Below, piece after piece: positions 1-64,000 of a stretch of 64,000 nucleotides of DNA. This DNA comes from Escherichia phage kaaroe: sequence record MN850574.1. One strand, 5' to 3'. The translations under genes and the position numbers were made by a program. The notes under the pieces were generated by a model that was not told where the DNA came from, ran no database searches, and saw only the letters and a list, made by a program, of their open reading frames with translations. Positions within the stretch are counted from its first letter, which is position 1; each line of letters starts with the position of its first letter.

Positions 1-1
1 A

Positions 2-331
2 GATTTAGTAGAAATCAACATTCTGACAGAACAACGTCAGAAGAACATTTTCTCTATCTATCTGAATACGGTCGCCGGACAATATCGCGAAATGAAGAAA
101 GAGAATCCAAAATTTAAACCAGATTGGGATTCCTTCTGGACGATGAAGCGTATGTTCTTGAATGTAAAAGCATTACCAGCTTGCACCATTCATAAGTCAC
201 AAGGGATCAGCGTAGACCGCGTGTTCCTGTATACTCCTTGCATGTGTACAGACAATGTTGACTTTGAACTGGCAATGCAGTTATTATATGTGGGTGTTAC
301 CCGTGCGCGGTATCGAGTAGACTATATTTGA
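2..331 (+). CDS. dda: SF1 DNA helicase, C-terminal fragment (Dda-like); 5' end upstream of window
   Basis: Frame open from window edge; helicase motif VI-like TIHKSQG...VGVTRAR; lies upstream of dexA as in T4. Confidence 0.55.
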   Translation, partial: DLVEINILTEQRQKNIFSIYLNTVAGQYREMKKENPKFKPDWDSFWTMKRMFLNVKALPACTIHKSQGISVDRVFLYTPCMCTDNVDFELAMQLLYVGVTRARYRVDYI

Positions 332-341
332 GGAAATTATT

Positions 342-509
342 ATGATTATGCGAAGTATCCCAGAATTTAATGATGTGACGGTAAGCCGTCACAATGGAAC
401 TGTTACCATGTGCTTTAGATGGGGTCTATACGGCTGGAACGTGTCCGGCGATAGTGAAGCTGCATGTATCAATAAAATGATCGAGCATTTCACTAAGCGA
501 GGGTTTTGA
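342..509 (+). CDS. hypothetical protein (55 aa)
   Basis: ORF read from sequence (MIMRSIPEF...); GAGGAA Shine-Dalgarno 7 nt upstream. Confidence 0.45.
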   Translation: MIMRSIPEFNDVTVSRHNGTVTMCFRWGLYGWNVSGDSEAACINKMIEHFTKRGF

Positions 510-510
510 T

Positions 511-753
511 ATGGTTGTTATTAATAATGTGGCTAATGTAATACATCTACAATCAATTGTCGCGTGGAACCGTCAAAAGATTCATTGTGACTATGCACAA
601 CATGTAATGAATTTTAACAACAAAGTACGCGCATACATGGCAACGGAACGACTGTTAACCGATAATTACGGTAACGGGATTATTGATTGTAGCGGTTTCA
701 TTCTGGATAAAAACGATCTGGAGTTGTTCCGGCATATCGCGGAGGATATTTAA
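511..753 (+). CDS. hypothetical protein (80 aa)
   Basis: ORF track; start immediately follows previous stop. Confidence 0.45.
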   Translation: MVVINNVANVIHLQSIVAWNRQKIHCDYAQHVMNFNNKVRAYMATERLLTDNYGNGIIDCSGFILDKNDLELFRHIAEDI

Positions 754-754
754 A

Positions 755-1423
755 ATGCTTCCAGTGGATTTAATGATTGACTTTGAAAGTTTAGGTTATC
801 CGCCTGATGGGGCGGTTATCAATATGGCGGCAATCGGATTTAAAGAAGATCCGCACAATCCACCTACATTTAAAGAACTGGTTGGCAATTCCTTTCTGGT
901 AAAATTTGATATTCCTTCCCAGAAAGGTGTAAGGGTGTTTGATCATGGTGTGGTTGAATGGTGGAAGAATACCACCTCAGAAGGCATGAGAAAGCAATTA
1001 ATCACAAATGGTACGGAAGTATCAACTAAAGAAGGTTTAGCGCGTTTTAACGCATTCTGTGAAGCCGTAGGAGTAGATCCGGTTAAATCCGTATTGTGGT
1101 CACGCGGTAATGCGTTTGATATTCCGTTACTAGTTGATATGATCCGCCGTGCACACAATACACGAGAGACGTTCAGCCTTGAACCTGTGCGATTCTGGAA
1201 TATCCGAGATGTTCGCACCGCCATTGAGCGTACATTGATGCATCGCGGGATGTGTGAGTGTCCGTTACCAATGGGTACGCTAGATGGTTTTATCGCACAT
1301 GATGCAATTCATGATTGCGCTCGCGATATTCTTATGCTAATCTATGCACAACGTTATGCTATGGGTCTGGAAGACCTACCAGAAAATCCAGATCCAAATT
1401 CAGTTAAGAAACAAAGGGGATAA
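755..1423 (+). CDS. dexA: exonuclease A (DnaQ-like 3'-5' exonuclease)
   Basis: Internal ATG with GGAGGA SD; DxE exo motif (LMIDFESLGY); similarity to T4 DexA; synteny dda-dexA. Confidence 0.8.
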   Translation: MLPVDLMIDFESLGYPPDGAVINMAAIGFKEDPHNPPTFKELVGNSFLVKFDIPSQKGVRVFDHGVVEWWKNTTSEGMRKQLITNGTEVSTKEGLARFNAFCEAVGVDPVKSVLWSRGNAFDIPLLVDMIRRAHNTRETFSLEPVRFWNIRDVRTAIERTLMHRGMCECPLPMGTLDGFIAHDAIHDCARDILMLIYAQRYAMGLEDLPENPDPNSVKKQRG

Positions 1424-1424
1424 T

Positions 1425-1598
1425 ATGCCATTATACGATTATTCTTGTGAAGAACACGGTCAATTTCAGAAAATCCGCAAAATTTCCGAGCGTGAAAAGG
1501 CAGAATGCCCTGAATGCGGTAAAGAATGCAAACAGGGATTGACTGCCCCGCGCGGGATTAATGGCGGGTACTATGATAAAAATGTGCGCGTGTCATGA
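1425..1598 (+). CDS. small zinc-ribbon protein (FmdB-like, CxxC...CxxC)
   Basis: MPLYDYSCEEHGQF...CPECG; two CxxC pairs; starts right after dexA stop. Confidence 0.5.
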   Translation: MPLYDYSCEEHGQFQKIRKISEREKAECPECGKECKQGLTAPRGINGGYYDKNVRVS

Positions 1599-1697
1599 GT
1601 CATATACTTGACAATCACTCAATTTTTAATATGATTGTTGCAGCCGTCTTTGTGGCGGTTGCAGTAAGTTATGGTTATGTTATGAAGAGGTTTAATA

Positions 1698-3521
1698 ATG
1701 AGTGAGTTTCGCATTTTATCTGATCGTGAACATGTCCTTAAGCGTGCAGGAATGTATATAGGATCAACAACTTACGAAGAACATCAACGTTTCCTGTTCG
1801 GTAAATGGACAAAAATTTCATACGTTCCTGGACTGGTTAAAATCATTGATGAGATCATCGACAACTCTGTAGACGAGGCGATCCGCACTAACTTTGAATT
1901 TGCCAATGTGATTAGCGTCGATATCCAAAACAATATTGTTACTGTAACAGACAATGGTCGCGGTATTCCTCAACATATGGTTACTACCCCAGAGGGTACG
2001 CAGATTCCGCAACCTGTCGCCGCATGGACACGAACAAAAGCAGGGTCTAACTTTGATGATACCAATCGATTAACGCAAGGGATGAACGGTGTGGGGTCGT
2101 CGTTGTCAAATTTCTTTAGCGATTGGTTTACTGGTGTGACCTGTGACGGCGAAACAGAAATGACCGTTCAATGTACAAACGGTGCTGAAAATATCACATG
2201 GTCATCGAAACCATCAAAATTGAAGGGAACAAAGGTTACATTTTGCCCAGACTTCGACCACTTCGAAGGTTATATGATGGGCAACTCTGTTTTAGATATT
2301 GTTCATGATCGTCTGCAATCATTGAGCGTAATATTTCCTAAGATCACGTTTAAGTTTAATGGTAAACGTATTGTTAGTAAGTTCAAGGATTATGCTAAAC
2401 TATACAATGATGATCCGTTTGTCATTGAAGATAAAAACTTTTCACTTGCCCTAGTTCCTGCGGTCGAGGGAGAAGGTTTTAAATCAGTATCCTTTGCTAA
2501 TGGTCTGTTTACCAAAAACGGGGGAACACACGTTGATTATGTGACAGATGATCTTTGTGAAGAGATTGTAAAACGAATCAAGAAAGAATATAAGGTTGAT
2601 GTTACTAAAGCTGCGGTTAAGTCTGGATTGACCTGTATTCTTATTGTTCGTGAATTGCCTAACCTTCGTTTTGATTCACAGACAAAAGAACGATTGACTA
2701 ATCCAACTGGTGATATCAAGCGTCATATTGATCTTGATTTTAAAAAGCTGGCTAAAGTCATTGCTAAGAAAGAAAACATTATCATGCCTATTATTGCTGT
2801 AGTCCTGGCACGCAAAGAGGCAGCAGATAAAGCGGCAGCGACTAAGGCAGCAAAGGCAGCGAAACGGGCTAAGGTGGCAAAACACGTTAAAGCTAACCTT
2901 ATTGGAACTGACGCAGAAACTACCCTGTTTTTGACGGAAGGTGATTCCGCGATCAACTATCTGATCTCTGTACGTGATCAAGATTTACATGGAGGTTTCC
3001 CGTTGCGAGGCAAAACTCTTACAACGTGGGAACAACCGGAGGCAAAGATCGTTAAGAACGCCGAAATTTTTAACATCATGGCGATCACTGGCTTGCAATT
3101 TGGTGTTGATGCATTGGAAGTTATGCAATACAAAAATATTGCGATTATGACCGACGCTGATACTGACGGGATCGGGTCTATTAAACCTAGTCTGATCTCT
3201 TTCTTTGCACGTTGGCCTGAATTGTTCGAAGATGGACGAATCCGGTTTATCAAAACACCTATTATCATTGCGGAACCAAAGAAAGGTGATGATGTTCGAT
3301 GGTATTATGACCTAGAAGATTTCGAGAACGACCGAGATAATATCAAAGGTTACAACATTCGATATATCAAAGGTTTAGCATCGCTCACAGAATCAGACTA
3401 TCATCGCGTGATCAACGATCCTGTCATGGAGATCATCACGTTACCGGAAAACTATAAAGAGCTATTCGATTTGCTCTATAGTGAAGATGCAGATCAGCGC
3501 AAAATTTGGATGCAATCATAA
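1698..3521 (+). CDS. 39: DNA topoisomerase II large subunit (GyrB-like; gp39 and gp60 regions in one continuous ORF)
   Basis: 607 aa; GHKL ATPase motifs (DNSVDEAI, DNGRGIP, GMNGVGSS) and Toprim motifs (LTEGDSA, MTDADTDG); T4 gp39-like N-terminus. Confidence 0.93.
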   Translation: MSEFRILSDREHVLKRAGMYIGSTTYEEHQRFLFGKWTKISYVPGLVKIIDEIIDNSVDEAIRTNFEFANVISVDIQNNIVTVTDNGRGIPQHMVTTPEGTQIPQPVAAWTRTKAGSNFDDTNRLTQGMNGVGSSLSNFFSDWFTGVTCDGETEMTVQCTNGAENITWSSKPSKLKGTKVTFCPDFDHFEGYMMGNSVLDIVHDRLQSLSVIFPKITFKFNGKRIVSKFKDYAKLYNDDPFVIEDKNFSLALVPAVEGEGFKSVSFANGLFTKNGGTHVDYVTDDLCEEIVKRIKKEYKVDVTKAAVKSGLTCILIVRELPNLRFDSQTKERLTNPTGDIKRHIDLDFKKLAKVIAKKENIIMPIIAVVLARKEAADKAAATKAAKAAKRAKVAKHVKANLIGTDAETTLFLTEGDSAINYLISVRDQDLHGGFPLRGKTLTTWEQPEAKIVKNAEIFNIMAITGLQFGVDALEVMQYKNIAIMTDADTDGIGSIKPSLISFFARWPELFEDGRIRFIKTPIIIAEPKKGDDVRWYYDLEDFENDRDNIKGYNIRYIKGLASLTESDYHRVINDPVMEIITLPENYKELFDLLYSEDADQRKIWMQS

Positions 3522-3524
3522 CAC

Positions 3525-3563
3525 TTGACATACAAGGGAGATTCTCTATAATGGGAGTCTCCC
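3525..3563 (+). promoter_or_regulatory. sigma70-type early promoter with palindromic spacer (PeSL-like)
   Basis: TTGACA, 16-nt spacer, TATAAT; -10 sits between inverted repeats GGGAGA/TCTCCC. Confidence 0.55.
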
Positions 3564-3586
3564 TTTTCTTTTATGAGGATTTAACG

Positions 3587-3886
3587 ATGAGCAAAAAGAA
3601 TAACATGATGATGAGTATGGCAAAGTTCATGGAAGCAGACCTGATCAAAAATACAGTACAGCATGAACGCCAGCGAGAAGCCGCAGTGATTGCAGAACAA
3701 GGTTTTCAGGTTATCCGCAATCCACCTAAAGATACGATTAAATCGAAATACAGAGAAGATCTGAAAGACCATGAAGTACGGGAACTGGTTAATGATCTGC
3801 GTGACATTGCCATCAAATATCATGGTTATCAGTGCTTACGAGAACTGATCGCAGAGCGAGTAATGGATGCATTGAAAAAAGATTAA
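3587..3886 (+). CDS. hypothetical protein (99 aa)
   Basis: Internal ATG of track ORF 3506-3886, preceded by GAGGA SD and the promoter at 3525. Confidence 0.55.
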   Translation: MSKKNNMMMSMAKFMEADLIKNTVQHERQREAAVIAEQGFQVIRNPPKDTIKSKYREDLKDHEVRELVNDLRDIAIKYHGYQCLRELIAERVMDALKKD

Positions 3887-3893
3887 AAATCTG

Positions 3894-3928
3894 TTGACAC
3901 TGGATCGGGGATATATCATAATGTCCCC
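3894..3928 (+). promoter_or_regulatory. sigma70-type early promoter with imperfect inverted repeat around -10
   Basis: TTGACA, 17-nt spacer, CATAAT; flanked by GGGGATAT/ATGTCCCC. Confidence 0.5.
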
Positions 3929-3952
3929 ATCGAAAACAAAAGGTTGACTTAT

Positions 3953-4147
3953 ATGAAACCGTTTAAGAATGAAGAAACTCAAAAATTTTGTGAAAAAATT
4001 GCAGAAATCTACTTGACAGGGAATAAGGAAAAAGCTAATATTATGTTCAAAGAGTCAGTTTCCATGATGAAAGTAGCACGCTGGGAACTGATCGCAATGC
4101 AAGACCAAATTCGTTATCTAGTAACAAAGGAGAATCAAAATGCGTAA
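3953..4147 (+). CDS. hypothetical protein (64 aa)
   Basis: ATG downstream of the TTG start used in the ORF track. Confidence 0.5.
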   Translation: MKPFKNEETQKFCEKIAEIYLTGNKEKANIMFKESVSMMKVARWELIAMQDQIRYLVTKENQNA

Positions 4148-4334
4148 CCATTACATCGAATTGGCAAGCCGTAAAGTTTCAGACCTGAAAGGCGTAATTG
4201 CTTACTATGAAGAAGTCCTGAAAAACGAAATTGCCGAGTGGGAACGTAAAGAATACAGCAAGTGCTTAGAGAAAAGCCGCGCTGAACTGGTTGACGCAGA
4301 AGCCCATCTGCAATGGGTAATTGAAAATGTATAA
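4140..4334 (+). CDS. hypothetical protein (64 aa)
   Basis: ORF track; start overlaps previous stop (coupled). Confidence 0.5.
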   Translation: MRNHYIELASRKVSDLKGVIAYYEEVLKNEIAEWERKEYSKCLEKSRAELVDAEAHLQWVIENV

Positions 4335-4345
4335 GGAGTAGAAAA

Positions 4346-4603
4346 ATGAGTCGAAGTTTTGATTTTATGATCGCCAAGTGTCATAGAGAAAAGAAATCGA
4401 TGGACCTATTTATGAAATGTCTGAGATATGAATATGCGCACCTTCGTAAACACAAAATTGACCCGCAAGTTTCCTACGAAAACATCAAGAAATATGCGAA
4501 AGAAGTGATTGACAACGATTGCACCGTGACATATAATGCGTTTATTGATTTATGGGCGTGGGATGTAATCTACGCAGAGATGGACAAAGAAGATTTTAAT
4601 TAA
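4346..4603 (+). CDS. hypothetical protein (85 aa)
   Basis: ORF track; AGGAG SD. Confidence 0.5.
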   Translation: MSRSFDFMIAKCHREKKSMDLFMKCLRYEYAHLRKHKIDPQVSYENIKKYAKEVIDNDCTVTYNAFIDLWAWDVIYAEMDKEDFN

Positions 4604-4617
4604 GTGAGGATTATATT

Positions 4618-6726
4618 ATGAAAATGCATATTGATAATGAAGAAGTATTTGGCAGTGACTTGAGCGGTGCGGTTGATTTTTCACTGAAAGCAAGTAGCAA
4701 GGCTTTTATGGTGCTTTCTAAGAACACTTATCAATATTGTGAACGTGCTTGCGTCCGTGAGTATTCGTGCAATGCTACCGACACTCACAAAGAAGCCGGA
4801 ACCTTAGATCGTCCGTTTGATATTCATTTACCGACTGCAATCGAACCGTATTTTTCTGTGCGTGATTATGGTACTGGTATTCCGTCTAAGAAAGAATTAG
4901 AACAACTGTTTACGGTTTACTTTGAATCAACAAAAGACCAGACTAATGATTATATCGGATCTTTTGGTTTAGGTGCGAAATCTGCTTATAGCTATACCGA
5001 CACCTTTACAATCGTAAACTATTACAATGGTCGCGCTTATGGCTTTACGGCATTTGTGCAAAACTCTATGCCGAAAATGGTGCAGATTTTCGACGAACCG
5101 ACCTATGAAGACAACGGTCTGAAAATCACTATTCCGGTGAAAGAAAAAGACATTCAGACATGGCATCGAGAAGCGCAATTTGTACTGCGTCATTTTGGGG
5201 AACACAAACCTAATATCAATGCAATCGAAATTAATTATTTCCCTAGCTTTGATAATTATTATGTGTGTAATGGGCGTGATAACGATTCCTATGTAGTATA
5301 TGCAATCATGGGTAAGATCCAGTATCCGATCCCGTATGAATATGTTCGCGGAACATGGTTAGAAGCTGTAAACCGCCAGCACCAGACCATTTACATTAAT
5401 TTTGAGTTGGGTGATCTGGACCTTATGCCATCGCGTGAAGAAGTTCACTTGTCAATTGAGACTAAAGCGAACATCGAAAAACGCATTGCAGAAATCAATG
5501 AAATGATGTTGGAAAAGGTTAAAGAAAAGATCGCCAACATTAAAACAGAGCGTAAACTTGCGCAATTTATGAGCGAGTATTCATCGACTCAACGCAATAT
5601 TATTAGCAAGATGGGTAAGATCGGACAATGGGACGATCCGGTAGCAATCTATAATAAGTTTGTTAATGCGGGTAAAGATTCGCCTAATGACGTAGAAGGT
5701 CAGGTGTATACTCTGTATCGTACTCGTCACACAATAAGTAAATTGCGCCCTGCTTTCGTTAGCAGTCAATACAACATTACGCATTTTGTATGGATGCATA
5801 AAGAAGATATTACGTGTCTTATTGATGATACCGATAAACCGAAACTGCGTGCACTGACTCTTAACGGCATGGTCCAGGAATACGGCATCAATAAAAAGGT
5901 ACTGGTGTTCCGTCAGAAAAACGAAAAACATATGGAGACTTTCGAGTACATCAAACAGTATTATGATGATTCTGAAATGACCGTGATTAAAGTGTCTGAG
6001 GCCGATGATCTGCGTGCTAAAGCAGTTAAACCGGAGAAGACCGAGCGTACACAACGTGAAGCGACTCCTAAGCTGCCTAACGTGTATATCATGGAAAAGA
6101 TTGGTGACAGTTGGCATAAAACCAGCCATCACATGAAAGCGGCAGAGATTCGCGAGTTATCAGGCTTGCACATGTTCCGCGTAGGTGATGCATTCGAAAG
6201 CCGTAGTCGTAAATCGATCCATAGTGAAAATACATTACACACGGCGCTTGACTACTTCGGGGTAACAAAGTATATTATTACTCGAAACGAGACACAAAAA
6301 TATCTCGTTGACGAACAATTGGAATGTGCGCTAGAATTTGTTCGCGGTAAGCTGGCTGGTCTGGCTAAGAAGGTTAAGACCAATCATCTGGGGTATGGCG
6401 AATATCTGGGTGTGATCACTATGTTGTTTCATGACGATGAACTAGAACGCTGTGTTCCAGAATTTATTGACAGACTGTACGGTCGTCATTATAATAAAGA
6501 GGTTTCCAAGTTACTCCTTCGTACTCGTTGGATTATGGACGCAGAAACTAAAAAGATTTGTGATGAAAAATTCACGGTAGCAAACGAACGAATTAAAGCA
6601 GTTTGTGCGAAGTTTAAAGAGAATAGCCCGTTACTGTATGATATTGTAGATAACTGGTATCGTATTCTGCATAATGACAAACGCGCACAAGACTTTATGA
6701 AACTGGTTAAGAATGTTAAATTTTAA
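4618..6726 (+). CDS. rIIA: rIIA protein (membrane-associated, GHKL ATPase-like N-terminal domain)
   Basis: 702 aa; HATPase-like motifs (DYGTGIP, GSFGLGAKSAY); rIIA-rIIB-like pair following gene 39 as in T4. Confidence 0.85.
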   Translation: MKMHIDNEEVFGSDLSGAVDFSLKASSKAFMVLSKNTYQYCERACVREYSCNATDTHKEAGTLDRPFDIHLPTAIEPYFSVRDYGTGIPSKKELEQLFTVYFESTKDQTNDYIGSFGLGAKSAYSYTDTFTIVNYYNGRAYGFTAFVQNSMPKMVQIFDEPTYEDNGLKITIPVKEKDIQTWHREAQFVLRHFGEHKPNINAIEINYFPSFDNYYVCNGRDNDSYVVYAIMGKIQYPIPYEYVRGTWLEAVNRQHQTIYINFELGDLDLMPSREEVHLSIETKANIEKRIAEINEMMLEKVKEKIANIKTERKLAQFMSEYSSTQRNIISKMGKIGQWDDPVAIYNKFVNAGKDSPNDVEGQVYTLYRTRHTISKLRPAFVSSQYNITHFVWMHKEDITCLIDDTDKPKLRALTLNGMVQEYGINKKVLVFRQKNEKHMETFEYIKQYYDDSEMTVIKVSEADDLRAKAVKPEKTERTQREATPKLPNVYIMEKIGDSWHKTSHHMKAAEIRELSGLHMFRVGDAFESRSRKSIHSENTLHTALDYFGVTKYIITRNETQKYLVDEQLECALEFVRGKLAGLAKKVKTNHLGYGEYLGVITMLFHDDELERCVPEFIDRLYGRHYNKEVSKLLLRTRWIMDAETKKICDEKFTVANERIKAVCAKFKENSPLLYDIVDNWYRILHNDKRAQDFMKLVKNVKF

Positions 6727-6737
6727 GAGGTGATATT

Positions 6738-6869
6738 ATGACTAAACTGACCGCTATCCAGAAAGAAACCATCCGTAAACAATACGCTCGCGGCTTGACT
6801 AAAGGCGAACTGGCACGAATCTATAATGTATCAGACCGCACAATCCGCAAGGTTGTCGAAGCAAAATAA
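6738..6869 (+). CDS. small helix-turn-helix protein (43 aa)
   Basis: MTKLTAIQKETIRKQYARGLTKGELARIYNVSDRTIRKVVEAK; classic HTH pattern; below ORF-track size cutoff. Confidence 0.5.
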   Translation: MTKLTAIQKETIRKQYARGLTKGELARIYNVSDRTIRKVVEAK

Positions 6870-6881
6870 TTCTGGTATAAT
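6853..6881 (+). promoter_or_regulatory. candidate sigma70 promoter for rIIB
   Basis: TTGTCG, 17-nt spacer, TATAAT, followed by a short hairpin at about 6892-6908. Confidence 0.4.
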
Positions 6882-6931
6882 GATGTGAATCGGGCGGCGA
6901 TAGTCGCCCAACTAATAGAGGAATGAATACT

Positions 6932-7924
6932 ATGACTAAAGCAAAAATCACCGTCTCTGACCGTAACGTTCAATGCCTGGATTCTGAAAAACAAATCAAA
7001 CTGGCTAAACAGTGGGGCGAAGGTAAGTTTACTACCCGCGAAGCACTTGCGGCAGCATTTGGGGTATCTCGTCGTACTGCCTCCCGTGTATTACTGATTC
7101 AGAAAGACGCAGTAGCGGAAGGTCGCAAGGCACTAGAAAAACGTAAAGCACGCCGTAAAACCAGTAAAGGAAAAGGCGGTGAACGCGCAAAAAAGCCCGT
7201 GACTACTTCCTCAAAAATCGTAGCAATAGCCTCAACTAAGTTTATTACTATTACATGTGGTGACATTGTTTATACTGCTGATCCATCGCATGTTAACTTT
7301 AATGAAGCACTGGAAGCGATTAAACATAATGATTTCATCAAAGCTATTACGCTGATTGACATTAAGAAAGCGGTTGAAGTATATTATCACGGCGCTTTCC
7401 GTATCGAAAATGGTATTGTGTATTATCATAATATTGTTCTTGATAATAATCTGACTCGTCGAGTTGTGGAGTCGATTAAAGAGAATAAGCCATATACGCA
7501 CTATCTGAACTTCTTTGAGAAGTGCAAGAAGAATCCTAGCCGTAAGGCGGTAGATCGTCTGTTTGACTTCTTAGAGCACAACGACATTGAGATCGGGGAA
7601 GATGGTTGTTTCTATGCATGGAAACGTGTTGATGTTGATTATAAAGATTTCTTTACGCATACGTTTGATAATAGCCCAGGGCGCACGGTTAAAATGAAGC
7701 GTAAAGACGTGGACCCAGATGATGATCGCACTTGCTCTAATGGCCTCCACGTTGCAGCGAAACACTATATTCCTCACTATGGCGGTGGACGAGGCCGAAT
7801 CATTAAATGCAAAGTTGATCCGCGTCACGTTGTAAGTATCCCGAAAGATTATGCGAATGCCAAAATGCGCTGCCATCGTTACTATGTGGTTGAAGATGTA
7901 ACCGAAGGTTTTAGCCATTACTAA
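6932..7924 (+). CDS. rIIB: rIIB protein
   Basis: Internal ATG 11 nt after AGAGGA SD; ~330 aa; directly downstream of rIIA. Confidence 0.8.
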   Translation: MTKAKITVSDRNVQCLDSEKQIKLAKQWGEGKFTTREALAAAFGVSRRTASRVLLIQKDAVAEGRKALEKRKARRKTSKGKGGERAKKPVTTSSKIVAIASTKFITITCGDIVYTADPSHVNFNEALEAIKHNDFIKAITLIDIKKAVEVYYHGAFRIENGIVYYHNIVLDNNLTRRVVESIKENKPYTHYLNFFEKCKKNPSRKAVDRLFDFLEHNDIEIGEDGCFYAWKRVDVDYKDFFTHTFDNSPGRTVKMKRKDVDPDDDRTCSNGLHVAAKHYIPHYGGGRGRIIKCKVDPRHVVSIPKDYANAKMRCHRYYVVEDVTEGFSHY

Positions 7925-7938
7925 CAGAGGAATTAATT

Positions 7939-8265
7939 ATGGTTGATATGAAAGTTACTTGCGAAAGTGCACATGTTGAAGTTGAAAGTAGCCAATATTC
8001 ATTGCGTCCGTCCGGTCGCGTTACTGTGACTATGGATGATGTTGATTTGGTTAATAATGTTAGTGTTGAAGATATCGTTAATGAGTATGATCATAGCGAA
8101 CTACTAGACGCAATTCCTGAACATGTTGTGATCCAGCACGTAGTAAGCAATAATGATCCATCGACTTTCATTAAAGAATATGGCGCTGATGAAATGCTCG
8201 ATGAAATTGGCGAAAAGATTGTTATTGCATGGCTTGAAAACAACGGTTATACTGTAGAACAATAA
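7939..8265 (+). CDS. hypothetical acidic protein (108 aa)
   Basis: ORF track; GAGGAA SD. Confidence 0.5.
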   Translation: MVDMKVTCESAHVEVESSQYSLRPSGRVTVTMDDVDLVNNVSVEDIVNEYDHSELLDAIPEHVVIQHVVSNNDPSTFIKEYGADEMLDEIGEKIVIAWLENNGYTVEQ

Positions 8266-8272
8266 TCAACAT

Positions 8273-8296
8273 AGGCCGCTTTGCGCGGCCTTTCTT
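8273..8296 (+). terminator. intrinsic terminator
   Basis: GGCCGC / GCGGCC stem followed by TTTCTT. Confidence 0.5.
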
Positions 8297-8310
8297 AGAG
8301 GGAATACATT

Positions 8311-8604
8311 ATGACGGTCACGGTTATTACCAAATACGACGACGAAAATGTGATTTACGGTGACGTGGTTGTTGTTCACGGTCGTAGCATGAAAGTTACT
8401 GGTAATTGTAAAGATGGTGCTATTATTTGCGGTGAATTGGTGAGAACAGTCAATCCTATCACCGACGAACAAAAGCGAGTCATTATCAGAAAACTTAAAG
8501 ACAGTGGATATTGTAACGTCGTGGTGATTCAAGAAAAAATTGAAGTAGGTCACTTATACACAAATCAGAAAACAATTCCTGTATCAATGGTTAAAGGCGG
8601 TTAA
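8311..8604 (+). CDS. hypothetical protein (97 aa)
   Basis: ORF track; GAGGGAA SD. Confidence 0.5.
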   Translation: MTVTVITKYDDENVIYGDVVVVHGRSMKVTGNCKDGAIICGELVRTVNPITDEQKRVIIRKLKDSGYCNVVVIQEKIEVGHLYTNQKTIPVSMVKGG

Positions 8605-8606
8605 TA

Positions 8607-8969
8607 ATGCTAGGTCATTCTAAAATAGAAGATTGCTCATTCAGAGCAATGAAAGATGATTTTTCGGTCCTGTACGCGTCTATCCGAGAGTTGTTTGTAG
8701 ATTTTAAGCAATTCAGAGAATACAAAGGCGTTAAGATGCGGGAGTGGGTATTCTGGCCTTTCTATATCATTACTCTGTTTTCTATGGTATTTTGTTTTGT
8801 CGGGATCACTATCGCTAGTTTTGTCACTTGCGTTTTCCTGATTATCAGGTGTATCATGTTTGCTTTGATTGCTGCCCCGTTTATTGTGTCAATCCTTCCG
8901 TTAAAATGGCTATTGGATTGGGCTGATAAATCTGATAAAGTAAAGAATGTGATTTGTAAGCGTGTATGA
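8607..8969 (+). CDS. predicted integral membrane protein (120 aa)
   Basis: Long hydrophobic stretches (WVFWPFYIITLFSMVF..., FALIAAPFIVSILPL). Confidence 0.5.
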   Translation: MLGHSKIEDCSFRAMKDDFSVLYASIRELFVDFKQFREYKGVKMREWVFWPFYIITLFSMVFCFVGITIASFVTCVFLIIRCIMFALIAAPFIVSILPLKWLLDWADKSDKVKNVICKRV

Positions 8970-8976
8970 GGTGAAG

Positions 8977-10323
8977 ATGAATAAATCAGTTACTTACCGC
9001 AGCCTTGAAAGCATTGTACATAATGAAGCTAAGGAATATGCGATCTATTCTGCCGAGGAACGCGGGATTCCTCAATTAGTGGATGGGCTTAAACCAGTGC
9101 AACGCTTTGTTATGGAGTGCGCACTTCAAAAGAGTAAAGGTGACCGTAAGAAATTCCGTAAGATGGCAGATATTGGATCTGGTGTTGCTGAGTTGGGGTA
9201 TCACCACGGCGAAACTAATGCCGTAGAAGCCGGATCACTCATGGCGAATACATGGAGCAATAATACTCCACTGCTTGACGGTCAAGGTAACTTCGGATCG
9301 CGTTTAGTCCAGAAAGCAGGTGCGGCACGTTATATCTTTGCTCGCGTGCATGAAAACTTCTTTAAAATCTATAAAGATATGAATTGCGCACCTAAGCACG
9401 AAGATCTGGAACACATCCCGCCAGCGTTCTACTTGCCAGTTGTGCCAATGGTATTGGCTAACGGTATTAGTGGTATTGCTACAGGGTATAAAACTGACAT
9501 TTTACCGCATTCACTGGAAAGCCTTATTGAATGCACAGAGCTAGCACTTGCCGGAAAACTGGATAAAGAACCTAGTGTTCAATTCCCGAAATTCACGGGT
9601 AAAGTTATCCCGCGAGATGATCGCGATGGTGTGATTCTTGAGGGTACATATGAACTAAACGGCAAGACTAAACTGACAATATCAGAAGTTCCTTATAAGT
9701 TCGACCGTGAAGAATATGTAGCGGTACTGGATGCACTGGAAGAAAAAGATCTGATTGTATCGTATAATGACCGTTGCTCTAAGGACGGATTCAGATTTGA
9801 AGTAACACTGAAACGCGATTATTTCAAAAGCGAAGATGAATCCGCTCGACATGAGCAAATCATGAAGGATTTTAAACTAACGCAGTTAGTAGCCCAGAAT
9901 ATCGTAGTAGTTAACGAACGTGGTTTAGTAGAAGTATTCGAGAAAGCGAGCGATCTGATCCGTCGATTCGTCGAAATCCGATTAGGGTATGTCGATAAAC
10001 GCATTGAATTGATGCAAGCGGAAACGCTGGAAGCATACAATTATGCAATGGCTAAAGCCGAATTTATCGATCGCGTAATTAAGGGCGAAATCGAGCTACA
10101 GGGCAAGAAAAAGGCCGAGGTAATGCAATCCATCAATGGACATGAAAAACTGCGTCCATACGCCGATAAGCTAGTTTCTATGCCATTGTATAGCGTTACT
10201 CAAGAAGAGTATGATCGACTGGTCAAAGATGCCGATAAACATCATAGTGAATATGAGTATTGGACAAAGACGACCGCAATGAAGGAATATAAGAAAGATC
10301 TTAAAGAACTTAAGAAGGGTTGA
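8977..10323 (+). CDS. 52: DNA topoisomerase II medium subunit (GyrA-like)
   Basis: ATG after GAGGTG SD; GLKPVQRFV and active-site AARY motifs; T4 gp52-like. Confidence 0.9.
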   Translation: MNKSVTYRSLESIVHNEAKEYAIYSAEERGIPQLVDGLKPVQRFVMECALQKSKGDRKKFRKMADIGSGVAELGYHHGETNAVEAGSLMANTWSNNTPLLDGQGNFGSRLVQKAGAARYIFARVHENFFKIYKDMNCAPKHEDLEHIPPAFYLPVVPMVLANGISGIATGYKTDILPHSLESLIECTELALAGKLDKEPSVQFPKFTGKVIPRDDRDGVILEGTYELNGKTKLTISEVPYKFDREEYVAVLDALEEKDLIVSYNDRCSKDGFRFEVTLKRDYFKSEDESARHEQIMKDFKLTQLVAQNIVVVNERGLVEVFEKASDLIRRFVEIRLGYVDKRIELMQAETLEAYNYAMAKAEFIDRVIKGEIELQGKKKAEVMQSINGHEKLRPYADKLVSMPLYSVTQEEYDRLVKDADKHHSEYEYWTKTTAMKEYKKDLKELKKG

Positions 10324-10523
10324 TTATGAAAGAATATCCAGAAGGCGGTTATATTGCATTTGTGTACAACAATAAAAAGATTGTGCCAATGGTCGTTGAG
10401 ACTATGGAAGAAGCCAACCGGATCACTATTGAATCTCTGAGCAAATTAGCAGAGATGACAAACACACCAGAACACAGAGCAAAGATCGACAGCTTGATGA
10501 AAGAATTTTCAGAGAGGAAATAA
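10320..10523 (+). CDS. hypothetical protein (67 aa)
   Basis: ORF track; start overlaps gene 52 stop. Confidence 0.5.
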   Translation: MIMKEYPEGGYIAFVYNNKKIVPMVVETMEEANRITIESLSKLAEMTNTPEHRAKIDSLMKEFSERK

Positions 10524-10526
10524 ATT

Positions 10527-10922
10527 ATGACTGAACGACGCATTACTTCAAATGGTTTGGGTACTCATCATGCCTGGATGGTTGACCCAGACAAAAATCC
10601 TTATAAACTTTACGATACAACGATTAAACCGTGGAATAATGGCGTATGGAAAACACCACCCACAACAGCACCTATTATGACTGATCAGAAACCGTTTAGC
10701 CCGATGGCGGAACCAGTACAGATTAAGCCGTTACCTTACCAGATAACGACGAATAGCATCACCAACAAACAAGAAAATGATATTGATATGATCTACGAGA
10801 TGATTAAACTTTGGCGTGATGTTTATCTGGGTGTTCTCTGCAACACAGATAAAAGTGCACATGCGGCAGCGGTACTGGCATCTCATGCAGTAGACGAAGC
10901 CAAAAAGAAATTTAGTAAGTAA
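10527..10922 (+). CDS. hypothetical protein (131 aa)
   Basis: ORF track; AGAGGAAA SD. Confidence 0.5.
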   Translation: MTERRITSNGLGTHHAWMVDPDKNPYKLYDTTIKPWNNGVWKTPPTTAPIMTDQKPFSPMAEPVQIKPLPYQITTNSITNKQENDIDMIYEMIKLWRDVYLGVLCNTDKSAHAAAVLASHAVDEAKKKFSK

Positions 10923-10931
10923 CTGATTATT

Positions 10932-10958
10932 AAGCCGATCCTTGTGGTCGGCTTTTTT
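10932..10958 (+). terminator. intrinsic terminator
   Basis: AGCCGA / TCGGCT stem followed by TTTTTT. Confidence 0.6.
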
Positions 10959-10971
10959 ATTTTAAAAGTTG

Positions 10972-11000
10972 TTGACTTCCATAATCCATCATTGCATAAT
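10972..11000 (+). promoter_or_regulatory. sigma70-type early promoter
   Basis: TTGACT, 17-nt spacer, CATAAT, then conserved ACCAAACAAAAGGAGAATCAAAG leader. Confidence 0.5.
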
Positions 11001-11031
11001 ACACACATACCAAACAAAAGGAGAATCAAAG

Positions 11032-11304
11032 ATGAACAACGAAAACAGCAAAGTGTTGGCAATTGCAGATAAAGTAGGTTACTGGAAATGCTGGGATGAT
11101 ATGGAGAAATTAGGCGGTCGCTATCTCGATAACTTAGAGTTGCATTATTGCCAAGCGCGTAATGCAGAAGTTGCGGGAGTAGCAATCGAAGATATTCCGT
11201 CTAAAGTCTTCGGATTCTCTAAAGATGATACTCTAGAATATGTTTTCAAGGCTGTTATGGATCAAGCATGGGAAGACGCAGAGACACGCGCTCTTGACTG
11301 GTGA
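11032..11304 (+). CDS. hypothetical protein (90 aa)
   Basis: ATG after GGAGAATCA SD; track ORF 10969-11304 begins inside the promoter. Confidence 0.5.
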   Translation: MNNENSKVLAIADKVGYWKCWDDMEKLGGRYLDNLELHYCQARNAEVAGVAIEDIPSKVFGFSKDDTLEYVFKAVMDQAWEDAETRALDW

Positions 11305-11308
11305 TAAT

Positions 11309-11479
11309 ATGAACTGGTATAAAATTTGGAAAAATCAGGTGGAGGCTTATCTAGGGTATAAGCCAACCGACGAAGAATTACTTGAAGCAATGTACGAAGA
11401 CGGCTTAAATCCGAAAGTAGCCGCGCAAGAATACGCGGAATGGGTGAAGGTCGAAGATAACCTAAAGGGGAAACTATGA
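11309..11479 (+). CDS. hypothetical protein (56 aa)
   Basis: Internal ATG of track ORF 11240-11479, overlapping previous stop. Confidence 0.4.
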   Translation: MNWYKIWKNQVEAYLGYKPTDEELLEAMYEDGLNPKVAAQEYAEWVKVEDNLKGKL

Positions 11480-11676
11480 AGAAAATGATTGCGATTGCTT
11501 TGCTGGCTAGTGCATGTACGGTAAATGCTAATACCGCAGCGATGGTCGCGGCTGTAACTGCTGCAAATGCGTCTGTTATGGCATCGCAAGAGGCAGCACG
11601 CCAGCAAGCACAACAAGAAGCCCAGCGAAAAGCACATGAGGCGACGAAAAATTTCACGAAAATAACAAAAAACTAG
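11476..11676 (+). CDS. small secreted or lipo-protein (66 aa)
   Basis: N-terminal signal peptide MKKMIAIALLASAC...; Q/A-rich C-terminus. Confidence 0.5.
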   Translation: MKKMIAIALLASACTVNANTAAMVAAVTAANASVMASQEAARQQAQQEAQRKAHEATKNFTKITKN

Positions 11677-11710
11677 TTGACGCCAAAGGTCATCGGTAGT
11701 ATTATACTCC
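11677..11710 (+). promoter_or_regulatory. PeSL-like early promoter cassette
   Basis: TTGACG, 17-nt spacer, TATTAT, degenerate GTAGTA/TACTCC repeat, CCCATACCGAAACGAA leader. Confidence 0.5.
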
Positions 11711-11739
11711 CATACCGAAACGAACTGGAGGAAATAAAA

Positions 11740-11982
11740 ATGGTTAAAGTTAATGTTATCGAAGTTGCACTGTACGACGCTGGGATCTTCCTGAATGAAA
11801 AAGAAGCTGCCGTCCTCGACGAACTGAAAACTGTTTTTGTTCCTGTAGTAGAAGACGTAGAAGCAATCAAAATCGCTTCTCGTAAACTGTCCCGCGAAGC
11901 ATTCGACATGATTGATCCGGTTTTCAAAGTTATGCACGAATGCGCGGTTATGATGACCGAAGAAGAAGCGAAAAATTTCTAA
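11740..11982 (+). CDS. hypothetical acidic protein (80 aa)
   Basis: ATG after GGAGGAAA SD; track ORF starts at TTG inside the promoter. Confidence 0.5.
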   Translation: MVKVNVIEVALYDAGIFLNEKEAAVLDELKTVFVPVVEDVEAIKIASRKLSREAFDMIDPVFKVMHECAVMMTEEEAKNF

Positions 11983-11989
11983 AAACTAG

Positions 11990-12024
11990 TTGACGTAAAG
12001 ATAAGGGAGTAGTAACATACTCCC
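11990..12024 (+). promoter_or_regulatory. PeSL-like early promoter cassette
   Basis: TTGACG; inverted repeat GGGAGTA...TACTCCC across the -10; conserved leader. Confidence 0.55.
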
Positions 12025-12047
12025 ATACCAAACGAAAGGAGAATCAC

Positions 12048-12257
12048 ATGAAATCTATCGAGCAAGTAGTAACAGAGTTTATGAGCTACGAAGGAAACCG
12101 CATCTTTGGACGTTCTCAAGTTCGCGAGATCGTAGAAGAAGTTGCTGGAGAGTTTGCGGAATCTGGTCACATTATCACGCAAGAACGTAAAGAAGAAGCA
12201 GTAAACCAGATCATGGCTATACAGAAAATGCGTATTAATGCACGAGCGGGGGCTTAA
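12048..12257 (+). CDS. hypothetical protein (69 aa)
   Basis: ORF track; GGAGAATCA SD. Confidence 0.5.
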   Translation: MKSIEQVVTEFMSYEGNRIFGRSQVREIVEEVAGEFAESGHIITQERKEEAVNQIMAIQKMRINARAGA

Positions 12258-12258
12258 A

Positions 12259-12558
12259 ATGAATTTTACCGATAAAGTTTTTGAAATTAGTCGCACTACT
12301 TCAATTAAAAATCTTAGGGCGGCTGCATTTATGGTTGATAAAGGGTTTAATATGGCATCGTCTGACGGTGTACCGTACTTTGCACCAACTTTCGTTGGCT
12401 GGATGACTGATCGTAAACGTGATTACACTAAAGCATATCCGCATATGGTACTTAGTAAAATTATCACTAAAGTGTATCCACATATGGTACTTAATGACGT
12501 TATCACGGACCACGATCACTTTACAAACTTTATTGTTTCCGGTGAATGGCGAAAATAA
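12259..12558 (+). CDS. hypothetical protein (99 aa) with internal repeat
   Basis: Internal ATG of track ORF; contains YPHMVL direct repeat. Confidence 0.45.
   Translation: MNFTDKVFEISRTTSIKNLRAAAFMVDKGFNMASSDGVPYFAPTFVGWMTDRKRDYTKAYPHMVLSKIITKVYPHMVLNDVITDHDHFTNFIVSGEWRK
12436..12507 (+). repeat. intragenic imperfect direct repeat (two ~33-nt units)
   Basis: TATCCGCATATGGTACTTAGTAAAATTATCACT and TATCCACATATGGTACTTAATGACGTTATCACG. Confidence 0.6.
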
Positions 12559-12569
12559 TTTAAAACTAG

Positions 12570-12604
12570 TTGACACCGGATTAAGGGAGTAGTAACATAC
12601 TCCC
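12570..12604 (+). promoter_or_regulatory. PeSL-like early promoter cassette
   Basis: TTGACA; inverted repeat GGGAGTA...TACTCCC; conserved leader. Confidence 0.55.
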
Positions 12605-12632
12605 ATCAAGACAAAACACTGAGGAATATATT

Positions 12633-13391
12633 ATGAAAAACATTATCGCTGCTATCGTTCTTTCTGCTACTGCTTTCGGTGCTAACGCTGCGTCCTTTGA
12701 TTGCGCTAAAGCTACTACCAAATCAGAGAAGTTTATTTGTGCTAATGAGTCTATCTCCGCACTGGACTCTAAACTTCATGAGGTGTATGTTAAGGCTGTT
12801 AAGATTGATCCGTCTCTGAAACAAGAGCAACGAAACTGGAATAAAACTGTTCGTGATACAATGATCAATATAGGGCAGATTCAGCCACTGGAGGCTGTAT
12901 ATAACGCTCAAATCCAAAACTTGATGAATGTATTACCTAAAGAAGAAACCGCGTCAGAAAGCGATTCAGAGACTTCTGCGAAGGTTGAAGAAGAACAACC
13001 GAAACAGGAAGCAAAAGTGGTAGAAGAACCGAAGGTCGAAACTTTTACCTATCAATGTACCGTTCGTTATGAGTGGAGTATGAAAGATGGAATTTCCACA
13101 AAAATTAAAGAGGCTCCACTGTATGCAAAATATGGAAACCAGCCAGGGGATCTTAAAGTAACCATTAAAAATGGGAAGATGGTTGATTTTGTATACACTG
13201 ATGAATACAACGTACACAAAGCAAACGTACAAGAAACCGTTATGACTAAAGGCGGGTTTTATAAGAATGTTGGCAAGAAAGATCTATATGAATACTCCGT
13301 TTTCGAACCAAACGACGGAACTATTCGATTTGAAAAACGTCATCCTACATTCGGTGGAGCAATTGATGTAGATCAATACGTTTGCAAGTAA
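12633..13391 (+). CDS. secreted protein with DUF1311/LprI-like N-terminal domain
   Basis: Signal peptide MKNIIAAIVLSATAFGANA; FDCAKATTKSEKFICANESISALDSKLHEVY pattern. Confidence 0.5.
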   Translation: MKNIIAAIVLSATAFGANAASFDCAKATTKSEKFICANESISALDSKLHEVYVKAVKIDPSLKQEQRNWNKTVRDTMINIGQIQPLEAVYNAQIQNLMNVLPKEETASESDSETSAKVEEEQPKQEAKVVEEPKVETFTYQCTVRYEWSMKDGISTKIKEAPLYAKYGNQPGDLKVTIKNGKMVDFVYTDEYNVHKANVQETVMTKGGFYKNVGKKDLYEYSVFEPNDGTIRFEKRHPTFGGAIDVDQYVCK

Positions 13392-13402
13392 GAGGTTAAA
13401 TT

Positions 13403-13690
13403 ATGCAATTCAATAACATGAAGATTACAAAAGATTGGTGGAAGGCGATGCAAGATACTCCAGAAACCAAATTAAGCGAGACAACAACCACAATACAAGT
13501 TGATTACGAAGATCCGAAAGACATATACAGAGAGATTTTAATCAGAGAGCTTATAAAAGCTGGAAACTATCAAACACCAGATGGCCTTATTGACATGATG
13601 GTTAAAGGTCTGTATAGTGGTAAAAATCCAGATATTTTACCGTGGTACGAGGGATATTTTAAAACATATCGTGACCACAACCGAAAATAA
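13403..13690 (+). CDS. hypothetical protein (95 aa)
   Basis: ORF track; GAGG SD. Confidence 0.5.
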   Translation: MQFNNMKITKDWWKAMQDTPETKLSETTTTIQVDYEDPKDIYREILIRELIKAGNYQTPDGLIDMMVKGLYSGKNPDILPWYEGYFKTYRDHNRK

Positions 13691-13713
13691 GTTGTTGACG
13701 TGAGGATTATATT

Positions 13714-13905
13714 ATGGTAATTTTTAATCGCGATGGTATCATAGTTCGGCAGCATCCATTCCTTGAATACTATCAGGTTGAACAATGGGGATATGGAGAT
13801 TGCAACCGCTCATACGGTCAAAGCTGGGGATACCGTACAGTTTTTGAATCAACTAATATTGACAAAGTACGACAGAAAGTTTTAGAACTTCTTAACGATA
13901 AGTGA
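13714..13905 (+). CDS. hypothetical protein (63 aa)
   Basis: ORF track; GTGAGGATTATATTATG initiation motif. Confidence 0.5.
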   Translation: MVIFNRDGIIVRQHPFLEYYQVEQWGYGDCNRSYGQSWGYRTVFESTNIDKVRQKVLELLNDK

Positions 13906-13915
13906 GGATTACATC

Positions 13916-14284
13916 ATGGAAATTCAAAACAATTACGAAAAATGTGTTATTATCAATGATTTGCAACGTCAATTGCACAACTACGAAACCGATTATAAAA
14001 CAGCAACCAAAACTGGAAAGCTGAAAGTGTGGGAAGTCTGGTATAACCGGAACTATCTGGGAAGCATCCACAAACTTGATCGCAGTGATGTTTATACAAT
14101 GCATGTAGGCGCTTGTGGTGAATCGGATGTAGCATTTAATTTCATGGAAGCACTTGCATTCTATGTAGAATATCTGGTAGACTATATCGAGTTGGAAGAG
14201 GAAGTTGTAGAATTGCTTCCTCCACCGGAAGAAGCGCCGGAAGCAACGATCCTGAAAGCATTAAAGAAAATCTTTGTTAAGTGA
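13916..14284 (+). CDS. hypothetical acidic protein (122 aa)
   Basis: ORF track; GTGAGGATTACATCATG initiation motif. Confidence 0.5.
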   Translation: MEIQNNYEKCVIINDLQRQLHNYETDYKTATKTGKLKVWEVWYNRNYLGSIHKLDRSDVYTMHVGACGESDVAFNFMEALAFYVEYLVDYIELEEEVVELLPPPEEAPEATILKALKKIFVK

Positions 14285-14292
14285 GGTGAACT

Positions 14293-14625
14293 ATGAAAAA
14301 TGTACTGATTGTGTGGGAACTGATTCCAGAAACTACTGAATTATACATGGTACAGGTTGACAATAAAGAATTTGAAATTCTGAAACGCGTCAACTGCAAA
14401 TATATTAACATTGATGACATGACCCCAGAAATGGACTATGTAAACTATGCTCTCATGCAGCCTAGTTGGATTATGGATGAAACTAAAGCAGACGCCGAAT
14501 CGCTGGGTGTACCGGAAGAAGTATTAGCGAAATGGCATCAATTCAAAGTTGAAATAAAAGAGGGCGAACCGTTTATTCCTAGCGGTAAGATCGATGCGGT
14601 GATCGTAACAGGTTTTCATCTGTAA
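14293..14625 (+). CDS. hypothetical protein (110 aa)
   Basis: ORF track; GTGAGGTG SD. Confidence 0.5.
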   Translation: MKNVLIVWELIPETTELYMVQVDNKEFEILKRVNCKYINIDDMTPEMDYVNYALMQPSWIMDETKADAESLGVPEEVLAKWHQFKVEIKEGEPFIPSGKIDAVIVTGFHL

Positions 14626-14637
14626 GGAGATTATACA

Positions 14638-14970
14638 ATGTTTAACTATGACAAATATGAATCATGGAAAGCGACCGAATTGAAAGAGGCAGCGCGGTTA
14701 ATCACACCGCGTCTTTATCCGGTGTTGTTTAGCGCAGATAAAGTAACAAGGGAAGTAAACGAGGCGCTATCGGTTTTAGGCTATCTGATCGATAAAGTAG
14801 AGAAAACATCGGTATTCACAAATAGCGTAGAATATACCCGGTATCGAGTGTTTTTAGATTCCTTGCTCGTTGTCATTAAGGCACTAAATGATCATAACTA
14901 CACCATGAACATGACGAAAATAATCGACGAAGCAAGAATTATGACAGAGAATATTTTCGGTAAATTTTGA
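14638..14970 (+). CDS. hypothetical protein (110 aa), paralog of 15085-15408
   Basis: ORF track; C-terminal ...MTENIFGKF resembles ...AENVYGKF. Confidence 0.5.
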   Translation: MFNYDKYESWKATELKEAARLITPRLYPVLFSADKVTREVNEALSVLGYLIDKVEKTSVFTNSVEYTRYRVFLDSLLVVIKALNDHNYTMNMTKIIDEARIMTENIFGKF

Positions 14971-15084
14971 TTATGAAAGATGATGAATCATTGAAAATTG
15001 CACTGGTTATGCTATTACAAGGTATAGAATTAGCAAACCACGAAAAAATGTTGAAACAACAGCGTGAAATTATGAGAGGTGATT

Positions 15085-15408
15085 ATGATCGAGTTTGAAA
15101 TTGACAACTTTCACGAAAAAGCAGAAGACCTAACCAAAATTTTGATTAGTCGAGGTGCATATAATACGAAAGATATTATAAAAGAAGTTAATGTAGCGAT
15201 GGACGCGATCCGAAAGGAATTTAAACATATTTCAGCGATTGGAGAAAATGGTCATCTTGAAGATGTTGAGCTGGTAGCACTGCGACGCTATTACTTCTTT
15301 GTTGATTGCATCATTGATCTAGCTAAAAATTATAGTCATTACATGAAAGATATTGTAAAAGATGCACGTAAGCTGGCAGAGAATGTTTACGGGAAGTTTC
15401 CAGAATGA
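15085..15408 (+). CDS. hypothetical protein (108 aa), paralog of 14638-14970
   Basis: ATG after GAGAGG SD (track starts at GTG 15079). Confidence 0.5.
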   Translation: MIEFEIDNFHEKAEDLTKILISRGAYNTKDIIKEVNVAMDAIRKEFKHISAIGENGHLEDVELVALRRYYFFVDCIIDLAKNYSHYMKDIVKDARKLAENVYGKFPE

Positions 15409-15653
15409 AATTAGAACAAGCGATTGTATACTTTGAGATGGGCTATGATATTGCTCGTGTAGAGTGGGAAGATGGTGATTTTGTCCGATTGATTGATCTT
15501 CCAGAAACAGCTATTGCACTGGTCAAAGTAGAAAACGGCGTACAACGAAATTACGCGTTTTCTGACGAAGACAAACAAGCCGATGACTGGTACGCTACCT
15601 GTTTTCATCATACAGCGTCAAAATGCGATTCAGGCGCGTCTATGCGCCAATAA
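15405..15653 (+). CDS. hypothetical protein (82 aa)
   Basis: ORF track; start overlaps previous stop. Confidence 0.5.
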   Translation: MKLEQAIVYFEMGYDIARVEWEDGDFVRLIDLPETAIALVKVENGVQRNYAFSDEDKQADDWYATCFHHTASKCDSGASMRQ

Positions 15654-15656
15654 AAA

Positions 15657-15684
15657 GAAGGGGAGGCCGAAAGGCTTCCCCTTT
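15657..15684. terminator. bidirectional terminator between convergent gene blocks
   Basis: AAGGGGAGGCC-GAAA-GGCTTCCCCTT hairpin with A/T runs on both sides. Confidence 0.6.
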
Positions 15685-15687
15685 AAG

Positions 15688-16344
15688 TTATCTAATCCTT
15701 CCGAGGATTCTGGCAGATTGATTGCAAAGAGTATCTAAATTCTCAATGTCAATATCCGGTTTATTCTTCCATGAAATGGCGATACTACCAGAATAGACAT
15801 TATCGAGATTGAATATAGGACAAGAATACATGAAACCTATATCGATATTCTCTAATTTCTTTTCTCTTGATGGAATATACTGGAAATCTTTATCGGTAAA
15901 ATATGATTTACCTAAAAGATGCCTACGATATTCTTCACTCGTTTTATTGATAGGGAATCCGCCTAAATTTTTTTCATCGATTGTGTGAGGTAGCTTTCCT
16001 TCATATGCCACCAAATCAACAAAATAGTTTAGGTTTTTCGGACGAAAACTAAAAACAGCAGAAAAATCGGCATCAGCCGACACATGAACTATCTGTAACT
16101 GCTCCTGTGCTGCATTATCAAAATTGCGGTCTTTCTCTACCTGGAGAATGTGAGCATAAGTCTCATAACGAGTCTCTTTATAAAGCGCAAATAACTCGTT
16201 TTTACTATAAACGACAAATGCTAATATGGACAACACGACGGCAGCAAAAACACGAAGTACGAGCAACTCCGTGCTTTTAGTTGTGAAAATAGCGCGCAGG
16301 ACATTTGAGATAGCAAAGTCTTTCCCTTTTTCAGAAACTTGCAT
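15688..16344 (-). CDS. t: holin (T4 t-type, single N-terminal TMD with large periplasmic domain)
   Basis: 218 aa; strong similarity to T4 holin T (LQIVHVSADADFSAVFSFRPKNLNYFVDLVAYEGKLP, ...CNQSARILGRIR). Confidence 0.9.
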   Translation of the reverse strand: MQVSEKGKDFAISNVLRAIFTTKSTELLVLRVFAAVVLSILAFVVYSKNELFALYKETRYETYAHILQVEKDRNFDNAAQEQLQIVHVSADADFSAVFSFRPKNLNYFVDLVAYEGKLPHTIDEKNLGGFPINKTSEEYRRHLLGKSYFTDKDFQYIPSREKKLENIDIGFMYSCPIFNLDNVYSGSIAISWKNKPDIDIENLDTLCNQSARILGRIR

Positions 16345-16377
16345 ATAATGCCCTAAGATAACTATGACAGTGTACTC

Positions 16378-16617
16378 TTATTTAGGTAGTTGACTATCAC
16401 TAGGTTTATCTTGCTCGTTACTATCTTCTGACTGATCTTTATTAAACTCCTTATAAAGTTCTTCCACAAAACGATCATCAATTGGCGTATTGGTATAAGC
16501 CGCAAGACGACGAGCGCAATAGAAGAAAATTTTAGTGAGCATCTTTTCACTAATTAACTTTGACAATAATTTCATTCCGAAATTAGACAAAGCACCAATG
16601 ACGATATTATAGACCAT
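16378..16617 (-). CDS. hypothetical small protein (79 aa) at the position gp38 occupies in T4
   Basis: ORF track; AAGGAG SD 8 nt upstream; hydrophobic N-terminus, acidic tail. Confidence 0.45.
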   Translation of the reverse strand: MVYNIVIGALSNFGMKLLSKLISEKMLTKIFFYCARRLAAYTNTPIDDRFVEELYKEFNKDQSEDSNEQDKPSDSQLPK

Positions 16618-16657
16618 AGCCGTTTCTCCTTAGTAGTTCCCTTCCCTGGGAGTTTCC

Positions 16658-19420
16658 TTAATTCTTTTTAAGTTCCGCTAGTTCAGCTTTAACGGCATTC
16701 AATTCTTCGCTCATTTCCTGAAACGCCTTAATTAAAAGAGCGTTGACAGCAGAGTTAGAAATTGTTAAGATCTCTTCTGGCTTATCGGGATCGCCGATGT
16801 TAGAAGTTGTTACTGCTTCCGGTAATTCTTTTTCAAGATCCTGAGCAATAATACCAACTTCATGAGCAATGACAGTACGGTCGGTTAAAGATTTAACCTT
16901 GTCATAGGTGTATACCGTCAAGCGATTAACTTTATCAGTGGCATTCTCCTTATACTCTTCCTTGTTGATTTTAAGGCGAGCATCAGAGCGAATGTAAACG
17001 TCGTTAAAGTTACCATTGCGTCCAGCTTGGAAATCGCCGTTTTTATAGAAGGTAGTATTAGATTCAACACCAGAACCTTTAACATGAACTCGCCATGAAC
17101 CTTCATTAAGAAGCATACCCAACGAGAATGTTACTGCACCTTGAACATAACGTTGCTTGATCAAAGGAACATATGTAGACGCATCACCACGGTCTAAACG
17201 TTGGAAAATAGGTGCTTTGACGTTATCATCATGTTGAGATGCAAAAGAACCAGCACCCGCAGAACCAGAATCTATAGTAATGACGCTAGCGCCGCGTTGA
17301 ATAGCATTACCAAAATTCAGACTACCGCCTACGTTAGCATCGCTTCCGCTATAGAAAGAACCTGCAACAGAGAACTTAACCGGACCAGTTCCACCCGCAG
17401 TACGTTCGGTATACCAATGATAACTTGTTGCATCCGTACATTCAAAAACTTGTTTTCGTGATTCATTACCCCATGTATGGAGACTAAATTGCGAAGAAGA
17501 ACCACGGTTAGCATGGAATGTAATTTCGCCAGATTCTACACGCACAAATCCTTTAAATCGCGCAGTAATTTCACCGGTTGCCATTTTACGTTCAGTTGTG
17601 AAGTGTGCACCGCTATTGTCTTCAAACTGCAAAATGTTATCACGGGCGTTATTGCTATCACCCCAATGGTTGATTTTAAAGAAATCACGAGATCCTAATC
17701 GTCCACTAGAGAAATGAAGGAAACCTTTTTCTACATAAACATCACCCGTAAAACGAGCGGCTTTGCTTGCACGTTCTAACGTTAATGCAGCTTCGTTACC
17801 GTCACCGCCTAATTGAACGTTACCGGAAGTCAAATCGTAAATGAATGGTCGGTTGCCGTTCCACCCACCAAAACGATCATTTTCGGCAGTAGAAAGAAGA
17901 TAAACTTTAGTGCCGTCATTACGCCAGAATGCACCATAATTACCAAAGATCATACGGTATGCATCAGAATTGGCAGCTACATATTGACCATTAGTGTATA
18001 CAATTTTGGTTGCACCTGCGCTTAAAGATACTTGACCACTTGCTTCTAGCTTAACAAAGTTTTTACCTTCGTCACTATACCATTGAAAATCGTTGGTTTC
18101 TGTAGAACCAAAACCAAACCAGCCTTGACGTTTATTAGCCCCGTCTCGCTGATCCATATATTCAAAATAGTTACTACAACCAGTAGGACGCCACATACGA
18201 ATCGCGTTATTGCCTTGCAGATGAAGTCTATTGACAAATAAACCATCACTACCAACAATTTTTAATACTTCTTTTTGGTCGGTGGAACCAGTAGCCAAAC
18301 GATACACATCACCTTGAACAGTTTCATGCCATATTGTTTCCGCCGCACGACTGCGGAATTTACGCATATATTTTTTATTGTTGTCTGGTACGTTATTAAG
18401 GCTCACAATATCATAGGTTGCTTGTGAGTTATTATCAAACATCAACGTTCCGGCTTTGTTTTCTGTGTTGAACATCGTAATAACACGAGCATCAAATTTA
18501 GTTCCGGTTGCTGGTGCAGTCGCCGAAAATTCAGGAACATCATAAACAGTCAATGCGACGTCAACAGTTTTTCCAAACTCTACAATAACGTTATCGGTGT
18601 AACGACCATAGTTAACATAAATGTCATAGTTATCACCGGAAGTATTAATTGCAAATACTTCATGGACGTTCAAAGAATTTCGACGATATGCAGCAATAGT
18701 AACACCTTTAGGATTTCCATTCCCACCACGAATCACGATTTCAAGGAAATCCACCTGGTCGTAGGATTTAACATTAAATCCGTTTCCACCATAGATACGA
18801 ATAAATGCCATTTTTCCTTGCTGGGGGATCATTGCGGTTGCAATCTTAAAGTAGCCACGAGTTGCGTCACCGGAAGGAACAGACATTTTAACGTTCTTAA
18901 CAAACATACGGTCAATTTCTTGTTTGCTATAAACGTTCAATTCTCCTGGAGTTGGTTTATCACCTTCGTGATACATTTTATAACTAAATGCTTTTTGACC
19001 TTCTCTATTATAGCCATAAGTTTCTACACGCGATCCAGTGTGCCCATACTGGAAAGTAAATCCTCGACCATGTTGGACACCGGAAGAGTGAGGAACGTTT
19101 AGCGTGAGTTCGAGAAGACCATCAAGACCATTGGTACGGAAAGCGCCAAAGTAGTTAAGATCTCTCGCTGTCTGATCTTCCAGATAGTTAGCGGTTTTAC
19201 TTAAGATATAATTATTACCTTTAACCTTACCCGCCATTGTAACATCGCGGTCATAAACCGGAGGACAACTTAAATTGATAATAGTACCGGAATCATTTTT
19301 AGTAAGAAGATATTGATCCGCAAGGTTGATTGCCAATTCCCCCGGATTCATCGTACTAGCATCAGGTTTACGACCTTTAGTGCTAGTGCGTTTAAATTGG
19401 ATTCTGCTTAAATCTGCCAT
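16658..19420 (-). CDS. 37: long tail fibre distal subunit
   Basis: 920 aa; N-terminus MADLSRIQFKRTSTKGRKPDASTMNPGELAINL resembles T4 gp37. Confidence 0.88.
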   Translation of the reverse strand: MADLSRIQFKRTSTKGRKPDASTMNPGELAINLADQYLLTKNDSGTIINLSCPPVYDRDVTMAGKVKGNNYILSKTANYLEDQTARDLNYFGAFRTNGLDGLLELTLNVPHSSGVQHGRGFTFQYGHTGSRVETYGYNREGQKAFSYKMYHEGDKPTPGELNVYSKQEIDRMFVKNVKMSVPSGDATRGYFKIATAMIPQQGKMAFIRIYGGNGFNVKSYDQVDFLEIVIRGGNGNPKGVTIAAYRRNSLNVHEVFAINTSGDNYDIYVNYGRYTDNVIVEFGKTVDVALTVYDVPEFSATAPATGTKFDARVITMFNTENKAGTLMFDNNSQATYDIVSLNNVPDNNKKYMRKFRSRAAETIWHETVQGDVYRLATGSTDQKEVLKIVGSDGLFVNRLHLQGNNAIRMWRPTGCSNYFEYMDQRDGANKRQGWFGFGSTETNDFQWYSDEGKNFVKLEASGQVSLSAGATKIVYTNGQYVAANSDAYRMIFGNYGAFWRNDGTKVYLLSTAENDRFGGWNGNRPFIYDLTSGNVQLGGDGNEAALTLERASKAARFTGDVYVEKGFLHFSSGRLGSRDFFKINHWGDSNNARDNILQFEDNSGAHFTTERKMATGEITARFKGFVRVESGEITFHANRGSSSQFSLHTWGNESRKQVFECTDATSYHWYTERTAGGTGPVKFSVAGSFYSGSDANVGGSLNFGNAIQRGASVITIDSGSAGAGSFASQHDDNVKAPIFQRLDRGDASTYVPLIKQRYVQGAVTFSLGMLLNEGSWRVHVKGSGVESNTTFYKNGDFQAGRNGNFNDVYIRSDARLKINKEEYKENATDKVNRLTVYTYDKVKSLTDRTVIAHEVGIIAQDLEKELPEAVTTSNIGDPDKPEEILTISNSAVNALLIKAFQEMSEELNAVKAELAELKKN
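16661..16987 (-). other. C-terminal intramolecular chaperone domain of gp37 (predicted autoproteolytic)
   Basis: SDARLK motif then ~105 aa ending in coiled-coil AVKAELAELKK, as in T5 pb1 / endosialidase chaperone domains. Confidence 0.6.
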
Positions 19421-19458
19421 TTTATAAAATCCTTAAACGGTTATTAGAATAATATTAT

Positions 19459-19485
19459 TTAGAAAAGCGGGGATTGTCTCCCCGC
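19459..19485 (-). terminator. hairpin between genes 36 and 37 (terminator or attenuator)
   Basis: GCGGGGA / TCCCCGC stem; on the minus strand followed by TTTTCT. Confidence 0.45.
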
Positions 19486-19490
19486 TAAAA

Positions 19491-20981
19491 TTAGAAAGTA
19501 CCAAAATCAATCACCGCATTAAGTGGAACTGCGCCAACATCAGCCGGAGTAGGTTTATTACCTTCATGATAAAGCTGATAGCGGTCCACGGTTTGAGTAT
19601 TGTTTCTAGAACGGAAAAACACGACCTTTGAGTCGTGGGTGATCCCCAGCTTTTCGGTCCCTTTAATATCACTAATGCGGTGAATCATAGCAGTACCATC
19701 AGCACCGCTTAACGCCGCATAACAGTTATCCCCGTTATAGTTAGTTTTAGCTGTTCTAACACCGTTTGCAGCCGGAACAGTTAACGGTCCTGTCATGGTA
19801 TCGCCAGTGACGTTAACATAGCGAATATCAGCCAATTTACGGTGATCTACATAGTTCCATGCAGTCCATGATTCATTAGAACACGAACGCCAGCACATCG
19901 GATGGTCAATAGATTCAGGATAATACACCTGAACAATTCGACGAGTACCAACAGCATCTTCTGGGCGATATACCATCAAAACGCCGTTATAATAGCTATC
20001 AGACGGTTTATTAGTACCTGATCCAGCATTTTCCACACGATAGATACCGCGATTAATAAGAGTGTTCCAATCAACGTTTCCAATGATGGTTGGATTTGCT
20101 ACCATTGATTTTCTCTCAAAGTAGCTCAAACGAACCAATTCATTAGGACCAGCAGGATCGTTTGTCGCCAACATTCTAGGCGCTTGCAAGTTACCTTCCA
20201 TAATATCACCAGCACGTTTAACCTGTGCATCATTGGTGACATTGCCTAGCCCAACATCGGCTTTAGTTGGTTTATTGTTGGTGTGATAAAAACGACCTTC
20301 TCTGCCATTAACAAAAATGGTAGGCTCATCTTTACTTCGGAAGACCAACGTGTCAAGAACGTTACCATAATAGATCTTAGTCGCATCAAAATTAATTAAA
20401 TCACGTTCCCTTGCAATTAATTTCGAATCAACCGATAGTTTAACAGTGACAGTGTTTAAATTATATGTTCCTGTGAGGGTATCACCGCGACGAGACACCA
20501 AATCTAAATCATTATTCGTTGGTTTATTAACAGGGCTATAGACGCGTTGACCTGTGTCTTTAATGGTTGTCCCTTCGATAGTCCCTTTAGACTTAAATTC
20601 GCCCGTTGTGGTGTCAATATACGCCATAATAACGCCATCACGGGCATTAACAAAGCCGATTGACTTCCATGAATGCAAACCCCAGCTTACGCCGTCAAAA
20701 TTAGCAGCGTCGCTCTGACCTTTAAAGATACCATTCTTTTTGGTTTCTCCAGCCGATGCGCTACCTACGCTTAAACCTTCCTCGAAATGAACTTGCTTTT
20801 GAAATGTGCCACCTTCGGATGCACTAACAGCATCAAAATCGGTAGCCGAAGGTCTATCAAAAGCGGTATAGATTTTATGACCTTTGTAGAAAAGCTGATC
20901 CCCCGCTGGCTGGATCGTCAAGTTTCCTTGCGTCCAAATGGGAGATCCACCTACAGTAGATCCATATTTCAAATCTGCCAT
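19491..20981 (-). CDS. 36: long tail fibre protein gp36 (enlarged, 496 aa)
   Basis: N-terminus MADLKYGSTVGGSPIWTQGNLTIQPAGD resembles T4 gp36. Confidence 0.85.
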   Translation of the reverse strand: MADLKYGSTVGGSPIWTQGNLTIQPAGDQLFYKGHKIYTAFDRPSATDFDAVSASEGGTFQKQVHFEEGLSVGSASAGETKKNGIFKGQSDAANFDGVSWGLHSWKSIGFVNARDGVIMAYIDTTTGEFKSKGTIEGTTIKDTGQRVYSPVNKPTNNDLDLVSRRGDTLTGTYNLNTVTVKLSVDSKLIARERDLINFDATKIYYGNVLDTLVFRSKDEPTIFVNGREGRFYHTNNKPTKADVGLGNVTNDAQVKRAGDIMEGNLQAPRMLATNDPAGPNELVRLSYFERKSMVANPTIIGNVDWNTLINRGIYRVENAGSGTNKPSDSYYNGVLMVYRPEDAVGTRRIVQVYYPESIDHPMCWRSCSNESWTAWNYVDHRKLADIRYVNVTGDTMTGPLTVPAANGVRTAKTNYNGDNCYAALSGADGTAMIHRISDIKGTEKLGITHDSKVVFFRSRNNTQTVDRYQLYHEGNKPTPADVGAVPLNAVIDFGTF

Positions 20982-21015
20982 AAAGTAACCTCAAAAAATT
21001 AGTTATAGTTCCGAG

Positions 21016-21023
21016 TATTTATA
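21016..21023 (-). promoter_or_regulatory. T4-type late promoter (TATAAATA) for gene 36
   Basis: Exact TATAAATA on the minus strand about 35 nt upstream of the gene 36 start. Confidence 0.6.
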
Positions 21024-21140
21024 GAATGTTAACAAAATATCGCTTCGCGACGTGCCGTAGGCACTGGCTATTTTTTAACCGAAACAAATTTCTATTATTC
21101 TAAAGATCTTTCTTCGTTTTGGTTACATTTTAACCAACTG

Positions 21141-21174
21141 TATAAAAAATAAAGCCGACCACATGGGTCGGCTT
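21141..21174 (-). terminator. intrinsic terminator after gene 35
   Basis: AAGCCGACC / GGTCGGCTT stem with T-run on the minus strand. Confidence 0.55.
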
Positions 21175-21184
21175 GTTAAAAATG

Positions 21185-22324
21185 TTAATCAACATCGAAC
21201 TCTTTAAAGTTGTTGGATGTGATGTGTTTATTATCTCTGGGTAGTTTAAGAAGACTCATTACAGGGTTAGTAAAATCACCGTTATCCTGAATATGAGTTG
21301 TTCTAACACCATTAACACCAAATGAAGTAGGACCAGTAGTTTTGACAACTCCACTGATCGGCGTTATTAGTATGTTTCTAATTTTAACAATACCTTCATT
21401 GGAGTTGGTTGGATATCTGATACAACCAGTTACTACACTATCAACTCCTTCCGGTACGGTATAGACGGCTTCAAACTTTTCCCATTGGTCTTTTTTGCTG
21501 GCATTGTATCGAACACCAGTTTGATATTGTCCATCGGTGAAGTAGTTGTGATAGAAACGCGCTGTTACGTTGGCTGCGGCTGCGGCACTATCACGGAACA
21601 ATTCAAAGGATATTGATAGTTTGTCACCTGCCTTTATGTTAAAATCCTCAAGTGGGGCGCTGGTCTCATCATGAGGCCATTGTATTAGCTCGAAATGTTC
21701 GGCATCTTCGCTAACATACTCAACCGGATAATCTAAAAATCGTTGTGGTGTTCCTGTTATAGCAAGATCATCTATAGTATCATAGACTTTCTCAATTTGT
21801 ATAGATGAATCTTGTCCTTCCCCGTGAGTTGCTTGCATCCCTTCGCACACAATTTTACCCATTTTAGTAGAATAAATTGCTGCATATGATACACGAGGCA
21901 TTTGCTGTAGCAAAATGTGATTCGGGAATGATACAGATCCCAGCTTAGAGAATACACCATCACTGATCGGATCTGCAAACAATTCTCCATGCGTTGCCAT
22001 CGCAATGATATAGTCACCTTTCAGCAAAGAAAGATAATCACGCATTGCCAAAACAGCACCGCGACCATAGAATACCTTTTCTTCGTGTAGTTGTCCAGTT
22101 GGAGTAAGAACTTTAAAATTTAGGCCATTTTCATAGCCAGTGCCAACGATCTCCACTCCATTAAATCTAATCCTTGCTGGTTTGGTAGAATCCGCATTAG
22201 ATCCGCGCACTTCCAGCTTATACATCACAGAGTTATTTTCTGAAATGCTGGTAAATGTCGCAGAGTCTTCGTCGAAATGCGCAAACCTAATTCCAGTGTT
22301 GCGTAATTCTATATCTTGTGTCAT
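21185..22324 (-). CDS. 35: long tail fibre hinge connector
   Basis: 379 aa; between genes 34 and 36. Confidence 0.75.
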   Translation of the reverse strand: MTQDIELRNTGIRFAHFDEDSATFTSISENNSVMYKLEVRGSNADSTKPARIRFNGVEIVGTGYENGLNFKVLTPTGQLHEEKVFYGRGAVLAMRDYLSLLKGDYIIAMATHGELFADPISDGVFSKLGSVSFPNHILLQQMPRVSYAAIYSTKMGKIVCEGMQATHGEGQDSSIQIEKVYDTIDDLAITGTPQRFLDYPVEYVSEDAEHFELIQWPHDETSAPLEDFNIKAGDKLSISFELFRDSAAAAANVTARFYHNYFTDGQYQTGVRYNASKKDQWEKFEAVYTVPEGVDSVVTGCIRYPTNSNEGIVKIRNILITPISGVVKTTGPTSFGVNGVRTTHIQDNGDFTNPVMSLLKLPRDNKHITSNNFKEFDVD

Positions 22325-22335
22325 AATAACCCCAT

Positions 22336-22353
22336 AGGGGGCTTTCGCCCCCT
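22336..22353 (-). other. stable GCGAAAGC-type hairpin between genes 34 and 35
   Basis: GGGGGCGAAAGCCCCC on the minus strand; no T-run. Confidence 0.5.
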
Positions 22354-22357
22354 TTAA

Positions 22358-25300
22358 TTAGTCTTCCCAGATAAAGTCTACGGTACGAGTCAGATTATTG
22401 GCGATGATTTTAACATTACCAACTTTGATCCAATCACGAACCGTCATAGAGTTCATTAAACCACCTTCTGCAACTACTGCCCCGATTTCCTGAGCGGTAG
22501 GCTTATTCTGTTTGGTGTAAATTTCACCCCATGCTGTCCATTGACCACCAGTACCGGAACGGATATAATGTTTATGAGTACCATCAGGGGACCAAAGCTG
22601 GGTAAGCCCGTCCGCGTCAGTACCCCATTGCATCAGAGTACCGTTTTTCTTCTCTGGATAAGTTTCTTTGATGTTCTGGGTAGTAACTCGCATATTCCAG
22701 AAACCGATGTTACCGATTGCCGGAGCGGTTGCCGCGCTAGCTTCATGCTTAACAGAAACAATAGGCGCATTATCCATAGTCAGCTTACCGACCATTGTAT
22801 CGCCAGCATTCTTAACAAACTGACGGTTAAGAACTTCGTCGGCGTTTCCTGCGTGTACGATCTGATATTTCTGTCCGGCGATCTCTGTAGTTAACGTTTG
22901 ATGACCTGCCTTGATGTTAACACTTCCACCGTGACCGATATTCAGCATACCATCTGAGGAACGAGTCATTGCCGGATTAGACTGGTCAACTATGTATAAA
23001 CCGCCTTGTTTCGCATACAGGTTACGACCTGCAATAAAGTCTCTATATGCTGTCGCGTCGCCATTGTGTTTCATAGCAAAGGCGTAATGCTCAACGACTC
23101 CACCATCATTGATTTTACCGAAAGCGATAGCATCACTATCAACAACTTGCGCTGTTCCAGTACCACCAACGATAATAGACCAAGAGTTTTTCATGCCTTC
23201 CGATGCGGTTGTGCCATGCAGAGTAATTCCGGTGTGACCGTCAACTCCACGCTCACCCAACACCAGATGACCATTACTCGGAACATCGGTCGAGTTCTTA
23301 GTCACAGACAGAGTTTCAAAGGAACCTGATTTTAAGCACTCTAAATCGCCCTTCACGTTAACGTTTTTATTAAACGTGTAATTGCTCTCTATGGTCTGAT
23401 CAATGTCTCTACGCGCCCATTTAGCGGCCTCTACGTTACCCAATTTCAAACTATTCTGAGCGGTTGCCATCTTAGGTAAGAAATTAGCAAGTGCGTAGTT
23501 TAATCCTTTAGGGGTAACAGCAATTCCGTCATGCTGGTAGTTTCCTAGTTCTTGAGTAGAACCTTGCAGATTATCACCAACAAAACAGTTTTCCTGAGTA
23601 GCAACTTTCAAGAAGCCACGACGCGCTTCGGTTGCTTTCCATGTATCCTCTGTCTGAACAACATATTTGAAGTTCTTCGGAGAAATTGCTACATTGTCCA
23701 TAATACCAGCCACGGTTTCGGCTTGAGTACCAACTCGGATAATACCTTCTTTACCTTCGGTGGCCTTTTTGCCTTGCAGCTTTTTAGGCGTGATGATTGT
23801 AGTATCATCTTGACCAGCGTCAGTAAGCTGAGTAGTCGCAACTTTAGCGACACCTTTTGTATCTTCGGTTGCATCCAGACCGCTGATCATGATACCTTGC
23901 CACAAATCACCAGTAAGGTTAAGCCCCTGAGTCGGATCTACTTTCAAACGCTGTGCATTCTCAAAGAAGGTTTTAATCTTCAATGGGGTAGAAATGCGAT
24001 CATCGTCACGACCTGCGTCAAATTCCGGCTGAGTTGCAATTTCTGCTAAACCGTGTAAAGTTTCCGTTGCGCGGCGAGTATGCAACTTTTTAGGCGTGAT
24101 GATATGGTTATCACTTTGACCTAAGTTTGTTTCTTCCTGAGTTGCAATTTCAGCGATACCAGTGCGCGATTCGGTAGCAGTACGTTTCGTTAGCGTGCGA
24201 GTCGTGATGAGTAAAGCATCTTGCTGGGTTGATTCTGTAGCCCCTTGCACTTCCGCGTCAGTTGCCAGATAGCCAACACCACGGGAAGTTTCGGTCGCCT
24301 TGACTTCGTTGATGTTTTTTGGCGTAACAATTTTAGCATGGTCATTGATGTTATAGATCCCTGTACCAGCTTCGCCACGTCGAGCGGCAGCACTGCCGCC
24401 AGCCTGAACAATTTCAGCAATACCAGCGAGATCTTCGGAAGCGCGACGTTCTTCTAATTTCTTAGGAGTAATAGCGCGGGTATCGTCTAAACCTTCATTG
24501 GTTTCGTGCTGGGTTGCAATTTCCATCACACCACGACGGGCTTCGGTAGCAACACAGTCATTTAACTTTTTAGGCGTAACGATAACATCATCCAGGAAGT
24601 TGGAACCAGTATCTTGATGCGTTTCCGCTTGAGTCGCAATGCGAGCAATACCGCGTCGAGTTTCGTTGGCGGTTTTATTAGCCAGCATTTTTGGTGTTAC
24701 TGCAACTTCGTCGCTAGGATTCTCTTCATGGTTTTTATTCGTTTCAGTTTGGGTAGCCAGTGCAATTACACCAACACGATCTTTACGAGTCGGATCTACT
24801 CGTTCTACAATCGGGTGAGCATGTGCCACCAACCAGTATTTCTTACCATCATCACCTTCTGAATAAGAGAACTCCAGATAAGGTACATAATCATTTGCAG
24901 CGTTGAAAGACAATTCAGATACTCCCGTCCATGTATCGGTCCCATTGAATGGGTACTCGCTACGCTTAGGAAACTGAACCATGTTTTTCTGCATAAGGAT
25001 TTTTGTATCCTCTGTGGCGGTGATAATACGGCAATTCTGGTTTCCGTTCATATACTGCATAGAAACTTGAATACGATCACCCGGCTCGACATTGGTCGGC
25101 AGCGTCAGAGTAACATCACGACCACCAAATACAGCAACATAGCTATTAGGTTGCAAGCGAGTGTCATCGATGATCGGTTTAAGACGAACAGACTGATCAC
25201 CATCCCACAAACGCCATAAGTTTTCCGTCTTGTCAAAGATGAATACACCATGACCGCTACGCTTACCGATAATCTCTTTTAGACCGGACGTGCCAATTGA

Positions 25301-26098
25301 TTGTTCTTCTGCGTGCTCATGAACTTTAACCGTAACGTGGTTGGTTGCGGTTAATCCGTCAAGGTCTGTAGTCTGGATCATGTCGCCATTGTTGGCAAAC
25401 TTAGGAAGCACTAAGGTAATATTACCCAACGAACTACGACGAAATACCTGATCACCATTCTGCATTTGAATAGCATCAATCGCTGGCTGTGCGTACACAC
25501 CGCGTGGCTCTGTTCCTGTCTGATAAACATGCCAACGATTACGAACAAAGATGAAATAGTTCATTGCATACGGGGTAGTGCAATACCATTTTCGGTTGTA
25601 CACATTACCGTTATGGTAAAACTCATGTCCTGTACTCAAGAACGATAATTCGTTAACACCACACTTGCCACCGATATCTTTTACTGTTATAGTGTCTCCC
25701 TCTGCTGGTTTAGTTGGCATAGAGAAAGTCAAGTTTGCAAATTGACCATCTGCTGCGATATAATCACCAGACTGTAAAGGAGTATCACCGGAAGTTGCTG
25801 CAATATAATCCCAACGTGGGTCCGTGCGCAGTGCTTGCCATTTAGTCGGGTCAAAATCACCTGCTGGCTTTGTGATATCTTCTTTTGCATAATACGGACG
25901 GTTTTGATAGATTGTAGTTCCGTATTGATCATAACCGCGAGTTGTGTCATACTGAGTAATACCATTATGGTAATTGAAAAATTCAACGTTGACCGCATCG
26001 GTGTTGACATTCTTATCAGCCAATGCTACATTGACGACCTTTTCATTACCAGCGTCAAAGCCAAATGTGGCCTTGAAATGTTGAGAAAAATCTGCCAT
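22358..26098 (-). CDS. 34: long tail fibre proximal subunit
   Basis: 1246 aa; about nine GxAxxAT(Q)xE repeats (GIARIATQAET, GVMEIATQHET, GIAEIATQEET...). Confidence 0.88.
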   Translation of the reverse strand: MADFSQHFKATFGFDAGNEKVVNVALADKNVNTDAVNVEFFNYHNGITQYDTTRGYDQYGTTIYQNRPYYAKEDITKPAGDFDPTKWQALRTDPRWDYIAATSGDTPLQSGDYIAADGQFANLTFSMPTKPAEGDTITVKDIGGKCGVNELSFLSTGHEFYHNGNVYNRKWYCTTPYAMNYFIFVRNRWHVYQTGTEPRGVYAQPAIDAIQMQNGDQVFRRSSLGNITLVLPKFANNGDMIQTTDLDGLTATNHVTVKVHEHAEEQSIGTSGLKEIIGKRSGHGVFIFDKTENLWRLWDGDQSVRLKPIIDDTRLQPNSYVAVFGGRDVTLTLPTNVEPGDRIQVSMQYMNGNQNCRIITATEDTKILMQKNMVQFPKRSEYPFNGTDTWTGVSELSFNAANDYVPYLEFSYSEGDDGKKYWLVAHAHPIVERVDPTRKDRVGVIALATQTETNKNHEENPSDEVAVTPKMLANKTANETRRGIARIATQAETHQDTGSNFLDDVIVTPKKLNDCVATEARRGVMEIATQHETNEGLDDTRAITPKKLEERRASEDLAGIAEIVQAGGSAAARRGEAGTGIYNINDHAKIVTPKNINEVKATETSRGVGYLATDAEVQGATESTQQDALLITTRTLTKRTATESRTGIAEIATQEETNLGQSDNHIITPKKLHTRRATETLHGLAEIATQPEFDAGRDDDRISTPLKIKTFFENAQRLKVDPTQGLNLTGDLWQGIMISGLDATEDTKGVAKVATTQLTDAGQDDTTIITPKKLQGKKATEGKEGIIRVGTQAETVAGIMDNVAISPKNFKYVVQTEDTWKATEARRGFLKVATQENCFVGDNLQGSTQELGNYQHDGIAVTPKGLNYALANFLPKMATAQNSLKLGNVEAAKWARRDIDQTIESNYTFNKNVNVKGDLECLKSGSFETLSVTKNSTDVPSNGHLVLGERGVDGHTGITLHGTTASEGMKNSWSIIVGGTGTAQVVDSDAIAFGKINDGGVVEHYAFAMKHNGDATAYRDFIAGRNLYAKQGGLYIVDQSNPAMTRSSDGMLNIGHGGSVNIKAGHQTLTTEIAGQKYQIVHAGNADEVLNRQFVKNAGDTMVGKLTMDNAPIVSVKHEASAATAPAIGNIGFWNMRVTTQNIKETYPEKKNGTLMQWGTDADGLTQLWSPDGTHKHYIRSGTGGQWTAWGEIYTKQNKPTAQEIGAVVAEGGLMNSMTVRDWIKVGNVKIIANNLTRTVDFIWED

Positions 26099-26126
26099 TA
26101 TTGGGTCTCCTTTTATAGTATGTTCA

Positions 26127-26134
26127 TATTTATA
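26127..26134 (-). promoter_or_regulatory. T4-type late promoter (TATAAATA) for gene 34
   Basis: Exact TATAAATA on the minus strand ~28 nt upstream of the ATG, then AAAAGGAG SD. Confidence 0.65.
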
Positions 26135-26172
26135 AAATAAGGCTTGATAGAAACAAAAGAGGATGATATATT

Positions 26173-26358
26173 ATGGTTAAAGTTGATTTGTCAGAAGGTG
26201 CAAAATGGGTAGTTGACAGAATCCCTGATAAGGATTACAATTATTTCCGCGCCGAATTAAACAATGCAATTCTGCGAGTTATGGAGAAGTACGGGTATGA
26301 CCGTGAAGTATCTAACTCGTTTGGCGAATATGTTGTTGTGAGAGTGGAGAGAACTTAA
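26173..26358 (+). CDS. hypothetical protein (61 aa)
   Basis: ORF track; AGAGGA SD; divergent from gene 34. Confidence 0.5.
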   Translation: MVKVDLSEGAKWVVDRIPDKDYNYFRAELNNAILRVMEKYGYDREVSNSFGEYVVVRVERT

Positions 26359-26360
26359 TT

Positions 26361-27308
26361 ATGACGTATAACCCATTTACAAAAACGACCGCTACACTTA
26401 ATGATTTCTTCGATGATCCAGAAGATAAACTGCCGGAAGGTGTGCATTTGATTGATATGTCGCAGCTTATGATTGCTACTATCTCACATACCTTTAAACC
26501 GGAAGATCCTATTAATGAAGGTATGATCCGTCATCTTATCCTTGACACCATGCGTTATAATATGACAAAATTCAAAGAGCAATACCCAATTACGGTACTT
26601 GCCTTTGATTCAAGCAAAGGTTACTGGCGACGTGATATCGCACCTTACTATAAACGCAACCGTAAGGAAAAACGAGACGCAGATCCGCGTGATTGGGAGA
26701 TGATCTTTGCTGCGATCAATAAGATCACCGAAGAGTTTAAAGAGAACATGCCTTATCACGTTATTAAGGTTGACAAAGTTGAAGCGGATGATATAATCGC
26801 TGTGTTAACTAAAAAGTTTTCTGTCGAAGGTCGCCAGGTGCTGATCAACTCAGGCGATGGTGACTACACACAGTTACACAAATACAAAAACGTGAAACAG
26901 TGGTCGCCAGTACAGAAAGCGTGGAAGAAATGCAAATATGGTAGCCCTTACAAAGACCTTATGGTAAAATGTGTTAAGGGTGACGCAAAAGACGGTGTAG
27001 CTTCTATCAAGTGCCGTAGTGATTTCATTATCTCACGACTGGAAGGAGAACGAGCTAAACCAATTGCAACCAAATGGTTAGAGCAAATTTTCGATGCCGA
27101 AGATCCAAAGTCTTTGATGACAGAGGAAGAAGCACGACGCTTTGACGAAAACCGCGAACTTATTGATTTTGAATTTATTCCTGATAACATCGAATATGAA
27201 ATTTTGTTAGCATGGGAGAAATCTAAACCAGCACCACGCGGTAAAATTTATAACTATTTTGTAACAAATGCGTTAGTTAAAATGTTGCAGAAAATTGGTG
27301 AGTTCTAA
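26361..27308 (+). CDS. rnh: RNase H (FEN-family 5'-3' exonuclease)
   Basis: 315 aa; strong similarity to T4 RNase H (GYWRRD, ADDIIAVLTKKFS, DGDYTQLHKY, KQWSP, PRGKIYNYF). Confidence 0.93.
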   Translation: MTYNPFTKTTATLNDFFDDPEDKLPEGVHLIDMSQLMIATISHTFKPEDPINEGMIRHLILDTMRYNMTKFKEQYPITVLAFDSSKGYWRRDIAPYYKRNRKEKRDADPRDWEMIFAAINKITEEFKENMPYHVIKVDKVEADDIIAVLTKKFSVEGRQVLINSGDGDYTQLHKYKNVKQWSPVQKAWKKCKYGSPYKDLMVKCVKGDAKDGVASIKCRSDFIISRLEGERAKPIATKWLEQIFDAEDPKSLMTEEEARRFDENRELIDFEFIPDNIEYEILLAWEKSKPAPRGKIYNYFVTNALVKMLQKIGEF

Positions 27309-27318
27309 GGGTTGATAT

Positions 27319-27915
27319 ATGAAAGAACTTGAATTAAAATACTATGCACACTCACAAATTGGCGTCGAAACAATCTGTGATTTGTGGGTAGCAATGTATG
27401 ACGGGTACAATCTAGTAGATCGTGCTAACACTCTAAAACACGAATTTTATTATGATACCGAAGATCATGCACTGCGTCGAAAAGGAATTTATGCTCGACT
27501 TGACGTTAATAGATCATTGATCATGGTCAAAATAGGTGATAGTGAATCTGGACTCTTCAACCGAGAAGAAATTACTTTTTCAACAATGGATGATTTCTAT
27601 CATTATGTTGATAGTCTAGGCGTAAACTCCGACCTTATCGTTCCTTTATTGCAAGTAATGACATACCGCAAGTCATTGACACTTGACCTTGAGGGTGCTA
27701 TAGTGGAAATGTGCAAAGACACTTTCTATTATTGCAAAGTCGGCGAAAGAATGGGAGAGGCTCACTATGAACTTGAGTTCGAGTTAAAATCAGGTGATGA
27801 AAAAGCACTTGACATTATCCGAGAAATGATGCTAGAATATGTTGGTGACGATTTAAGTCCTAGCGAATTTTCAAAAGCTGAACGTGGTTTTCAATTAATG
27901 ACGAAAGAGGGTTAA
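27319..27915 (+). CDS. CYTH-like (triphosphate tunnel metalloenzyme) domain protein
   Basis: N-terminal ELELKYY (ExExK) and C-terminal HYELEFELK acidic strand; 198 aa. Confidence 0.5.
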   Translation: MKELELKYYAHSQIGVETICDLWVAMYDGYNLVDRANTLKHEFYYDTEDHALRRKGIYARLDVNRSLIMVKIGDSESGLFNREEITFSTMDDFYHYVDSLGVNSDLIVPLLQVMTYRKSLTLDLEGAIVEMCKDTFYYCKVGERMGEAHYELEFELKSGDEKALDIIREMMLEYVGDDLSPSEFSKAERGFQLMTKEG

Positions 27916-27919
27916 TATT

Positions 27920-28195
27920 ATGACTGAACAGAAAAAAGAAAAAGTAGTATTTGACGAAGCAGTGCACGGAAATACCCTGGCACAACTGATTAAAGAAGCC
28001 AGCGATCAGAAAACCATTCAAGAAGCATATGGCGATAAGATCAAAGAGATCAAACAGCGTGCTAAAGAAGAATTAGGCGTAGATGGTAAAATGTGGGGCA
28101 TTCTGTTTAAACTGTATCACCAGCAACAGCGCGAAACCTTCGAAGCAGAACGCGATGAAGCAGTAGAACTCTATGATCGGGTGTTCAATGCTTAA
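27920..28195 (+). CDS. dsbA: double-stranded DNA binding protein DsbA
   Basis: 91 aa; similarity to T4 DsbA (VFDEAVHG, LIKEAS, ELGVDGKM, EAERDEAVELYDRVF). Confidence 0.85.
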   Translation: MTEQKKEKVVFDEAVHGNTLAQLIKEASDQKTIQEAYGDKIKEIKQRAKEELGVDGKMWGILFKLYHQQQRETFEAERDEAVELYDRVFNA

Positions 28196-28442
28196 TGAAC
28201 ATGCGGTAAAAGCCGCGAATAAAACAGCAAACGGTCTTGCAATCGAAAAACTGGTTGTTGAAGAGGGATTGACTTATCTTGAAGCGACAACTCAGTTTGT
28301 AGAGGAAAACTCTATAGAATATGGTCACTATCAGAAATATATTCCGGTGTCCATTATTGACAAGATCACACAAGAATGTATAGTAAATAGAACGCTCAGG
28401 AAGGGAGTGATCGACGAACCGACCAACACTCTCGATATTTAA
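28188..28442 (+). CDS. 33: late transcription accessory protein gp33-like (positional call)
   Basis: Between dsbA and gene 59 as in T4; sequence identity not verified. Confidence 0.4.
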   Translation: MLNEHAVKAANKTANGLAIEKLVVEEGLTYLEATTQFVEENSIEYGHYQKYIPVSIIDKITQECIVNRTLRKGVIDEPTNTLDI

Positions 28443-28451
28443 GGGGTATGT

Positions 28452-29132
28452 ATGATCAGAAACCGTCTTCCTCCAGATCCAGATATGCGAATTAATGCTA
28501 AATCTGTGTATATGTTATATTGCATGATGAAAGCTCATATGAACGGGCGTTATGATTGCGTAAAATACAATTGGAGGATGCGGTTATCTGATGCCGCATT
28601 CAATAAACGCAGAGATAAGTATTATTTCGCGAAATTAGCGGAAAAGTACAATCTAAGAGAATTATACTTCCTATTCCTAAGCAATCTGGTAGCTAATACC
28701 GATGCATGGGTAGGTGAAATCACCGATGTTGACGCATACGGGTTTTACATGGAGTACATCGGTAAAATCACTGATGCGGCAACACGATTTGACGATGACA
28801 TTAAAAGTCTTGTATACTTCTCAGAGAAACGCGGGGTTACTCTTAAAGAGCTAATTACATACAATCCCGCAACCGAAACTAGCGGTATATTTAAACTACT
28901 GCAAAATCGGATTATATCGTTTGAGTCGTTTATGTTGTTAGATAGCTTTCTAAATATAATCGACGAACACGACAAGGTAGCCAAAGACTTGATTTGGCAA
29001 ACTTATAGTGTTAAAATGAAGGCGTACAAGAAACTACTTGTTATTGACGCCGCAAAAGCAAGAGCATTATTTGTTAAAGTAGTTAAAGAGTGTAAAGAAA
29101 TATCTCAATTAAAAGCCGAAACAAATAGTTGA
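28452..29132 (+). CDS. 59: helicase loader gp59
   Basis: 226 aa; similarity to T4 gp59 (KSVYMLYCMMKAHMNGRYDCVKYNW, LVANTDAW, SFLNIIDEHD). Confidence 0.9.
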   Translation: MIRNRLPPDPDMRINAKSVYMLYCMMKAHMNGRYDCVKYNWRMRLSDAAFNKRRDKYYFAKLAEKYNLRELYFLFLSNLVANTDAWVGEITDVDAYGFYMEYIGKITDAATRFDDDIKSLVYFSEKRGVTLKELITYNPATETSGIFKLLQNRIISFESFMLLDSFLNIIDEHDKVAKDLIWQTYSVKMKAYKKLLVIDAAKARALFVKVVKECKEISQLKAETNS

Positions 29133-29156
29133 CAAGTAAATTTAAATCTGTATAAT
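29129..29156 (+). promoter_or_regulatory. sigma70-type promoter for gene 32
   Basis: TTGACA, 16-nt spacer, TATAAT; AU-rich leader follows. Confidence 0.55.
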
Positions 29157-29192
29157 AGTCTAGTAAATTAATCAAAAGAAGGAATAGTGAAT

Positions 29193-30161
29193 ATGTTTAA
29201 ACGCCAAGATTCTTCCAAACTGCAAGCTCAACTGGCCGCACTGAAAGGTGGCAACGGTTTCTCCAAAGAAGATCCGAAAGAGTGGAAGATTAAGACTGAT
29301 GCAGCAGGTAACGGTGAAGCCCTGATTCGCTTCCTGCCGTCTAAGACAGAAGACGGTCTGCCGATTGTGAAACTGGTAAACCATTCCTTCAAAGTTAATG
29401 GCAAATGGTATTGGGAAAACTGCTCAAGCACCCACGGTGATTTTGATTCTTGCCCTGTGTGCAAATATATTAACGAAAAAGACTTGTACAATACCGATAA
29501 AACCGAATGGCAACTGATTAAGCGTAAAGCGTCTTACTACGCAAACATTCTGGTACTGAAAGATCCTCAAGCACCAGAAAATGAAGGTAAGGTATTCAAA
29601 TTCCGCTTCGGTCAGAAAATTTATGATAAGATCGTTGCAATGGTGAACGTGAATACCGATATGGGCGAAGTTCCGGTAGATGTAACTTGTGTGTTCTCTG
29701 GTGCTAACTTCCTCCTGAAAGCTAAGAAGGTTGATAAACACCAGAACTATGATGATTCTCGTTTCATGCAGCAATCACAGCTTCCGAAAATTGAAGACGA
29801 AGCATATCAGAAATATCTGATGGAAAACATGGTTGATCTGAGTGAGATTGTAGCGCCTAGCCAGTTTAAACCGTTCGATGAACTGGAAACCAAATTTAAG
29901 AAAACTATGGGCGTTTCTATGGTAGCTGGTGCTGCGGCTTCCAGTGCTGCGGCAGCGATTAACAGCCAGCTTGACGATTTTGACGCACAGATGAATGCAT
30001 TCGATTCTGGTATGACCGCAGCTAGCACTGTAGTTGGTATTAACGCAGCTAGCACGGCGTTAGATTCTTCCGCTGATGACCTGATGGCATCTCTGGACCT
30101 GGGTGGCGGTACTTCCTCCGCTTCTGATCTGGATGATCTTGACGCTCTGTTAGGGATGTAA
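29193..30161 (+). CDS. 32: single-stranded DNA binding protein gp32
   Basis: ATG after AAGGAA SD; Zn site H..C..CxxC ([14 protein letters not shown]); strong similarity to T4 gp32; acidic C-terminus. Confidence 0.93.
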
Positions 30162-30171
30162 TGAATTTTAC

Positions 30172-30197
30172 AGCCTCCCTTCGGGGAGGCTTTTTAT
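30172..30197 (+). terminator. intrinsic terminator after gene 32 (UUCG-loop hairpin)
   Basis: AGCCTCCC-TTCG-GGGAGGCT followed by TTTTTATT. Confidence 0.7.
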
Positions 30198-30223
30198 TGC
30201 CTAAAATTTTATGAAAAAAGATG

Positions 30224-30251
30224 TTGACATGTTGGCGAGGTAATGTATAAT
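30224..30251 (+). promoter_or_regulatory. sigma70-type early promoter
   Basis: TTGACA, 16-nt spacer, TATAAT, then CATCGAAACAACGGAGGATAAAAATATG leader. Confidence 0.55.
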
Positions 30252-30281
30252 GAACTCATCGAAACAACGGAGGATAAAAAT

Positions 30282-31526
30282 ATGAAAACTTACTTTGCAA
30301 AAGATGTTTGTTATATTATCAAAAATAAATCCGTCTCAAAAACACCAGAACATTACGAGAATCGCTCAATAAATTATGCATTGTCTCATGGTTTCGTTTA
30401 TTTGGGGTTTATTGGAGAATATTCTGGATGCCAAACCTTGTCAAATTTTGAATGTAAAAGACATGGAACGTTTGCGGTCAGAGTACAAAATCTAAATCAT
30501 GCTAAACATGGTTGCCCAAAATGTGCCATTGAGGATAGGGCAGAAAAAAGAAAATTGAGTATAGAAAAGATTTATAACGACATAAATCGAATCTGTGACG
30601 AGAACGGAACTATAGAATTAACAGAAATTAAAGGTGGGTATAAAACAACAAAAACACGAAATTTATTTTTTAAATGTAAATTGTGTAATGGCATGTTTAA
30701 TACATCACATGATCATTTAAAACGAGGTCAAGCATGTCCAAAATGTCGGTATAAAAAAATTTCTGTGTGTAATACTAGAAACCAACTTGATATTGAACTT
30801 GACATAAAAATAGAATGTAAAAAAAGAAAAACCGTTGAATTTGTAGAATTTGAAAATGGATATTGCAGATACAAGTCAAAAAATTTAATAATGAGATGTT
30901 TGCGTGGACACGGAAATTACACAACAACAGCAAACGACTTTTTTAAGGGACGTGGTTGTCCTACATGCGGAGGAACGAAAAGACTAACAGAAAAACAAGC
31001 ATCTGAACAAATGATAAAAGAGTGTGAAATTAGAGGTTATGATTTTTTGGGATTTTTTAATGGGTATAAAAAGTCGGCAGAACCTAATGCAAAATTAAAA
31101 TGTAAACGCAGTGGGGTAGTTTTTTATACATCACACAACAATTTTATGAAAGGACAAAACTGTAAGTGTTGCTCTGAATTTGGATATAGAACAACGAAAT
31201 CTGGTGTTTTCTATGTACAGAAACTGTTAGAAAATAATATTTTTTGTGGTGTTAAATTTGGTGTAACCAATAGAACAACAAAAGAACGAATTGGAGGTCA
31301 ATCTCGCCTTTCCAAATTCGACCACGAGATCTTTTATGAACTTACTTTACAAGACGGTCAAAAGATCTTAGACTTAGAGAACAAGATCAAGGAAGCGATG
31401 AAAGGTAAAACTTCCTATATCTCAAAAGAAGATATGCCGGATGGCTACACAGAAACAGTAGCGCCGTCAGAATTGAGCACTATCATGTATATCGTAAAAA
31501 CTTTTGAAAAAGAGTTGACAGCGTAA
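30282..31526 (+). CDS. zinc-ribbon repeat protein with C-terminal GIY-YIG/T5orf172-like region (possible homing endonuclease-like element)
   Basis: Four repeats of ~45 aa ending G(C)PxC; C-terminal GVFYVQKL...FCGVKFGVTNRTTKERIG; AT-rich codon usage. Confidence 0.4.
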   Translation: MKTYFAKDVCYIIKNKSVSKTPEHYENRSINYALSHGFVYLGFIGEYSGCQTLSNFECKRHGTFAVRVQNLNHAKHGCPKCAIEDRAEKRKLSIEKIYNDINRICDENGTIELTEIKGGYKTTKTRNLFFKCKLCNGMFNTSHDHLKRGQACPKCRYKKISVCNTRNQLDIELDIKIECKKRKTVEFVEFENGYCRYKSKNLIMRCLRGHGNYTTTANDFFKGRGCPTCGGTKRLTEKQASEQMIKECEIRGYDFLGFFNGYKKSAEPNAKLKCKRSGVVFYTSHNNFMKGQNCKCCSEFGYRTTKSGVFYVQKLLENNIFCGVKFGVTNRTTKERIGGQSRLSKFDHEIFYELTLQDGQKILDLENKIKEAMKGKTSYISKEDMPDGYTETVAPSELSTIMYIVKTFEKELTA

Positions 31527-31542
31527 CGCAATAGTGTATAAT
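31515..31542 (+). promoter_or_regulatory. sigma70-type early promoter
   Basis: TTGACA, 16-nt spacer, TATAAT, then CATATCGAAACAAAGAGAGGATTATATTATG. Confidence 0.5.
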
Positions 31543-31573
31543 GTACATATCGAAACAAAGAGAGGATTATATT

Positions 31574-31903
31574 ATGTGGACTGTAGAACAAATCGTAGAT
31601 GAAAAAGTAAGTATTATCTCATGTGGCACTATTGAAGAATGCCTAAAAGCCGCCAATCGTGAATGTATTACGGTTTATGAAGCCCGTCGCGGGGATGGTA
31701 CTGTGTTAACCAGCGACTATCGATATGAACCAAAAATGATTACCTTTCGTTTCTGGGAAAATGGTGTTAATGTTGGGGTATCTCACTTAAAACGTTTTCG
31801 TGATTATTCTGACCGTTATTTCATCACACCGGATAACGGTCAAGAATTTAAGACAGCAATCACAGAAGAAAATGTAAACGAAAACTATTTCAAACTGATT
31901 TGA
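31574..31903 (+). CDS. hypothetical protein (109 aa)
   Basis: Internal ATG of track ORF 31541-31903 after GAGAGGA SD. Confidence 0.5.
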   Translation: MWTVEQIVDEKVSIISCGTIEECLKAANRECITVYEARRGDGTVLTSDYRYEPKMITFRFWENGVNVGVSHLKRFRDYSDRYFITPDNGQEFKTAITEENVNENYFKLI

Positions 31904-31918
31904 TGGGAGATTTATATT

Positions 31919-32488
31919 ATGATTCAATGTGTATTTGCGATTGGTGACACTAAAATGTCAGATGAAAACTGGGCTTTTGGTTTTAAAGGCGGTTTACCGT
32001 GGGGTCGTCCAATCAAAAAGGACATGGAAAACTTTAAAATGCGCACTATGGGAGATGTTGATCTTGCGGCGGTAGTAATGGGACGTAATACCTTTGAAAG
32101 TCTGCCTAAAGCACTGGAAGGTCGTCTTAATGTGGTTATTAGTACCGATGCCAGCAAGCCGACACCGAAAGCCAAAAACGGCGACCAGCCTAATGTGTAT
32201 ACTGGAATTGAATTAAAGGATCTGTTAAAAGTCCTGGAGAAAACGCAAGGTTTGGTAAGTGTTATCGGCGGACCTTCCCTGATTGAAAAAGCGGTTGACT
32301 TTGCGGATCGTATTGTGTTAACGTATGTTCAACGTTCAGGAATCAACGATCCATTTGAATATGATGTTGGTATCTCTAAGGAAATGATTCAGGAATTATA
32401 TTTTGACTTTGTAACCAAAGAAGAACATAATTACTTCCTTGATGATTACCTGATCAGCGAACAAATTTTAGAACGTAAGAAGGCGTAA
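31919..32488 (+). CDS. frd: dihydrofolate reductase
   Basis: 189 aa; DHFR pattern (AFGFKGGLPWGRPIKKDMENFK); position between gene 32 and td. Confidence 0.85.
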   Translation: MIQCVFAIGDTKMSDENWAFGFKGGLPWGRPIKKDMENFKMRTMGDVDLAAVVMGRNTFESLPKALEGRLNVVISTDASKPTPKAKNGDQPNVYTGIELKDLLKVLEKTQGLVSVIGGPSLIEKAVDFADRIVLTYVQRSGINDPFEYDVGISKEMIQELYFDFVTKEEHNYFLDDYLISEQILERKKA

Positions 32489-32489
32489 C

Positions 32490-32582
32490 ATGAAAATTCT
32501 GACAGATTATGAGTGCAAACATTGTGGTGAATCTTTGATGTTTGCTGGTAGTCGGTGTTTACACTGCGGACGGGAACAATAA
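32490..32582 (+). CDS. small zinc-ribbon peptide (30 aa)
   Basis: MKILTDYECKHCGESLMFAGSRCLHCGREQ; CxxC...CxxC; stop overlaps next start. Confidence 0.4.
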   Translation: MKILTDYECKHCGESLMFAGSRCLHCGREQ

Positions 32583-32851
32583 TGAAAGTCGGTATTATTC
32601 AATTATGGACGGCTACCAGTGAAAACTACGCAGTAGCCGTAGATTATTACGGTTTACAATATCTCTATGATGAAGCGAGCGCATCATGGCTTCCTGTGCA
32701 AGAAAATAGCGATATATCAAGACCTGCTACTATATTCGACCGTGGCGTTGTCTTTATCGATATTGACGAGACAGTAGCAAAACTGCGTAAGAAAGCAATC
32801 AATAAGAAAAAGGTGATGTGGGATGAAAGAATATTTGAAACTATTGCGTGA
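32582..32851 (+). CDS. hypothetical protein (89 aa)
   Basis: Internal ATG of track ORF 32555-32851; 3' end overlaps td start. Confidence 0.45.
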   Translation: MKVGIIQLWTATSENYAVAVDYYGLQYLYDEASASWLPVQENSDISRPATIFDRGVVFIDIDETVAKLRKKAINKKKVMWDERIFETIA

Positions 32852-34055
32852 TGTTCTTGATAATGGATGGCCTCGTGAAGACCGAACTGGGGTAGGTACG
32901 CTATCTAAATTCGGCGCAGAGATGCGAATTGATTTAAGCAAGGGTTTCCCATTACTGACCACTAAAAAGATGGCTACAGCCTCTGTAATTGGCGAATTGC
33001 TATGGTTTATGGAGGGATCACTTGACCGCCGTCGCTTACAGGAAATTACACGCGGTAAGTTTGACGAAGAAGCCTTCGACATTTGGCGCGGCAACTGTCT
33101 TGATATGAAAGAAAAGAATCCTTTGCGATTCAATGGTTATAATGTCGGCAATATGTATGGTATGGCATGGCGACGCAAACCGATTCATCCACACGGTGAA
33201 ATCAAAATTAAGCGCGTTAAGAGCAAATATGCACATACATTTAAGCACCCGTGGGTAGAAGACTTTACGCCAACCAATGAAACAGAAGACCGTTTATGTG
33301 CTATCTGGCGTGGTATGCGTTATGAAGAGTTTGATTCTGAATATAATCAATTCTTAGTAGCAGACCACTGGAAGACTCAATCTAATTTTGTTAATGATGC
33401 ATATTGCTTGTGGGGATTCCAGGAATGGGTAGATGATGGTTATTTCGGTTATCTGCTTGATAGTGATTATCTGGGCGGGGATATTTTAGCGCCAGATACC
33501 ACGATCTTTGCTAGTATGGACGTAGACACATCGAGCACTAAAGACGATGAAGAATATGTCTATCGACCGAAGATTTGGGAAGACCAGTTACAAAACGTGA
33601 TTGAACAAATTAAAAACAATCCAACGGATCGACGTATCATCATTGACTCATGGAACGTACAAGGAACACATAATGCTGTATTAGGTGTATGTCATCCTTT
33701 CGTGCAATTCTACGTCAATGAAGGTAAACTGTCTTGTATGTGGTTTCAGCGAAGCGTAGACAGCTTTTTAGGCTTGCCCTTTAACGTCGCCAGCTATGCG
33801 CTGTTAACTCACATCATAGCGAAAATGTGTGATCTTGAGGTAGGAGAACTGATTTTCTCTGGTGGAGATACTCACATTTACAAAAACCATTTTGATCAAG
33901 TTATGGAACAGTTAAGCCGTGTTCCGTTTGATAAACCAACGATTGAGTTGCCGGAATTTAAATCTTTAGATGAGGTATTGACAAAGACTCCGAAAGACTT
34001 TAAAATTCACAACTATCAAAGCCATCCAGCAATCACCGCTCAAATGGCAGTATAA
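32823..34055 (+). CDS. td: thymidylate synthase with a ~130-aa internal insertion; no intron
   Basis: 410 aa continuous ORF; ThyA motifs (active-site CHPFVQFYV, RSVDSFLGLPFNVASYALL, SGGDTHIY, C-terminal AV). Confidence 0.88.
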   Translation: MKEYLKLLRDVLDNGWPREDRTGVGTLSKFGAEMRIDLSKGFPLLTTKKMATASVIGELLWFMEGSLDRRRLQEITRGKFDEEAFDIWRGNCLDMKEKNPLRFNGYNVGNMYGMAWRRKPIHPHGEIKIKRVKSKYAHTFKHPWVEDFTPTNETEDRLCAIWRGMRYEEFDSEYNQFLVADHWKTQSNFVNDAYCLWGFQEWVDDGYFGYLLDSDYLGGDILAPDTTIFASMDVDTSSTKDDEEYVYRPKIWEDQLQNVIEQIKNNPTDRRIIIDSWNVQGTHNAVLGVCHPFVQFYVNEGKLSCMWFQRSVDSFLGLPFNVASYALLTHIIAKMCDLEVGELIFSGGDTHIYKNHFDQVMEQLSRVPFDKPTIELPEFKSLDEVLTKTPKDFKIHNYQSHPAITAQMAV

Positions 34056-34060
34056 ACAAA

Positions 34061-34076
34061 GGGGGCGAAAGCCCCC
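34061..34076 (+). other. stable GCGAAAGC-type hairpin between td and nrdA
   Basis: GGGGGC-GAAA-GCCCCC; no T-run. Confidence 0.5.
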
Positions 34077-34123
34077 AATATGGAGGATAAACTTGTTCCT
34101 GCTAAAATATGAAGTGAGGTAAT

Positions 34124-36367
34124 ATGATTAAAAATGTTGTTAAGTCTTCCGGTCTGACTGTTCCTTTTGAAAAAGAAAAAGTAATGAAAATTCTGGAAGC
34201 GGCAGCCGAAGGTCATAACGTTGATCCATATGAATTGTTTGATATGGTTGAACCACTTCTGACAGAAGGTATGTCTACCAACGATATCCAGAAAGTATTG
34301 ATTAAGGTCGCAGCAGATAACATTACTGTAGAAACACCCGATTATCAATATGTAGCAAGTAACCTTGCAATGTTCGCGCTTCGCAAATCAGTATACGGTC
34401 AATTCCAACCGATTGATTTTTACAGCCATATTGAGCGTAATATTGCAACCGGAAAATATGATCGCGAAATTCTGCAAAAGTATTCCCGTGAAGAAGTGGA
34501 ATATCTGGAGAAATTCATCGACCATAAACTTGATTTTAAAATGACCTATGCTGGTGCGATGCAGTTAAAAGAGAAATATCTTGTTCAAGATCGCAGCACT
34601 AAGAAAATCATCGAAACACCGCAATTTGCGTATATGCTGATCGGTATGTGCTTGCATCAAGAAGAGACAGAAAATCGACTTGAACATGTGATTGATTTTT
34701 ATAATGCGGTTGCGAATAAGCAAATCTCTCTGCCTACTCCGATTATGGCAGGTGTGCGTACCCCAACACGCCAATTTAGTTCGTGTGTGGTGATTGAAAG
34801 TGATGACTCATTGCAGGGTATTAATGAAACCGCAAATGCAATCATCAAGTATATTAGCAAGCGTGCTGGTATCGGTATCAACGCTGGCATGATTCGCGCG
34901 GAAGGATCTAAGATCGGGCATGGTGAAGTTCGTCATACTGGAGTTATCCCATTCTGGAAACATTTTCAGACTGCCGTTAAGTCATGCTCACAAGGCGGTA
35001 TTCGTGGCGGGGCAGCGACACTCTATTACCCAATGTGGCATTTAGAGTTTGAAAGTCTGATTGTGTTAAAGAACAATAAGGGCGTGGAAGATAACCGCAT
35101 TCGCCATCTTGACTACGGCGTACAGATTAATAACCTGATGGTAGAGCGATTCCTTAAACGGGATTACATTACTCTGTTTAGTCCAGATGTTGCGGGTGGC
35201 TTGTTGTGGGATCTGTACTTCCGAGACGAGGAAGGTTTCCGCCAACTTTACGAAAAACTGGAAAAAGATCCGAGTGTTCGTAAAACTCGTGTTAAAGCCG
35301 AAGACCTGTTTTTAGCGGTGGCAATTGAACGTTTTAACACTGGTCGAATCTATCCAACGTTCACAGACAACATGAACAATCACGGGGCGTTTATTCGTAA
35401 TGTAGCACCGATTAAACAATCTAACCTGTGTTGTGAAATTGCTCTGCCTACTAAACCGATGGGTCGTGATGATTCAGAGATCAGCCTATGTACTTTGGCA
35501 GCATATGTTTTAGGAAACTTTGATATCGAAAATATGGAAGAAGTAGAACGCATTGCTATGGTTATGGTGCGTGCACTTGACAACCTGTTAGATTATCAGG
35601 ATTATCCTGTAGAGCAAGCTATGACAGCCAAAAAACGTCGCTCTCTGGGTGTTGGGGTGACTAACTTTGCATCGTATCTCGCGGATAATTTCTTCACATA
35701 TGAAGACGCTAACGAGTTTACGCATAAAACGTTTGAACGCTTGCAATATGCTCTGATTAAGGCTAGTGTGCAACTGGCTAAAGAGAAGGGTGCTTGCGAA
35801 CTGATGCACGAAACCCGCTATGGTCGCGGTGAACTGCCTATCGACTGGTACAAAAAGACAGTAGATGAACTGGTTGATCCGGTGTATGAGATGGATTGGG
35901 AAGAACTGCGCGAAGACCTGAAAAAATATGGCATTCGTAATAGTACGCTTTCGGCTCTGATGCCTTGTGAGTCGTCTTCTCAGGTATCTAACAGCACAAA
36001 CGGTATTGAACCACCTCGCGGGATTGTATCGGTTAAAGGATCGAAAGAAGGGCAATTTAATCAGGTTATTCCGAACGTAGAGAATAATGCTGATGTTATT
36101 GACCTGCTTTGGACACTGATCAAGAAAGGTAACAAGCCCTATCTGACACTGGCAGCGATCATGCAGAAGTTTGTAGATCAGGCGATTAGTTCCAATACAT
36201 CCTATGATCCAAGCACTTATAAGACTGGTAAAGTCGATATTGCTGATGTGTTAGATGATATGTTGTTCGCTCAACATTACGGTCTGAAAACCCTGTATTA
36301 TGCGAACGTTCGCGACGGTGCAGATGGTACGGAAGACGCTAGCGAGTGCTCATCTTGCAAGCTGTAA
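34124..36367 (+). CDS. nrdA: ribonucleotide reductase large subunit (class Ia)
   Basis: 747 aa; N-terminal ATP-cone, active-site SNLCCEIALP, C-terminal CSSCKL. Confidence 0.93.
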   Translation: MIKNVVKSSGLTVPFEKEKVMKILEAAAEGHNVDPYELFDMVEPLLTEGMSTNDIQKVLIKVAADNITVETPDYQYVASNLAMFALRKSVYGQFQPIDFYSHIERNIATGKYDREILQKYSREEVEYLEKFIDHKLDFKMTYAGAMQLKEKYLVQDRSTKKIIETPQFAYMLIGMCLHQEETENRLEHVIDFYNAVANKQISLPTPIMAGVRTPTRQFSSCVVIESDDSLQGINETANAIIKYISKRAGIGINAGMIRAEGSKIGHGEVRHTGVIPFWKHFQTAVKSCSQGGIRGGAATLYYPMWHLEFESLIVLKNNKGVEDNRIRHLDYGVQINNLMVERFLKRDYITLFSPDVAGGLLWDLYFRDEEGFRQLYEKLEKDPSVRKTRVKAEDLFLAVAIERFNTGRIYPTFTDNMNNHGAFIRNVAPIKQSNLCCEIALPTKPMGRDDSEISLCTLAAYVLGNFDIENMEEVERIAMVMVRALDNLLDYQDYPVEQAMTAKKRRSLGVGVTNFASYLADNFFTYEDANEFTHKTFERLQYALIKASVQLAKEKGACELMHETRYGRGELPIDWYKKTVDELVDPVYEMDWEELREDLKKYGIRNSTLSALMPCESSSQVSNSTNGIEPPRGIVSVKGSKEGQFNQVIPNVENNADVIDLLWTLIKKGNKPYLTLAAIMQKFVDQAISSNTSYDPSTYKTGKVDIADVLDDMLFAQHYGLKTLYYANVRDGADGTEDASECSSCKL

Positions 36368-36375
36368 AATAAGTG

Positions 36376-36404
36376 TTGACGCGGGGAGAAATCCCCGCTA
36401 TAAT
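36376..36404 (+). promoter_or_regulatory. PeSL-like early promoter cassette
   Basis: TTGACG, CGGGGA-GAAA-TCCCCG hairpin in spacer, TATAAT. Confidence 0.55.
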
Positions 36405-36603
36405 ACAACCATCAAAAACAAGTGAGGATTTTATTATGACCAAATTAAAATGTGTTGCTGTAGATTTTTGAACTAGCTGATAGCTTTGTTGTTGGTGATG
36501 AATATGATGCTCAACATGATGGGACTTGCTACTACGTCGAGGATGAATATGGTGTAGAATGGGCGATTCTTCCTGATGATAAATGTTTTGAGGTTGTCGG
36601 ATA

Positions 36604-36777
36604 ATGGCTACTGTATGGTTATTGATTGCAATCAGCAATTCAATGTATAATTACGGAAATATGTCAAGCATTGAATTTGCAACAAAGCAGGATTGCGTTA
36701 AAGCTCGCGAGATTATCCGCGAAGACAATAAACGCTTTATGAATCTATATTGCGTTGAAAAACAAAAGGTGAACTAA
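36604..36777 (+). CDS. small protein (57 aa), tandem paralog A
   Basis: MATVWLLIAISNSMYNYGNMSSIEFATKQDC...; below ORF-track cutoff. Confidence 0.5.
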   Translation: MATVWLLIAISNSMYNYGNMSSIEFATKQDCVKAREIIREDNKRFMNLYCVEKQKVN

Positions 36778-36944
36778 TGGCTACATTATGGTTATTGCTT
36801 TCCGTTAGCGTAGGCTCATATAATAAAGGAACTGTTACCAGCGTGGAGTTTTCATCACATCAAAGCTGTTTTGAAGCCGTGCAGGAATTGCAACAGGATA
36901 ACGAAATAAACAGAAATACTAAGTTCTTTTGTGTTAAAAAGTGA
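36777..36944 (+). CDS. small protein (55 aa), tandem paralog B
   Basis: MATLWLLLSVSVGSYNKGTVTSVEFSSHQSC...; start overlaps paralog A stop (TAATG). Confidence 0.5.
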   Translation: MATLWLLLSVSVGSYNKGTVTSVEFSSHQSCFEAVQELQQDNEINRNTKFFCVKK

Positions 36945-36959
36945 TAGTGAGGTGAATTA

Positions 36960-38120
36960 ATGAGCGTATTTAACCGCGAACATGTTGATATTATGAACGA
37001 ACCAATGTTTCTGGGTAGTGGGTTGGGTATCGCTCGCTATGATATTCAGCGTCATCAAGTATTTGAAGAACTGATCGAAAAGCAATTGTCATTTTTCTGG
37101 CGTCCAGAAGAAATTTCACTTGCAACCGACCGCATTCAATATCTTAATATGGGTGACGTTGAAAAGCGTTTCTTTACTGAAAACTTGAAGTATCAGACAT
37201 TACTTGATTCTATTCAAGGTCGCGCACCGTCCGCAGCATTTGGTCCAATTGTATCTGATCCAACTCTCGATACATGGTTGCAAACATGGACATTCAGCGA
37301 AACGATTCATAGCCGAAGCTATACACACATTATGCGTAACTGTTTCATTGATCCGGCTAGTGAGTTCGACCAGATCATCGATAACCCTGCTATCATGAAG
37401 CGAGCGGAATCTATCGGGAAATATTATGATGATGTTCTTTATTGGATTCGTAAGTATGAGAATGCAAAAGAAGATCTCCGCTATTGGGAAGAACGAGACG
37501 ACCAGACAGCATTAGATGATGCAAGAAGATTTTTTGAAGATACAAAACGAGATCTGATGGCTTCGATTTATCTGTGTGCACACTGCGTCAATGCACTGGA
37601 AGCAATTCGTTTTTATGTGTCCTTTGCATGTACTTTCAGCTTTGCCGAACGTGGTTTACTGGAAGGTAACGCGAAGATCATGAAATTTATTGCGCGTGAT
37701 GAACAACTTCACTTAAAAGGCACACAATACATTATTCGTCAATGGCAAACGGGGGTTGATGGTGATGAGTGGAAACAGATTGCGGAAGAACTTGAAGGCG
37801 AAGCAACGAAAATCTTTCTGGATGTTGTCGAGCAAGAAAAAGAATGGGTAGACCACCTATTCGCAATGGGGGCAATTCCTAACCTGTCACCGGAAATTCT
37901 GAAAACCTATGTAGAATACCTGGCAGATTCCCGTATGCGTGCTGCCGGACTGAAAAGCCCGTTTAGTGTTCGTCGTCATCCGTTACCGTGGATGCGTAAA
38001 TGGTTGAACTCTGACGAAGTACAGAATGCAGCGCAGGAAGTAGAGATTATGTATCTGGTATCTCAGGTTAATACCGATTTAACAGATGACGACTACAACC
38101 GATTCGGGAAATATCTATGA
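36960..38120 (+). CDS. nrdB: ribonucleotide reductase small subunit; no intron
   Basis: 386 aa; di-iron ExxH motifs (FSETIHSRSYTH, ARDEQLH); GAGGTG SD. Confidence 0.9.
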   Translation: MSVFNREHVDIMNEPMFLGSGLGIARYDIQRHQVFEELIEKQLSFFWRPEEISLATDRIQYLNMGDVEKRFFTENLKYQTLLDSIQGRAPSAAFGPIVSDPTLDTWLQTWTFSETIHSRSYTHIMRNCFIDPASEFDQIIDNPAIMKRAESIGKYYDDVLYWIRKYENAKEDLRYWEERDDQTALDDARRFFEDTKRDLMASIYLCAHCVNALEAIRFYVSFACTFSFAERGLLEGNAKIMKFIARDEQLHLKGTQYIIRQWQTGVDGDEWKQIAEELEGEATKIFLDVVEQEKEWVDHLFAMGAIPNLSPEILKTYVEYLADSRMRAAGLKSPFSVRRHPLPWMRKWLNSDEVQNAAQEVEIMYLVSQVNTDLTDDDYNRFGKYL

Positions 38121-38593
38121 TATATTTTGTCGATTTAGATTTTACGATCACAGATCCAACACATCGACTAGCAAAGATGCCAACCGAAAATCTTGATAAA
38201 GTCGAGTCATGGATCGAATATAACAAAGCATGTGGGGGAGATTCCCCCATTTACGATGTAATTCGTGTTATTAATGCTCTTTCCGACAACGGGCATTTGA
38301 TTTACATCCTCACCGGACGAAGTTCACATGCTTACATGGAAACAATTGATTGGTTAATTTCTAACGGGGTGTGTTTTGATAAAATCTTTATGAGAGGCCG
38401 TACCGATTCCCGTAAAGATTATCACATCAAATTAGAGGTAATTAAATCCTTTGATAAAGATGAAGTTGTCGGAGTCTTTGAGGATAACCCAGAAGTGATT
38501 AAAGTTTTGCGTGAAAATGGTTATCGTGTCTTTGACGTAGGAAATCACAAAGATAAGACGCGAGCGGATATTGCAAATCACGGTCATGATTAA
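38117..38593 (+). CDS. HAD-superfamily phosphatase-like protein (resembles the Pnk phosphatase domain)
   Basis: 158 aa; N-terminal FVDLDFTIT (DxDxT); similar to the C-terminal half of the pseT product in this window. Confidence 0.6.
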   Translation: MIYFVDLDFTITDPTHRLAKMPTENLDKVESWIEYNKACGGDSPIYDVIRVINALSDNGHLIYILTGRSSHAYMETIDWLISNGVCFDKIFMRGRTDSRKDYHIKLEVIKSFDKDEVVGVFEDNPEVIKVLRENGYRVFDVGNHKDKTRADIANHGHD

Positions 38594-38604
38594 TGTTTGT
38601 TCAA

Positions 38605-38630
38605 AGTCGCCCATAGTGGCGACTTTTTTG
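38605..38630 (+). terminator. intrinsic terminator
   Basis: AGTCGCC / GGCGACT stem followed by TTTTTTG. Confidence 0.65.
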
Positions 38631-38640
38631 TTATTGGGTG

Positions 38641-38669
38641 TTGACAATCTGATCTTGCCATAGCATAAT
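38641..38669 (+). promoter_or_regulatory. sigma70-type early promoter
   Basis: TTGACA, 17-nt spacer, CATAAT, then CATCGAAACGGAGGAACATATG. Confidence 0.55.
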
Positions 38670-38693
38670 ACGCACATCGAAACGGAGGAACAT

Positions 38694-38912
38694 ATGGAAA
38701 CAGAAGAACAAGTCATTGCATATTTTCATCGTAAAAAGATGAAACTTAGAATTGAAAAGCAGTACATCAATCACTACATTGACCGAGTTCACTTAACAAG
38801 TACACCTTACCTATTCCGGTTGATAAACCCTAGAAAACGGTGGGAGAAGTTGGATAGAAACACAAAAATAATTGATAAGCTCACCCAGTGGTGGAATGAA
38901 TACAACAAGTAA
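38694..38912 (+). CDS. hypothetical basic protein (72 aa)
   Basis: ORF track; GGAGGAA SD. Confidence 0.5.
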   Translation: METEEQVIAYFHRKKMKLRIEKQYINHYIDRVHLTSTPYLFRLINPRKRWEKLDRNTKIIDKLTQWWNEYNK

Positions 38913-38919
38913 AAAGTAG

Positions 38920-38954
38920 TTGACACTGAATAACGGGGGTAGTAAGATACTCCC
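38920..38954 (+). promoter_or_regulatory. PeSL-like early promoter cassette
   Basis: TTGACA; GGGGGTAGTAAGATACTCCC palindrome; conserved leader. Confidence 0.55.
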
Positions 38955-38981
38955 ATCGAAACGAAACAAAGGAGAATCAAA

Positions 38982-39200
38982 ATGAAATTTACTTGCACCG
39001 ACTCTATCAGCAAACACTTTGTAGTAGGCGAAGTATACGAATCTACTACCATTCGCCAGCGTGACCTGATGGGTCGCCTTTACAATCAGCCAGTATTCAT
39101 TATTGGCGAAGAATTGTTCTACATTGAAAACCGTCCGTGGGTTGCTTTCAATAAACGAGGACGCAAGGTAGCAAAATTCGAACTTGTCATTAAAAAGTAG
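38982..39200 (+). CDS. hypothetical protein (72 aa)
   Basis: ORF track; GGAGAATCAAA SD. Confidence 0.5.
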   Translation: MKFTCTDSISKHFVVGEVYESTTIRQRDLMGRLYNQPVFIIGEELFYIENRPWVAFNKRGRKVAKFELVIKK

Positions 39201-39235
39201 TTGACAGCATGAAACGGGGGTAGTAATATACCCCC
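39201..39235 (+). promoter_or_regulatory. PeSL-like early promoter cassette
   Basis: TTGACA; GGGGGTAGTAATATACCCCC palindrome; conserved leader. Confidence 0.55.
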
Positions 39236-39267
39236 ATCGAAACGAAATACACTTTAAGGAGAATCAA

Positions 39268-39417
39268 ATGAACAACTTTGACGCGGTACTGAAAATGGCA
39301 ATCGAAACTTACGCGGAGATCTCCGGCGAGAAAGTAGAGGACATTATCAAAGAATGTCAGAACTTTGAAAGCCAGACAGCCAAGAATGTTCAAATGTTGA
39401 TGTTTGCGGTTGCATAA
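39268..39417 (+). CDS. hypothetical small protein (49 aa)
   Basis: MNNFDAVLKMAIETYAEISGEK...; GGAGAATCAA SD; below track cutoff. Confidence 0.45.
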   Translation: MNNFDAVLKMAIETYAEISGEKVEDIIKECQNFESQTAKNVQMLMFAVA

Positions 39418-39425
39418 AAAAGCAG

Positions 39426-39460
39426 TTGACAGCATATCACGGGAGTAGTAAGATACTCCC
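39426..39460 (+). promoter_or_regulatory. PeSL-like early promoter cassette
   Basis: TTGACA; GGGAGTAGTAAGATACTCCC palindrome; conserved leader. Confidence 0.55.
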
Positions 39461-39487
39461 ATACCAAAACAACTAAGGAGTATCAAG

Positions 39488-39886
39488 ATGATTAAATTTC
39501 AAACTCGCAAAGATGTTCTGGACTTCGTTAAAGTTTTCGGTTACGCTGCATTGCAACATGCAATGGACAAAATGACCATCTCCCCAGATCAGACTATGCT
39601 GATCCGTATGGTTAAAGCAACCGCCTACAAAAACGACATTACCCTCTCAGAAATCAACGACGGTAATACTGTTCGCGAGGTAATTGTTTCTTTCGAATCA
39701 CCGAAAATTGGCGGTTTTCATACCACGATGTTAGGTGAAATCACTGTCACTGTATACGGGCAAGGTGGCGGAGTGTTTACCGTCAAAGAAGCAATGGAAA
39801 ATGGAACGCTGAACAAAGAAAAACTGGAATTTGTCCTGAAAATCATCAAGGAGCGTAACGAAGCTCGCGATATTCTGGAAAGTTAA
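39488..39886 (+). CDS. hypothetical protein (132 aa)
   Basis: ORF track; AGGAGTATCAAG SD. Confidence 0.5.
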   Translation: MIKFQTRKDVLDFVKVFGYAALQHAMDKMTISPDQTMLIRMVKATAYKNDITLSEINDGNTVREVIVSFESPKIGGFHTTMLGEITVTVYGQGGGVFTVKEAMENGTLNKEKLEFVLKIIKERNEARDILES

Positions 39887-39893
39887 TAAGGTG

Positions 39894-39919
39894 GGCGGGA
39901 GAAATCCCGCCTTTGTTGT
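39894..39919 (+). terminator. intrinsic terminator
   Basis: GGCGGGA-GAAA-TCCCGCC followed by TTTGTTGT. Confidence 0.6.
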
Positions 39920-39936
39920 GACGTGAGGAAAGGATA

Positions 39937-40398
39937 ATGATTAATGAGCTAATAGAAAACTATGGATTCGTTAAATATTCATGTTTAGAGTGTAAAGATG
40001 GTGATGTGATTCTGCCGCCTCAGAAGAACCGTTTAAATGTTCTTTACGCTATTGTTGTTGATGATGAACTGGTATACATTGGTCAGACTGTCAATCTCAG
40101 AAAGCGGATCAATTATTACCGGACTAGCATTAACAGACAAACACCAACAGCGGATACTCGCAAGAGTAAGAATATTCATAAGGCGCTAGAGGAAGGTAAG
40201 ACAGTAACATTCTATTACCGACAGTGCTTTGAGTTGTACATCGAGAATCCAACGGGTAAGGATATTATAAGCACTGCCGATATCGAAGAACCTGTTTTGA
40301 TCACCAAATTTAAACCAGAATGGAACACAAATTATGTCAACAAAAGAAAACAACAAAAAAGTTTTAGCATTGTTCAAAAATCTGATGGCACTATGTGA
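39937..40398 (+). CDS. stand-alone GIY-YIG nuclease domain protein
   Basis: 153 aa; VLYAIVVDDELVYIGQTVNLRKRINYYR (GIY...YIG...R); 3' end overlaps rnlA start. Confidence 0.6.
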   Translation: MINELIENYGFVKYSCLECKDGDVILPPQKNRLNVLYAIVVDDELVYIGQTVNLRKRINYYRTSINRQTPTADTRKSKNIHKALEEGKTVTFYYRQCFELYIENPTGKDIISTADIEEPVLITKFKPEWNTNYVNKRKQQKSFSIVQKSDGTM

Positions 40399-41503
40399 CG
40401 GATCTGATACGTTCTATTACAAAGATGAAATTACGGCGATGCAAACCCGTATGCGCATTTTTAGTTATCTGTACTTGAGCAAACCGGAAATGTGGAATAA
40501 ACCAGATGCGTTAGAGTGTCGCGGGATCATGTTTGAAATTGACGATAAAGGTCGTCCGGTCCGCATCGCATCTCGTCCTATGGAGAAGTTTTTTAATTTG
40601 GGTGAGAATGATCGCGCTCGCTTTAAGCCGGAAGATGTGGAAATGGTCATGGACAAAATGGACGGTAGTCTAGTAAGCACATACATTGATAACGGCTATG
40701 TTCAGTTGAAGTCTAAAGCGGCCTTGTACTCAAGCCAGGCAGAGAGAGCAAACGGTCTTCTGTATTCAGAGAAGTATGCGGATCTACGCGCTAAGATTGC
40801 TGATATTGGGTCTGATTATACTTTCAACTTTGAATATACAGCGCCCAGCAACCGAATTGTTGTAGAATATTCTGAACCGTCGCTAACACTTCTGAATGTA
40901 CGCCATAACGTCACAGGAGAGTACGTACCGCATCAAATGCTATTTTCTGACGCAATCCTACGTCCTCATCTGGTAAATGCGTTACAGGTTGATTCAGCGC
41001 GTTTTAGCAATATTCTTGATGAAGTTCGGACCGCAGAAGGTATCGAAGGAATTGTTGCACGCACTAAAGACGGTCAAATGTTCAAAGTGAAGAGTGAATG
41101 GTATATTGGTGTGCATAACATTAAAAACACATCGATGTTTCCTAATAACCTGATCTACTATGTCGTAGAAAGCGAAACCGATGATTTGCGTGCTGCATAT
41201 GAAGGCGAACCGGAAGCACTGGAACGAATCGAGCTATTCGAGGAAGCATTCAGGTCTATTCTTCGCAATGCCTTCACGACAGCAACAGAATTTTATAACG
41301 CACACGCGGGAGAAGACAGAAAGACATATGCATCAAATGCGACTATCGAATCACGTAAACATGGTGATGCACAAGCATATATTTTCATGTGTCTGATGAT
41401 TGCATTTGATGGTCTTGATTATGACCGTATTCTGGATTCAATGAAAACTTACTATCTACGGAATTATAAGAAACTTATTCCGGCTGATAAGATTGATTGG
41501 TAA
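40334..41503 (+). CDS. rnlA: RNA ligase 1
   Basis: 389 aa; adenylation motif KMDGSL; strong similarity to T4 Rnl1 (DALECRGIMFE, VRIASRPMEKFFNL, DRKTYA). Confidence 0.9.
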   Translation: MSTKENNKKVLALFKNLMALCDGSDTFYYKDEITAMQTRMRIFSYLYLSKPEMWNKPDALECRGIMFEIDDKGRPVRIASRPMEKFFNLGENDRARFKPEDVEMVMDKMDGSLVSTYIDNGYVQLKSKAALYSSQAERANGLLYSEKYADLRAKIADIGSDYTFNFEYTAPSNRIVVEYSEPSLTLLNVRHNVTGEYVPHQMLFSDAILRPHLVNALQVDSARFSNILDEVRTAEGIEGIVARTKDGQMFKVKSEWYIGVHNIKNTSMFPNNLIYYVVESETDDLRAAYEGEPEALERIELFEEAFRSILRNAFTTATEFYNAHAGEDRKTYASNATIESRKHGDAQAYIFMCLMIAFDGLDYDRILDSMKTYYLRNYKKLIPADKIDW

Positions 41504-41508
41504 TAATA

Positions 41509-41532
41509 AGCGGGGCTAGTTCCCCGCCTTTT
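41509..41532 (+). terminator. intrinsic terminator
   Basis: GCGGGG / CCCCGC stem followed by CTTTTG. Confidence 0.55.
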
Positions 41533-41547
41533 GTCGTTGGGGGTAAT

Positions 41548-41871
41548 ATGTCAAAGCTGATATACATTGTTATCATCTCTGTGTTGCTAGGGGTAGGTGG
41601 TAATATGTGGTGGGAAAATAAAAAGGAGGTAGATCGACTGAATCAGGAATTTACAGAGTATAAGAAAAAGACAGATGAAAAGATGAAGGTCGTAGACTCA
41701 CTACAAAAGGAGATGTACGGAATAAGAACTAAGTTTGCAGAAGAACAAAACAAAGCAATGAAAGACGCTACACGAGGCTATGTAGTAGCACAAAAACCAA
41801 AGTTGGTAGAGAAACAGCTTAATGATTCATTTAAGGAGTTTACCGAAGAATTAAAGGAGGCTACTAAATGA
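41548..41871 (+). CDS. membrane-anchored coiled-coil protein (107 aa)
   Basis: Internal ATG of track ORF after GGGGG SD; N-terminal TM LIYIVIISVLLGVGG. Confidence 0.5.
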   Translation: MSKLIYIVIISVLLGVGGNMWWENKKEVDRLNQEFTEYKKKTDEKMKVVDSLQKEMYGIRTKFAEEQNKAMKDATRGYVVAQKPKLVEKQLNDSFKEFTEELKEATK

Positions 41872-42320
41872 GCATAGAAATATTGCCTACACAAGAGCAG
41901 ATAAGCAATTTTAATCTGGTTGATTATCTGTGGATAGGTGCAAGCATTATTATCCTGATGGTGTTTTCAATTTTCGTGATACACTGGATGTTTAAGAAAG
42001 CACATAAGAATTTTCAGACCTCCATAATCCATGTCTTCGCTTTGCCTATTGTATTTGCGCTTTCTTCGTGTACAATGGACCATTATTCACAGGAACCGAA
42101 ATTACATCCTCCACTACCAGCACCAATAGAAAAAGTTGACATTGACCTGAAAGTGGATACAATAGACGGTAAACCTAGAGTTTCTATGTCGTGGGAGGAC
42201 TCCCAAAAATTCAGAGTCTGGCTTGCGGATATTAAGAGATATACACTTGAAAGTAAGTTGATCATGTGTTATTATCGAAAAGAACTTAATGAGGAACGGT
42301 GCAAACCGAAGGAGAAATAA
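41868..42320 (+). CDS. membrane protein, possible lipoprotein (alternative start 41988)
   Basis: TM segment, then lipobox-like MFKKAHKNFQTSIIHVFALPIVFALSSC. Confidence 0.45.
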   Translation: MSIEILPTQEQISNFNLVDYLWIGASIIILMVFSIFVIHWMFKKAHKNFQTSIIHVFALPIVFALSSCTMDHYSQEPKLHPPLPAPIEKVDIDLKVDTIDGKPRVSMSWEDSQKFRVWLADIKRYTLESKLIMCYYRKELNEERCKPKEK

Positions 42321-43198
42321 TGCCGAAATGTGAAGTGATTTTAACCGTTGGTTGTTCTGGGTCCGGTAAAACTACATGGGCTATGGAAACGTGTAAACGG
42401 TTTAGTAATTATCGTAATGTGAATCGTGATGATCTTCGTCTTATGTTGTTTGGTGTTGACTCACATTTGAAATACAAGTATACTAAGGAAAAAGAAAAGC
42501 TGGTAGAGTCTATTCAGAGAATGATTGCTCGTGAGACTCTATCACGCGGATTGAGTATCATTATCTCCGATACCAACCTGAAAGAAAAACATCGTGTATT
42601 CTACAAAGAACTTGCAAAAGAATTTAACGCGGTGTATACTGAACAAGTGTTCAATGAATCATTTGAGACACTAAAGAAACGTAATTTCTATCGCGGCGAG
42701 AAAGCAATTCCACTTTCTCATTTGCGCAACCAATTTTATCTGATGCAGGAATATATGGGTCAAGAAGTATACAAACCGAATACTATGCTGCCAAAGGCAG
42801 TGATCTTTGATATTGATGGAACATTAGCGGATAAGGGCGGTCGTCATCCGTTTGACTGGACAAAGGTCAAAGAAGATAAACCACGTCCGCAAGTGATCGA
42901 AATGCTTAAACTGTATCGTGATAATGGCTATCGTATCATTACATGCTCAGGTCGTGAGGATGTTTGCGAAGAAGATACTCTGCAATGGTTGCGTGAACAG
43001 GGTATTGAACCTAGTGATCACTTTCAACGTGAAACTAATGATCGTCGTCCTGATCATGAAGTAAAGAAAGAGATTTTCTTCTCTGAAATTGCACCGCGAT
43101 ATCATGTTGTTTTGGCAGTAGATGACCGTGATCAAGTGGTTGACATGTATCGCTCAATTGGTGTAGAATGTTTTCAGGTTAACTACGGAGACTTTTAA
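42320..43198 (+). CDS. pseT: polynucleotide 5'-kinase/3'-phosphatase
   Basis: ATG after AAGGAGA SD; Walker A GCSGSGKTT; phosphatase DIDGTLA; T4 Pnk-like C-terminus (IGVECFQVNYGDF). Confidence 0.9.
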   Translation: MPKCEVILTVGCSGSGKTTWAMETCKRFSNYRNVNRDDLRLMLFGVDSHLKYKYTKEKEKLVESIQRMIARETLSRGLSIIISDTNLKEKHRVFYKELAKEFNAVYTEQVFNESFETLKKRNFYRGEKAIPLSHLRNQFYLMQEYMGQEVYKPNTMLPKAVIFDIDGTLADKGGRHPFDWTKVKEDKPRPQVIEMLKLYRDNGYRIITCSGREDVCEEDTLQWLREQGIEPSDHFQRETNDRRPDHEVKKEIFFSEIAPRYHVVLAVDDRDQVVDMYRSIGVECFQVNYGDF

Positions 43199-43401
43199 TG
43201 TTTACCGATAAACTCAAGCAATTAGGCGAAGCACTTGCTAAACGTGGTTTTAATGTTGAAATTGAACCAGCACCAGTTAACCCGTTTAGTGATGAGCGTC
43301 GCAGTGTGTATGTCATTATGAGCAATGATCATGGCGTGAATACATTCAATGTAAAACAGTATAGCGACGGATCAGTAGAATACTTTCGCGTATACGGTTA
43401 A
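43198..43401 (+). CDS. hypothetical protein (67 aa)
   Basis: ORF track; start overlaps pseT stop. Confidence 0.5.
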   Translation: MFTDKLKQLGEALAKRGFNVEIEPAPVNPFSDERRSVYVIMSNDHGVNTFNVKQYSDGSVEYFRVYG

Positions 43402-43422
43402 TTAATATGTGAGGATTATATT

Positions 43423-43929
43423 ATGTTGTCACAAACTTACATGCAGATCGCTTATCTAATCGCAAAGAACTCTAAATGCGTTTCGTGGAAGGTAGGCGCA
43501 CTGATCGAAAAAGACGGGCGAATCATTTCTACTGGATTTAATGGCACTCCAGCAGGGCAAGTAAATTGTAGCTGTCATGCACATAAAAGCGGTTGGCTGG
43601 ATGATGACGGAAAAATGATCCCAGAAAAACGACCAGAACATAGTGCATGGTCACAGAAAAACGAGATCCATGCTGAATTAAATGCTATTTTGTTTGCTGC
43701 CCGTAGCGGTGTATCGATTGAAGGCGCTAGTATGTGGTGTACTGCTTCACCGTGTCCAGATTGCGCTAAAGCAATTGCAAACAGTGGTATTAAACATCTA
43801 TACTATTGCGACACATATGATCGAAATGGTGGGCGTGATTGGGCTGATATTTTGGATAAAGCCGACATTACGGTTACTCGTATTCCAAAAGCATTATTGT
43901 CTGATTTGAAGGTTATTGATAATGACTGA
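43423..43929 (+). CDS. cd: dCMP deaminase
   Basis: 168 aa; zinc motifs HAELNA and PCPDCA; similarity to T4 Cd. Confidence 0.9.
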   Translation: MLSQTYMQIAYLIAKNSKCVSWKVGALIEKDGRIISTGFNGTPAGQVNCSCHAHKSGWLDDDGKMIPEKRPEHSAWSQKNEIHAELNAILFAARSGVSIEGASMWCTASPCPDCAKAIANSGIKHLYYCDTYDRNGGRDWADILDKADITVTRIPKALLSDLKVIDND

Positions 43930-44236
43930 ACAAGTTGATAATATCGCACTTCGTGAAGCACTAAAGAAAATGTTTTCGGTCGGTACTCACTCTTTGCAGT
44001 TTACTAAGAAAGATGGTACTGTCCGTGAGATGATCGCCACGCGAGATCCGGCACTGATGCCTTTCGAAACATACGAAAAGTGGTTAGTTCCTAATGTTGA
44101 AAAACCGCGTAAAGAATCAGAAACATCTTTGCCAGTATATGAAATTGCAGTTGAAGGTTTCCGTAGTTTTGGGCTTGATAGTCTGATTAATGTAGACGGG
44201 CTGACTCCAGCGCAGATCGTCGAAATTTATAAATAA
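43922..44236 (+). CDS. hypothetical protein (104 aa)
   Basis: Internal ATG of track ORF; overlaps cd stop. Confidence 0.5.
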   Translation: MTEQVDNIALREALKKMFSVGTHSLQFTKKDGTVREMIATRDPALMPFETYEKWLVPNVEKPRKESETSLPVYEIAVEGFRSFGLDSLINVDGLTPAQIVEIYK

Positions 44237-44277
44237 TTCATCATTAAACTGTATTGATTTGAAGAGGTAATAAAATT

Positions 44278-44601
44278 ATGACCGTTAAAACTCCTAAAGC
44301 ACTTGGTGACTATGTGATCATTGAAGCTAAAGCAGAAAGCGCAGGGACAGAAGTAAAAAGCTCTATGGGGATCATTATTGAGCAAAAGCGCACTATGGGC
44401 GAGATTCCGCTGGTAGGTAAGATTATTGATATCGGTGAAACGGTAGATAAAGAATTGCTGGGTAAAACTGTTTTACTGCCACATGGCAAGATGAATAAAG
44501 TTCCTCATCCAGACGTTATTAACGGCGTTAAGAAGGAAGAAGAGATCGACCTGAAATGGACTGTAACGCACAAACAGAATATTGTGGTAGTTTACGGTTA
44601 A
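44278..44601 (+). CDS. 31: GroES-like co-chaperonin for capsid assembly
   Basis: 107 aa; GroES-like (LGDYVIIEA..., mobile-loop-like region); between cd and ligase as in T4. Confidence 0.75.
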   Translation: MTVKTPKALGDYVIIEAKAESAGTEVKSSMGIIIEQKRTMGEIPLVGKIIDIGETVDKELLGKTVLLPHGKMNKVPHPDVINGVKKEEEIDLKWTVTHKQNIVVVYG

Positions 44602-44612
44602 TGATTTTAAAC

Positions 44613-44639
44613 GGCGGGAAATAATCCCGCCTATATTTT
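44613..44639 (+). terminator. intrinsic terminator
   Basis: GGCGGGA / TCCCGCC stem followed by TATATTTT. Confidence 0.6.
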
Positions 44640-44684
44640 GACTATATGATTTTGTAAGTTATTGATTATTAAGGAAATTTTATT

Positions 44685-44849
44685 ATGAAAACTATGAATG
44701 TAAACATCCACGAAATCCATACCGAAGTATTCACCGAAGAAGACCAGTTTGGTGTATGGGTAAACCCTCATTCGATTACTATCGATATTCCTAATGACGA
44801 TTATGATCCGTTCTCTCTGATTAGCGAGATTAGTTTCAATGACTTCTGA
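44685..44849 (+). CDS. hypothetical small acidic protein (54 aa)
   Basis: MKTMNVNIHEIHTEVFTEEDQF...; AAGGAAA SD; 3' end overlaps next start. Confidence 0.4.
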   Translation: MKTMNVNIHEIHTEVFTEEDQFGVWVNPHSITIDIPNDDYDPFSLISEISFNDF

Positions 44850-45318
44850 AATTGATATCTATGCGGGTGGACCTTATCCATCGGGTGAATTGAGTAATTT
44901 CAATAAAAGACCATTCCGTCTATTTGGTTGCGATATTAACAGCACAGAAGGATTTTTACAGGGGCTAAGATTTAAGAACCCTCAGAGACAAAGAGAAATC
45001 TTTTTGATGCACGGTGGCAAAGCAAAAAGAACCGGAAGAACTGAAAAGATTGAGAATCACATGTTATATTTTCAGGGTCGCCAGATTCATCGAATGAGTG
45101 AGCATTATTACAGACTGGTACATCTGGCATTTGTTACGATGGCACGGAATAACCCAGAATTTTGTAAAGCATTACTCTCTACCGGAAATAAGAAATTACG
45201 TCATAGCATAGGTGGAACTGATCCGTTAAAGACTATATTGACTGAATCGGAATTTTGTAGTATCCTCAATGATATTCGTGAACGTTTAACAAAACGAGGT
45301 GAAAATGTCAATTCTTAA
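44839..45318 (+). CDS. NADAR-like (YbiA/DUF1768 family) protein
   Basis: 159 aa; SNF...PF...G....S.E...Q..RF..........AK.TGR pattern. Confidence 0.55.
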   Translation: MTSEIDIYAGGPYPSGELSNFNKRPFRLFGCDINSTEGFLQGLRFKNPQRQREIFLMHGGKAKRTGRTEKIENHMLYFQGRQIHRMSEHYYRLVHLAFVTMARNNPEFCKALLSTGNKKLRHSIGGTDPLKTILTESEFCSILNDIRERLTKRGENVNS

Positions 45319-46801
45319 TATCATTAATCAGCTTGCAGCAACAGACAAAACATCGCTGAAAGAAAAGATTCTGAAAGAATCCGCGAGCAATGAAACGCTG
45401 AAAGAATGCTTTTATCTGGCATATTGCAAACAGGTTACGTTTGGCGTAAAGAAATACGATAAACCGTCTCGCTATTCGTCTGTATTGTCTTTATCCGGTG
45501 CATTACAGGTCTTTAAAAATAAACTTGCCACGCGTCAAGTAACTGGTAATGCAGCATTACAGCTAGTTACCGATACTCTGACTTGCTTGTCAGAAAATGA
45601 TGCTAAAGTTGCAATGATGGTCCTGAATCGTGATCTGGAATGTGGTTGTTCCGCTACTACTGCAAACAAGGTATGGAAGAAACTGATCCCTCAGCAACCG
45701 TGCCACCTTGCATCGTCATGTTCTGATAAGACTATTGCTAATATCAAGTATCCGGCGTATGCACAACTTAAAAGCGATGGCGCTCGTGGTATGGCTGATA
45801 TTGACGGGGAAACATTAGCAATCTATACCCGCTCAGGTAATACCTATCAAGGGCTTGATGATTTGTTTGCGGTTTTAGAGCGTCTACGAGGCCGTGGAAT
45901 TGTTCTAGATGGCGAATTGGTATATATGCCTACCCTTTCGCAAACACCAGCGCAGAACTTCGTTGAAAGCGTTTATGATGGTACTCTGTCATGGATATTT
46001 GAAGAAGAGGAAATGCCATTAACGCCAGTAGCGGAAGCAGTGAAAGAATCCGTTGTTGCAGATCGTCAGACCGGAAATGGTATCCTCAACAAATCACTTA
46101 AAGGAACTATTCCAAAAGAAGAAGCCCAATGTATTGTTTACACTGTCTGGGATGTTATCGACCGTGATGTGTATTACGGAAACGAGAAAGCAACGAAGCA
46201 ATATAAAGATCGATTCGAAGAACTAAAACAGATTGTTGAAGAACTTAACGATCCTCGTGTTCAGATCATCGAAAACACTGTAGTTAACAATATCGATGAA
46301 GCTCGCGAAGTATATCATCGTTATGTCAACATGGGCTTAGAAGGTATTATCCTTAAAAATTTACATGGTGTATTTGAAGATCGCCGTAGTAAAGATCAGG
46401 TTAAATTTAAAGAAGTGATTGACTTCGACGCGGAAATTGTTGATGTATATCCGCATAGTAAAGACCCCAATAAGGTAGGCGGTTTTACTGTCCGTAGTGC
46501 GTGCGGACGAATGATGACTAACACCGGATCGGGATTAACCGACACTACAACCGAAAAAGGTGATGATGGTATCGAACGTGTAATTCCGTTCGATCGTCGA
46601 AATGAACTCGACCGAGAAATGTTATGGGCTGACCGTCATAACCTGATTGGAAAAGTCATTGAGATGACATGCAACGGGTATATCCGCAGCAAATCACGTA
46701 AAGAAGATGAACCGGAGTTCTCTTTATTTCTCCCAATCATCAAACGTATTCGCTACGACAAGACCACTGCAAATACAGTAAAAGAGGTATTCGATGTGTG
46801 A
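45305..46801 (+). CDS. 30: ATP-dependent DNA ligase
   Basis: ATG after GAGGTG SD; motif I KSDGAR; strong similarity to T4 ligase (LTGNAA, GLEGIILKN, KFKEVIDFD, DPNKVGGF). Confidence 0.92.
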   Translation: MSILNIINQLAATDKTSLKEKILKESASNETLKECFYLAYCKQVTFGVKKYDKPSRYSSVLSLSGALQVFKNKLATRQVTGNAALQLVTDTLTCLSENDAKVAMMVLNRDLECGCSATTANKVWKKLIPQQPCHLASSCSDKTIANIKYPAYAQLKSDGARGMADIDGETLAIYTRSGNTYQGLDDLFAVLERLRGRGIVLDGELVYMPTLSQTPAQNFVESVYDGTLSWIFEEEEMPLTPVAEAVKESVVADRQTGNGILNKSLKGTIPKEEAQCIVYTVWDVIDRDVYYGNEKATKQYKDRFEELKQIVEELNDPRVQIIENTVVNNIDEAREVYHRYVNMGLEGIILKNLHGVFEDRRSKDQVKFKEVIDFDAEIVDVYPHSKDPNKVGGFTVRSACGRMMTNTGSGLTDTTTEKGDDGIERVIPFDRRNELDREMLWADRHNLIGKVIEMTCNGYIRSKSRKEDEPEFSLFLPIIKRIRYDKTTANTVKEVFDV

Positions 46802-47270
46802 TAATGAAGGGGCGAAAGCCCCTAAACCTAAAAAATTGTCAAAGAAAGAGCAACGCCAGATCCTGAAAATGAAATATGGTGGACGTTGTGCCTATTGTGG
46901 CGAGGAACTAGGGGATCGCTGGCACGCGGACCACATCAAACCAGTATTGCGACGCTCAAAGGTAGTCTATGATGAAAATGGACGAATTGCCCGTAATGAT
47001 GATGGATCATGGAAATATAAGGTTGTAGGAATGCATAAACCGGAGCATGATATACTTGATAACATGAATCCGGCGTGTGTGCAATGCAATCTTTATAAAA
47101 GCTGTATGGGCTTAGAATACTGGCGTAAGTGTATACGCGAGAACTTCCAGAAGTACATTCAGCGCAATATGGGATTGCGAGCGGCTAAACGCTTTGGCTT
47201 GCTGTCAATCCACGACCAGCCAGTAGAATTTTATTTCGAAAAGTACGATCGCGAGCATCAAGAAAAATAA
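46794..47270 (+). CDS. HNH endonuclease
   Basis: 158 aa; CAYCG...HADHIKP...N...CVQCN; start overlaps ligase stop. Confidence 0.75.
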   Translation: MCDNEGAKAPKPKKLSKKEQRQILKMKYGGRCAYCGEELGDRWHADHIKPVLRRSKVVYDENGRIARNDDGSWKYKVVGMHKPEHDILDNMNPACVQCNLYKSCMGLEYWRKCIRENFQKYIQRNMGLRAAKRFGLLSIHDQPVEFYFEKYDREHQEK

Positions 47271-47283
47271 TTCAAAAAGTTGT

Positions 47284-47312
47284 TGACAGGGGATCGGTGA
47301 TCCCCTATACTA
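47284..47312 (+). promoter_or_regulatory. PeSL-like early promoter cassette
   Basis: TTGACA, GGGGATCGGTGATCCCC hairpin in spacer, TATACT; conserved leader. Confidence 0.6.
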
Positions 47313-47356
47313 CACACATCAAAACGAAACACACTTTCTTAAACGGAGAATCAAAA

Positions 47357-47668
47357 ATGAAATACATCGTAACGCTGCCAATGATTGACTTCGACGGAAC
47401 CATGAACACCCAGAAGACCATGAGCGCGGAGAACCAACTGAAAAACGCTACCCTGATTCGTGAAGTTCGCAAGGCACTGGCAAAAGAATTTAACACCAAA
47501 ATTCATTCTGTAACTGGCGAACGTTTCGCGGATCATCTTGATATCAACATCAAACCAGTGCGCAACGGTGTTATCTCTGTAACAACCAGCCGCCCACATG
47601 CTGACGCTGATAATCTGACCGCTCGCGCAGAAGATGTAATTATGACCGTTATCATGGAAAAACTTTAA
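47357..47668 (+). CDS. hypothetical protein (103 aa); paralog of 50675-50962
   Basis: ATG after GGAGAATCAAAA; shared VRKALAKEFN motif. Confidence 0.5.
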   Translation: MKYIVTLPMIDFDGTMNTQKTMSAENQLKNATLIREVRKALAKEFNTKIHSVTGERFADHLDINIKPVRNGVISVTTSRPHADADNLTARAEDVIMTVIMEKL

Positions 47669-47676
47669 AAAAGTTG

Positions 47677-47705
47677 TTGACAGGGGATCACCGATCCCCT
47701 ATACT
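47677..47705 (+). promoter_or_regulatory. PeSL-like early promoter cassette (hairpin in flipped orientation)
   Basis: TTGACA, GGGGATCACCGATCCCC, TATACT; conserved leader. Confidence 0.6.
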
Positions 47706-47739
47706 ACACACATACCGAAACGAACTAGGAGAATCAATT

Positions 47740-47919
47740 ATGAACTTCAACGAAATCATCGCTAAAATCCGCTACAACGAAGAAACCATTGAACTGATGC
47801 AAAACAATATCACCAATGGCTATATGATTGCAGCGTCACAAGAAATCATTGATTTGACGGTAGCAGAAAATGCTCAGTTGAAACATCAACTTTCAACGGC
47901 TGGCGTGATTGTTATGTAA
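47740..47919 (+). CDS. hypothetical protein (59 aa)
   Basis: ATG after AGGAGAATCAA. Confidence 0.5.
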   Translation: MNFNEIIAKIRYNEETIELMQNNITNGYMIAASQEIIDLTVAENAQLKHQLSTAGVIVM

Positions 47920-47936
47920 TAAAGAGAGGTGACTAA

Positions 47937-48239
47937 ATGGCAAAAGTTCAGGTAGGTGAGGTCTTCAAAATGGAAGACCACACCGTGGAAGAGATGAAAG
48001 GCGCAGTATTGAAAGTAATTAATTCAATGTGGCGTAGTGTGCTTTACATCAACTTTATCGACGGTGATGTGTGGTGGGCTAGCGATAGCGATAAATGGGA
48101 TATCAAGTTCTACAAAGGTCATACTCACTGGTTAGGATCAGAGGATGTTGTAGAAGTTCTTGCGGTTGATGTTATGCCAGGAGAGATCGAGAATCTTAGC
48201 GGAACAGCAAAAGAAGCATTGACACGCCATTTTGCGTAA
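47937..48239 (+). CDS. hypothetical protein (100 aa), HxHW-family paralog
   Basis: ORF track; GHTHWLGSEDVVEVLAVDV. Confidence 0.5.
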   Translation: MAKVQVGEVFKMEDHTVEEMKGAVLKVINSMWRSVLYINFIDGDVWWASDSDKWDIKFYKGHTHWLGSEDVVEVLAVDVMPGEIENLSGTAKEALTRHFA

Positions 48240-48295
48240 TGTAGTATAACAATAATCGGGAGGGTAATACTCTCCCACAAATTGAGGATAATATT

Positions 48296-48487
48296 ATGTG
48301 TGGTCTTAAAATGGTTGCTGAATATAAGCGAACTGGTAATGTTATGATGTATCGACGCAATACCAACGAAGAATGGAAACCTTCAAACCGCATTAAATCC
48401 ATCCAGACGTTTATGAATAACATAAAAGAAAACCTTTTCGTTAAGCGTGCTGGTGTTGGACATTGGGAAGTTTACGAAGCTGTATAA
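48296..48487 (+). CDS. hypothetical basic protein (63 aa)
   Basis: ORF track; GAGGATAATATTATG. Confidence 0.5.
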   Translation: MCGLKMVAEYKRTGNVMMYRRNTNEEWKPSNRIKSIQTFMNNIKENLFVKRAGVGHWEVYEAV

Positions 48488-48500
48488 TTTTGAGGAAAAT

Positions 48501-48797
48501 ACTATGGAACATACTAATTTGTTTGTAGCCGAACCTTTCGTTGAAGGCAATAAAAATCTGGCTAATACCGTTATTCTTTATGAAGATTGGATCTTTTACA
48601 TCGACGAGCATTTAGATGTATTTTGTCGCACAGATAAAAGTGACCAATTTCCAATTGAAAAAAATCGAACATCAAATCATTGGTACGGCGGGAATGACGA
48701 AACCGACCTAGCTATTGTTCTAGAATCAGGCGTAGAATCTGAACATGCCAATGAAGTGGCAGACAAATTTATGAAATACGCATATAAAGCATTATAA
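48501..48797 (+). CDS. hypothetical acidic protein (98 aa)
   Basis: Internal ATG of track ORF after GAGGAAAA SD. Confidence 0.5.
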   Translation, partial: TMEHTNLFVAEPFVEGNKNLANTVILYEDWIFYIDEHLDVFCRTDKSDQFPIEKNRTSNHWYGGNDETDLAIVLESGVESEHANEVADKFMKYAYKAL

Positions 48798-48802
48798 AGT
48801 TG

Positions 48803-48831
48803 TTGACAGGGGATCGGTGATCCCCTATAAT
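48803..48831 (+). promoter_or_regulatory. PeSL-like early promoter cassette
   Basis: TTGACA, GGGGATCGGTGATCCCC, TATAAT; conserved leader. Confidence 0.6.
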
Positions 48832-48863
48832 GCACACATACCAACGAGATAGGAGAATCAAAA

Positions 48864-49031
48864 ATGTTCCAGACTAAAGCAGAATGCGAAGCATACATTG
48901 TAGCAAACCACGGTGAAGACTACCTGAAATTCGATATCGTAGTAGCACAGAAGATCACCGGAATGGTTGCAAAATATCTGGGTGTTAAAGAAGGTTACTA
49001 TCCGAGCAACGCACCGGAAATCAACAAATAA
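48864..49031 (+). CDS. hypothetical protein (55 aa); near-identical copy at 52144-52311
   Basis: MFQTKAECEAYIVANHGEDYLKFDIVVAQK...; below track cutoff. Confidence 0.5.
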   Translation: MFQTKAECEAYIVANHGEDYLKFDIVVAQKITGMVAKYLGVKEGYYPSNAPEINK

Positions 49032-49034
49032 TAG

Positions 49035-49068
49035 TTGACAATGATTAAAGGGAGTAGTAAGATACTCA
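49035..49068 (+). promoter_or_regulatory. PeSL-like early promoter cassette (degenerate palindrome)
   Basis: TTGACA ... GGGAGTAGTAAGATACTCACA; conserved leader. Confidence 0.5.
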
Positions 49069-49095
49069 CATCAAGACAACAAACGGAGAATCAAA

Positions 49096-49275
49096 ATGAA
49101 AGCTATCGAAGTTCAGAAGTACATGGAACTCATCATTGAAGGTAAAGCACATACAGTATTGACTACCCACGTAGGATATGATAAAAATGTGCATATGCTG
49201 GTAGACAATATCGGCTGGATGAAGTTTAACCCTAACGAGAACGTACAAGCTCAAGAAATGACCATCCCTTTCTAA
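49096..49275 (+). CDS. hypothetical protein (59 aa)
   Basis: MKAIEVQKYMELIIEGKAHTV...; GGAGAATCAAA SD; below track cutoff. Confidence 0.45.
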   Translation: MKAIEVQKYMELIIEGKAHTVLTTHVGYDKNVHMLVDNIGWMKFNPNENVQAQEMTIPF

Positions 49276-49287
49276 GAGGAATATATT

Positions 49288-49566
49288 ATGATGCGAATTA
49301 CTGCAACGCTGGATAAGACACACAAAGAAAGATTTTTCGGTATGATCTTAAAAACGCCGATTTTCGATAATTACCTTTATGTTGACTATGAAGGTCACAT
49401 TAGCTATAAATGTAAAAATGATATTCGTGATTCCTTTGGTGATAAATCACAAGCTGATATTCATGACCACTGGTGGAACCATGACGAACCTTTACGAGTT
49501 ATCGCAGTTGATGTAAAAACAACAAAAGAAGCTGATAAGGTAGTGAATGATTATGAGCAAATTTAA
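49288..49566 (+). CDS. hypothetical protein (92 aa), HxHW-family paralog
   Basis: ORF track; HDHWWNHDEPLRVIAVDV. Confidence 0.5.
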   Translation: MMRITATLDKTHKERFFGMILKTPIFDNYLYVDYEGHISYKCKNDIRDSFGDKSQADIHDHWWNHDEPLRVIAVDVKTTKEADKVVNDYEQI

Positions 49567-49810
49567 AGAATACAAAGCATATCAACAGATCCTGCGAGTA
49601 TACGCACCAGAGTTCGCCGAAAAGATGATGGAAGATGCATCAAAATGCCCGTCCTTTTCTGGAAACAAAAACCATTATTCTACTCGTATTGTATCATGGA
49701 AAGAAACATGTTACACTCAACAGTGGATAAACGTTTTCTCAAAAACAATTGGTTGGAATGGTGTTAATTATGGGTATTCAGAGTCAATTCAAAGATTATC
49801 GAGTGTATAA
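49553..49810 (+). CDS. hypothetical protein (~85 aa), tandem paralog 1
   Basis: ORF track; MSKFKEYKAYQQILRVYAPEFAEKMMEDASKCPSF. Confidence 0.45.
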   Translation: MSKFKEYKAYQQILRVYAPEFAEKMMEDASKCPSFSGNKNHYSTRIVSWKETCYTQQWINVFSKTIGWNGVNYGYSESIQRLSSV

Positions 49811-49988
49811 AGAAATCTGTGCTGTATTTGATGAGAAAACAGCAGATAAAATGATGAAAGAAGCGTCACAATGTTCATCTTTTGTTGATAACAAAGATTT
49901 AAGAGTAAATGAGATCGTGTGCTGGAGCGACACGAAACATGAAATTGTATGGCGTACCGTGTACTATAGCCGCGACCGAGGATTATAA
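49770..49988 (+). CDS. hypothetical protein (72 aa), tandem paralog 2
   Basis: Internal ATG of track ORF; MGIQSQFKDYRVYKEICAVFDEKTADKMMKEASQCSSF. Confidence 0.45.
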   Translation: MGIQSQFKDYRVYKEICAVFDEKTADKMMKEASQCSSFVDNKDLRVNEIVCWSDTKHEIVWRTVYYSRDRGL

Positions 49989-49989
49989 A

Positions 49990-50310
49990 ATGAAATTAAC
50001 TAAAAAGATTTTCCCAGAATTGCGTAACTGTCTGTTACTGGTTACTGAATATAAACCTTATACGATCTATTTGTACGTTGATGAAAATCTGAAAATCCGT
50101 TACTATGATTATACGTCTCCAGTGATGAAATCATTTGCTCACTCGATCGCAAATAACTGTATGAATCACAATCATTGGGTATCAGAAACGGATGACGATG
50201 CGTCAGAAGTTGTAGTGGTTGCATGGAATCTATCACCAGCGGAAGCAGATCAAGCACGCATTAAGCATTATGCGAAAAACAATTGGTTTGACCTTATAAA
50301 TGAGGACTAA
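49990..50310 (+). CDS. hypothetical protein (106 aa), HxHW-family paralog
   Basis: Internal ATG of track ORF; HNHWVSETDDDASEVVVVAWN. Confidence 0.5.
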   Translation: MKLTKKIFPELRNCLLLVTEYKPYTIYLYVDENLKIRYYDYTSPVMKSFAHSIANNCMNHNHWVSETDDDASEVVVVAWNLSPAEADQARIKHYAKNNWFDLINED

Positions 50311-50314
50311 TATT

Positions 50315-50593
50315 ATGTTCAAAGTAGGTGATAAGTTTATTCTTAGTCGTGATATTCTCCCTAATCTGAAAGGTTGTATCATCAATCCTAGTAAAAATTC
50401 ATGGTTTTATCTGTTTATCGATGATGATCTAAATGTACGCGCCGAATATAAAGAAGGTCTTCGTACTGGTCTTGGTTTCTTTCACGATCATGACCATAGC
50501 CATTGGCTAAACGGTGGATTCGAAGCAACGGTGATAGCGGTTGATGTGGATTACACAAACATCATAGAAAAATATCAAAAAATTATTTTATAA
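50315..50593 (+). CDS. hypothetical protein (92 aa), HxHW-family paralog
   Basis: ATG after GAGGACTAATATT; HDHDHSHWLNGGFEATVIAVDV. Confidence 0.5.
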   Translation: MFKVGDKFILSRDILPNLKGCIINPSKNSWFYLFIDDDLNVRAEYKEGLRTGLGFFHDHDHSHWLNGGFEATVIAVDVDYTNIIEKYQKIIL

Positions 50594-50599
50594 AAAGTG

Positions 50600-50634
50600 T
50601 TGACATAAGATCGGGTGTATAGCATAATACACCC
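50600..50634 (+). promoter_or_regulatory. PeSL-like early promoter cassette
   Basis: TTGACA; GGGTGTATAGCATAATACACCC palindrome with CATAAT; conserved leader. Confidence 0.6.
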
Positions 50635-50674
50635 ATCGAAACGAGATACACTTTCTAACTAGGAGAATCAAATT

Positions 50675-50962
50675 ATGGCATACATTACTATCACTCTGAA
50701 AGTTAACAAATTTGCTCACGCTGCACACGAAACCGATAATGCAATCCGTAACAACAAGTTCGCACGTCTGGTACGCGATGCAGTAGCTAAAGAGTTCAAC
50801 TTCAAATTTGCAGATGGTAAAGTTATCACTAAATGGACTCATGACGGCGAAACTAAAGTAGAACTTGCTGACAACTTCGCAAATCAGGAATATGCACACC
50901 GTCGCATTAATGAAATCATCAGCGATGAACTCTACTACGGTGTACAGGAAGGACTGTTTTAA
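50675..50962 (+). CDS. hypothetical protein (95 aa); paralog of 47357-47668
   Basis: ORF track; LVRDAVAKEFNFK. Confidence 0.5.
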   Translation: MAYITITLKVNKFAHAAHETDNAIRNNKFARLVRDAVAKEFNFKFADGKVITKWTHDGETKVELADNFANQEYAHRRINEIISDELYYGVQEGLF

Positions 50963-50966
50963 TATA

Positions 50967-50987
50967 CGGGGCGTTAAGCCCCCTTTT
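50967..50987 (+). terminator. intrinsic terminator
   Basis: GGGGC-GTTAA-GCCCC followed by CTTTTC. Confidence 0.5.
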
Positions 50988-51011
50988 CATCCAACTATTG
51001 AGGATAATACT

Positions 51012-51320
51012 ATGAAAGATAATATCTTTGAATTTACCCGCGAAAATCTCCCAATGTTCCGAAAGTCTCTGCTTAAACTAGAGAACAGCAATTACGATGT
51101 ATATTTTTACATCACCGAAGATCTAGAGATCCTTTACGCTGATTACCCAGGTCCGATCCGTACCTTCGAAGAAGCATCGCAGTATAAAAATGTTCACGGT
51201 CATGAGCACTGGTTACGAGAAAACCCAGGTCGCAAGAAAGCACGCGTTAAAGTGATTGCGATTGACGTAACACCAGCATACGCCGACCGGATTGCACTGA
51301 ATGATTATTTGTCTAAATGA
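51012..51320 (+). CDS. hypothetical protein (102 aa), HxHW-family paralog
   Basis: ATG after GAGGATAATACT; HGHEHWLRENPGRKKARVKVIAIDV. Confidence 0.5.
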   Translation: MKDNIFEFTRENLPMFRKSLLKLENSNYDVYFYITEDLEILYADYPGPIRTFEEASQYKNVHGHEHWLRENPGRKKARVKVIAIDVTPAYADRIALNDYLSK

Positions 51321-51327
51321 TTTTATT

Positions 51328-51353
51328 AGCCGACCTTAGCGTCGGCTTTTTTA
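51328..51353 (+). terminator. intrinsic terminator
   Basis: AGCCGAC / GTCGGCT stem followed by TTTTTTATT. Confidence 0.65.
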
Positions 51354-51376
51354 TTGCATAAAATTAAAAAAAAGAA

Positions 51377-51410
51377 TTGACACCAGATCACGCCTATAGC
51401 ATAATACACC
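51377..51410 (+). promoter_or_regulatory. PeSL-like early promoter cassette
   Basis: TTGACA ... CATAATACACCC; conserved leader. Confidence 0.55.
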
Positions 51411-51445
51411 CATCGAAACGAGATACCACTTAGGAGAATCAAACA

Positions 51446-51715
51446 ATGGCACTGACTAAAACCACTACCAACTTTGCAAAACGTCACGGCTTCGACATTG
51501 AAATCAATAGCTTTAACGATTACACTCTTCTGTGTGTATATGAAATCGAAAATGATTGCGAGTGGATGTTCAGCTATCGCGTAAACGAAGACGGATCTTT
51601 CACTTGGAACGGAAATATCTATCTTGCACAGGAAGTAAAAGAAGAACTTCCGGCGAATATCAAAGATGAGAAACATTTACGTCAAGTTTTAAAATTTATT
51701 TCTGAAAATATCTAA
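51446..51715 (+). CDS. hypothetical protein (89 aa)
   Basis: ORF track; GGAGAATCAAAC SD. Confidence 0.5.
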   Translation: MALTKTTTNFAKRHGFDIEINSFNDYTLLCVYEIENDCEWMFSYRVNEDGSFTWNGNIYLAQEVKEELPANIKDEKHLRQVLKFISENI

Positions 51716-51723
51716 AAAAGTTG

Positions 51724-51757
51724 TTGACACCAAAGTAAGAACATAGCATAATACACC
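51724..51757 (+). promoter_or_regulatory. PeSL-like early promoter cassette
   Basis: TTGACA ... CATAATACACCC; conserved leader. Confidence 0.55.
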
Positions 51758-51785
51758 CATACCGAAACGAACTGGAGAATCAAAA

Positions 51786-52067
51786 ATGAAATTCATCAAA
51801 GCAACCGAAATCCTGAAAAACAAAGAAGCATACATCGGAAACATCGTTGGTATGAACATTCGCGGCGCTGGTAGCCAGTGGACCAAACTGGTTGATGTTA
51901 AAGCTAAAGGCGATAAAATTGAGTTCACTGTAAAAATGCTTACTCATAACGCACATATGGGTATCAAGACAAAAACGATGGCAGCAGATAAAAGCATTAA
52001 CTATCAGGGTCTGGGTGATTGGCTGAACTGGTGCAAAATGCACAATATCGAAACTAATCACGAATAA
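51786..52067 (+). CDS. hypothetical protein (93 aa)
   Basis: ORF track; GGAGAATCAAAA SD. Confidence 0.5.
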   Translation: MKFIKATEILKNKEAYIGNIVGMNIRGAGSQWTKLVDVKAKGDKIEFTVKMLTHNAHMGIKTKTMAADKSINYQGLGDWLNWCKMHNIETNHE

Positions 52068-52081
52068 TTTTAAAAAAGTTG

Positions 52082-52110
52082 TTGACGGGGATCGGGAGAT
52101 CCCCTATAAT
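52082..52110 (+). promoter_or_regulatory. PeSL-like early promoter cassette
   Basis: TTGACG, GGGGATCGGGAGATCCCC, TATAAT; conserved leader. Confidence 0.6.
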
Positions 52111-52143
52111 ACACACATAACGAAACGAAATAGGAGAATCAAA

Positions 52144-52311
52144 ATGTTCGAGACTAAAGCAGCATGTGAAGCATATATCATTGAAACCCACGGCGAAGAT
52201 TATCTGAAATTTGACATTGTAGTAGCACAGAAGATTGTAGGGATGGTTGCAAAATATCTGGGTGTTAAAGAAGGTTACTATCCGAGCAACGCACCAGAAA
52301 TTAACAAATAA
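52144..52311 (+). CDS. hypothetical protein (55 aa); near-identical copy of 48864-49031
   Basis: MFETKAACEAYIIETHGEDYLKFDIVVAQK...; below track cutoff. Confidence 0.5.
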   Translation: MFETKAACEAYIIETHGEDYLKFDIVVAQKIVGMVAKYLGVKEGYYPSNAPEINK

Positions 52312-52325
52312 TTTTATAAAAAGTA

Positions 52326-52354
52326 TTGACAGGGGAGGATAACTCCCCTACAAT
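52326..52354 (+). promoter_or_regulatory. PeSL-like early promoter cassette
   Basis: TTGACA, GGGGAG-GATAA-CTCCCC, TACAAT; conserved leader. Confidence 0.6.
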
Positions 52355-52394
52355 ACAACCATCAAGACGAGATACCACTTAGGAGAATCAAACA

Positions 52395-52646
52395 ATGGCT
52401 AACATCGAAACCGCAAAGAAAATCGCTAAAGACCTGAACGTTAAAGGCTTCCGTAAACTGAAATTACAGCGTGTACGCTACACCATCGGCAAACAGTGCT
52501 CTTTCATGAGCGAAGAAGTTGCTAACAGCCTCATTGATAACCTGATTGCGGCTGGCTGGGAAGTTGCGGATCTGAAAACTTGCCGCGAACTGGCTAACAA
52601 AGGTCTTTTAGATTCTGTTACTATCAAACCAATGGGGGCAGCGTGA
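52395..52646 (+). CDS. hypothetical protein (83 aa); first gene of the coupled operon
   Basis: ORF track; GGAGAATCAAAC SD. Confidence 0.5.
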   Translation: MANIETAKKIAKDLNVKGFRKLKLQRVRYTIGKQCSFMSEEVANSLIDNLIAAGWEVADLKTCRELANKGLLDSVTIKPMGAA

Positions 52647-52888
52647 AAAGAAAATTAATTAAACGCAATAAGGAATTTCTTAATAACTGCATTAAGGCCG
52701 CTAATGGTTGGCCTTTGTGCCTCTTCCTTTATGATTGGTATTCTAAACAATCAGTTGAGGAAACACGACACTATAAGAAGATCAGAAAAGAATCATATAC
52801 AAAACAAGGCCGCATTAACGGACTTTACTTAATGTGGCACGGCAAAGAACCTTCTAAAATCTGCGTTGGATTAAAGGGGCGTATATGA
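52643..52888 (+). CDS. hypothetical basic protein (81 aa)
   Basis: ORF track; start overlaps previous stop. Confidence 0.5.
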   Translation: MKRKLIKRNKEFLNNCIKAANGWPLCLFLYDWYSKQSVEETRHYKKIRKESYTKQGRINGLYLMWHGKEPSKICVGLKGRI

Positions 52889-53601
52889 AACAAAAATTAA
52901 TATTCTGTAACTTTGACGGATCGGGGATAATGGGGCTAGAATGGGCTAAAGCAGGTCATAAGGTGATCTGCTTTAATGCTGACGATGGCGACCACGGCAC
53001 ATACAAAAAGTATAATACCAGATTTGAACACCCAAACATTACCTATGTAAACACATGGATTGATTTGAACTGGCTAGAAAGAGCAATGGACCTTGAATGG
53101 GGGAAACCGGATATTATCTTTGCATTCCCACCGTGCACCAATTTAGCTGTTAGTGGCGCTGCACACTTTGAACGAAAGAAACGAGAACAAGGACCATTGA
53201 TTCAAGTTCATGATGTAAGGGCAGCTAAAATAACCGCTTATTTGGGTGAATGGCTAGGAGTTCCCTACATGATAGAGAATCCTGTAAGCGTTATCTCTAG
53301 CATGTGGCGTAAGCCTGATTACATGTTCCACCCGTGGGAATATGGCGGTTATTTGCCGGAAGATGATAAACATCCTACTTTTCCTGAGTATATCGCCGCC
53401 CGTGATATGTACCCGAAAAAGACTTGCTTATGGACCGGACAAGGCTTTATAATGCCAGAAAAGAAACCGTTGCAGATTAATAAAGGGTACAGTAAACAGC
53501 ATTCTAAGCTAGGCGGGAAAGGAACGAAAACAAAGACTATCAGGTCACTTACCCCGCGAGGATTCGCAAAGGCAGTATTTGAAGCAAATAAGGATCTATG
53601 A
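52885..53601 (+). CDS. short DNA C5-cytosine methyltransferase-like protein (no obvious target-recognition domain)
   Basis: 238 aa; motif I-like FDGSGIMG, motif IV-like FPPCTNLAVSGA, motif VI-like IENPVSV. Confidence 0.55.
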   Translation: MKQKLIFCNFDGSGIMGLEWAKAGHKVICFNADDGDHGTYKKYNTRFEHPNITYVNTWIDLNWLERAMDLEWGKPDIIFAFPPCTNLAVSGAAHFERKKREQGPLIQVHDVRAAKITAYLGEWLGVPYMIENPVSVISSMWRKPDYMFHPWEYGGYLPEDDKHPTFPEYIAARDMYPKKTCLWTGQGFIMPEKKPLQINKGYSKQHSKLGGKGTKTKTIRSLTPRGFAKAVFEANKDL

Positions 53602-53936
53602 TGAGATTGTTTAAGTATTCGCTAACGTCAAATTACGATAAACAAGGTCATTGCATCCGTTGCCCTGATTGTCATAGCCATAACATCGAAAGCAAGATCA
53701 CCGATCATATTGATGGACTTTGGTCGCCAGCAAGTGAAATAGAATACTATTGCGCTGATTGTGGAATTGTAGTAGCATATTGGGCATACGGATCATATGA
53801 TCCATACTTCCAGATGGGAGAACGTTCAATCCCTGCGCTTATCTGGAGAATTAAGAACAATATCCGCTATTCATGGGATGAGTTCTTAAAAGATATTGAT
53901 TTACGTGATGATCCATTCAGGAGAACTATATTATGA
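53598..53936 (+). CDS. zinc-finger protein (112 aa)
   Basis: CIRCPDCHSH ... CADCG cysteine clusters; start overlaps previous stop. Confidence 0.5.
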   Translation: MMRLFKYSLTSNYDKQGHCIRCPDCHSHNIESKITDHIDGLWSPASEIEYYCADCGIVVAYWAYGSYDPYFQMGERSIPALIWRIKNNIRYSWDEFLKDIDLRDDPFRRTIL

Positions 53937-54112
53937 TAACACCACAACTACACGGTAAAGAGATTTGCGATCTTACTTGGGAAGAGTTGGTCATGTATCG
54001 CGACACCTACAAATGGTTTGAATCCATGAAAGAATTTGTAGCAGCAGTACGAGAAGAAATGAGCATTCGCCAGTATGCGGACGCATATATTGAAAAGGTA
54101 AGCACACTATGA
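53933..54112 (+). CDS. hypothetical protein (59 aa)
   Basis: MITPQLHGKEICDLTWEELVMYRDTYKWF...; overlaps neighbours on both sides; below track cutoff. Confidence 0.45.
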   Translation: MITPQLHGKEICDLTWEELVMYRDTYKWFESMKEFVAAVREEMSIRQYADAYIEKVSTL

Positions 54113-54627
54113 ACCGTTTAACGCCTAAACGCCGTTACTATACCAATACTAAAAACTTTGTCATCTCTGTTTATGAGGCGTGGTTAGAAGATGGCTTTAT
54201 CAACATGAACCCAGATTATCAGCGTCCTTTGGTATGGGACACCGAAAACAAACGTATGTTTATCGAAAACCTGATTAATGATTTTCCGGTTGGTGCTATC
54301 GCAATGGCTAAGATTGATGATGGCTCTCGCTATGAGATCGAAATCGTGGACGGTAAACAGCGTTTAAACGCAATATTCTCCTTCATGAAGGATGAGTTTA
54401 GCATTGCTGGTAATGATGATTCTATGTTGTATTACAGTGATTTTACGCCAGCAGAAAAGCGACGTTTCCGAAATCTCGGACTACCCGCGATCATGATGGA
54501 AGAGAGCACACGAGAAGACCGATTAGAGTATTTCTACAAAACAAACTTTTTCGGTGTGCCTCAATCGGAAGAACATCGCCAGCATGTGATTGCCCTATTG
54601 CAAGATGAGCAATTAAAAAATAACTAA
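54109..54627 (+). CDS. DUF262-like (ParB/Srx-fold, GmrSD/DndB N-terminal-type) domain protein
   Basis: 172 aa; PDYQRPLVWD...FPVGAIAMA...YEIEIVDGKQRLNAIFSF (DGQQR-type motif). Confidence 0.55.
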   Translation: MNRLTPKRRYYTNTKNFVISVYEAWLEDGFINMNPDYQRPLVWDTENKRMFIENLINDFPVGAIAMAKIDDGSRYEIEIVDGKQRLNAIFSFMKDEFSIAGNDDSMLYYSDFTPAEKRRFRNLGLPAIMMEESTREDRLEYFYKTNFFGVPQSEEHRQHVIALLQDEQLKNN

Positions 54628-54635
54628 AAAAGTTG

Positions 54636-54664
54636 TTGACAGGGGATCATCGATCCCCTATAAT
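54636..54664 (+). promoter_or_regulatory. PeSL-like early promoter cassette
   Basis: TTGACA, GGGGATCATCGATCCCC, TATAAT; conserved leader. Confidence 0.6.
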
Positions 54665-54698
54665 ACACACATACCGAAACGAACTAGGAGAATCAAAC

Positions 54699-54878
54699 AT
54701 GAAACACTTAACCATCGAATCGGCAATCATCGCAATCGCTAAAGTTCAAGCGGCTTATAATTGCACTGACATTGAAGCCATTTCAAAAATGCAAGCAGAA
54801 GCAGCAAAAGCGGGTGACGAGAAATCTTTAGATGTTCTCTGCGAAATCAAAGCAGAATTGATTTCAAAAATGTTCTAA
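54699..54878 (+). CDS. hypothetical protein (59 aa)
   Basis: Internal ATG of track ORF after AGGAGAATCAAAC. Confidence 0.5.
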   Translation: MKHLTIESAIIAIAKVQAAYNCTDIEAISKMQAEAAKAGDEKSLDVLCEIKAELISKMF

Positions 54879-54884
54879 AAGTTG

Positions 54885-54919
54885 TTGACATAACAGAGGG
54901 TGTATATCACAATACACCC
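54885..54919 (+). promoter_or_regulatory. PeSL-like early promoter cassette
   Basis: TTGACA; GGGTGTATATCACAATACACCC palindrome; conserved leader. Confidence 0.55.
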
Positions 54920-54949
54920 ATACCGAAACGAACTACTAAGGAGTATCAA

Positions 54950-55162
54950 ATGGCTAACATCGAAATCATCATTACCGACGTAACTTATGACCGCATTAAC
55001 GAAATCGGTACTGCATTACTGGAAGATGGAACAACTCGTACCATCAACTACGCAGAATACGTTGAAATGCGCGGTTGTATTAAACGAGTAGGAAAATATA
55101 TCCTGATTGAAAAAGACTATTCAGGATACACCTTAGAGCAATTGCTCGATGGTGCATTATAA
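54950..55162 (+). CDS. hypothetical protein (70 aa)
   Basis: ORF track; AAGGAGTATCAA SD. Confidence 0.5.
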   Translation: MANIEIIITDVTYDRINEIGTALLEDGTTRTINYAEYVEMRGCIKRVGKYILIEKDYSGYTLEQLLDGAL

Positions 55163-55167
55163 TAAAT

Positions 55168-55188
55168 GGGGGCGTTAAGCCCCTTTTT
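55168..55188 (+). terminator. intrinsic terminator
   Basis: GGGGGC-GTTAA-GCCCC followed by TTTTTC. Confidence 0.6.
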
Positions 55189-55229
55189 CATAAATATAGG
55201 TTTATAGGTTATCAACTAGAGGATATAAA

Positions 55230-57281
55230 ATGTTTAACTTAGAAATCGACGATCTAATGATTGAATCTTTCGAGAAATGGCTGTTGACGGAAGAGGAAGA
55301 AAACTTTGGCAGTATTGCTCCGGTACAGTGCTTAAAGCCTAAGCAGAATCCTAAACAGCTTTTTGCAGTACAGACACGCGATAAAGATGTGATTGTCCGT
55401 CTTTGTAACTTCACCAACAAAACACCTAAAATCATTCGTATGGGTGACAAGACCGCACATGTTGTACTGTGCGAAATGAACAAAAGCGGTCGTATTGTAC
55501 AGCTTAAAAATGGTCTAGGCGATAACCCGATTGCAGTTATGTCAAGTGCTTTTGATGTGGTTATGGAAACAGCCCGTAAAGCGCAATTAGACGCTGTTAT
55601 GTTCCGTTTTAACGTATCCCGCATGAAAGGTAAGACCGAACTGGTTAAGCGCGTTATAGAGCGTTTGGTGCGTCGTACACCGAAGTTTGAAGTATTCCAG
55701 CAGGAAGTAATGACCAGCAAAAAGATCGCTTTAGTTGTTGTCAAGCGTCGCGGGATGGCGATTGATAAGATTAAAGGTATTAAACTTGATGAATCCTTGT
55801 TCACTAAAGTAGAAAGTGATTTAGGTGATCGCTGGGTATCTAAGGCTACTGGTGAATCTCTGACTAAAGATGAGGCATATGCGGCTAGTCTTGTGTCAGA
55901 AGAAGAACGAAACGCGGAAGCAGAACAACGCGTAGCGGCTAAATCTCGTTTGACTAAAGAAGAAATGCTGAAAACTCAAGCGACATATAACAGCGACTAC
56001 GTGAATCATCCAGAAAAAATTAATCTTAAACCGGAAGAAGATATCACCGAAGCAGAACCTAAGAAACAGTTTAATACTCTGATTGACCGTCAAGCCTTAG
56101 AACGTTCAACCGCCCGTTCTCTGAATGACTGGACAAGTGATATTATCACTCGCTATGGTTTCATGCGTACTATTTTTGAAAGCGAAGCCGATGCAAAATA
56201 CGCAGTAAGCGAACTGGTAAAAGTTCAGGATCAATATGATCCATTGTCTGCGGAAGTTATCGCAGCCTCGGTCAAACGCTTAAAAGAAATCATGAGCGAG
56301 GAAGTATTCGAAAACAAGATCACCGCCCTGGCAATGGATCGAGTAGACCAGTCTATGCCAGCAGATGTAAAAGCTGAAATGCTGCGTAGTCATATCACCC
56401 AGATTAAAACAGATGCCCTACGTAATATTGCCTCCGGTATGTTTGAAGCAATTGCTAGCAACATGGGTGAAATGATGGCAGATATTGATCTTGATCTGCC
56501 GGGCGCGGAAGGTTTTGTGTTGAGCGAATATGCCGATGCAGCATACATCAATATGAACAACTTCCTAACCGACCGTAAGCTGGAAGAGTTTGAAGGCATC
56601 GCAGATCCAGAAGAATTGGTCAAGATGTGCGATGCACTGGATAATGCCTTCTCCAACTATGGCGTTAAACTTGATCCGGGTACTATTCTGTATCGTGGTA
56701 TGGACTTCCGGTCGCAAATGTGGGAAACTGCACGTAAGCAAAAAGCGTTTTACTTTAAAAACTATGTGAGCACTTCCCTTGCACCTAACATTTTTGGCGG
56801 CTGGAATGCAAACGTGGCTAGTGCCGTTGCTGGTGTTGATTCTATGGCTGGCTCTCGCGGTGAAGGTGGCGCTAATGTTGCTTTCTCCATTGCTGGCGCG
56901 GAAAACATCCCTGTATTGCCAGTAGGTAACAAAGCATTTGCTTACAAAGAATGCGAGATTTTACTTCCTCGCGGTGTTGTGTTATCCTTTGATACGGTAA
57001 CTCGTGCTACGGCATCGACGGATTCACAAGAAACTTATTACATCGAGGCACATATTATGAACAAAAATGAACTGGCAGCATTACAAGAATCTGGCGAGAT
57101 GATCGCGGACGGTGATGCATTCATCCGTGAAGGTGTTGTTAAACCGGCTTCTGACCTGTCTTTCTCCAGCTTCATTAGCGAAGCTAAAACCGAACGTAAG
57201 AAAGCAGATAAGGCAACTCTACGTCAGCTTATCGCTGATCTGGTATCTGTAGACGCAATGCCAGATAAATTTAAAATGTAA
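55230..57281 (+). CDS. alt: Alt-like ADP-ribosyltransferase (packaged RNA polymerase-modifying enzyme)
   Basis: 683 aa (T4 Alt is of similar length); C-terminal R-S-E triad (LYRG, YVSTSL, ECEILLPRG); between ligase and baseplate genes. Confidence 0.8.
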   Translation: MFNLEIDDLMIESFEKWLLTEEEENFGSIAPVQCLKPKQNPKQLFAVQTRDKDVIVRLCNFTNKTPKIIRMGDKTAHVVLCEMNKSGRIVQLKNGLGDNPIAVMSSAFDVVMETARKAQLDAVMFRFNVSRMKGKTELVKRVIERLVRRTPKFEVFQQEVMTSKKIALVVVKRRGMAIDKIKGIKLDESLFTKVESDLGDRWVSKATGESLTKDEAYAASLVSEEERNAEAEQRVAAKSRLTKEEMLKTQATYNSDYVNHPEKINLKPEEDITEAEPKKQFNTLIDRQALERSTARSLNDWTSDIITRYGFMRTIFESEADAKYAVSELVKVQDQYDPLSAEVIAASVKRLKEIMSEEVFENKITALAMDRVDQSMPADVKAEMLRSHITQIKTDALRNIASGMFEAIASNMGEMMADIDLDLPGAEGFVLSEYADAAYINMNNFLTDRKLEEFEGIADPEELVKMCDALDNAFSNYGVKLDPGTILYRGMDFRSQMWETARKQKAFYFKNYVSTSLAPNIFGGWNANVASAVAGVDSMAGSRGEGGANVAFSIAGAENIPVLPVGNKAFAYKECEILLPRGVVLSFDTVTRATASTDSQETYYIEAHIMNKNELAALQESGEMIADGDAFIREGVVKPASDLSFSSFISEAKTERKKADKATLRQLIADLVSVDAMPDKFKM

Positions 57282-57298
57282 TTTTTAAGAAATAATGG

Positions 57299-57327
57299 TT
57301 GACTCAAACGGGGACTAGTTTTATACT
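57299..57327 (+). promoter_or_regulatory. sigma70-type promoter with palindromic spacer
   Basis: TTGACT, CGGGGACTAGT...ACTAGCCCCG inverted repeat, TATACT. Confidence 0.5.
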
Positions 57328-57359
57328 AGCCCCGTTTTCTGTTATATGGGAGGTTTAAA

Positions 57360-58184
57360 ATGTTCAAGAAATTACAGGATTTTCGTCTTTCAGAAGAATC
57401 ACGCGAATCAATGATGGAACGTATGGATAATTACATCGAAACATATGACATTGAGGGGATTAATGGTTACATGATCACTGAGATGATCAGCGATCAGATT
57501 AACTTTGATGATTATGTGAAGGTTATCCGCTTCCTTGAGCGCGAGACACAAGATTATGGATTTGTAAAGAAAATCATTAATGTGATGTATGAAGTACACT
57601 CCGAAGACTTTGGAGATAATGTATTCAAACATTACAAACATAACAACATAACCCCAGCAGAATATAATGCAATCTGTGATTATGTGTCTGAACAATACGA
57701 ATGGGTAAATGGTGCTCTCTTAGGGGAAGAAGACATGACCGATGAGATATCAGAGATTGTTGATTTGATGGATTGTGTCATGGATAAAACCGAAAAGTTA
57801 AACGGTACTCTTTATCGAGGTCAACATCTTGACATTCAGACAATAGAGCGTATCATTGAAGATAAGGAGTTTACCTTTAAAAACTTTGTATCTACCAGCA
57901 TGACACCGATCATCTTTGGAGGATGGCTATCAAACAGCACTAGCCTTTATTGTGAGAATCGATATGAATCAATGACCGGAAAGATGCAACATTCTTGTAA
58001 TGTATCATGGGTAATTGACGTAAAAGATCATAAAGGTTTTGTTGTTGGGTCAATTGCATGGAACCCTTGCGAATGTGAAGTAATTTTACCGCGAGGGACT
58101 TGCGTCAAGGTAAACGACGTAGTAGAATCTTTCGGCGATGAGAATCGTAGACAATTTACAATTTTCGGTGAGGTGACTAAATGA
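57360..58184 (+). CDS. second ADP-ribosyltransferase (paralog of the Alt catalytic domain)
   Basis: 274 aa; LYRGQ, FKNFVSTSM, ECEVILPRG aligned with the Alt C-terminus. Confidence 0.7.
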   Translation: MFKKLQDFRLSEESRESMMERMDNYIETYDIEGINGYMITEMISDQINFDDYVKVIRFLERETQDYGFVKKIINVMYEVHSEDFGDNVFKHYKHNNITPAEYNAICDYVSEQYEWVNGALLGEEDMTDEISEIVDLMDCVMDKTEKLNGTLYRGQHLDIQTIERIIEDKEFTFKNFVSTSMTPIIFGGWLSNSTSLYCENRYESMTGKMQHSCNVSWVIDVKDHKGFVVGSIAWNPCECEVILPRGTCVKVNDVVESFGDENRRQFTIFGEVTK

Positions 58185-58666
58185 AAATGATTAAACTGAT
58201 TGGTCTTGCGGCTGCATTCATGCTTACTGGTTGTGCCAACATGGAAGCTATGATGAATGCTAAATCAGATCCGGTTTTCTTGCTTCGTGAATGTAAAGCA
58301 GCATATGCAAGTGATGATCAGATCGAATCATGCTTTATTTCTAAAATGGAACGTCGAGACGTAGATCGAGTTAAAGTTGGTTTAGCACCACAAACGCAGA
58401 TGTTCAAGGAGGCAATCAAAGAAGCGCGGGAAGAGAAAGCACAAGAAGAAAAGAAGCGTCAAGAAGAATTGCGCAAGCAGAAAGAAGAGTCTATACAACT
58501 TGAGAAGATGAAAGCGCGGGATCGCTGTATTATCATGTCTGACATGCAGATAGAGCAAGAAGCAAGAAAGGCAGCATTAAACGGTGATTATGACCGTTAT
58601 GAAGAACTTAACAGCGCAGAATTTCAAACTAAGGCACTAAAATATTGCAATGATTTAGCAAAATAA
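58181..58666 (+). CDS. lipoprotein (161 aa)
   Basis: Signal peptide with lipobox MLTGC; charged coiled-coil middle region; start overlaps previous stop. Confidence 0.6.
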   Translation: MKMIKLIGLAAAFMLTGCANMEAMMNAKSDPVFLLRECKAAYASDDQIESCFISKMERRDVDRVKVGLAPQTQMFKEAIKEAREEKAQEEKKRQEELRKQKEESIQLEKMKARDRCIIMSDMQIEQEARKAALNGDYDRYEELNSAEFQTKALKYCNDLAK

Positions 58667-58668
58667 AA

Positions 58669-58692
58669 AGGCGGGGATAATCCCCGCCTTTC
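58669..58692. terminator. bidirectional terminator between convergent genes
   Basis: GGCGGGGA-TAA-TCCCCGCC flanked by A-run upstream and T-run downstream. Confidence 0.65.
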
Positions 58693-58697
58693 GCTTA

Positions 58698-59630
58698 TCA
58701 GAACCAGTTAGTGACAGTATTCACCACACGCCCACCAACGCCATTTAGACGCGATAAAGCATTACCAGCAGCAGATAACCCACTATCAAGTAAATTATTG
58801 CCGAAAGTGTTTGTTATTGCGTTTATTGCCTTATCCTCAATCCATTCTCGCGCGGCTTGCTCTCCTACAGCACCAGTTTGCATAGTCCTATACGCAAAAG
58901 TAACATCGAATGTTGTAATTTCGTTGTTATTTTCATAGGTTAATTCCGGTGCACTCACACCAACAGGAACACAACCATTAAACATCATGATCGTGTGAGG
59001 AACTCCCATTCGGTTATGTAAGTTAACCTGAATATCTGCTTCAACGTCAACAGGAAGCGCACGAAGCCCTGTAACGGGGTCTTCTACTGAGTTAACCCAA
59101 TCCTGCATTGCTCTATAGTTTGATGCGCTAGAGTCCATTCTAAAGCTCAATACAAGCGGATCGAAATCACGTCCGGTAATTCGAATGTTTGGCGCATTGT
59201 GGTTACGGTCCATTTCATAATTCAATCTGTTTTCTGGAACCTTAACAGCATACACCAGAAGACCGCTTGTCTTATATGCCATATTGAACCAGTCAAGCGC
59301 ATATGTACCAACATCAAATTGCCCCAGAAGAGATTGAACTACGCGGGATGACATTGCACCTAAAAGATACTTTTTGACACCGGATGAATCAACAGCACGC
59401 CTAACACCCTGTACAGCAAGATTTGTTAATGCGTCAGTATAATCACCACGAGTAATCCCGAAATAGTCATTTAATGCATTTGGTATAATATCATATACCG
59501 CACCGCCCATACTTTCTAGGATCGCTTGTGTCTTATTACTTGGAGTGGTGGCAAATGCCACGCTGAATAAGTTAGATCGCTGAAAGTCAAGGTTAGCGGC
59601 TTGTTCGTTAAAATCATTTAAATCAAACAT
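58698..59630 (-). CDS. 54: baseplate tail tube initiator
   Basis: 310 aa; N-terminus MFDLNDFNEQAANLDFQRSNLFSVAFATTPS resembles T4 gp54. Confidence 0.85.
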   Translation of the reverse strand: MFDLNDFNEQAANLDFQRSNLFSVAFATTPSNKTQAILESMGGAVYDIIPNALNDYFGITRGDYTDALTNLAVQGVRRAVDSSGVKKYLLGAMSSRVVQSLLGQFDVGTYALDWFNMAYKTSGLLVYAVKVPENRLNYEMDRNHNAPNIRITGRDFDPLVLSFRMDSSASNYRAMQDWVNSVEDPVTGLRALPVDVEADIQVNLHNRMGVPHTIMMFNGCVPVGVSAPELTYENNNEITTFDVTFAYRTMQTGAVGEQAAREWIEDKAINAITNTFGNNLLDSGLSAAGNALSRLNGVGGRVVNTVTNWF

Positions 59631-60688
59631 TATACCACACTCCCAAATATAGTACCACGGGAAAGTGTCAAGATCTCTCTAAATGATACTTCCAGAACAA
59701 ATGTACTAGGCAAGTTAGGAGAAATAGCAAGGCCATTAAACTTACCATCAGGCGACTTGTCCAGACGTACACTTGAGATCTGAGCGGGACCAAATGCATC
59801 GCTACGCCCTTCAAACGATGTACGCTTGCCGAAGTTAGAGATCATCCATATTGTCGGGTTAGATACAGTAATTGCGTTTGATAGAAAATCGGTGATCCCT
59901 TCAAACAGAGTATCATTTCTCTTCGCTTCCTCTGGGGTGGATTTTCTCAATAGTGTATTTTTATACCACGCATCAACTTCCGCTTTTAATTCTTTTGCGG
60001 TGCTGGAAATACCACTAGACCCATAAGACAACTCTAAAAACGTTTCGTATATGATCAGAATATTGCGAAGGTCTTCAATACTACGTGGGGTTAGATGCCA
60101 TACGTAGTTTTTAGTTCGTGCGTCAGCACCAGCATACATGCTTCGCGCAGTATTATAAATCTGTTCACCGTGATCGGCAAGGTATCCACCAGTAATACTT
60201 TCGATACCACCAAAAACGGCAGTAGATGCCATATTAGAAAGAGCACCGCCTAAAGTACCACCACCGCGAGAAATAACAGATTCACCAACATCATTAAACT
60301 TATGGCTAGCAGCGTCAACGTCAGATTGACTACGAGGAAGAAGAATATTAGCAATTGCCTCTCGGTCAAATGCAGCATTTCTCCCACCCAAATTTAAATC
60401 AAAACCAGCGATATTAACGCTACCACCAAAACCGCTAGCAACATTTTTCTTTTTCCTGAAATCACGCAACGAACCAGTAGTACGAGATGTATAATCGTAT
60501 GCAGTGAATAACAGACCATTATTATATAAGTCGTTGATATAATAACCGCTAGCATCATTACCGCTAGCACGTTCAGCGGGGAATTGAGCGGTTAATGTTT
60601 TCCCTTTATTTTTTGAGGTAAAACCAGCGGAGGTTTTAACCCCCGCTTTAAAGCTATCAACGGCATCATTGATAACACTAATTTTCAT
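59630..60688 (-). CDS. 48: baseplate tail tube cap
   Basis: 352 aa; order 27-28-29-48-54 as in T4. Confidence 0.75.
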   Translation of the reverse strand: MKISVINDAVDSFKAGVKTSAGFTSKNKGKTLTAQFPAERASGNDASGYYINDLYNNGLLFTAYDYTSRTTGSLRDFRKKKNVASGFGGSVNIAGFDLNLGGRNAAFDREAIANILLPRSQSDVDAASHKFNDVGESVISRGGGTLGGALSNMASTAVFGGIESITGGYLADHGEQIYNTARSMYAGADARTKNYVWHLTPRSIEDLRNILIIYETFLELSYGSSGISSTAKELKAEVDAWYKNTLLRKSTPEEAKRNDTLFEGITDFLSNAITVSNPTIWMISNFGKRTSFEGRSDAFGPAQISSVRLDKSPDGKFNGLAISPNLPSTFVLEVSFREILTLSRGTIFGSVV

Positions 60689-62421
60689 TAAAAGTTCCCC
60701 ATATTAATTGTACCGGGAGCATCAATTCTAGTTGTTGGTGCACCCTGTTTAATAGTTCTATTGTTTGTTACAATTTGTGTATTATTTACGTTTGAGGTCT
60801 GATTTGTCGTTTGTTGCTGGATTGCAGCTTGTTTCTGCATTTGTTCAGTACGTTCCGCTTGTTTTGCTGTTTCCGTTTCAGTTGCAGGAACAGGATTAGT
60901 TGGAACCACACCCTTAGTTTTATCAGCATACATCTCATCAAATTTTTCAATAAGACGCTCTAACTGAGAACGATCACTTTCAACTAATGTAGGATCTTGA
61001 ACTTGCTCACGGTAAACATCAATATCCTTTTTCAACTCTCCCATTCTTTCTTTGTCATAGTCACCGCTCAAATTCTCCATAACTTCATTAATATTATTGA
61101 TCGCGCCCTCGCTTTTAATTCTAAGTTTACGACTAGCAGATCGTTGTTCAGCAGAAACAGACTTGTATTCCCCGCGTTTTAATTCTTCTTGTCGTTTCTC
61201 TGCGTCAACATCCTTTTGATCTCTCCAGCCCAGACTAACAAGACCTTCGTTAACTTTATCCTTAATAGAATCCCCAATAGCTTCGCCAATATCACGGGCT
61301 TTTCCTGTCCATCCTGTGCGCTCTCCATATTTGTCTTCTTCGTGTTCAGACTCGACCTTATCCATTAATTCGAGTTCTCTTTCATTTGGCTTATAGCCTT
61401 TAGCAACAGCAGACTTTAAAGCACCGTATTCTAACTTATCGGCATAATCACCCATACCGGGGATCATGCGAAGAATTTTAGCAATACCAGTAGTGATAAT
61501 TCGATCAAGTTGGATAAAGGTTTTATAGAATGCATCACCAATACCCATAACAAGAGATTTAATTAATTCTCCATATTCGCCTTTAGACCAATAATCTCGA
61601 ACTTGACGAATCGTGGTTAAGATATCGCTAATTGGTCCAGCCCATTCTCCGGCCTTATCCATAAATTCATCAAATTTTGTTTCGAATAAATCACTCCAAT
61701 ATCTGAAATGAATCATAAGGGTATCAATGGCAAAAACAATACCCATCAAAATAGCGCCCCATTTTGCGGCTTCTGCCATAGCGGTCAAGGTGATCTTAAA
61801 TAACATCCCTAAGACCTTATTAGAGATACCTATGGTTTCTTTAAATCCTCCACGAACAACTTTAAGAAGATTTTCCATAGAATCCGCATTGCGCTTATCT
61901 GCGGCGTTCTTTTTCTTCCGTTCCTCAACATCTGGTTTTTTCTTTGGAAGACCTTGATAGTTGTCATTATTAGGCTGTTCCGGTACAGTAGGCAAAACTG
62001 GCTGAGGTGATGGCATTGTTTGCGGTTGTTCCGGTTTTTTCAGTGCTTCTTCAATCGCACCAATACCGCTAGCCATTTTACTGACAACACCAAATCTACG
62101 TTCCATCATAACACCAAAACCACGTAATTTCTCATTCATCTGAGAAGAGAAATTATTGAGTTTTTGCAATTCTTCATAAGTTTTTTGGGTATTGCCAGCG
62201 GTAGATTGTGTATTTTCTGCCGTCAATTCATTGGCTGCGGTGTTATCCTCTACCGCACCAACAACTTCATTAGATTTTTGTTCCACTGTCTCGGCCACCA
62301 ATTCGGTAGCGGCTTGCAAATTATCAATAGAATCAAGTTTATCTAATTTGTTAAGTTTATCAATCGGGTTTTCTTCCGCTTCCTTGCGCATCCCGCGAAA
62401 TGATGTTAATGCGTCATTCAT
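60688..62421 (-). CDS. 29: baseplate hub / tail length determinator
   Basis: 577 aa; coiled-coil and Q-rich regions; synteny. Confidence 0.7.
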   Translation of the reverse strand: MNDALTSFRGMRKEAEENPIDKLNKLDKLDSIDNLQAATELVAETVEQKSNEVVGAVEDNTAANELTAENTQSTAGNTQKTYEELQKLNNFSSQMNEKLRGFGVMMERRFGVVSKMASGIGAIEEALKKPEQPQTMPSPQPVLPTVPEQPNNDNYQGLPKKKPDVEERKKKNAADKRNADSMENLLKVVRGGFKETIGISNKVLGMLFKITLTAMAEAAKWGAILMGIVFAIDTLMIHFRYWSDLFETKFDEFMDKAGEWAGPISDILTTIRQVRDYWSKGEYGELIKSLVMGIGDAFYKTFIQLDRIITTGIAKILRMIPGMGDYADKLEYGALKSAVAKGYKPNERELELMDKVESEHEEDKYGERTGWTGKARDIGEAIGDSIKDKVNEGLVSLGWRDQKDVDAEKRQEELKRGEYKSVSAEQRSASRKLRIKSEGAINNINEVMENLSGDYDKERMGELKKDIDVYREQVQDPTLVESDRSQLERLIEKFDEMYADKTKGVVPTNPVPATETETAKQAERTEQMQKQAAIQQQTTNQTSNVNNTQIVTNNRTIKQGAPTTRIDAPGTINMGNF

Positions 62422-62936
62422 GATAGGCGATCCAATATGTTAATTCCACCATAGATAGTACCTTCCGGTGTATCCAGTGCAATAGTTTTTCTTAATCCTG
62501 TAGCCCAATCCATAATAAAAGCTGGGAAATCATGGAAGTCTACGCTAGGATCGTGATAATGATGACTCAAGAAATCAGCGTCATCGATAATGGGGTCAGA
62601 AGTATACATTGGATTTTTAAATTTAAAGACTTTACCATTTAAAGTAAATTCAGTCTCTGTACAAATATACACATCAGACAGCTTAAGACCATCTTTTTCT
62701 TCCAGACACTTACCATTAAACGCACAAAGGTTAAGCATAACCAATTCAGACTCGGCAGCGTTTAACCCAGGACAGATTGAATCAAGAAGAATCTTTAATG
62801 TTTCATCACAGCTACGAACATCTTTTAATAATCGATGTTGCTTAATCCCCATTTTTGGGATCTTGATATGTTTCCCGTTTATCTCTAATTTTTTTACAGG
62901 AACAACAAATTTTAACATAGGTTTAGTTTCTGTCAT
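62418..62936 (-). CDS. 28: baseplate hub distal subunit
   Basis: 172 aa; synteny between 27 and 29. Confidence 0.65.
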   Translation of the reverse strand: MTETKPMLKFVVPVKKLEINGKHIKIPKMGIKQHRLLKDVRSCDETLKILLDSICPGLNAAESELVMLNLCAFNGKCLEEKDGLKLSDVYICTETEFTLNGKVFKFKNPMYTSDPIIDDADFLSHHYHDPSVDFHDFPAFIMDWATGLRKTIALDTPEGTIYGGINILDRLS

Positions 62937-64000
62937 TATATCTTACCTTCAAATTTGACTTCCTGTAATTCTTCGCTGTTACCGATCATATACAGGTGAG
63001 TTAATGATTGCTCTCGGCTAATTTCATGCACCACTTCGTCAACAATAAAATCATTGCGTGCTTGTTGCTTCTCATCAAAGAATCGAATAACCATACCGGG
63101 GCGCAACGAAAAATTACCGTGACACACGGCGGTAGCATATGAATCATATTGTTCTATTGTGGCAAGTTTAGAACCTTCCAAAAACGCATTCTTATAAGTT
63201 AAATCGCCATAAGCGCCACCATGAGCAAAGTGTGCAATGTTATCCCCATTACCAACAATAATTTTATTATACTGCTTAGTAACAAAATCAATAGTTGTGT
63301 ATGTCACATTGCTAAATGAATTTTTAACTTTAGCATTGCTCTTAGTCTGCCACTCGAAATTAAAAACCATCAGATTAGGCGACATATCAATAAACTGCCC
63401 CATGAGTCTAGGCTCACAGATTATAGCTGGTATTGGCTCATTTTTTAATATTGTATCGTGTCCAGCGATCGTTATACCATCAAAATCTTCCCAGCAATAC
63501 ACGAAAGACTCGGTTTCTACGCTTTGCCCGTATGCCCTCACAAAATCCATATAGTCATTTATGGTACTAACCCACGGACAACGAGGAATAACAACGTTAT
63601 CACCCTTTATAGTAGGTTTCCATAAAGGAACTTCCTTATAGATGGCATCAATCATGCTAGTTACGTTATTAACCGCGTTATTTGTCAATGAGCGAGAAAA
63701 TTTAAGGTTTAATGATTCGTGATAGCTCTTTAACTGGAATGTTAAAATGTTGTCGGATTTTTGGTCAATTGTTACATTACTATGAGAGATCCCATAGATT
63801 CGGTTAAACACTTCATCTGTATTAGCAGTGGATAGCGAAATCTGAATGATCTCTCTCCCGTTTAATTTTGTATGCATCGCCTTATTATCATAGAATTGCA
63901 ACAATCCTTCGTTCACCCCACGAATCGAATCACGCAGAGTCATTGTAACAAAGGTAGCACCCAATTCTATAAAGCGATGATTTAGAAATGCCTCATAATC
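62936..64000 (-). CDS. 27: baseplate hub subunit, N-terminally truncated by window edge
   Basis: Frame open to window end (track M at 63964 is a TTG codon); synteny. Confidence 0.65.
   Translation of the reverse strand, partial: DYEAFLNHRFIELGATFVTMTLRDSIRGVNEGLLQFYDNKAMHTKLNGREIIQISLSTANTDEVFNRIYGISHSNVTIDQKSDNILTFQLKSYHESLNLKFSRSLTNNAVNNVTSMIDAIYKEVPLWKPTIKGDNVVIPRCPWVSTINDYMDFVRAYGQSVETESFVYCWEDFDGITIAGHDTILKNEPIPAIICEPRLMGQFIDMSPNLMVFNFEWQTKSNAKVKNSFSNVTYTTIDFVTKQYNKIIVGNGDNIAHFAHGGAYGDLTYKNAFLEGSKLATIEQYDSYATAVCHGNFSLRPGMVIRFFDEKQQARNDFIVDEVVHEISREQSLTHLYMIGNSEELQEVKFEGKI

Follow-up and report, generated by a model that had tools for sequence, protein, structure and literature searches.

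The alt locus of Escherichia phage kaaroe (MN850574.1; the window analysed here is a 64,000-nucleotide stretch of this record) carries two ADP-ribosyltransferase (ART) genes in tandem, followed by a predicted lipoprotein gene. We propose, with a probability of about 0.65, that the shorter enzyme (274 aa, hereafter ART2) is an early-made, non-packaged, arginine-specific ADP-ribosyltransferase; its timing, its absence from the virion, its specificity and its activity are what we infer here. The arginine-specific reading is drawn because both the ExE motif and the match to PF03496 are in keeping with an Arg-specific ART. In the proposed mechanism, a stem-loop between the two ART genes would stop late read-through from alt, and the promoter at the same site would start an early transcript carrying the translationally coupled ART2 and lipoprotein genes. 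ART2 would then be a stand-alone Alt catalytic core, acting as a cytoplasmic mono-ADP-ribosyltransferase that modifies host proteins shortly after infection with NAD+ as its substrate, and it may fill the temporal niche of T4 ModA and ModB, though its descent is from Alt, not Mod. Literature searches found no data on the expression, proteomics or enzymology of ART2 in any Krischvirus.

The arrangement itself is already known, from the RefSeq annotation, from a PHROG family of its own and from its naming as an alt paralogue in 2006. ART2 is 100% identical to RB49p183 (NP_891754.1), annotated as "similar to C-terminal part of T4 Alt protein", and Nolan et al. (2006) described RB49ORF183c as a paralogue produced by duplication of the neighbouring alt, alongside T4 alt.-1/alt.-2. 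The locus carries little weight as a discovery; its residual value is that of a tidy natural experiment, in which one catalytic core exists in two forms per phage, a long late one, presumably delivered by injection, and a short early one, presumably synthesised in the cell; the promoter/terminator cassette that insulates them has kept its place, and the proteins have meanwhile diverged to ~45% identity. The targets of ART2 would reveal how the ADP-ribosylation of the host is shared out anew among paralogues in T4-type phages.

Gene content and layout of the alt locus

The window phage is a Krischvirus, an RB49-like T4-type coliphage, and is 98.6-99.4% identical to RB49, Phi1 and FL04; relative to RB49, nucleotides at this locus differ by ~1-2%, and cassette indels occur elsewhere. 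The order is alt, promoter/stem-loop element (PeSL), ART2, lipoprotein and gp54, and the three open reading frames (ORFs) were confirmed at the positions and lengths given below.

55168-55184, + strand: GC-rich hairpin and T-run, intrinsic-terminator-like, 5' of alt (terminator scan: GGGGGCGTTAAGCCCCT then TTTTT)
55189-55196, + strand: late-promoter-like box CATAAATA, 33 nt 5' of the alt start codon (direct sequence reading)
55230-57281, + strand: alt, full-length Alt-like ADP-ribosyltransferase, 683 aa (phrog_802, PF03496)
57299-57327, + strand: sigma-70-type early promoter of the PeSL, with -35 TTGACT (57299-57304), 17-nt spacer and -10 TATACT (57322-57327)
57306-57337, + strand: PeSL stem-loop AAACGGGG(A)CUAGU-UUUAU-ACUAGCCCCGUUU, then UUUCU (inverted repeat)
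57348-57353, + strand: Shine-Dalgarno GGGAGG of ART2 (direct sequence reading)
57360-58184, + strand: ART2, 274-aa Alt-core paralogue (= RB49p183 / RB49ORF183c; PF03496, phrog_15144)
58181-58666, + strand: predicted lipoprotein, 161 aa, with signal peptide and lipobox LTG-C18 (phrog_16112)
58666-58692, no strand assigned: GC-rich hairpin between the convergent lipoprotein and gp54 genes, bidirectional-terminator-like (terminator scan: 12-bp stem GAAAGGCGGGGATTATCCCCGCCTTTT)

The hairpin 5' of alt should stop early transcripts arriving from upstream, and alt would itself be transcribed from a late promoter. The same hairpin-then-late-promoter layout precedes alt in T4 and in the relative L009, and a terminator upstream of alt was reported to be kept in five of six genomes (Nolan et al., 2006). 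The equivalent of the CATAAATA box is TATAAATA in T4 and AATAAATA in L009, and the annotated late promoters of RB49 are TGTAAATA or TCTAAATA; CATAAATA, judged by its letters, is a putative late promoter that differs from the T4 consensus. The alt product matches the Alt-like family phrog_802 over its full length (E = 1.6e-179) and Pfam PF03496 (ADPrib_exo_Tox) at 37.3 bits (E = 2.4e-9), and its motifs are R489, S514-T515-S516 and E574-x-E576. It is 99.4% identical to RB49 Alt and 26.8% identical to T4 Alt over 695 columns (E = 6e-61), with the size (~650-710 aa), the N-terminal Tevenvirinae_ADPRT region and the C-terminal tail of a full-length Alt. A sequence search of solved structures gave no match for it. 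By analogy with T4, the window Alt is probably carried in the head and enters the cell by injection along with the DNA.

Catalytic core, ancestry and conservation of ART2

ART2 matches PF03496 at 59.3 bits (E = 4.3e-16), both ARTs exceeding the 23.4-bit cut-off of this family, and phrog_15144 across its full length. Its residues 8-268 cover positions 330-602 of the 674 in phrog_802 Alt: the N-terminal ~330 aa and C-terminal ~80 aa of Alt are missing, including the tail ...DGD..ETG...PxKF that marks a full-length Alt, and the helical N-terminal subdomain and the R-S-ExE domain are kept. The motifs lie at residues 151 (LYRGQ, with R153), 176 (FVSTSM, with S178-T179-S180) and 238 (ECEVILPRG, with E238-C-E240). 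When eight family members with identities as low as 24% are aligned, R153, S178, T179, S180, E238 and E240 are invariant, and the R and ExE are likewise invariant when ART2 is aligned with T4 Alt, ModA and ModB. The AF2 model (pLDDT 78.9, pTM 0.75; loop 187-210 of low confidence) matches Vis, C3bot2, iota Ia, CDTa and Tre1 with E-values of 4e-10 to 2e-8 and a probability of 1.0; a search of solved structures by sequence returned marginal matches alone (Tre1, E = 0.066). The original prediction of a 683-aa Alt followed by a 274-aa paralogue with its R-S-E residues intact is borne out by the ORFs, the PF03496 matches and the motif positions. It had also allowed that the catalytic residues might be missing on alignment or that the second gene might be a relocated ModA/ModB; the residues proved invariant in the eight family members, and relocation is discounted by the comparisons that follow.

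We give almost no credence to ART2 being a ModA or ModB orthologue that moved beside alt. It is short like the Mods, has the R-S-ExE layout and is preceded by an early-type promoter, in keeping with the early expression of the T4 mod genes; however, BLAST at E < 1 finds neither ModA nor ModB (no blastp match better than E = 3.7), whereas T4 Alt is matched at E = 3.7e-23. The Alt-specific blocks FxFKNFVSTSxxPxIFGxW and ExEVILPRG are common to ART2 and Alt and absent from the Mod proteins, and in RB49 the Mod locus is occupied by RB49p014, a ModB-like member of the Mod family that adjoins srd, the site of modA/modB in T4. Relocation was rejected on blastp, tblastn and this position of RB49p014. 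It had further been claimed that the T4 Mods, being encoded elsewhere, set T4 apart; ART2 is indeed no relocated Mod gene, but T4 offers no clean contrast, since the alt.-1/alt.-2 remnants lie beside its alt.

With regard to ancestry, the BLAST bit score of ART2 is 66.6 against the neighbouring Alt and 87.8 against T4 Alt, and a neighbour-joining (NJ) tree puts the ART2 clade outside the catalytic domains of all full-length Alts, a deep placement that is indicative only. The alt-PeSL-ART2-lipoprotein-gp54 module recurs in metagenomic relatives whose ART2 is 44-48% identical. Because ART2 is no closer to the adjacent Alt than to T4 Alt, forms a separate clade and is co-inherited with alt in these relatives, the duplication is not recent. 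The suggested duplication beside alt thus holds in that ART2 is an Alt-derived paralogue, whereas a recent tandem copy of the neighbouring gene was rejected on the bit scores and the separate NJ clade.

In isolated phages, ART2 orthologues occur solely in 58 Krischvirus records; the module is present in all 58 matched records, and the ART2 protein is 100% identical in many of them. The 60-90% identity bands of a first tblastn search were absent at a stricter E-value. It is very improbable that ART2 is a decaying, functionless remnant of an alt duplication like T4 alt.-1/alt.-2. Those remnants do sit at the position of ART2, and in a Tequatrovirus-like contig a second alt copy is split into two ORFs; yet the ART2 ORF is intact in 58 of 58 Krischvirus records, its dN/dS of 0.033 points to strong purifying selection, its catalytic residues are unchanged across the divergent family members noted above, its promoter and strong Shine-Dalgarno are kept in distant relatives and its AF2 fold is confident. 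The pseudogene reading was rejected on the dN/dS and the motif conservation.

Intergenic promoter/stem-loop and the lipoprotein gene

The alt-ART2 intergenic region is 78 nt long, and a 13-bp bulged hairpin in it overlaps the promoter and is followed by TTTTCT. The region folds as RNA at -20.9 kcal/mol (z = -2.4); a simple terminator scan did not call the bulged hairpin at 57306-57337. The element has the defining features of a PeSL, namely sigma-70 boxes, an AT-rich upstream stretch and a G/C-tract stem-loop overlapping the promoter, directly 5' of a Shine-Dalgarno and start. Thirteen copies of TTGACW-N16-18-TATAMT occur in the window, all on the + strand, versus 0.24 expected by chance. The promoter is kept at the same site in L009, L014, L016, L017 and L019, and the inner stem varies with its pairing kept (CTAGT/ACTAG in the window versus CAGT/ACTG in L009, L014 and L016). 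In distant relatives, the intergenic region with the PeSL has 84.7% nucleotide identity, compared with ~65-67% in the flanking coding sequence. No TAAATA late box was found upstream of ART2, where the sigma-70 promoter stands alone. The palindromic promoter proposed for ART2 is therefore present, as TTGACT-N17-TATACT overlapping a hairpin, and falls within an already published class. Promoter and terminator activity has been shown in vivo for the RB49/phi1 PeSLs 206/205 and 211/210 (Arbiol et al., 2010). As read from sequence, the alt-ART2 PeSL would serve both as a terminator/attenuator for alt read-through and as an early promoter for ART2 and the lipoprotein gene.

This layout also bears on whether the virion packages and injects ART2 as a second ART, acting with Alt at infection, which we regard as unlikely. 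Its place in the alt locus beside structural genes would suit such a role, as would the L-x-E motif at residues 10-12 of its N-terminus (MFKKLQDFRLSE), which resembles T4 prohead-protease sites, and tandem full-length alt copies elsewhere (e.g. 44RR ORF187c) are presumably packaged. However, the entire N-terminal region of Alt and its conserved C-terminal tail are missing from ART2, no late-promoter box precedes the gene, and the PeSL hairpin should block late read-through; the N-terminal residues of ART2 moreover vary among relatives, with L009 and L016 both lacking conservation there. Early synthesis would not, in principle, preclude packaging.

The stop codon of ART2 overlaps the start codon of the lipoprotein gene in the sequence ATGA (58181-58184), and a GAGG Shine-Dalgarno lies upstream. 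The N-terminal sequence of the lipoprotein, MKMIKLIGLAAAFMLTG-C, agrees with the lipobox pattern, and its signal MKMIKLIGLAAAFM-LTG-C18, read by eye, has a charged N-region, a hydrophobic core and the lipobox [LVI][ASTVI][GAS]C (LFGC in L016). The translationally coupled lipoprotein with lipobox LTGC of the original prediction is confirmed by this overlap and pattern, and the protein should, from its sequence, be exported to the envelope. Across the eight aligned homologues, residues 1-19 show 100% conservation, and C38, C51, C116 and C156 are invariant. The mature part is all-helical in the AF2 model (pLDDT 86), without a PDB fold match, and the protein has no match in Pfam or NCBIfam and a weak, non-significant one in PADLOC (E = 0.0046, 14.5 bits). 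The homologue in phage W115 is annotated "putative lipoprotein", and phrog_16112 carries no function. Exchange of the mature domain takes the form of a cassette swap, the breakpoint lying immediately behind the lipobox; in phage Whisky the lipoprotein is swapped (32% identity) next to an ART2 that is still 99.6% identical.

The stop/start overlap and the gene order are kept in every relative examined, and cassette swapping after the lipobox is a pattern typical of host- or phage-interaction proteins. Both would fit ART2 and the lipoprotein forming one functional unit, such as an envelope-directed superinfection-exclusion or anti-defence pair, instead of independent early genes. The two proteins, however, are predicted to reside in different compartments, ART2 having no signal peptide and the lipoprotein being exported; the Whisky swap argues against tight co-adaptation, and the lipoprotein has no family or fold match, so that we judge such a unit improbable. 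Returning to ART2 as an early, non-packaged enzyme, its divergence towards another target is plausible. A more specific and decidedly tentative proposal is that it convergently took over the ModA-like completion of RNA-polymerase alpha ADP-ribosylation or gained a new host target, with the lipoprotein as an envelope superinfection-exclusion or receptor-masking factor; Krischviruses have only one Mod-family gene, closer to ModB than to ModA.

Comparison with T4 and other ADP-ribosyltransferases

T4 Alt is a head-packaged, Arg-specific ADP-ribosyltransferase that modifies RNA polymerase. The core of this protein (gpAlt, NP_049811) is homologous to ART2, with 31.5% identity over 181 aa (E = 3.7e-23), and the two share the R, STS and ExE motifs, the flanking blocks and the genomic locus, between the ligase-side region and gp54. 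They differ in that T4 Alt has 682 aa and a late promoter, whereas ART2 has 274 aa, a sigma-70 PeSL promoter and a place in a separate clade. The T4 genes alt.-1 and alt.-2 are, like ART2, products of an alt duplication directly downstream of alt. In contrast to ART2, which keeps the catalytic core, these remnants copy the opposite part, the first ~117 aa of Alt, without a catalytic domain. Other T4-like phages have full or split second alt copies there (44RR ORF187c/188c; split Alt in Acinetobacter phages).

T4 ModA and ModB are small (200-207 aa), carry R-S-ExE and are early-expressed, and their timing and mode of action are likely to resemble those of ART2; the T4 mod genes are early, and R-S-EXE has been described for the T4 enzymes (PMC10468400). 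The C3-like, Vis, iota/CDTa and Tre1 toxins (ARTC clade, PF03496) match ART2 in fold and R-S-ExE layout, but their identity to it is only 13-20%, and they are toxins or effectors that bacteria secrete, as opposed to early proteins of a phage.

For the intergenic element, the PeSLs of RB49/phi1 (Arbiol et al., 2010; Comeau et al., 2014) share with it the polyG/polyC stem-loop overlapping the -10 box and the 17-nt spacer. Its stem, AAACGGGGACTAGT, is different from the commonest type in the window, GGGGATC...GATCCCC. Finally, RB49p183 (RB49ORF183c, PHROG 15144) has the same neighbours as ART2, with alt upstream and RB49p182 and gp54 downstream, and the protein is without differences.

Gene layout and catalytic domain of ART2

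The 3.8-kb region at 55000-58800 is matched over its full length, at 95-99.4% identity, by 58 phage records, all from RB49-like coliphages (genus Krischvirus), among them RB49, Phi1, JSE, GEC-3S and FL04. RB49 6724-1 and 164018-105673 form the counterpart of the whole window in reverse orientation. ART2, the second ADP-ribosyltransferase, is 100% identical to RB49p183 (NP_891754.1), for which RefSeq gives the name 'ADP-ribosyltransferase' and adds 'similar to C-terminal part of T4 Alt protein'. Nolan et al. 2006 (PMC1524935) described RB49ORF183c, 44RRORF188c and T4 alt.-1/alt.-2 as apparent paralogues that arose by duplication of the alt gene next to them, and 44RRORF187c as a full-length alt duplicate. 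The ART2 finding has been in databases and the literature since 2003-2006. All three open reading frames of the original prediction were found in place.

Genes of the alt-ART2-lipoprotein module and its downstream flank
55230-57281: alt, 683 aa, full-length Alt (phrog_802, E 1.6e-179)
57360-58184: ART2, 274 aa, PF03496 match; phrog_15144, a PHROG family of its own
58181-58666: predicted lipoprotein, 161 aa, start overlapping the ART2 stop
After the lipoprotein gene, minus strand: gp54 and gp48

Both the alt product and ART2 matched Pfam PF03496 above threshold, and the window Alt aligned with T4 Alt end to end at 26.8% identity. The R-S-E triad claimed for ART2 was recovered as R153 (LYRGQ), S178-T179-S180 (FVSTSM) and E238-x-E240 (ECEVILPRG), residues shared without exception by eight aligned family members, with identities down to 24%. 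The R and ExE align with those of T4 Alt, ModA, ModB and the RB49 Mod homologue. ART2 has its catalytic residues intact. In its AlphaFold2 model (pLDDT 78.9), the N-terminal subdomain is helical and the core is rich in beta structure; fold matches to this model were Vis, C3, iota Ia, CDTa and Tre1, at E about 1e-9 with probability 1.0.

Upstream of alt, a 172-nt segment (53937-54108) with a 59-aa ORF (53933-54112) lies between the RB49p188 and RB49p187 homologues and is without an RB49 counterpart. It is followed at 54109-54627 by a 172-aa protein in which the GmrSD_N (DUF262) domain (PF03235, E 5e-20) stands alone and the nuclease half at the C-terminus is missing; this protein is kept upstream of alt in the relatives L017 and L019.

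Predicted promoters of alt and of the ART2-lipoprotein pair

The 78-nt spacer between alt and ART2 contains TAATTTTTAAGAAATAATGG-TTGACT-N17-TATACT, and a stem, AAACGGGG(A)CTAGT / ACTAGCCCCGTTT, encloses the -10 box, with TCTGTT after it. The proposed palindromic promoter belongs to a known class, the promoter-early stem-loops (PeSLs) described for RB49 and phi1 at about 50 per genome, some members with promoter and terminator activity (Arbiol et al. 2010). The alt/ART2 element has the same architecture, the activity being known from other members. The window has 13 occurrences of TTGACW-N16-18-TATAMT, all on the + strand, where chance would give 0.24. Three relatives (L009, L014 and L016) carry the same element between alt and ART2; their promoter boxes are those of the window, and the inner stem shows compensatory changes. 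Between the window and L009, identity is 84.7% in the intergenic region and about 65-67% in the flanking coding DNA. Because only the 3' arm of the hairpin would be present in a transcript from this promoter, that transcript should not terminate, and a read-through transcript from alt would carry the whole hairpin.

A terminator hairpin and then CATAAATA precede alt, the same layout as in T4, where the hairpin is followed by TATAAATA, and in L009. The T4 alt product is packaged (PMC10468400). The simplest reading, in which we infer both timing and packaging, would make alt a late gene with a packaged product, as in T4, and would place ART2 and the lipoprotein together in a two-gene early unit.

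Elsewhere in the window, a repeat family distinct from the alt/ART2 PeSL comprises four PeSLs of almost the same sequence, TTGACAGGGGATCnnnGATCCCCTATAMT (47283-47311, 47677-47705, 48803-48831 and 54636-54664). The RB49 ORFan192 cassette (RB49 117428-117964), a PeSL-flanked ORF that forms mini-circles (Arbiol et al. 2010), is missing from the window phage, and the deletion junction (52063-52067) falls at a PeSL-rich spot.

The downstream lipoprotein

As predicted, the lipoprotein begins with MKMIKLIGLAAAFMLTG-C and appears translationally coupled to ART2, the stop and start overlapping as ATGA with GAGG upstream. The gene downstream of ART2 is annotated as 'putative lipoprotein' in phage W115. 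The protein had no match in Pfam or NCBIfam, only a weak non-significant one in PADLOC, and its model, all-helical with a long central helix, had no fold match in the PDB. Four invariant Cys in the mature part suit a periplasmic protein.

Residues 1-19 are identical in all eight aligned homologues, four of which are only about 30% identical. The DNA of phage Whisky follows that of the window at 98.5% identity as far as 58236, just after the codon for the lipobox Cys; from there on, the mature domain cannot be aligned at the nucleotide level (32% protein identity), and nucleotide identity in gp54/gp48 is only 77%. The mature domain is swapped as a cassette (window 58181-58666, breakpoint 58236; L019 4001-4510). 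Such exchange hints, speculatively, that the protein acts at the envelope in interactions between phage and host or between phages.

Origin of ART2 and its relation to the Mod proteins

The reading of ART2 as an Alt paralogue was borne out. It is not a recent copy of the neighbouring alt, since its score is 66.6 bits with the co-resident Alt and 87.8 bits with T4 Alt. An exhaustive profile search yielded only about four 50%-identity clusters of the short type, after which scores fall from 202 bits to about 80 bits or less for Alts of 600-712 aa. In a neighbour-joining tree of catalytic domains, the seven short proteins group together outside the full-length Alts and the co-resident Alts form a clade of their own, a deep branching that is only indicative; divergence between the window and L009 runs parallel (0.80 for ART2, 0.89 for Alt). 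The order alt, ART2, small protein, gp54, gp48 is kept in relatives whose ART2 is 44-48% identical. At a dS of 0.32 to a relative, dN/dS is 0.033 for ART2, 0.024 for alt and 0.097 for the lipoprotein. These comparisons indicate an old duplication and strong purifying selection on ART2.

Remnants of alt duplication also follow T4 alt: alt.-1/alt.-2 cover the N-terminal part, with 56-62% identity to Alt residues 1-117. In a Tequatrovirus-like metagenomic contig (L011 5183-7248), a second alt directly after alt is split into ORFs of 273 aa (N-terminal domain) and 415 aa (catalytic), and resembles a stage between full duplication and the T4 remnants. BFVD also has entries for 'split' Alt proteins from Acinetobacter phages. 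Tandem copies of alt therefore recur. In T4, modA/modB adjoin srd at 11.9-13.1 kb and alt is found at 123.5-125.5 kb; the contrast originally drawn with T4 was overstated in view of the T4 remnants.

A relocated ModA or ModB orthologue is ruled out: ART2 showed no BLAST similarity to either, whereas it matched T4 Alt with E 3.7e-23, and the single Mod-family gene of RB49, RB49p014 (8917-9420; 167 aa, LYRGV ... ERE), lies directly beside srd. That locus is just outside the window, so the original prediction could not have included it. Since RB49p014 matches ModB (E 1e-9) better than ModA (E 2e-5), Krischvirus appears to lack a ModA counterpart. Like T4, RB49 has three ADP-ribosyltransferases, but they are Alt, an Alt-core paralogue and one Mod.
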